A DNA stretch of 23,721 nt from a virus. Its lineage: Duplodnaviria > Heunggongvirae > Uroviricota > Caudoviricetes. Shown in pieces: positions 1 to 23,721 of the stretch; within the stretch, counting starts at the first letter, position 1; every line of letters starts with the position of its first letter. A program made the position numbers and the translations under genes. The stretch lies in the IMG/VR virus record IMGVR_UViG_2663762992_000003, positions 1 through 23,721 of that record. The stretch is one strand, 5' to 3'. The notes beneath the pieces are model-generated. The model ran no database searches. It was given only the letters and a program-made list of their open reading frames with translations, and was not told the origin of the DNA.

Positions 1-225
1 GGCAGCAAGTTCAGAGGCAGGAACAACCTGTTCTCCGGCGGCGACAGCAGTAAGACTTCCTTCCTGGTATTGCTTACGCCAGAGAAATAACTGGCTGGCT
101 GCTACACCATGTTGCCGGGCAACGAGGGAGACCGTCATCCCCGGTTCAAAGCTCTGCTGAACAATTGCGATCTTTTCCTGTGTGGTACGCCGTCTGCGTT
201 TCTCCGGCCCTAAGACATCAATCAT
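1..225 (-). CDS. insC: IS2 transposase OrfA (InsC), N-terminal 75 codons; continues off window
   Basis: Minus-strand translation from ATG (rc of 223-225) reads [75 protein letters not shown], recognised as IS2 OrfA. Confidence 0.85.
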
Positions 226-275
226 CTGTTCTCCAATGACTAGTCTAAAAACTAGTATTAAGACTATCACTTATT

Positions 276-316
276 TAAGTGATACTGGTTGTCTGGAGAT
301 TCAGGGGGCCAGTCTA
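276..316. repeat. IS2 terminal inverted repeat (IRL), about 41 bp
   Basis: Terminal sequence of the IS2 match; the partner repeat lies outside the window. Length taken from knowledge of IS2. Confidence 0.55.
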
Positions 317-390
317 GAAATCAACACGGCATAATTATGTCACCGGAGCCTGAACAACTCCGGTGACTTCTGCGCTAAACGGGGACGTTT

Positions 391-492
391 ATGCGCACAT
401 ACAATCCAAACTCTCTTCTCCCTTCACAGATGCAGAAATGCACCTGCAATTCTTTGCATCTAGCGTTTGAGCTCTGCGGAGGTGAAGCGTGA
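391..492 (+). CDS. Small protein (33 aa), YlcH-like, coupled to downstream ybcN
   Basis: ATG at 391, TGA at 490-492 overlapping the GTG start of the next gene (GTGA). Translation [33 protein letters not shown]. Position matches DLP12 ylcH upstream of ybcN. Below the ORF-track size cutoff. Confidence 0.4.
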
Positions 493-944
493 ACCTCTCA
501 CAAGACGGCATCAAATTACATCGCGGCAACTTCACCGCTATCGGCCAGCAGATCCAGCCTTATCTGGAGGAAGGCAAATGCTTTCGCATGGTGCTTAAAC
601 CGTGGCGAGAGAAACGCAGTCTTTCCCAGAATGCACTCAGCCATATGTGGTACAGCGAAATCAGTGAATACCTCATCAGCAGGGGGAAATCGTTCGCTAC
701 CGCAGCATGGGTAAAAGATGCTCTCAAACACACATACCTCGGTTATGAAACCAAGGACCTGGTTGATGTCGTAACCGGCGAAATCACTACTATCCAGTCG
801 TTACGCCATACCTCCGATCTTGATACCGGAGAGATGTATGTCTTCCTGTGTAAGGTTGAAGCCTGGGCGATGAATATTGGCTGCAACCTGACTATTCCGC
901 AGAGCTGCGAGTTCCAGCTGCTGCGCGACAAGCAGGAGGCGTAA
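489..944 (+). CDS. ybcN: YbcN / NinB-family protein (DLP12-type)
   Basis: 151-aa ORF with GTG start; contains the [12 protein letters not shown] motif typical of the NinB/Orf family; recognised as DLP12 YbcN-like. Confidence 0.85.
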
Positions 945-1114
945 TGGCTACACCGCTTATTCGTGTCATGAACGGACACATCTACAGAGTACCAAATCGT
1001 CGTAAGCGTAAGCCTGAGCTGAAGCCATCCGAAATACCAACACTGCTCGGATATACCGCCAGCCTGGTTGATAAAAAATGGTTGCGACTGGCAGCAAGGA
1101 GGAGTCATGGCTGA
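944..1114 (+). CDS. ninE: NinE-like small basic protein (56 aa)
   Basis: ATG overlaps the ybcN stop (TAATG); translation [56 protein letters not shown]; synteny with DLP12 ybcN-ninE-ybcO. Not in ORF track (under 60 aa). Confidence 0.5.
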   Translation: MATPLIRVMNGHIYRVPNRRKRKPELKPSEIPTLLGYTASLVDKKWLRLAARRSHG

Positions 1115-1397
1115 TTTGAGAAAAGCAGCGCGTGGTCGGGAATGCCAGGTAAGAATCCCTGGCGTATGTAATGGCAATTCTGAAACGTCTGTACTGGCAC
1201 ATATCCGGCTGGCTGGATTGTGCGGCACCGGTATTAAACTGCCAGACCTTATTGCCACCATTGCATGTTCTGCCTGTCACGACGAGATCGACCGTCGCAC
1301 GCATTTTGTTGACGCTGGATATGCAAAAGAATGCGCGCTGGAAGGTATGGCGAGAACACAGGTTATCTGGCTGAAAGAGGGGGTTATTAAGGCGTGA
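1107..1397 (+). CDS. ybcO: YbcO (DUF1364) putative nuclease, 96 aa
   Basis: ATG at 1107 preceded by AGGAGG at 1097-1102; Cys/His-rich sequence (CQVRIPGVC...[11 protein letters not shown]). The track ORF 1068-1397 uses an upstream in-frame Met that is probably not the start. Confidence 0.8.
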
Positions 1398-1756
1398 ATA
1401 CCTACAGCATCACATTACCCTGGCCTCCGAGCAATAATCGCTATTACCGCCATAATCGCGGGCGCACGCACATCAGCGCAGAGGGGCAAGCATACCGCGA
1501 TAACGTCGCCCGAATCATCAAAGGCTCCATGCTGGATATCGGCCTGGCTATGCCAGTGAAAATCCGCATTGAGTGCCACATGCCGGATCGCCGTCGCCGT
1601 GACCTGGATAATCTGCAAAAAGCCGCTTTTGACGCACTTACTAAAGCAGGTTTCTGGCTGGATGATGCGCAGGTTGTTGATTACCGCGTTGTGAAGATGC
1701 CGATCGTTAAAGGCGGGAAGCTGGAGCTGACCATTACAGAACTGGAGGGCGAATGA
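1394..1756 (+). CDS. rusA: RusA Holliday junction resolvase
   Basis: 120 aa, GTG start overlapping the ybcO stop (GTGA); sequence [24 protein letters not shown]...[12 protein letters not shown] recognised as RusA. Confidence 0.93.
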
Positions 1757-1893
1757 CGTTTGAATCTTATATCACAGAACACCTCCGCCTTCGCTGGATG
1801 CGCCTGCGGTTGTACCGGTTTTCCGGTTCTGTCGTGACTGATTACCGAATACTGAAAAATTACGCCAAAACACTGAAAGGAGCGGCCGCATGA
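1753..1893 (+). CDS. ylcG: YlcG-like small protein (46 aa)
   Basis: ATG overlaps the rusA stop; its stop overlaps the next ATG (ATGA). Translation [46 protein letters not shown]. Synteny with DLP12 rusA-ylcG-Q. Confidence 0.5.
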
Positions 1894-2579
1894 ATACCCA
1901 ATATTTACAGTTTGTTCGCGAGCAGCTCATGGTGGCCACCGCCGATCTGAGTGGTGCGACGAAAGGGCAGTTGGTGGCCTGGCAGGAGCATGCGCAATTT
2001 GATACCGGTACATACAAACGAAAGAAACCGCGCATTCTGGATGAAGTGACCGGCAGGTTAATAACGCTGGATAATCCGCCGATACCCGGTAAGCAGTCAC
2101 GGGCGAAAGGCTCATCCATTGCCCTGGTCAGTCCGATCGAGTTCTCAACATCATCATGGCGCCGCGCGGTTCTGTCTCTCGAAGAACATCAGAAAGCGTG
2201 GTTGCTGTGGAGTTACAGCGAAAGTGTTCGCTGGGAACATCAGGTCACCATAACGCAGTGGGCATGGAGCGAGTTTAAGACTCTGTTGGGTACCAGGAAA
2301 ATTGCAGGTAAGACACTGGAACGTTTGAAGAAGTTGATCTGGCTGGCGGCACAGGATGTGAAGAACGAGCTGGCAGGGCGTAAGACCTATGAATACCAGG
2401 AGTTGGCATCACTGGTGGGAGTGACATCAAAAAACTGGTCTGAGACATTTACTGAACGCTGGGTTGCAATGAAGCACATTTTTCTACAGCTTGATAGCCA
2501 AGCTTTATTGCTTTTAACGAAAACACGTTCAAAACAAAAGACCACATTTTCACAGCAAGATATTGCAAAACTGGATTAA
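1890..2579 (+). CDS. Putative late-gene antiterminator (Q-slot protein, non-lambda family), 229 aa
   Basis: Sits between rusA/ylcG and the lysis cassette, immediately upstream of a promoter/terminator region. No cysteines, so not a lambda-Q zinc-finger type. Function assigned by synteny only. Confidence 0.5.
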   Translation: MNTQYLQFVREQLMVATADLSGATKGQLVAWQEHAQFDTGTYKRKKPRILDEVTGRLITLDNPPIPGKQSRAKGSSIALVSPIEFSTSSWRRAVLSLEEHQKAWLLWSYSESVRWEHQVTITQWAWSEFKTLLGTRKIAGKTLERLKKLIWLAAQDVKNELAGRKTYEYQELASLVGVTSKNWSETFTERWVAMKHIFLQLDSQALLLLTKTRSKQKTTFSQQDIAKLD

Positions 2580-2609
2580 AAATCATATATTTTATGTAAA
2601 TCTGATATT

Positions 2610-2638
2610 TTGCCAATGTTGTACGCACTGGCAGTAAT
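2610..2638 (+). promoter_or_regulatory. Candidate late promoter (pR'-like) with possible Q-utilisation site
   Basis: TTGCCA (2610-2615), 17-nt spacer, AGTAAT (2633-2638); located between the Q-slot gene and the holin. Confidence 0.3.
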
Positions 2639-2646
2639 CCAAATTC

Positions 2647-2683
2647 AAGCCCGAGGTTTAAAGCCTTGGGCTTTTCTGTTTCT
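2647..2683 (+). terminator. Hairpin plus U-rich tract (early terminator or pause structure of the late leader)
   Basis: 10-bp stem (2647-2656 / 2664-2673, one G-U pair), 7-nt loop, then TTCTGTTTCT. Confidence 0.35.
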
Positions 2684-2760
2684 GGGCGGTGAGTATCCTT
2701 CCAACGTACCCCAGCCAGGGTGTCTTCAGCTGTTGAGTTGATATTGCTTAACCCTCTGTT

Positions 2761-2787
2761 GCCAGCTACATGCTGGCTTTTTTATTC
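2761..2787 (+). terminator. Intrinsic terminator, tR'-like
   Basis: GCCAGC-TACAT-GCTGGC hairpin followed by TTTTTTATT. Confidence 0.5.
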
Positions 2788-2888
2788 CAGGCTTGCGGGG
2801 AGCATCAACTCCGTGCTTTGTCGTTAAATTACCCCGTGAGCCTGATTTCTGACATTTAACGTCCCGGCCTTTTGTCGGCGGCGAAACA

Positions 2889-3206
2889 TTGGCTATTCAT
2901 ATGCACGAAAAAGAGAGCCTTGCCGGAGCGTTCTGGCTCGTTTTGCTGATCATCGCAGGTTGGGGCGGTCTGGTCCGCTACCTGATAGATGTGAAGCAGA
3001 GTAAAGCAACGTGGAGCTGGATAAATGCTTTGGCTCAGATAGTGGTGTCGGGATTCACCGGTGTTATTGGTGGCCTGAACAGTATCGAAAGTGGATTCAG
3101 TATTTACATGATTCTCGCGACAGCGGGGATTAGTGGTGCGATGGGTTCGGTTGCACTGACATACTTCTGGGAACGACTGACAGGGGTGAAAAATGCTAAA
3201 TCTTAA
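2889..3206 (+). CDS. Holin, predicted three transmembrane segments, non-lambda S type
   Basis: Three hydrophobic segments (AGAFWLVLLIIAGWGGLV, WINALAQIVVSGFTGVIGGL, FSIYMILATAGISGAMGSVAL) and a charged C-terminus; immediately upstream of and overlapping the endolysin gene. The track start at 2889 is TTG; the ATG at 2901 is an alternative start. Confidence 0.75.
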   Translation: MAIHMHEKESLAGAFWLVLLIIAGWGGLVRYLIDVKQSKATWSWINALAQIVVSGFTGVIGGLNSIESGFSIYMILATAGISGAMGSVALTYFWERLTGVKNAKS

Positions 3207-3669
3207 TCCTCAGCGTAAAGCTTTCCTCGATATGTTGGCGTGGTCAGAAGGAACGGATAACGGGCGACAGCCAACCCGCAATCACGGCTACGACGTTATT
3301 GTAGGTGGTGAGCTATTCACTGATTACTCCGATCATCCTCGCAAACTTGTCACGCTAAACCCAAAACTTAAATCAACGGCTGCTGGACGCTACCAGATTC
3401 TTTCCCGGTGGTGGGATGCTTACTGTAAACAGCTTGGTTTGAAAGACTTTTCCCCCAATAGCCAGGACGCAGTGGCATTGCAGCAGATTAAAGAGCGTGG
3501 CGCTTTACCGATGATTGATCGCGGTGATATTCGTCAGGCAATCGACCGTTGCAGCAATATCTGGGCTTCACTGCCGGGTGCTGGTTATGGTCAGTTCGAG
3601 CATAAGGTTGACAGTTTGATTGCAAAATTCAAAGAAGCAGGCGGAACGGTCAGAGAGATTGAGGTATGA
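3193..3669 (+). CDS. R: Endolysin R (lambda-type lytic transglycosylase)
   Basis: 158 aa; [20 protein letters not shown]...GGTVREIEV is near-identical to remembered lambda R. Confidence 0.95.
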
Positions 3670-4127
3670 GCAGATTAACCGCGATTATCTCCGCTCTGCT
3701 CATCTGCATCATCGTCTGCCTGTCATGGGCTGTTAATCATTACCGTGATAACGCCATTACCTACAAAGCCCAGCGCGACAAAAATGCCAGAGAACTGAAG
3801 CTGGCGAACGTGGCAATTACTGACATGCAGATGCGTCAGCGTGATGTTGCTGCGCTCGATGCAAAATACACGAAGGAGTTAGCTGATGCGAAAGCTGAAA
3901 ATGATGCTCTGCGTGATGATGTTGCCGCTGGTCGTCGTCGGTTGCACATCAAAGCAGTCTGTCAGTCAGTGCGTGAAGCCACCACCGCCTCCGGCGTGGA
4001 TAATGCAGCCTCCCCCCGACTGGCAGACACCGCTGAACGGGATTATTTCACCCTCAGAGAGAGGCTGATCACTATGCAAAAACAACTGGAAGGAACCCAG
4101 AAGTATATTAATGAGCAGTGCAGATAG
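3666..4127 (+). CDS. Rz: Rz inner-membrane spanin
   Basis: 153 aa with N-terminal transmembrane segment and coiled-coil region; matches lambda Rz. Confidence 0.95.
3886..4068 (+). CDS. Rz1: Rz1 outer-membrane lipoprotein spanin, embedded in Rz in the +1 frame
   Basis: 60 aa; lipobox LVVVGC and a proline-rich stretch ([15 protein letters not shown]); fully nested in Rz as in lambda. Confidence 0.9.
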
Positions 4128-4158
4128 AGCTGCCCATATCGATGGGCAACTCATGCAA

Positions 4159-4452
4159 TTATTGTGAGCAATACACACGCGCTTCCAGCGGAGTATAAAT
4201 GCCTAAAGTAATAAAACCGAGCAATCCATTTACGAATGTTTGCTGGGTTTCTGTTTTAACAACATTTTCTGCGCCGCCACAAATTTTAGCTGCATCGACA
4301 GTTTTCTTCTGCCCAATTCCAGAGACGAAGAAATGGTGGGTGATGGTTTCCTTTGGTGTTACTGCTGCCGGTTTGTTTTGAACAGTAAACGTCTGTTGGG
4401 CACATCCTGTAATAAGCAGGGCCAGCGCAGTAGCGAGTAGCATTTTTTTCAT
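4159..4452 (-). CDS. bor: Bor lipoprotein (serum-resistance moron)
   Basis: 97 aa, signal peptide with lipobox (LITGC), matches lambda Bor; opposite strand to late transcription. Confidence 0.93.
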   Translation of the reverse strand: MKKMLLATALALLITGCAQQTFTVQNKPAAVTPKETITHHFFVSGIGQKKTVDAAKICGGAENVVKTETQQTFVNGLLGFITLGIYTPLEARVYCSQ

Positions 4453-4743
4453 GGTGTTATTCCCGATGCTTTTTGAAGTTCGCAGAATCGTATGTGTAGA
4501 AAATTAAACAAACCCTAAACAATGAGTTGAAATCTCATATTGTTAATATTTATTAATGTATGTCAGATGCGAAGGATCATCACTGTATTCCCGGATTAAC
4601 TATGTCCGCAGCCCTGACAGGGAAACTCCTCTGCGGGAGTGTCCGGGAATAATTAATAACGATGCACACAGGGTTTAGCGCATACACGTATTGCATTATG
4701 CCAACGCCCCGGTGCTGACACGGAAGAAACCGGACGTTATGAT

Positions 4744-5277
4744 TTAGCGTGGAAAGATTTGTGTAGTGTTCTGAATGCTCTCAGTAAATAGTAATGAATT
4801 ATCAAAGGCATAGTAATATCTTTTATGTTCGTGGATATTTGTAACCCATCGGAAAACTCCTGCTTTAGCAAGATTTTCCCTGTATTGCTGAAATGTGATT
4901 TCTCTTGATTTCAACCTATCATAGGACGTTTCTATAAGATGCGTATTTCTTGAGAATTTAACATTTACAACCTTTTTAAGTCCTTTTATTAACACAGTGT
5001 TATCGTTTTCTAACACAATGTGAATATTATCTGTGGCTAGATAGTAAATATAATGTGAGACATTGTGACGTTTTAGTTCAGAATAAAACAATTCACAGTT
5101 TAAATCTTTTCGCACTTGATCGAATATTTCTTTAAAAATGGCAACCTGAGCCATTGGTAAAACCTTCCATGTGATACGAGGGCGCGTAGTTTGCATTATC
5201 GTTTTTATCGTTTCAATCTGGTCTGACCTCTTTGTGTTTTGTTGATGATTTATGTCAAATATTAGGAATATTTTCAA
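4744..5277 (-). CDS. Hypothetical protein, 177 aa (lambda right-end ORF; ybcV-like by position)
   Basis: Long ORF in the AT-rich region; same position and size as the uncharacterised ORF downstream of bor in lambda and DLP12. Confidence 0.7.
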
Positions 5278-5439
5278 TTAATAGTATTGGTTGCGTAACA
5301 AAGTGCGGTCCTGCTGGCATTCTGGAGGGAAATACAACCGACAGATGTATGTAAGGCCAACGTGCTCAAATCTTCATACAGAAAGATTTGAAGTAATATT
5401 TTAACCGCTAGATGAAGAGCAAGCGCATGGAGCGACAAA

Positions 5440-5646
5440 ATGAATAAAGAACAATCTGCTGATGATCCTTCCGTGGATCTGATTCGTGTAAAAAATATGC
5501 TTAATAGCACCATTTCTATGAGTTACCCTGATGTTGTAATTGCATGTATAGAACATAAGGTGTCTCTGGAAGCATTCAGGGCAATTGAGGCAGCGTTGGT
5601 GAAGCACGATAATAATATGAAGGATTATTCCCTGGTGGTTGACTGA
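5440..5646 (+). CDS. Hypothetical small protein, 68 aa (YbcW-like)
   Basis: [71 protein letters not shown]; divergent from the 177-aa gene; synteny with DLP12 ybcW. Confidence 0.6.
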
Positions 5647-5810
5647 TCACCATAACTGCTAATCATTCAAACTACTTAACCTGTGACAGAGCCAACACGC
5701 AGTCTGTCACTGTCAGGAAAGTGGTAAAACTGCAACTCAATTACTGCAATGCCCTCGTAATTAAGTGAATTTACAATATCGTCCTGTTCGGAGGGAAGAA
5801 CGCGGGATGT

Positions 5811-6005
5811 TCATTCTTCATCACTTTTAATTGATGTATATGCTCTCTTTTCTGACGTTAGCCTCCGACGGCAGGCTTCAATGACCCAGGCTGAGAAATT
5901 CCCGGACCCTTTTTGATCAAGAGCGATGTTAATTTGTTCAATCATTTGGTTAGGAAAGCGGATGTTGCGGGTTGTTGTTCTGCGGGTTCTGTTCTTCGTT
6001 GACAT
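5811..6005 (-). CDS. Ribbon-helix-helix-like small DNA-binding protein, 64 aa (YlcI-like)
   Basis: Basic N-terminus (NRTRRTTTRNIRFPNQM) followed by two predicted helices, an Arc/MetJ-like pattern; convergent with the 68-aa gene; beside cos. Confidence 0.6.
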   Translation of the reverse strand: MSTKNRTRRTTTRNIRFPNQMIEQINIALDQKGSGNFSAWVIEACRRRLTSEKRAYTSIKSDEE

Positions 6006-6192
6006 GAGGTTGCCCCGTATTCAGTGTCGCTGATTTGTATTGTCTGAAGTTGTTTTTACGTTAAGTTGATGCGGATCAATTAATACGATACCTGCGTCAT
6101 AATTGATTATTTGACGTGGTTTGATGGCGTAGATGCACGTTGTGACATGTAGATGATAATTATTATCATTTTGCGGGTCCTTTCCGGCGATC

Positions 6193-6216
6193 CGACAGGT
6201 TACGGGGCGGCGACCT
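6193..6216. other. cos: cosN junction: right-end CGACAGGTTACG joined to the 12-nt cohesive end GGGCGGCGACCT (6205-6216)
   Basis: Exact lambda end-junction sequence read directly in the window. Confidence 0.9.
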
Positions 6217-6393
6217 CGCGGTTTTTCACTATTTATGAAAATTTTCCGGTTTAAGGCGTTTCCGTTCTTCTTCGCCGTAACCTAATGTTTTTATTTAAAA
6301 CACCCCCTGAAAAGAAAGGAAACGACAGGTGCTGAAAACGGGCTTTTTGGCCTCTGTCGTTTCCTTTCTCTGTTTTTGTCCGTGGAATGAACA
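6217..6393 (+). promoter_or_regulatory. cos: cosB region (terminase small-subunit and IHF binding sites) upstream of Nu1
   Basis: Sequence between cosN and the Nu1 start closely matches the remembered lambda left end (CGCGG...TTTATGAAAATTTTCCGGTTTAAGGCG...). Confidence 0.75.
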
Positions 6394-6913
6394 ATGGAAG
6401 TCAACAAAAAGCAGCTGGCTGACATTTTCGGCGCGAGTATCCGTACCATTCAGAACTGGCAGGAGCAGGGAATGCCCGTTCTGCGGGGTGGTGGCAAGGG
6501 TAATGAGGTGCTTTATGACTCTGCCGCCGCCATAAAATGGTATGCCGAAAGGGATGCTGAAATTGAGAACGAAAAGCTGCGCCGGGAAGTTGAAGAACTG
6601 CGGCAGGCCAGCGAGACAGATCTCCAGCCAGGGACTATTGAGTACGAACGCCATCGACTTACGCGTGCGCAGGCCGACGCACAGGAGCTGAAAAATGCCA
6701 GAGACTCCGCTGAAGTGGTGGAAACTGCATTCTGTACTTTCGTGCTGTCGCGGATCGCAGGTGAAATTGCCAGTATTCTCGACGGGATCCCCCTGTCGGT
6801 GCAGCGGCGTTTTCCGGAACTGGAAAACCGACATGTTGATTTCCTGAAACGGGATATCATCAAAGCCATGAACAAAGCAGCCGCGCTGGATGAACTGATA
6901 CCGGGGTTGCTGA

Positions 6914-6939
<26 letters not shown>
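6394..6939 (+). CDS. Nu1: Terminase small subunit Nu1
   Basis: 181 aa; MEVNKKQLADIFGASIRTIQNWQEQGMPVLRGGGKGNEVLYD is lambda Nu1. Confidence 0.97.
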
Positions 6940-10620
<3,681 letters not shown>

Positions 10621-10640
<20 letters not shown>

Positions 10641-11940
10641 TCTCCCGCATATTGCCAGTATGGCCTTTAATGAGCCGCTGATGCTTGAACCCGCCTATGC
10701 GCGGGTTTTCTTTTGTGCGCTTGCAGGCCAGCTTGGGATCAGCCGCCTGACGGATGCGGTATCCGGCGACAGCCTGACTGCCGGAGAGGCACCCGCGGCG
10801 CTGGCGTTATCCGTTGATGATGACGGACCACGACAGGCCCGCAGTTATCAGGTCATGAACGGCATCGCCGTGCTGCCGGTGTCCGGCACGCTGGTCAGCC
10901 GGACGCGAGCGCTGCAGCCGTATTCGGGGATGACCGGTTACAACGGCATTATCGCCCGTCTGCAACAGGCTGCCAGCGACCCGATGGTGGACGGCATTCT
11001 GCTCGATATGGATACGCCAGGCGGGATGGTGGCAGGGGCATTTGACTGCGCTGACATCATCGCCCGTGTGCGTGACATAAAACCGGTATGGGCGCTGGCC
11101 AACGACATGAACTGCAGTGCAGGTCAGCTGCTTGCCAGTGCCGCCTCCCGGCGTCTGGTCACGCAGACCGCCCGGACAGGCTCCATCGGCGTCATGATGG
11201 CTCACAGTAATTACGGTGCTGCGCTGGAGAAACAGGGGGTGGAAATCACGCTGATTTACAGCGGCAGCCATAAGGTGGATGGCAACCCCTACAGCCATCT
11301 TCCGGATGACGTCCGGGAGACACTGCAGTCCCGGATGGATGCAACCCGCCGGATGTTTGCGCAGAAGGTGTCGGCATATACCGGCCTGTCCGTGCAGGCT
11401 GTTCTGGATACCGAGGCTGCAGTGTACAGCGGTCAGGAGGCCATTGATGCCGGACTGGCTGATGAACTTGTTAACAGCACCGATGCGATCACCGTCATGC
11501 GTGATGCACTGGATGCACGTAAATCCCGTCTCTCAGGAGGGCGAATGACCAAAGAGACCCAATCAACAACTGTTTCAGCCACTGCTTCGCAGGCTGACGT
11601 TACTGACGTGATGCCAGCGACGGAGGGCGAAAACGCCAGCGCGGCGCAGCCGGACGTGAACGCGCAGATCACCGCTGCGGTTGCGGCAGAAAACAGCCGC
11701 ATTATGGGGATCCTCAACTGTGAGGAGGCTCACGGACGCGAAGAACAGGCCCGCGTGCTGGCTGAAACCCCCGGTATGACCGTGGAAACGGCCCGCCGCA
11801 TTCTGGCCGCAGCACCACAGAGTGCACAGGCGCGCAGTGATACTGCGCTGGATCGTCTGATGCAGGGGGCACCGGCACCGCTGGCTGCAGGTAACCCGGC
11901 ATCTGATGCCGTTAACGATTTGCTGAACACACCAGTGTAA
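10621..11940 (+). CDS. C: Head maturation protease / scaffold C
   Basis: GTG at 10621 gives MTAELRNLPHIASMAFNEPLMLEPAYARVFF, the lambda gpC N-terminus (439 aa). The track ORF 10507-11940 begins at an upstream in-frame Met inside B. Confidence 0.93.
11335..11940 (+). CDS. Nu3: Scaffolding protein Nu3 (nested in-frame in the 3' part of C)
   Basis: In-frame ATG at 11335 (MDATRRMFAQK...) corresponds to the lambda Nu3 start by colinearity. Confidence 0.6.
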   Translation: MDATRRMFAQKVSAYTGLSVQAVLDTEAAVYSGQEAIDAGLADELVNSTDAITVMRDALDARKSRLSGGRMTKETQSTTVSATASQADVTDVMPATEGENASAAQPDVNAQITAAVAAENSRIMGILNCEEAHGREEQARVLAETPGMTVETARRILAAAPQSAQARSDTALDRLMQGAPAPLAAGNPASDAVNDLLNTPV

Positions 11941-11949
11941 GGGATGTTT

Positions 11950-12282
11950 ATGACGAGCAAAGAAACCTTTACCCATTACCAGCCGCTGGGCAACAGTGAC
12001 CCGGCTCATACCGCAACCGCGCCCGGCGGATTGAGTGCGAAAGCGCCTGCAATGACCCCGCTGATGCTGGACACCTCCACCCGTAAGCTGGTTGCGTGGG
12101 ATGGCACCACCGACGGTGCTGCCGTTGGCATTCTTGCAGTTGCTGCTGACCAGACCAGCACCACACTGACGTTCTACAAGTCCGGCACGTTCCGTTATGA
12201 GGATGTGCTCTGGCCGGAGGCTGCCAGCGACGAGACGAAAAAACGGACCGCGTTTGCCGGAACGGCAATCAGCATCGTTTAA
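11950..12282 (+). CDS. D: Head decoration protein D
   Basis: [27 protein letters not shown]... is lambda gpD (110 aa); the track ORF starts two codons upstream at 11944. Confidence 0.95.
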
Positions 12283-12300
12283 CTTTACCCTTCATCACTA

Positions 12301-12325
12301 AAGGCCGCCTGTGCGGCTTTTTTTA
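12301..12325 (+). terminator. Hairpin plus T-tract between D and E (attenuator-like)
   Basis: AAGGCCGC-CTGT-GCGGCTTT followed by TTTTTTT; sits 14 bp before the E start. Confidence 0.4.
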
Positions 12326-12338
12326 CGGGATTTTTTTT

Positions 12339-13364
12339 ATGTCGATGTACACAACCGCCCAGCTGCTGGCGGCAAATGAGCAGAAATTTAAGTTTGATCC
12401 GCTGTTTCTGCGTCTCTTTTTCCGTGAGAGCTATCCCTTCACCACGGAGAAAGTCTATCTCTCACAAATTCCGGGACTGGTAAACATGGCGCTGTACGTT
12501 TCGCCGATTGTTTCCGGTGAGGTTATCCGTTCCCGTGGCGGATCCACCTCTGAATTTACGCCGGGATATGTCAAACCCAAGCATGAGGTGAATCCGCAGA
12601 TGACCCTGCGTCGCCTGCCGGATGAAGATCCGCAGAATCTGGCGGACCCGGCTTACCGCCGCCGTCGCATCATCATGCAGAACATGCGTGACGAAGAGCT
12701 GGCCATTGCTCAGGTCGAAGAGATGCAGGCCGTTTCTGCCGTGCTTAAGGGCAAATACACCATGACCGGTGAAGCCTTCGATCCGGTTGAGGTGGATATG
12801 GGCCGCAGTGCGGCGAATAACATCACGCAGTCCGGCGGCACGGAGTGGAGCAAGCGTGACAAGTCCACGTATGACCCGACCGACGATATCGAAGCCTACG
12901 CGCTGAACGCCAGCGGTGTGGTGAATATCATCGTGTTTGATCCGAAAGGCTGGGCGCTGTTCCGTTCCTTCAAAGCCGTCAAGGAGAAGCTGGATACCCG
13001 TCGTGGCTCTAATTCCGAGCTGGAGACAGCGGTGAAAGACCTGGGTAAAGCGGTGTCCTATAAGGGGATGTATGGCGATGTTGCCATCGTCGTGTATTCC
13101 GGACAGTACGTGGAAAACGGCGTCAAAAAGAACTTCCTGCCGGACAACACGATGGTGCTGGGGAACACTCAGGCACGCGGTCTGCGTACCTATGGCTGTA
13201 TTCAGGATGCGGACGCACAGCGCGAAGGCATTAACGCCTCTGCCCGTTACCCGAAAAACTGGGTGACCACCGGCGATCCGGCGCGTGAGTTCACCATGAT
13301 TCAGTCAGCACCGCTGATGCTGCTGGCTGACCCTGATGAGTTCGTGTCCGTACAACTGGCGTAA
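12339..13364 (+). CDS. E: Major capsid protein E
   Basis: 341 aa; matches lambda gpE. Confidence 0.97.
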   Translation: MSMYTTAQLLAANEQKFKFDPLFLRLFFRESYPFTTEKVYLSQIPGLVNMALYVSPIVSGEVIRSRGGSTSEFTPGYVKPKHEVNPQMTLRRLPDEDPQNLADPAYRRRRIIMQNMRDEELAIAQVEEMQAVSAVLKGKYTMTGEAFDPVEVDMGRSAANNITQSGGTEWSKRDKSTYDPTDDIEAYALNASGVVNIIVFDPKGWALFRSFKAVKEKLDTRRGSNSELETAVKDLGKAVSYKGMYGDVAIVVYSGQYVENGVKKNFLPDNTMVLGNTQARGLRTYGCIQDADAQREGINASARYPKNWVTTGDPAREFTMIQSAPLMLLADPDEFVSVQLA

Positions 13365-13405
13365 TCGTGGCCCTTCGGGGCCATTTTCTCTCTGTGGAGG
13401 AGTCC

Positions 13406-13804
13406 ATGACGAAAGATGAACTGATTGCCCGTCTCCGCTCGCTGGGTGAACAACTGAACCGTGATGTCAGTCTGACGGGGACGAAAGAAGAACTGGCGCT
13501 CCGTGTGGCAGAGCTGGAAGAGGAGCTTGATGACACGGGCGACACTGCCGGTCAGGATACCCCTCTCAGCCCGGAAAATGTGCTGACCGGGCATGAACAT
13601 GAGGTGGTATCAGCGCAGCCGGATACCGTGATTCAGGATACGGCTGAACTGGTCACGGTCGTGGCACTGGTGACGCTGCATACTGATGCACTTCACGCCA
13701 CGCGGGATGAACCTGTGGCATTTGTGCTGCCGGGAACGGCGTTCCGTGTCTCTGCCGGTGTGGCAGCTGAAATGACAGAGCGCGGCCTGGCCAGAATGCA
13801 ATAA
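13406..13804 (+). CDS. FI: DNA-packaging protein FI
   Basis: ATG at 13406 with GGAGG at 13396-13400; MTKDELIARLRSLGEQLNRD is lambda gpFI (132 aa). The track ORF starts at an upstream Met (13367). Confidence 0.92.
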   Translation: MTKDELIARLRSLGEQLNRDVSLTGTKEELALRVAELEEELDDTGDTAGQDTPLSPENVLTGHEHEVVSAQPDTVIQDTAELVTVVALVTLHTDALHATRDEPVAFVLPGTAFRVSAGVAAEMTERGLARMQ

Positions 13805-13815
13805 CGGGAGGCGCT

Positions 13816-14169
13816 GTGGCTGATTTCGATAACCTGTTCGATGCTGCCATTGCCCGCACCGATGAAACGATACGCGGGTACATGGGAACGTCAGCCACCA
13901 TGACATCCGGTGAGCAGTCCGGCGCAGTAATACGTGGTGTTTTTGATGACCCTGAAAATATCAGCTATGCCGGACAGGGCGTGCGCGTTGAAGGCTCCAG
14001 CCCGTCCCTGTTTGTCCGGACTGATGATGTGCGGCAACTGCGGCGTGGAGACACGCTGACCATCGGTGAGGAAAACTTCTGGATAGATCGTGTTTCGCCG
14101 GATGATGGCGGAAGCTGTCATCTCTGGCTTGGACGGGGCGTACCGCCTGCCGTTAACCGTCGCCGCTGA
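13816..14169 (+). CDS. FII: Head completion protein FII
   Basis: 117 aa; matches lambda gpFII. Confidence 0.95.
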   Translation: MADFDNLFDAAIARTDETIRGYMGTSATMTSGEQSGAVIRGVFDDPENISYAGQGVRVEGSSPSLFVRTDDVRQLRRGDTLTIGEENFWIDRVSPDDGGSCHLWLGRGVPPAVNRRR

Positions 14170-14180
14170 AAGGGGGATGT

Positions 14181-14759
14181 ATGGCCATAAAAGGTCTTGA
14201 GCAGGCCGTTGAAAACCTCAGCCGTATCAGCAAAACGGCGGTGCCTGGTGCCGCCGCAATGGCCATTAACCGCGTTGCTTCATCCGCGATATCGCAGTCG
14301 GCGTCACAGGTTGCCCGTGAGACAAAGGTACGCCGGAAACTGGTAAAGGAAAGGGCCAGGCTGAAAAGGGCCACGGTTAAAAATCCGCAGGCCAGAATCA
14401 AGGTTAACCGGGGGGATTTGCCCGTAATAAAGCTGGGTAACGCGCGGATTGTCCTGTCCCGACGCAGGCGTCGTAAAAAGGGGCAGCGTTCAGCCCTGAA
14501 AGGTGGCGGCAGCGTGCTTGTGGTGGGAAACCGTCGTATTCCCGGCGCGTTTATTCAGCAACTGAAAAATGGCCGCTGGCATGTTATGCAGCGTGTGGCC
14601 GGGAAAAACCGTTACCCCATTGATGTGGTGAAAATCCCGATGGCGGTGCCACTGACCACGGCGTTTAAACAGAATATTGAACGGATACGGCGTGAGCGTC
14701 TTCCGAAAGAGCTGGGCTATGCGCTGCAGCATCAACTGAGAATGGTAATAAAGCGATGA
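14181..14759 (+). CDS. Z: Tail completion protein Z
   Basis: 192 aa; matches lambda gpZ. Confidence 0.95.
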   Translation: MAIKGLEQAVENLSRISKTAVPGAAAMAINRVASSAISQSASQVARETKVRRKLVKERARLKRATVKNPQARIKVNRGDLPVIKLGNARIVLSRRRRRKKGQRSALKGGGSVLVVGNRRIPGAFIQQLKNGRWHVMQRVAGKNRYPIDVVKIPMAVPLTTAFKQNIERIRRERLPKELGYALQHQLRMVIKR

Positions 14760-15151
14760 AACATACTGAACTCCGTGCAGCCGTACTGGATGCACTGGAG
14801 AAGCATGACACCGGGGCGACGCTTTTTGATGGTCGCCCCGCTGTTTTTGATGAGGCGGATTTTCCGGCAATTGCCGTTTATCTCACCGGCGCTGAATACA
14901 CGGGCGAAGAGCTGGACAGCGATACCTGGCAGGCGGAGCTGCATATTGAAGTTTTCCTGCCTGCTCAGGTGCCGGATTCAGAGCTGGATTCGTGGATGGA
15001 GTCCCGGATTTATCCGGTGATGAGCGATATTCCGGCACTGTCAGATTTGATCACCAGTATGGTGGCCAGTGGCTATGACTACCGACGCGACGATGATGCG
15101 GGCCTGTGGAGTTCAGCCGATCTGACGTATGTCATTACCTATGAAATGTGA
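14756..15151 (+). CDS. U: Tail terminator protein U
   Basis: 131 aa; matches lambda gpU. Confidence 0.95.
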
Positions 15152-15158
15152 GGACGCT

Positions 15159-15899
15159 ATGCCTGTACCAAATCCTACAATGCCGGTGAAAGGGGCCGGG
15201 ACCACACTGTGGGTTTATAAGGGGAACGGTGACCCTTATGCGAACCCGCTTTCAGACGTTGACTGGTCGCGTCTGGCAAAAGTTAAAGACCTGACGCCCG
15301 GCGAACTGACCGCTGATTCCTATGACGACAGTTATCTCGATGATGAGGATGCGGACTGGACTGCGACCGGGCAGGGGCAGAAATCAGCCGGAGATACCAG
15401 CTTCACGCTGGCGTGGATGCCCGGAGAGCAGGGGCAGCAGGCGCTGCTGGCGTGGTTTAATGAAGGTGATACCCGTGCCTATAAAATCCGCTTCCCGAAC
15501 GGCACGGTCGATGTGTTCCGTGGCTGGGTCAGCAGTATCGGTAAAGCGGTGACGGCGAAGGAAGTGATCACCCGCACGGTGAAGGTCACCAATGTGGGAC
15601 GCCCGTCGATGGCAGAAGATCGCAGCACGGTAACAGCGGCCACCGGCATGACGGTAACGCCAGCCAGTGCTTCCGTAGTGAAAGGGCAGAGCACGACGCT
15701 GACCGTGGCATTCCAGCCGGAAGGCGCAACCGACAAGAGCTTCCGTGCGGTGTCAGCGGATAAAACAAAAGCCACCGTGTCGGTCAGTGGTATGATCATC
15801 ACCGTGAACGGCGTTGCTGCAGGCAAGGTCAACATTCCGGTTGTATCCGGTAATGGTGAGTTTGCTGCGGTTGCAGAAATCACCGTCACCGCCAGTTAA
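15159..15899 (+). CDS. V: Major tail tube protein V
   Basis: ATG at 15159 gives [22 protein letters not shown], the lambda gpV start (246 aa), with a C-terminal Ig-like domain. The track ORF begins at an upstream Met (15129). Confidence 0.95.
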
Positions 15900-15914
15900 T
15901 CCGGAGAGTCAGCG

Positions 15915-16337
15915 ATGTTCCTGAAAACAGAATCATTTGAACATAACGGCGTGACCGTCACGCTTTCTGAACTGTCAGCCCTGCAGCGTATTGAGCATCT
16001 CGCCCTGATGAAACGGCAGGCAGAACAGGCGGAGTCAGACAGCAACCGGAAGTTTACTGTGGAAGACGCCATCAGAACCGGTGCTTTTGTGGTGGCGATG
16101 TCCCTGTGGCATAACCATCCACAGAAGACAAAGCAGCCGTCCATGAATGAAGCCGTTACGCAGATTGAGCAGGAAGTGCTTACCACCTGGCCCACAGAGG
16201 CAATTTCTCATGCTGAAAACGTGGTGTACCGGCTGTCCGGTATGTATGAGTTTGTGGTGAATGATGCTCCTGAACAGGCAGATGACGCCGGGCCTGCAGA
16301 GCCTGTTTCTGCGGGAAAGTGTTCGACGGTGAGCTGA
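15915..16337 (+). CDS. G: Tail assembly chaperone G
   Basis: 140 aa; matches lambda gpG. Confidence 0.95.
   Translation: MFLKTESFEHNGVTVTLSELSALQRIEHLALMKRQAEQAESDSNRKFTVEDAIRTGAFVVAMSLWHNHPQKTKQPSMNEAVTQIEQEVLTTWPTEAISHAENVVYRLSGMYEFVVNDAPEQADDAGPAEPVSAGKCSTVS
16313..16319 (+). other. Programmed -1 ribosomal frameshift slippery site GGGAAAG (G to G-T fusion)
   Basis: Heptamer GGGAAAG at the 3' end of G, just before the G stop, with the T frame continuing to 16753; this is the known lambda G-T mechanism. Confidence 0.85.
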
Positions 16338-16753
16338 GTTTTGCCCTGAAACTGGCGCGAGAGATGGGGCGACCCGACTGGCGCGCCATGCTTGCCGGGA
16401 TGTCATCCACGGAGTACGCCGACTGGCACCGCTTTTACAGTACCCATTATTTTCATGATGTTCTGCTGGATATGCACTTTTCCGGGCTGACGTACACCGT
16501 ACTCAGCCTGTTTTTCAGCGATCCGGATATGCATCCGCTGGATTTCAGTCTGCTGAACCGGCGTGAGGCTGACGAAGAGCCTGAAGATGATGTGCTGATG
16601 CAGAAAGCGGCAGGGCTTGCCGGAGGCGTCCGCTTTGGTCCGGACGGGAATGAAGTTATCCGCGCTTCCCCGGATGTGGCTGAAATGACGGAGGATGACG
16701 TAATGCTGATGACAGTATCAGAAGGGATCGCAGGAGGAGTCCGGTATGGCTGA
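16319..16753 (+). CDS. T: Tail assembly protein T segment (made only as the G-T frameshift fusion, 15915-16753)
   Basis: 144-aa ORF in the -1 frame relative to G; matches lambda gpT. Confidence 0.9.
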   Translation: MFDGELSFALKLAREMGRPDWRAMLAGMSSTEYADWHRFYSTHYFHDVLLDMHFSGLTYTVLSLFFSDPDMHPLDFSLLNRREADEEPEDDVLMQKAAGLAGGVRFGPDGNEVIRASPDVAEMTEDDVMLMTVSEGIAGGVRYG

Positions 16754-19307
16754 ACCGGTAGGCGATCTGGTCGTTGATTTAAGTCTGGATGCGGCCAGGT
16801 TTGACGAGCAGATGGCCAGAGTCAGGCGTCATTTTTCCGGTACGGAAAGTGATGCGAAAAAAACAGCGGCAGTCGTTGAACAGTCGCTGAGCCGACAGGC
16901 GCTGGCTGCACAGAAAGCGGGGATTTCCGTCGGGCAGTATAAAGCCGCCATGCGTATGCTGCCTGCACAGTTCACCGACGTGGCCACGCAGCTTGCAGGC
17001 GGGCAAAGTCCGTGGCTGATCCTGCTGCAACAGGGTGGTCAGGTGAAGGACTCCTTCGGCGGGATGATCCCCATGTTCAGGGGGCTTGCCGGTGCGATCA
17101 CCCTGCCGATGGTCGGGGCCACCTCGCTGGCGGTGGCGACCGGTGCGCTGGCGTATGCCTGGTATCAGGGCAACTCAACCCTGTCCGATTTCAACAAAAC
17201 GCTGGTCCTTTCCGGTAATCAGGCAGGACTGACGGCAGATCGTATGCTGGTCCTGTCCAGAGCCGGGCAGGCGGCAGGGCTGACGTTTAACCAGACCAGC
17301 GAGTCACTCAGCGCACTGGTTAAGGCGGGAGTAAGCGGTGAGGCTCAGATTGCATCCATCAGCCAGAGTGTGGCGCGTTTCTCCTCTGCATCCGGCGTGG
17401 AGGTGGACAAGGTCGCTGAAGCCTTCGGGAAGCTGACCACAGACCCGACGTCGGGGCTGACGGCGATGGCACGCCAGTTCCATAACGTGACGGCGGAGCA
17501 GATTGCGTATGTCGCTCAGTTGCAGCGTTCCGGCGATGAGGCAGGGGCATTGCAGGCGGCGAACGAGGCCGCAACGAAAGGGTTTGATGACCAGACCCGC
17601 CGCCTGAAAGAGAACATGGGCACGCTGGAGACCTGGGCAGACAGGACAGCACGGGAATTCAAATCCATGTGGGATGCGGTGCTGGATATTGGTCGTCCTG
17701 ATACCGCTCAGGAGATGCTGATTAAGGCAGAGGCTGCGTTTAAGAAAGCAGACGACATCTGGAATCTGCGCAAGGATGATTATTTTGTTAACGATGAAGC
17801 GCGGGCGCGTTACTGGGATGATCGTGAAAAGGCCCGTCTTGCGCTTGAAGCCGCCCGAAAGAAGGCTGAGCAGCAGACTCAACAGGACAAAAATGCGCAG
17901 CAGCAGAGCGATACCGAAGCGTCACGGCTTAAATATACCGAAGAGGCGCAGAAGGCTTACGAACGCCTGCAGACGCCGCTGGAGAAATATACCGCCCGTC
18001 AGGAAGAACTGAATAAGGCACTGAAAGACGGGAAAATCCTGCAGGCAGATTACAACACGCTGATGGCGGCAGCGAAAAAGGATTATGAATCGACGCTGAA
18101 AAAGCCGAAGCAGTCCGGCGTGAAGGTGTCTGCGGGCGATCGTCAGGAAGACAGTGCTCATGCTGCCCTGCTGACGCTTCAGGCAGAACTCCGGACGCTG
18201 GAGAAGCATGCCGTAGCGAATGAGAAAATCAGCCAGCAGCGCCGGGATTTGTGGAAGGCGGAGAATCAGTTCGCGGTACTGGAGGAGGCGGCGCAACGTC
18301 GCCAGCTGTCTGCACAGGAGAAATCCCTGCTGGCGCATAAAGACGAGACGCTGGAGTACAAGCGCCAGCTGGCTGCACTTGGCGATAAGGTCACGTATCA
18401 GGAGCACCTGAATGCGCTGGCGCAGCAGGCGGATAAATTCGCACAGCAGCAACGGGCAAAACGGGCCGCCATTGATGCAAAAAACCGGGGGCTGACTGAC
18501 CGGCAGGCAGCGCGGGAAGCCACGGAACAGCGCCTGAAGGAACAGTATGGCGATAATCCGCTGGCGCTGAATAACGTCATGTCAGAGCAGAAAAAGACCT
18601 GGGCGGCTGAAGACCAGCTTCGCGGGAGCTGGATGGCAGGCCTGAAGTCCGGCTGGAGTGAGTGGGAAGAGAGCGCCACGGACAGTATGTCGCAGGTAAA
18701 AAGTGCTGCCACGCAGACCTTTGATGGTATTGCACAGAATATGGCGGCGATGCTGACCGGCAGTGAACAGAACTGGCGCAGCTTCACCCGTTCCGTGCTG
18801 TCCATGATGACAGAAATTCTGCTTAAGCAGGCAATGGTGGGGATTGTCGGGAGTATCGGCAGCGCTATTGGCGGGGCTGTTGGTGGCGGCGCATCCGCGT
18901 CAGGCGGTACAGCCATTCAGGCCGCTGCGGCGAAACTCCATTTTGCAACCGGAGGATTTACGGGAACCGGCGGCAAATATGAGCCAGCGGGGATTGTTCA
19001 CCGTGGTGAATTTGTCTTCACGAAGGAGGCAACCAGCCGGATTGGCGTGGGAAATCTCTACCGGCTGATGCGCGGCTATGCCACCGGCGGTTATGTCGGT
19101 GGCACCGGAAGTCCGGCGCAAATGCGGCGTTCAGAGGGTATCAGGTTTGAGCAGAACAACAACGTGGTGATTCAGAACGACGGTACGAATGGTCTGCCAG
19201 GTCCACAGATGATGAAGGCGGTGTATGACATGGCCCGCAAGGGTGCCCGTGATGAAATCCAGGCACAGATGCGCGATGGTGGTCTGTTCTCCGGAGGTGG
19301 ACGATGA
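16746..19307 (+). CDS. H: Tail tape measure protein H
   Basis: 853 aa; matches lambda gpH in sequence and length. Confidence 0.97.
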   Translation: MAEPVGDLVVDLSLDAARFDEQMARVRRHFSGTESDAKKTAAVVEQSLSRQALAAQKAGISVGQYKAAMRMLPAQFTDVATQLAGGQSPWLILLQQGGQVKDSFGGMIPMFRGLAGAITLPMVGATSLAVATGALAYAWYQGNSTLSDFNKTLVLSGNQAGLTADRMLVLSRAGQAAGLTFNQTSESLSALVKAGVSGEAQIASISQSVARFSSASGVEVDKVAEAFGKLTTDPTSGLTAMARQFHNVTAEQIAYVAQLQRSGDEAGALQAANEAATKGFDDQTRRLKENMGTLETWADRTAREFKSMWDAVLDIGRPDTAQEMLIKAEAAFKKADDIWNLRKDDYFVNDEARARYWDDREKARLALEAARKKAEQQTQQDKNAQQQSDTEASRLKYTEEAQKAYERLQTPLEKYTARQEELNKALKDGKILQADYNTLMAAAKKDYESTLKKPKQSGVKVSAGDRQEDSAHAALLTLQAELRTLEKHAVANEKISQQRRDLWKAENQFAVLEEAAQRRQLSAQEKSLLAHKDETLEYKRQLAALGDKVTYQEHLNALAQQADKFAQQQRAKRAAIDAKNRGLTDRQAAREATEQRLKEQYGDNPLALNNVMSEQKKTWAAEDQLRGSWMAGLKSGWSEWEESATDSMSQVKSAATQTFDGIAQNMAAMLTGSEQNWRSFTRSVLSMMTEILLKQAMVGIVGSIGSAIGGAVGGGASASGGTAIQAAAAKLHFATGGFTGTGGKYEPAGIVHRGEFVFTKEATSRIGVGNLYRLMRGYATGGYVGGTGSPAQMRRSEGIRFEQNNNVVIQNDGTNGLPGPQMMKAVYDMARKGARDEIQAQMRDGGLFSGGGR

Positions 19308-19633
19308 AAACCTTCCGCTGGAAAGTGAAACCCGGGATGGATGTGACATCGGCTCCTTCCGTCAGGGAGGTGCGCTTTGGTGATGGCTATTCCCAGCGTG
19401 CGCCTGCCGGGCTGAACGCTGACCTGAAAACGTACAGCGTGACGCTGTCTGTCTCCCGTGAGGAGGCCACGGCGCTGGAGTCGTTTCTGGCTGAGCACGG
19501 GGGCTGGAAGGCCTTTCTGTGGACGCCGCCTTATGGTTACAGGCAGATAAAGGTGACCTGCGCAAAATGGTCGTCGCAGGTCAGTATGTTGCGTGTTGAG
19601 TTCAGCGCAGAGTTTAAACAGGTGGTGAACTGA
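19304..19633 (+). CDS. M: Tail tip protein M
   Basis: 109 aa; matches lambda gpM. Confidence 0.95.
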   Translation: MKTFRWKVKPGMDVTSAPSVREVRFGDGYSQRAPAGLNADLKTYSVTLSVSREEATALESFLAEHGGWKAFLWTPPYGYRQIKVTCAKWSSQVSMLRVEFSAEFKQVVN

Positions 19634-20331
19634 TGCAGGATATCCGGCAGGAAACACTGAATGAATGCACCCGTGCGGAGCAGTCGGCCAGCGTGGTGCT
19701 CTGGGAAATCGATCTGACAGAGGTCGGTGGAGAGCGTTATTTTTTCTGTAATGAGCAGAACGAAAAAGGTGAGCCGGTCACCTGGCAGGGGCGACAGTAT
19801 CAGGCGTATCCCATTCAGGGGAGCGGTTTTGAACTGAATGGCAAAGGCACCAGTACGCGCCCCACGCTGACGGTTTCTAACCTGTACGGTATGGTCACCG
19901 GGATGGTGGAAGATCTGCAGAGTCTGGTCGGCGGAACGGTGGTCAGGCGTAAGGTTTACGCCCGTTTTCTGGATGCGGTGAATTTCGTCAACGGAAACAG
20001 TGATGCCGATCCGGAGCAGGAGGTGATCAGCCGCTGGCGCGTCGAGCAGTGCAGCGAACTGAGCGCGGTCAGTGCCTCCTTTGTGTTGTCCACGCCGACG
20101 GAAACGGATGGTGCTGTTTTTCCGGGGCGCATCATGCTGGCCAACACCTGCACCTGGACCTATCGCGGTGATGAGTGCGGTTATAGCGGTCCGGCGGTCG
20201 CGGATGAATATGACCAGCCGACGTCCGATATCACGAAGGATAAATGCAGCAAATGCCTGAGTGGCTGTAAGTTCCGCAATAACGTCGGCAACTTTGGCGG
20301 CTTCCTTTCCATTAACAAACTTTCGCAGTAA
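19633..20331 (+). CDS. L: Tail tip protein L
   Basis: 232 aa; matches lambda gpL. Confidence 0.95.
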   Translation: MQDIRQETLNECTRAEQSASVVLWEIDLTEVGGERYFFCNEQNEKGEPVTWQGRQYQAYPIQGSGFELNGKGTSTRPTLTVSNLYGMVTGMVEDLQSLVGGTVVRRKVYARFLDAVNFVNGNSDADPEQEVISRWRVEQCSELSAVSASFVLSTPTETDGAVFPGRIMLANTCTWTYRGDECGYSGPAVADEYDQPTSDITKDKCSKCLSGCKFRNNVGNFGGFLSINKLSQ

Positions 20332-20335
20332 TCCC

Positions 20336-21079
20336 ATGACAGAGACAGAATCAGCGATTCTGGCGCACGCCCGGCGATGTGCGCCAGCGGAGTCGTGCGG
20401 CTTCGTGGTGAGAACGCCGGAGGGGGAAAGATATTTTCCCTGCGTGAATATCTCCGGTGAGCCGGAGGATTATTTCCGGATGTCGCCGGAGGACTGGCTG
20501 CAGGCAGAAATGCAGGGTGAGATTGTGGCGCTGGTCCACAGTCATCCCGGTGGTCTGCCCTGGCTGAGTGAGGCCGACCGGCGGCTGCAGGTGCAGAGTG
20601 ATTTGCCGTGGTGGCTGGTCTGCCGGGGGGCGATTCATAAGTTCCGCTGTGTGCCGCATCTCACCGGGCGGCGCTTTGAGCACGGGGTGACGGACTGTTA
20701 CACGCTGTTCCGGGACGCTTACCATCTGGCGGGGATTGAGATGCCGGACTTTCATCGTGAGGATGACTGGTGGCGTAACGGCCAGAATCTCTATCTGGAT
20801 AATCTGGAGGCCACAGGGCTGTATCAGGTGCCGTTGTCAGCGGCGCAGCCGGGCGATGTGCTGCTGTGCTGTTTTGGTTCATCGGTGCCGAATCATGCCG
20901 CCATTTACTGTGGTGACGGCGAGCTGCTGCACCATATTCCTGAACAACTGAGCAAACGAGAGAGGTACACCGACAAATGGCAGCGACGCACACACTCCCT
21001 CTGGCGTCACCGGGCATGGCGCGCATCTGCCTTTACGGGGATTTACAACGATTTGGTCGCCGCATCGACCTTCGTGTGA
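20336..21079 (+). CDS. K: Tail tip assembly protein K (JAMM/MPN plus NlpC/P60-like); shorter form starts at 20480
   Basis: C-terminal 199 aa match lambda gpK. The in-frame ATG at 20336 adds 48 residues that include a Glu (ESCGFVV) upstream of the HSHPGGLPWLSEAD JAMM motif. The track ORF start (20261) lies inside L. Confidence 0.85.
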   Translation: MTETESAILAHARRCAPAESCGFVVRTPEGERYFPCVNISGEPEDYFRMSPEDWLQAEMQGEIVALVHSHPGGLPWLSEADRRLQVQSDLPWWLVCRGAIHKFRCVPHLTGRRFEHGVTDCYTLFRDAYHLAGIEMPDFHREDDWWRNGQNLYLDNLEATGLYQVPLSAAQPGDVLLCCFGSSVPNHAAIYCGDGELLHHIPEQLSKRERYTDKWQRRTHSLWRHRAWRASAFTGIYNDLVAASTFV

Positions 21080-21648
21080 AAACGGGGGCTGAAGCCATCC
21101 GGGCACTGGTCACACAGCTCCCGGCGTTTCGTCAGAAACTGAGCGACGGCTGGTATCAGGTACGGATTGCCGGGCGGGACGTCAGCACGTCCGGGTTAAC
21201 GGCGCAGTTACATGAGACTCTGCCTGATGGCGCTGTGATTCATATTGTTCCCAGAGTCGCCGGGGCCAAGTCAGGTGGCGTATTCCAGATTGTCCTGGGG
21301 GCTGCCGCCATTGCCGGATCATTCTTTACCGCCGGAGCCACCCTTGCAGCATGGGGGGCAGCCATTGGGGCCGGTGGTATGACCGGCATCCTGTTTTCTC
21401 TCGGTGCCAGTATGGTGCTCGGTGGTGTGGCGCAGATGCTGGCACCGAAAGCCAGAACTCCCCGTACACAGACAACGGATAACGGTAAGCAGAACACCTA
21501 TTTCTCTTCACTGGATAACATGGTTGCCCAGGGCAATGTTCTGCCTGTTCTGTACGGGGAAATGCGCGTGGGGTCACGCGTGGTTTCTCAGGAGATCAGC
21601 ACGGCAGACGAAGGGGACGGTGGTCAGGTTGTGGTGATTGGTCGCTGA
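20977..21648 (+). CDS. I: Tail tip assembly protein I
   Basis: 223 aa; matches lambda gpI; overlaps the 3' end of K as in lambda. Confidence 0.95.
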   Translation: MAATHTLPLASPGMARICLYGDLQRFGRRIDLRVKTGAEAIRALVTQLPAFRQKLSDGWYQVRIAGRDVSTSGLTAQLHETLPDGAVIHIVPRVAGAKSGGVFQIVLGAAAIAGSFFTAGATLAAWGAAIGAGGMTGILFSLGASMVLGGVAQMLAPKARTPRTQTTDNGKQNTYFSSLDNMVAQGNVLPVLYGEMRVGSRVVSQEISTADEGDGGQVVVIGR

Positions 21649-21666
21649 TGCAAAATGTTTTATGTG

Positions 21667-21687
21667 AAACCGCCTGCGGGCGGTTTT
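21667..21687 (+). terminator. Hairpin (AAACCGCC-TGCG-GGCGGTTT) between I and J
   Basis: 8-bp stem with 4-nt loop directly after the I stop, followed by TTTTGTCATTT. Confidence 0.3.
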
Positions 21688-21708
21688 GTCATTTATGGAG
21701 CGTGAGGA

Positions 21709-23721
21709 ATGGGTAAAGGAAGCAGTAAGGGGCATACCCCGCGCGAAGCGAAGGACAACCTGAAGTCCACGCAGTTGCTGAGTGTGATCGATGCCATCAG
21801 CGAAGGGCCGGTTGAAGGTCCGGTGGATGGATTAAAAAGCGTGCTGCTGAACAGTACGCCGGTGCTGGACACTGAGGGGAATACCAACATCTCCGGTGTC
21901 ACGGTGGTGTTCCGTGCCGGTGAGCAGGAGCAGACACCGCCGGAGGGGTTTGAATCCTCCGGCTCCGAGACGGTGCTGGGTACGGAAGTGAAATATGACA
22001 CGCCGATCACCCGCACCATTACGTCTGCAAACATCGACCGTCTGCGCTTTACCTTCGGTGTACAGGCACTGGTGGAAACCACCTCAAAGGGGGACAGGAA
22101 TCCGTCGGAAGTCCGTCTGCTGGTTCAGATACAACGTAACGGTGGCTGGGTGACGGAAAAAGACATCACCATTAAGGGCAAAACCACCTCGCAGTATCTG
22201 GCCTCGGTGGTGGTGGGTAGCCTGCCGCCGCGCCCGTTTAATATCCGGATGCGCAGGATGACGCCGGACAGCACCACAGACCAGCTGCAGAACAAAACGC
22301 TCTGGTCGTCATACACCGAAATCATCGATGTGAAACAGTGCTACCCGAACACGGCACTGGTCGGCGTGCAGGTGGACTCGGAGCAGTTCGGCAGCCAGCA
22401 GGTGAGCCGTAATTATCATCTTCGCGGGCGCATTCTGCAGGTGCCGTCGAACTATAACCCGCAGACGCGGCAATACAGCGGTATCTGGGACGGAACGTTT
22501 AAGCCGGCATACAGCAACAACCCGGCCTGGTGTCTGTGGGATATGCTGACCCACCCGCGCTACGGCATGGGGAAACGTCTTTGTGCGGCGGATGTGGATA
22601 AATGGGCGCTGTATGTCATCGGCCAGTACTGCGACCAGTCAGTGCCGGACGGTTTTGGCGGCACGGAGCCGCGCATCACCTGTAATGCCTACCTGACCAC
22701 GCAGCGTAAGGCGTGGGATGTGCTCAGTGATTTCTGCTCGGCGATGCGCTGTATGCCGGTATGGAACGGGCAGACGCTGACGTTCGTGCAGGACCGACCA
22801 TCAGATAAGGTGTGGACCTATAACCGCAGTAATGTGGTGATGCCGGATGATGGCGCGCCGTTCCGCTACAGCTTCAGCGCCCTGAAGGACCGCCATAATG
22901 CCGTTGAGGTGAACTGGATTGACCCGAACAACGGCTGGGAGACGGCGACAGAGCTTGTTGAAGATACGCAGGCCATTGCCCGTTACGGTCGTAATGTCAC
23001 GAAGATGGATGCCTTTGGCTGTACCAGCCGGGGGCAGGCGCACCGCGCCGGGCTGTGGCTGATTAAAACGGAACTGCTGGAAACGCAGACCGTGGACTTC
23101 AGCGTGGGTGCAGAAGGGCTTCGCCATGTACCGGGCGATGTCATTGAAATCTGCGATGATGACTATGCCGGTATCAGCACCGGCGGGCGCGTGCTGGCGG
23201 TAAACAGCCAGACCCGGACGCTGACGCTCGACCGTGAAATCACGCTGCCATCCTCCGGTACCACGCTGATAAGCCTGGTTGACGGAAGTGGCAATCCGGT
23301 CAGCGTGGAGGTTCAGTCCGTCACCGACGGCGTGAAGGTAAAAGTGAGCCGTGTTCCTGACGGTGTTGCTGAATACAGCGTATGGGGGCTGAAGCTGCCG
23401 ACGCTGCGTCAGCGACTGTTCCGCTGTGTGAGTATCCGTGAGAACGACGACGGCACGTATGCCATCACTGCCGTGCAGCATGTACCGGAGAAAGAAGCCA
23501 TCGTGGATAACGGGGCGCACTTTGACGGTGACCAGAGCGGCACGGTGAATGGTGTCACGCCGCCAGCGGTGCAGCACCTGACTGCCGAAGTCACTGCAGA
23601 CAGCGGGGAGTATCAGGTACTGGCCCGCTGGGACACGCCGAAGGTGGTGAAGGGCGTGAGCTTCCTGCTTCGCCTGACCGTGGCAGCGGACGACGGCAGT
23701 GAGCGGCTGGTCAGCACGGCC
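21709..23721 (+). CDS. J: Central tail fibre / host-specificity protein J, N-terminal 671 codons (continues beyond window)
   Basis: ATG at 21709 gives MGKGSSKGHTPREAKDNLKSTQLLSVIDAISEGPVEGPVDGLKSVLL, the lambda gpJ N-terminus; open to the window end. It was missing from the ORF track because there is no stop in the window. Confidence 0.95.
   Translation, partial: MGKGSSKGHTPREAKDNLKSTQLLSVIDAISEGPVEGPVDGLKSVLLNSTPVLDTEGNTNISGVTVVFRAGEQEQTPPEGFESSGSETVLGTEVKYDTPITRTITSANIDRLRFTFGVQALVETTSKGDRNPSEVRLLVQIQRNGGWVTEKDITIKGKTTSQYLASVVVGSLPPRPFNIRMRRMTPDSTTDQLQNKTLWSSYTEIIDVKQCYPNTALVGVQVDSEQFGSQQVSRNYHLRGRILQVPSNYNPQTRQYSGIWDGTFKPAYSNNPAWCLWDMLTHPRYGMGKRLCAADVDKWALYVIGQYCDQSVPDGFGGTEPRITCNAYLTTQRKAWDVLSDFCSAMRCMPVWNGQTLTFVQDRPSDKVWTYNRSNVVMPDDGAPFRYSFSALKDRHNAVEVNWIDPNNGWETATELVEDTQAIARYGRNVTKMDAFGCTSRGQAHRAGLWLIKTELLETQTVDFSVGAEGLRHVPGDVIEICDDDYAGISTGGRVLAVNSQTRTLTLDREITLPSSGTTLISLVDGSGNPVSVEVQSVTDGVKVKVSRVPDGVAEYSVWGLKLPTLRQRLFRCVSIRENDDGTYAITAVQHVPEKEAIVDNGAHFDGDQSGTVNGVTPPAVQHLTAEVTADSGEYQVLARWDTPKVVKGVSFLLRLTVAADDGSERLVSTA

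Follow-up and report, generated by a model that had tools for sequence, protein, structure and literature searches.

Three families of the late antiterminator Q, those of phages lambda, 21 and 82, are unrelated in sequence, and it has been pointed out for the Q82 family that a closed nozzle may not be used (PMC9388147). The 82 Q protein, for which antitermination has been documented in vitro (PMC4914094; PMC5001585), binds a Q-binding element (QBE) in the late promoter pR′ and contacts the β flap-tip helix with the help of NusA (PMC4914094), and it engages a σ70-dependent paused complex at +25 (PMC5001585). At 82 pR′ this pause is described by an extended −10-like element that is engaged at a transcript length of 21 nt, by GCC at +15 to +17, by an AT-rich stretch and by a terminal U at the pause position +25 (PMC5001585), and the interval that contains the QBE runs from −31 onward (PMC4914094).

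The window analysed here, the whole 23,721-nucleotide stretch of DNA, is an E. coli lambdoid prophage, and the Q gene it carries shares with phage 82 its gene order, 94% of its product's residues including the C-terminal tail, and promoter-proximal elements that match the published descriptors of 82 pR′. The best explanation for this locus, which we consider very probable, is a phage 82-type late antiterminator Q whose AT-rich 3′ tail is the part of the open reading frame that overlaps the upstream half of pR′.

Family membership and predicted fold of the Q product

The Q gene (Table 1) is flanked on one side by the nin/rusA region and on the other by the lysis cassette, the position by which genes of the Q82 family are recognized, and the order ninB-ninE-ybcO-rusA-ylcG-Q is that of the phage 82 record X92588. 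The late-antiterminator slot to which the earlier note had assigned the gene was thus borne out, with nin/rusA genes upstream and genes for holin, endolysin and Rz downstream; in the PhiR47_2 record, genes for holin S, lysozyme R and Rz occupy the corresponding positions, and Bor is also encoded downstream of Q, after the lysis genes. The Q start codon overlaps the stop codon of the preceding ylcG-like ORF (1753-1893), and the phage 82 record annotates a ribosome-binding site at the place equivalent to the Shine-Dalgarno sequence found here.

In a Pfam profile search the product matched PF06323, the Q82 family, with 323.4 bits (E=9.6e-97; curated cutoff 25), amino acids 4-220 covering profile positions 1-217 of 220, and this was the sole Pfam match even at E≤10. 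Accordingly, neither the lambda Q family (PF03589), even at E≤10, nor the Q21 family (PF06530) gave a profile match. PHROG 304, ‘anti-termination protein Q-like’, matched with E=6e-108, no NCBIfam model was matched, and a PDB sequence search with the protein returned nothing at E≤1. An identical protein sequence is present in NCBI as ‘bacteriophage antitermination protein Q’ and occurs on 68 contigs. Alignment with phage 82 Q (CAA63332.1, record X92588.1) was gap-free over 229 aa with 94% amino acid identity, and DNA identity to phage 82 was 91% across rusA-ylcG-Q; the Q proteins of PhiR47_2 (XSB42890.1) and phage 434 (the Q82-like UMO75331.1) were 95% and 86% identical, respectively. The earlier note had drawn the antiterminator role from synteny alone, a view superseded by this full-length membership in PF06323 and by the near-identity to a characterized protein. 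On sequence grounds, the gene is identified by orthology to a biochemically studied protein and not by synteny, and it is a routine copy, almost identical to the well-studied Q of phage 82, and a known gene of a known kind. The antitermination activity of the present copy would, by the same orthology, be that of 82 Q.

The earlier description of the product as a cysteine-free, Trp-rich protein of 229 aa agreed with our counts of 0 Cys and 10 Trp (4.4%; binomial P of at least 10 Trp = 0.003 at a background of 1.5%). Lack of Cys is unremarkable in this DNA: of the window's 24 plus-strand ORFs with 100 aa or more, 8 have none. The relatives described below carry 8-12 Trp and 0-5 Cys with no Cys position conserved, and in a family alignment of 58 sequences W104, Y109 and W191 are among the residues with little or no variation. 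The cysteine-free, Trp-rich make-up is therefore a normal trait of the Q82 family and no sign of a new kind of antiterminator. That the product is not a zinc-finger protein of the lambda Q type, as had also been proposed, holds in view of the lack of Cys and of any PF03589 match, and an explanation for a Q82-type Q without a zinc finger is already in the literature. Lambda Q (PF03589; PDB 4mo1, 7ubn), which has a Cys4 zinc finger, shows no detectable sequence similarity to the present Q, and only the predicted core fold is similar. The Q82 family probably shares a helical core and a C-terminal helix-turn-helix (HTH) with lambda Q and AlpA and lacks the zinc-finger insertion of lambda Q, which would be the reason why the present protein is free of cysteine.

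An AlphaFold2 model (mean pLDDT 87) was built on the 58-sequence alignment for this product, whose family, alone among the three Q families, lacks an experimental structure. The model was largely helical with a C-terminal HTH at aa 169-176/180 onward, and the tail appeared as the continuation of a single long helix, 180-225, which starts as the second helix of the HTH. The best structural matches in Foldseek were lambda Q (7ubn_Q) and AlpA of Pseudomonas aeruginosa (PDB 7xyb), with weak E-values (0.2), a resemblance that had been published before. AlpA is 13% identical to the present Q, is shorter and lacks the long C-terminal helix extension, and its host and target promoter differ. By analogy with AlpA and the C-terminal HTH of lambda Q (PMC9371919), the HTH may be the DNA-binding part that reads the QBE. 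Q21 (PF06530; PDB 6jnx, 6p18) is a functional analogue that occupies the same genome slot.

Table 1. Features of the Q-pR′ region and the adjoining lysis genes, in window coordinates
Feature	Position	Strand	Basis or remarks
Shine-Dalgarno sequence AAGGAG	1877..1882	+	7 nt 5′ of the Q ATG; seen directly in the sequence
Q gene, phage 82 Q ortholog (Q82 family, PF06323)	1890..2579	+	229 aa, ATG start
Predicted helix-turn-helix, aa 169-176 and start of helix 180-225	2394..2474	+	AlphaFold2, pLDDT 96-98
AT-rich 3′ tail, aa 201-229, end of the long C-terminal helix	2490..2579	+	pR′ −109 to −20
Suppressed synonymous variation, last 19-21 codons	2517..2579	+	pR′ −81 to −20; codon alignment
Predicted pR′ −35 hexamer TTGCAA, within codons Ile225-Ala226-Lys227	2563..2568	+	promoter scan
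Putative interval holding the Q-binding element (QBE)	2567..2605	+	presumed mapping onto the window
Predicted pR′ −10 hexamer TATATT	2586..2591	+	promoter scan
Probable pR′ start (+1)	2598 (approx.)	+	sole register fitting the published 82 pR′ descriptors
Putative σ70-dependent pause element TGaTATTTT (+6 to +14) and GCC (+15 to +17)	2603..2614	+	comparison with PMC5001585
First predicted intrinsic terminator after pR′, 12-bp stem, T-rich tail	2647..2683	+	terminator scan
Second predicted intrinsic terminator, GCCAGC-loop-GCTGGC then TTTTTTATT	2761..2787	+	terminator scan
First late gene, holin (PF16083)	2889..3206	+	Pfam; PhiR47_2 annotation
Endolysin gene	3193..3669	+	3′ of holin
Rz gene	3666..4127	+	3′ of endolysin

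The predicted late promoter and its leader RNA

A promoter scan revealed the sequence TTGCAA-17-TATATT, in which the mean share of the top base across the relatives was 0.93 for the −35 hexamer and 0.93 for the −10 hexamer. In lambda, pR′ lies 3′ of the Q stop codon and not inside the gene; here, as in phage 434 and PhiR47_2, the −35 hexamer is located inside the last Q codons. The sequence from +1 at 2598 reads AAATCTGATATTTTGCCAATGTTGT, and in this register TG falls at +6/+7, the −10-like TATTTT at +9 to +14 and GCC at +15 to +17, followed by an AT-rich stretch and a U at +25. Within the window this places TGaTATTTT at 2603-2611, the GCC discriminator at 2612-2614 and the putative pause site +25 at T2622, a position typical of the 82-type pause and distinct from that of lambda at +16/17. 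The segment GTAAATCTGATAT (−2 to +11) is nearly invariant among the relatives. The assignment of promoter and pause element thus appears to match the published 82 pR′, as compared by descriptors and not base by base; the phage 82 record X92588 stops at the Q stop codon. If the published QBE-containing interval is mapped onto the window, it would begin within the last four Q codons. Two other candidates were discarded. TTGCCA(2611)-17-AGTAAT, picked out by eye as pR′, would lie in the transcribed pause region under the published 82 pR′ descriptors, and the key bases of a promoter-like sequence on the minus strand, TTGGCA-16-TAAAAT (2616 to 2589, 10 of 12 matches), were by eye not kept in the relatives.

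Downstream of the start, the region contains six terminator-like sites where 1.1 would be expected, among them the two intrinsic terminators given in Table 1. The Rfam model isrJ (RF01393) aligned end to end with 2595-2674 (model positions 1-75) at 30.4 bits (E=6e-4), short of the gathering score of 37, and the leader is therefore no scored member of that family, although it would work in the manner of an IsrJ-type terminated leader. This match ends at the first terminator hairpin and thereby delimits, independently, an RNA of ~80 nt from the start to the first terminator. As regards the leader, the Salmonella sRNA IsrJ (RF01393) shares the 5′ end (UGUAAAUCUGAUAU) and the position of the terminator, whereas the middle is of a different sequence class (TTTGCCAATGTTG against CGTCGCCATAGC). 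The leaders of the relatives split into several unrelated classes after +14. PhiR47_2 is 98.8% identical over 2560-2900, the whole leader included, whereas phage 434 diverges from +13 onward and differs in its own leader, terminator and downstream genes.

Published work on 82 Q, transferred to the present copy by orthology, suggests the following course of events. Q would be made from the early rightward transcript, would bind the QBE inside pR′ and engage the RNA polymerase held by σ70 at the +25 pause, contacting the β flap-tip helix. Together with NusA it would render the polymerase resistant to both terminators of Table 1, and the ensuing read-through would lead to transcription of the lysis and structural genes. 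In the absence of Q, pR′ would yield only the terminated RNA of ~80 nt.

The layout bears on construct design, for which the long C-terminal helix and the promoter overlap are both relevant. As the −35 hexamer lies inside the Q ORF, the reporter fragment 2580-2888 proposed in the earlier note would be promoterless, and it would also lack the upstream part of the Q-binding region. A reporter template must hence begin upstream of 2563 (at least at 2560 and ideally at about 2508, which is −90), since the −35 hexamer and part of the putative Q-binding region are inside the ORF.

Composition and conservation of the AT-rich 3′ end of Q

The last 30 codons had been noted previously as AT-rich, which proved correct: GC was 0.33 in 2490-2579 and 0.51 in 1890-2489, and 90-nt windows as AT-rich as this make up only 2.3% of all those in the sequence. 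The difference resides mostly in third codon positions, as GC3 was 0.23-0.24 (7/30) in the tail and 0.58 (117/200) upstream (binomial p=1.2e-4). GC1 (0.52 upstream, 0.45 in the tail) and GC2 (0.43 and 0.34) fell only slightly by comparison. The low GC extends past the Q stop codon into the intergenic region, to about 2650. A terminator-like hairpin inside the ORF at 2488-2504 is located where the AT-rich tail begins; it was dismissed as a chance match, RNAalifold on 19 relatives giving no consensus pairs.

Twenty-four loci were fetched from species-representative genomes, 22 of them with a full-length gene, and with phage 434 these gave 23 relatives of 61-75% amino acid identity from at least 10 enterobacterial genera, including Kluyvera, Citrobacter, Enterobacter, Atlantibacter, Phytobacter, Lelliottia, Leclercia, Siccibacter, Scandinavium, Pseudocitrobacter and Shigella. 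A tail of low GC3 was present in all 23 (0.20-0.40, against 0.48-0.74 in the gene body). Proteins of 198-207 aa with 100% identity over 83% of the query were considered as tail-less forms and were found instead to be N-terminally replaced or truncated.

The earlier note had suggested a recombination junction or a grafted C-terminus at ~2490, which would imply another, more AT-rich source for the graft. Such an origin would accord with the sharp shift in composition near 2490, with the variable length and content of wider-family sequences beyond the LD..AL motif (aa 201-207), to which homology reaches, and with the existence of mosaic Q proteins such as P0106, which changes partner at about aa 165. 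However, the tail is already present, nearly unchanged, in the Q proteins of phages 82, 434 and PhiR47_2, its low GC3 recurs in all 23 relatives from genera that differ in overall GC, and the pattern RS(Q/K)QK...IAK is retained even by P0106, which has a different HTH region. Moreover, 2160-2579 forms a single near-identical block with phage 82 DNA (9 mismatches in 420 nt), and the step in divergence lies at ~2155, most of all differences falling densely within 1680-2155. As mismatches are dense up to 2155 and nearly absent from 2160, the apparent mosaic junction against phage 82 is near 2155 (about aa 89) and not at 2490. Likewise, 12 of the 13 amino acid substitutions relative to 82 Q fall within the N-terminal 82 residues, and the N-terminal part of Q would be a different allele recombined in, with no functional difference evident relative to 82 Q. 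We therefore regard a graft of the C-terminus as highly improbable; the AT-rich end is a conserved trait of the family. A second explanation, that the AT-richness is a by-product of the amino acids of a basic helix rich in Lys, Thr, Gln and Ser and has no function at the DNA level, draws on the A/T-rich codons of these residues and on the slight fall of GC1 and GC2. It accounts poorly for the main drop at third positions, for a synonymous codon choice that is nearly fixed across genera, for the position of the −35 hexamer in codons 225-227 and for the conservation of the terminal DNA even where it is untranslated (see below), and it is rather improbable.

A further possibility is that the tail holds a CII-activated antisense promoter, resembling paQ, which damps Q during lysogenization and thereby constrains the DNA. 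In lambda, a CII-dependent antisense promoter lies inside Q, the window contains a perfect TTGC-N6-TTGC on the minus strand at 2568-2555, and in the phage 434 record the corresponding position is labelled both CII site and −35 of ‘paQ’. Nevertheless, this motif occurs in the window no more often than by chance (3 found, 4.8 expected), conservation of its upstream half-site is confined to the 82/434 group, one TTGC is merely the complement of the pR′ −35 hexamer, and by eye no convincing minus-strand −10 follows downstream, which makes this explanation improbable. The cII gene itself falls outside the window. Finally, the low diversity of the tail could be due to hitch-hiking, in that the pR′/qut module is exchanged as a unit and drags along ~80 bp of Q without selection. 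Mosaic boundaries do cluster here (the end of phage 434 homology at +13, the Gifsy-1 junction at −35 and the leader switch after +14), and counting sequences ignores shared ancestry; the conservation is nonetheless patchy, with a variable segment from −58 to −40 between conserved blocks, which is the pattern expected from site-specific constraint. Hitch-hiking as the whole explanation thus seems unlikely, if deserving of some weight, and the low synonymous variation could in part reflect recent exchange of the pR′ module and not selection.

Overlap of the Q 3′ end with pR′ and a candidate cis element

The reading that we favour, an overlap of the end of Q with the upstream half of pR′, accords with the variation at synonymous sites. 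When 22 sequences were aligned by codon, the entropy of synonymous codons amounted to 0.34 bits for the last 19 codons, ~3.4-fold lower than the 1.17 bits of the remaining ones (Mann-Whitney p=6e-9; such counts ignore shared ancestry), and the value was the lowest among 211 sliding windows. Amino acid conservation in these codons was no higher than average. The conserved DNA comprises the blocks CACGtTCACAACAAAAggC at −75 to −57, TTGCAaAA at −35 to −28 and TAtATTT at −12 to −6, and the variable segment between the first two corresponds to aa 218-224. The same DNA is encountered in different coding contexts: TTGCAAAACCGAAC encodes IAKPN in one relative (L024) and is non-coding, just 3′ of the stop codon, in Hafnia phage yong2, the Q of which is 35% identical to the present one. 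In two further relatives (L020 and L021) the stop codon comes three codons sooner while the rest of the DNA is unaltered, and the −35 DNA is non-coding both in yong2 and in Gifsy-1. Taken at the level of sequence, it is the DNA and not the peptide that is conserved at the very 3′ end of the ORF.

The reduced synonymous variation in the last 19 codons fits a dual use as coding sequence and promoter. Codons 225-227, which hold the −35 hexamer, and codons 210-224, which hold −81 to −36, would both serve two purposes, and the third positions would be A/T-rich and nearly invariant because the tail codons also serve pR′. A similar layout, with a −35 TTGAAA inside the last codons, was seen in phiES15 (50% identity), whereas the 3′ end of N15 Q (25% identity) by eye carries no comparable promoter, so that the overlap is not generalizable to the most distant members of the family.

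In Gifsy-1, the junction between an 82-type pR′ and the foreign anrP gene falls precisely at −35, and IsrJ sRNA, which was mapped to the Gifsy-1 locus, has been reported as a stable species (PMC4825925). The DNA from −81 to −36 is therefore apparently unneeded for basal promoter activity, and our best guess is that it may constitute an UP-like or curved upstream promoter element with phased A-tracts. Within it, CACGTTCAMAACAAAAG (−75 to −57, codons 212-217) has synonymous sites that are fixed across genera. We tentatively entertain, as a possibility that is less than even, that the last ~20 codons overprint the target promoter of the very protein they encode and that CACGTTCAMAACAAAAG is an undescribed cis element of pR′, which could serve as an upstream activator, UP-like or curved, or could bind Q or a host factor. 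If this is true, the DNA-reading C-terminal helix of Q would be physically locked to its binding site as one inheritable module. What is mildly new here is the quantified overlap of the Q 3′ end with pR′, the conserved block at −75 to −57 and the link that Rfam provides between IsrJ and the leaders of 82-type pR′; on the same supposition, the Salmonella sRNA IsrJ would be the terminated leader of an orphaned 82-type pR′.

IsrJ and the pR' leader

The short terminated leader transcribed from the late promoter pR' (window 2595-2674, plus strand) could be aligned end-to-end with the Rfam family isrJ (RF01393), a Salmonella 'island' sRNA. In Gifsy-1 (locus L028), the IsrJ locus (2502-2620) is itself an 82-type pR' (TTGCAAAACTGGATTAA...GTAAATCTGATATCGTCGCC), which starts immediately 3' of the anrP stop codon and retains the final 17 nt of a Q82-type ORF. 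IsrJ thus seems to be a leader whose 82-type late promoter has been orphaned, a statement that was not found in the literature surveyed.

Mosaic boundaries in Q and in the leader

Comparison of the pR' leaders of related prophages (L004-L025) revealed at least three unrelated sequence classes 3' of +14 (window 2612 onward), namely TTGTGCCATTGTTGTATGCACTGGCAG, CGTCGCCATAGCTT..GTCGAC and GCTGCC..., all preceded by the invariant stretch GTAAATCTGATAT. The leader of phage 434 switches likewise, at +13. The position immediately 3' of the pause element is a recurrent mosaic boundary.

Within Q, window 1680-2155 diverges by 10-25% from phage 82 and PhiR47_2 and near identity sets in abruptly from 2160 on, which marks a mosaic junction at ∼2155 (about residue 89), in the middle of Q, with the N-terminal segment on one side and the helical core and HTH on the other. 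As a separate observation, several E. coli genomes carry the same Q allele with the first ∼40 residues exchanged for an unrelated short N-terminus (database proteins P0030-P0033, 198-207 aa).

Motifs around pR' and possible holin starts

Minus-strand motifs around pR' and the conserved block upstream of its -35.
Feature	Window position	Strand	Remarks
TTGC-N6-TTGC	2568-2555	-	perfect lambda CII-site consensus; overlaps pR' -35
TTGGCA-16-TAAAAT	2616-2589	-	sigma70 promoter-like; strong consensus match, 10/12
CACGTTCAMAACAAAAG	2523-2541		pR' -75 to -57; codons 212-217; conserved across genera

The equivalent of the TTGC-N6-TTGC motif is annotated in the phage 434 record as a CII site together with 'paQ'; its conservation is limited to the 82/434 group, and the frequency of the motif in the window is not above chance. 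The promoter-like sequence faces pR' and is directed back into Q; in relatives belonging to other genera, its key bases are not conserved.

Conservation of the CACGTTCAMAACAAAAG block across genera extends to synonymous sites (CGT TCA CAA CAA AAG), and codon 211 of Q is fixed as CGA or AGA, both of them rare codons for Arg. In this block, no consensus of a known binding site could be recognised.

Translation of the holin ORF could begin either at TTG 2889 or at ATG 2901 (M-A-I-H-M; window 2889-2903), a layout resembling that of lambdoid S genes, with their dual starts for holin and antiholin.

Follow-up and report, generated by a model that had tools for sequence, protein, structure and literature searches.

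The question raised by this locus is whether the small genes lying between the lysis genes and cos of a lambdoid phage work together as one functional module or are exchanged separately. The DNA analysed is a stretch of 23,721 nucleotides from a virus of the Caudoviricetes, which is called the window below, and the locus is an AT-rich block at positions 4453-6192, which is flanked by Rz and bor on the left and by cos on the right. The original prediction described it as a moron block next to cos, with three of its four genes antisense to late transcription, and considered it a candidate for a single accessory module. The features to which the text refers are as follows, in positions of the window.

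4159-4452, minus strand: bor, from the list of open reading frames
4586-4651: extended hairpin upstream of bor, with perfect arms of 10 nt
up to ~4676: cassette of bor and its promoter region, from homology borders
~4715-5277: cassette of p78/ybcV and its own upstream region, from homology borders
4744-5154, minus strand: p78, a YbcV/YdfO-like DUF1398 protein of 136 aa, from the Pfam and PDB matches, the starts of homologues and pN/pS
4744-5277, minus strand: over-extended 177-aa ORF with a TTG start
5216-5232: PdhR box ATCTGGTCTGACCTCTT, an exact match to the site reported in the ybcV-ybcW intergenic region of K-12
5245-5258: FNR-type site aTGAT-TTAT-gTCAA in the divergent region between p78 and p79
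~5278-5792: cassette of p79/ybcW, from homology borders
5440-5646, plus strand: p79/YbcW, 68 aa, from identity to the lambda gene
5794-6245: mosaic unit of ylcI, cosQ and cosN, ~450 bp, from identity across loci
5811-6005, minus strand: ylcI/ynfO-like gene, 64 aa, from the matches to PF13132 and NF041551
6066-6079: perfect FNR consensus TTGAT-GCGG-ATCAA, 67.5 bp upstream of the ylcI ATG
6175-6181: GGGTCCT, cosQ, by comparison with the lambda sequence
6205-6216: GGGCGGCGACCT, the 12-nt cohesive end, by the same comparison

The block is the already annotated accessory (moron) region of the lambda right end. Positions 4453-6192 are 97.8% identical in DNA to positions 46753-48490 of lambda (J02459), and the block is 99% identical to that of PhiR26_1. 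Its gene content, order and orientation are those of the lambda right end (bor, lambdap78, lambdap79 and an unannotated ylcI-like ORF) and of borD-ybcV-ybcW-ylcI-nohD in the DLP12 prophage of K-12, with a DNA identity to lambda and DLP12 of 97.8-99%, so that the conservation in these two places that had been predicted is confirmed. The window differs from the lambda reference by point differences only, such as D30 against E30 in YlcI; the reference record annotates p78 as 177 aa and leaves ylcI unannotated. In E. coli genomes the RefSeq names of the block genes are ybcV, ybcW and ylcI. At least part of the block is present in 4086 of the 5426 complete E. coli genomes (about three quarters), and the full trio is present in 1359. 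Lambda control DNA, in copies that are noisy or due to contamination, dominates the homologue search and the genome scan, and sequence diversity was therefore drawn from a 50%-clustered library, a distant query and plasmids. The genes and the region were known already and current understanding is not overturned; these genes are among the last uncharacterised ones of the best-studied phage.

The GC content is 0.31-0.37 across positions 4800-5400, as compared with ~0.50-0.55 in the lysis genes and in Nu1/A. This drop, the cassette borders and the identity to lambda bear out the description as an AT-rich moron block. As is characteristic of morons, the genes come and go among otherwise collinear phages, their homology borders are sharp and their base composition is deviant. 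They resemble the classical lambdoid morons (lom, bor, rexAB and the morons of HK97), which likewise are single, AT-rich genes that sit between conserved phage genes, bring regulatory sequences of their own, vary in presence among relatives and can be dispensed with in lytic growth. The list of open reading frames agrees with the predicted orientation: bor, p78 and ylcI oppose late transcription, whereas p79 is co-oriented with it rather than opposed to it, which sets it apart from the classical morons. An Rfam scan of positions 3900-6500 yields only chance miRNA-like matches, which are located in cosB.

The p78 protein matches PF07166 (DUF1398) with 156.6 bits (cut-off 22, E=3.5e-46) and PDB entry 2hh8 (YdfO) with E=1.6e-70, and it contains the two alpha-alpha-beta-beta-beta repeats of the YdfO fold. 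It is ~79% identical to the ydfO product of Qin, the structure of which is PDB 2HH8. The p78 protein is soluble and has an orphan fold, and the solved structure 2HH8 is that of a close relative. A fold comparison of DUF1398 reveals resemblance to no known toxin. All the predicted ORFs of the block are found at their predicted places, but the length of 177 aa does not hold for p78. The ATG at 5154 is the start of every full-length aligned homologue, which gives a protein of 136 aa, and an upstream extension like that of the 177-aa reading is seen in one database entry. Within the 41 extra codons of the longer reading lie the promoter region, the sites published for PdhR and FNR, and a mosaic junction. 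The PHROG and RefSeq label of p78 as a head protein and its old label as a putative envelope protein are both unsupported, and were dropped because the structure of the close homologue YdfO was solved by NMR in solution and because p78 has neither a signal peptide nor a transmembrane segment.

Homology borders are located at 4676/4715, 5277/5278, 5792/5794 and ~6245, and lambdoid prophages carry the genes between them in every combination. Among 80 viral loci, ~43 carry p79, p78 and bor, ~24 lack both p78 and p79 and have bor immediately after ylcI, and ~10 carry a 79% variant of p79 and lack p78. Twenty-two loci with p78 and bor give no match to ylcI; 11 of the 22 extend to Nu1, and the result was confirmed by ORF listing for one of them (L225). 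In Qin-type loci, ynfO adjoins ydfO and p79 is absent. Distant DUF1398 genes are solitary and monocistronic in the chromosomes of Kluyvera and Pseudocitrobacter, with no small partner gene, and another one belongs to the moron region of a prophage, among Salmonella-type accessory genes such as a SopE-like gene. Distant relatives of YlcI are found in other settings (next to a Tn3-family transposase, on a phage-plasmid, within a satellite-like element), and none of them adjoins a DUF1398 gene. These results suggest that the block probably represents four abutting single-gene cassettes, which are exchanged independently among lambdoid phages and comprise host-regulated lysogen genes and a late-expressed p79 that is sensed by host defence. 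If the cassettes are independent and host-regulated, the genes should be studied singly by experimenters.

The single module that was originally proposed would pair a ribbon-helix-helix (RHH) protein with the DUF1398 protein, p79 being an optional third member, and would act as a regulator and its effector, as a type II toxin-antitoxin-like pair or in superinfection exclusion. In Qin-type prophages, ynfO indeed immediately precedes ydfO and points the same way, an arrangement like that of RHH-antitoxin/toxin operons; Qin has no p79, so that the two genes adjoin. Likewise, the examined prophage loci that contain both genes have ylcI and p78 on one strand, with ylcI upstream, and YlcI is RHH-like, as are many antitoxins. 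In lambda, however, an oppositely oriented gene sits between ylcI and p78, and the ~24 loci with ylcI only, the 22 loci with no ylcI match and the separate occurrence of the distant relatives of both proteins all argue against a module. Neither the conserved adjacency and co-orientation across relatives nor the toxin of known fold or family that characterise type II toxin-antitoxin systems is found, the DUF1398 fold being unlike those of known toxins. The three proteins (p78, p79 and YlcI) match no PADLOC defence model below E=0.01. They also contain no transmembrane segment or lipoprotein signal, with maximal 19-residue Kyte-Doolittle values of 0.34-0.93 as compared with 1.49 for the bor signal peptide, and are in this respect unlike many known exclusion proteins, such as the membrane protein SieB. 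We consider a module of any of these kinds very unlikely.

The small ORFs might instead be non-functional remnants that are kept by linkage to cos and bor. The genes are non-essential for lytic growth, phenotypes of p78 and ylcI are undescribed, and no report on the expression of p78, p79 or ylcI was found in the literature on lambda lysogens. However, purifying selection acts on all of them. The pN/pS ratio is 0.16-0.28 for most of the diverged alleles of p78 (0.44 at most), 0.04-0.30 for ylcI, one allele of which has 15 synonymous versus 2 non-synonymous changes, and well below 1 for bor. Alleles of YlcI hardly vary in the first 49 residues, and DUF1398 proteins retain invariant residues even at about 26-30% identity; these are R15, Y35, T41, N43, R80, the AGVF-x-W motif, R112, Y114 and E125. 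That p79 is produced as a protein is evident from the response of the Vulcan defence to it, as described below. It is hardly credible, given this conservation, that the ORFs are remnants.

Because bor, p78 and ylcI run against the Q-antiterminated late transcript, their expression in the lysogen most likely starts at promoters of their own. Such independent expression, which had been predicted, is plausible in the light of what has been reported for the prophage copies in K-12. PdhR binds the PdhR-box sequence of the DLP12 copy, and the mRNA levels of ybcV and ybcW are reduced 10-fold and 8.9-fold, respectively, in a pdhR mutant. The PdhR box at 5216-5232, which falls within the p78 cassette, has no second copy in the window. 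Next to it, the 24-mer TGTTGATGATTTATGTCAAATATT is present at 5240-5263 and exactly matches the FNR ChIP-chip target reported as 'ybcW'. The perfect FNR box at 6066-6079 is the sole perfect match in the 23.7 kb and is seen in none of 100 shuffles; its half-sites are retained in 173 of 178 loci, with a variable spacer. FNR ChIP-chip peaks have been reported at the counterpart of this box in both DLP12 and Qin, where one spacer base differs from the window. All of these FNR and PdhR data refer to the cryptic prophage copies of K-12, not to this phage.

The upstream region of p78 would thereby be wired to the host regulators FNR and PdhR, and ylcI would be driven through its perfect FNR box in a class II position. 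We infer this geometry from the location of the box at approximately -40.5/-41.5 relative to a -10-like sequence, GACAAT (6044-6039, minus strand). The proposed -10 elements are weak. Because the FNR box is symmetric, it could instead serve a plus-strand promoter. A simple sigma-70 promoter and terminator scan gives counts at the chance level, is uninformative for the minus strand and yields no promoter there for ylcI or p78, and a search for repeats that might be operators common to the intergenic regions gives only short two-copy matches. Expression of ybcV and ybcW has been reported to increase 1.7-1.8-fold in microaerobic growth and more than 1000-fold upon overexpression of T4 MotB, which is reported to alter H-NS-dependent repression, and the ybcW and ylcI transcripts are convergent and overlapping in RNA-seq of MG1655. 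According to a review, the lysogen-expressed genes of lambda are only cI, rexAB, lom and bor. For lambda itself, we infer that expression is lysogen-specific and anaerobic.

The p79 protein is 100% identical to the product of positions 47738-47941 of lambda NC_001416. It is an acidic protein of 68 aa (pI 4.9) that is assigned to phrog_657, a group of unknown function, and its homologues are found in Escherichia and Shigella only. Profile and structure searches, which had been suggested for the three proteins, place p78 in DUF1398 and YlcI in DUF3950, but leave p79 with no Pfam family, even at E<=10, and with no match in the PDB. A role has come from another direction. According to a preprint of September 2026, lambdap79 activates Vulcan, an NAD+-depleting NADase defence; all seven of the seven lambda-vir escapers of Vulcan had deleted lambdap79, and co-expression of lambdap79 and Vulcan was toxic. 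The window protein is identical to this reported trigger of NAD+ depletion. The statement in the original prediction that only bor has a described role is outdated in view of this activation and of the solved structure of the p78 relative. A CRISPRi block placed in p79 has also been reported to have a polar effect on the late transcript, and both p78 and p79 to be non-essential. The p79 gene is oriented with late transcription, and its product is made in lytic growth, when it turns on Vulcan.

One explanation, which is compatible with the independent exchange of the cassettes and which we regard as a possibility worth tentative consideration, is that p79 is a counter-defence or host-takeover protein whose activity is guarded by Vulcan. 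Defence systems that are triggered by phage anti-defence proteins are established, as exemplified by PARIS with Ocr. Although it is a small, acidic protein that is dispensable and of narrow distribution, p79 suffices to trigger Vulcan. Its pN/pS ratio of 0.43-0.72 in the more diverged alleles is the highest of the four genes, with allele changes mostly in the N-terminal part, but this ratio rests on only ~20-27 substitutions, and no target or inhibitory activity of p79 is known. The handles gained for experiments on the block are the link between p79 and Vulcan, the predicted FNR-dependent ylcI promoter, and the 136-aa p78 with its upstream FNR and PdhR sites.

YlcI is a basic protein of 64 aa (pI 10.5) that matches PF13132 (DUF3950) with 71.4 bits (cut-off 25, E=5e-20) and NF041551 with 36.6 bits (cut-off 30). 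YnfO of Qin is longer, with 77 aa in total and a different C-terminal tail. The AF2 monomer (pLDDT 66) consists of a disordered basic N-terminal tail and two helices at the positions expected for an RHH protein, with the strand unformed. These helices match those of RHH repressors in length and register, a basic N-terminal arm is shared with the Arc/Mnt/CopG-type proteins, and the strand motif I-R-F-P has N-L-R-W-P as its counterpart in Arc; the overall similarity is weak. The sole Foldseek match is the Arc repressor, with a non-significant E of 9.6. Comparison with Arc, Mnt and AmrZ by hhalign gives P=3e-4 and a probability of 39%, with reference sequences that may be approximate. The best match in the PDB, when searched with a diverse profile, is the RHH protein CdbA (6SBW, E=0.019). 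BLASTP against Arc and Mnt gives no alignment, single-sequence and shallow-profile searches of the PDB give only a chance ribosomal protein, and a Pfam search at E<=10 gives no RHH family. The lines of similarity agree in direction, but each falls short of significance by itself. The predicted RHH-like nature of this ORF looks right, and YlcI is probably, as judged from its sequence and model, an Arc-like RHH protein. Most likely, it is a small regulator that would act by binding DNA. The independent assortment of the cassettes is compatible with regulation of p78 or bor by YlcI where they co-occur.

The gene for YlcI adjoins cos and Nu1 in every one of the 80 viral loci that extends that far. 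The identity of positions 5794-6245 remains 88-98% despite a differing left neighbour, and reaches 96-98% in four of the five loci compared, whereas Nu1 in the same five loci is only 35-46% identical to that of the window. This conservation of ylcI, cosQ and cosN as a 450-bp unit, regardless of the Nu1 allele or moron content, would be expected if YlcI acts on cos, either by tuning packaging or termination or by shielding the prophage cos from satellites and competing phages. Capsid-forming PICIs with their own terminase genes are also listed as carrying genes of the YlcI/YnfO family. However, the linkage may reflect mere proximity and recombination at a conserved cos, and ylcI is missing altogether from some lambda-type phages that have this same Nu1 and cosN, such as that of L225. 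Furthermore, distant members of the family on plasmids or beside a transposase have no packaging genes nearby, and ylcI is antisense to late transcription, when packaging occurs. An action of YlcI on cos is accordingly rated as unlikely. In a bolder combination, YlcI would be an Arc-like repressor under activation by FNR, would have evolved within the cos unit and would act on cos-proximal DNA in anaerobic lysogens, setting read-through or packaging at cos or denying cos to satellites and rival phages, and p79 would, separately, be a counter-defence protein guarded by Vulcan; taken as a whole, this combination is quite improbable.

Among the independently exchanged cassettes that we favour, that of bor is the left neighbour of the block. 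The bor protein matches the Pfam family Lambda_Bor with E=1e-30, and the homology blocks at 4101-4509 and 4576-4676 are retained in the phages in which bor directly follows ylcI. The hairpin at 4586-4651 has a fold energy of -31.4 kcal/mol, with z of approximately -3.9 to -4.0 on either strand, and overlaps the bor promoter of the HK630 annotation (~4582-4610, minus strand).

The window is a lambda-like late region, and its ORF listing shows that three ORFs lie in the interval from bor to cos (4453-6192). Comparison of the sequence with the lambda ends places cosQ and the 12-nt cohesive end.

Features at and around the block
to 4127: end of R, Rz and Rz1
4159-4452, minus: bor
4744-5277, minus: 177-aa ORF with a TTG start (p78, ybcV/ydfO-like)
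5440-5646, plus: 68-aa ORF (p79, ybcW)
5811-6005, minus: 64-aa ORF (ylcI, ylcI/ynfO-like)
6175-6181: cosQ (GGGTCCT)
6205-6216: the 12-nt cohesive end
from 6394: Nu1
from 6914: A

The GC content is 0.31-0.37 over 4800-5400, compared with ~0.50-0.55 in the flanks. The block matches lambda J02459 46753-48490 at 97.8% identity and phage PhiR26_1 at 99%, and E. coli RefSeq names its genes ybcV, ybcW and ylcI. These results confirm both the AT-rich block with its ORFs beside cos and its sharing between the lambda right end and E. coli copies, as the original prediction had read them. Of 5426 complete E. coli genomes, 4086 carry some or all of the block and 1359 the whole trio. The observation is real, but the genes are already annotated in lambda and DLP12. 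All genes of the block are under purifying selection, with pN/pS of ~0.2 for bor, 0.16-0.28 for p78 in most of its diverged alleles (maximum 0.44), 0.43-0.72 for p79 among its more diverged alleles, and 0.04-0.30 for ylcI. In cosB, which separates cosN from Nu1, a strong inverted repeat at 6301-6375 yields a terminator-like match and weak Rfam matches of miRNA type; it corresponds to the lambda terminase-binding R sites, not to an RNA gene. A 13-nt direct repeat (85% identical) at 5978-5990 within ylcI and at 6169-6181 in the cosQ region is probably due to chance.

Homology searches for the block genes are flooded by copies of the lambda right end, ~97-100% identical, in assemblies of unrelated organisms such as Kitasatospora, Brevibacillus, Staphylococcus, Synechocystis and a 'Campylobacter phage' (loci L085-L108 and L115-L121; plasmid matches H101, H105, H106 and H111-H116; phage match H83). 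Many of these copies are ~3.5-kb contigs or 48.5-kb 'plasmids', and they look like contamination with lambda control DNA.

The block had been proposed to be an accessory module, either a regulator with its effector, a toxin-antitoxin-like pair or a superinfection exclusion system. Loci were fetched via YlcI, via p78 and via distant DUF1398 relatives, and their neighbours were then mapped. In the 80 viral loci found via YlcI, ylcI adjoins cos and Nu1 wherever the locus extends that far. Its other side is occupied by p79, p78 and bor in ~43 loci, by bor directly in ~24, and in ~10 by a p79 variant (79% identical) with gns/csp genes after it and no p78. In Qin-type loci, ynfO is followed immediately by ydfO without p79, and 22 further loci carry p78 and bor but give no match to ylcI (11 reach Nu1; one is verified by ORF listing). 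In Pseudocitrobacter and Kluyvera chromosomes, distant DUF1398 genes with 30-37% identity are solitary and monocistronic, another lies among Salmonella-type prophage morons with a SopE-like gene, and none of these has a small partner gene beside it. Distant YlcI relatives adjoin a Tn3-family transposase on Klebsiella plasmids; others lie on a small Vibrio plasmid, in a phage-plasmid of Enterobacter, or between antA/B and icd in a satellite-like element of Morganella, and none of the four settings includes a DUF1398 neighbour.

Pairwise DNA comparison draws sharp borders between the following cassettes.

Cassettes of the block
to ~4676: bor with an upstream hairpin and promoter region
~4715-5277: p78 with its upstream region
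~5278-5792: p79
5794 to ~6245: ylcI, cosQ and cosN

The ylcI-cos unit keeps 88-98% identity (in four of the five loci concerned, 96-98%) despite a Nu1 only 35-46% identical to that of the window. The PADLOC defence models do not match the three proteins, and p78, p79 and YlcI contain no membrane segment, unlike many known exclusion proteins. This arrangement is the pattern of independent morons; toxin-antitoxin pairs and operons of a regulator with its effector look different. With independent assortment, sharp borders, no PADLOC match and no membrane segment, the proposal of a hidden module finds no support. The cassette map and the tight ylcI-cosQ-cosN unit are useful outcomes of this comparison. 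The extended hairpin occupies 4586-4651, in the gap separating bor from the stop codon of p78, and overlaps the promoter that the HK630 record gives for bor. Its outer arms pair perfectly over 10 nt, its fold energy is -31 kcal/mol (z ~-4 on both strands), and it accompanies the bor cassette in phages without p78 and p79.

The 68-aa ORF encodes an acidic protein (pI 4.9) with 100% identity to lambdap79. No Pfam family matches it, and its PHROG, phrog_657, has no known function; homologues of the protein are confined to Escherichia and Shigella, contaminating lambda copies aside. A preprint of September 2026 describes Vulcan, a new NAD+-degrading defence with a NIR domain. According to this preprint, seven of seven lambda-vir escapers lost lambdap79 by recombination with the Qin prophage, and co-expression of lambdap79 with Vulcan is toxic. 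These two results identify lambdap79 as the activator of Vulcan. The 68-aa ORF is thus this activator, with the identity taken from the protein and the activity from the preprint, and the statement that only bor has a described role no longer holds. Qin ynfO and ydfO, which flank the absent p79, supply the recombination homology, and this explains the route by which the escapers delete p79. The escaper result also shows that p79 protein is made during lytic infection. A counter-defence role for p79, suggested by analogy and by its higher pN/pS, is a reasonable guess, though rather unlikely. The link of the 68-aa ORF to Vulcan is a useful outcome.

The 177-aa ORF is present as predicted, but the gene is shorter. 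Its Pfam DUF1398 match (E=3.5e-46) begins at residue 49, and all full-length homologues, with identities down to 26%, start at the ATG at 5154. Judged by this common start, the p78 protein is 136 aa and the 177-aa form is over-extended; the extra 41 codons overlap regulatory sites and a mosaic junction. This correction of the gene model is another useful outcome. Database entries conflict in length (177 or 136 aa) and in name ('putative envelope protein', 'head protein' or DUF1398); the 177-aa version and the first two labels are apparent annotation artefacts. A 40-aa ORF with a ribosome-binding site at 5232-5354 (plus), annotated in one lambda imm434 record in the divergent region of p78 and p79, is probably not a gene, because it crosses a cassette border and overlaps an FNR site. 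DUF1398 is a small family (250 clusters at 50% identity with E<=0.001, many of them lambda fragments). Among solved structures, p78 matches YdfO of E. coli (2HH8, E=1.6e-70), and its AlphaFold model from 21 diverse sequences (pLDDT 84) consists of a duplicated helix-helix-strand-strand-strand unit. Wang et al. 2010 reportedly named YfdO of prophage CPS-53. The statement in PMC4077768, crediting Wang et al. 2010, that YdfO over-expression raises oxidative-stress resistance is probably a confusion of the gene names YfdO and YdfO. On p78 function, only expression data are found in the literature, among them strong induction of ydfO by ionic liquid.

Of the four genes, p79 alone is co-directional with the Q-antiterminated late transcript; bor, p78 and ylcI are oriented against it. 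p78 scores as non-essential in a CRISPRi screen of lambda, where p79 counts as 'essential' only through polarity of the CRISPRi block on the late operon. Data from K-12 cryptic prophages transfer to the window because the reported sites are present in it. The PdhR box ATCTGGTCTGACCTCTT matches exactly and uniquely at 5216-5232; in a pdhR mutant, ybcV mRNA falls 10-fold and ybcW mRNA 8.9-fold. Among FNR ChIP-chip targets, the one named 'ybcW' is a 24-mer at 5240-5263, upstream of p78/p79. Those listed as 'nohB' and 'nohA/ydfO', which the ChIP paper credited to the adjacent noh genes, correspond to 6060-6083, upstream of ylcI. A perfect FNR consensus (TTGAT-GCGG-ATCAA) lies at 6066-6079; it is the only one in the 23.7-kb window, and none of 100 shuffles has any. 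Of 178 loci, 173 retain both half-sites, while the 4-nt spacer varies. The ylcI start codon follows 67.5 bp downstream of the centre of the box, and a -10-like GACAAT is found at 6044-6039 on the minus strand. This spacing would put FNR at about -40.5 to -41.5, a geometry of class II activation, although the symmetry of the box is a weak point of this promoter reading. The predicted FNR-dependent ylcI promoter is a useful outcome.

Microaerobic growth modestly raises ybcV and ybcW, and over-expression of T4 MotB, which is reported to alter H-NS-dependent repression, de-represses both >1000-fold. RNA-seq of MG1655 detects convergent, overlapping ybcW and ylcI transcripts. A review of lysogen-expressed genes names cI, rexAB, lom and bor only, and the literature search found no direct expression data for p78 and ylcI in a lambda lysogen. 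p78 and ylcI are probably lysogen genes, as bor is, which would be silent under many conditions until host regulators that govern anaerobic and pyruvate metabolism activate them. The suggestion that the antisense genes have their own lysogen promoters is thus supported in part, by their orientation and by the PdhR and FNR sites, but a simple promoter scan finds nothing on the minus strand.

The 64-aa protein belongs to the YlcI/YnfO family (DUF3950, E=5e-20; NF041551 above cut-off) and is strongly basic (pI 10.5). In its monomer model (pLDDT 66), a basic, disordered tail precedes two helices (19-32 and 34-62). A profile of diverse family members from plasmids aligns over 41 columns in the expected register with manually entered Arc/Mnt/AmrZ sequences (P=3e-4), and its best PDB match is the ribbon-helix-helix protein CdbA (E=0.019). 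The sole Foldseek PDB match of the model is Arc repressor, at a non-significant E=9.6, and the Pfam ribbon-helix-helix models do not match YlcI. Pfam aside, the comparisons agree with the predicted ribbon-helix-helix resemblance, though none reaches significance by itself, and YlcI is likely, but not proven, to be such a protein. That YlcI acts on cos-proximal DNA is the least ordinary reading allowed and is very improbable. In the Morganella plasmid/satellite L245, the YlcI-family gene (3477-3659) is the sole plus-strand gene in a minus-strand int-alpA-antA/B-icd-primase array and diverges from the icd-like gene, whose start it overlaps, as would be expected of a small satellite repressor. 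YlcI occurs in two forms sharing a near-invariant N-terminal 49 residues and differing in the tail (region 5811-5865): the 64-aa form ends in TSEKRAYTSIKSDEE, and the 77-aa YnfO form is found in the examined loci with DUF1398 directly next (L109-L114).
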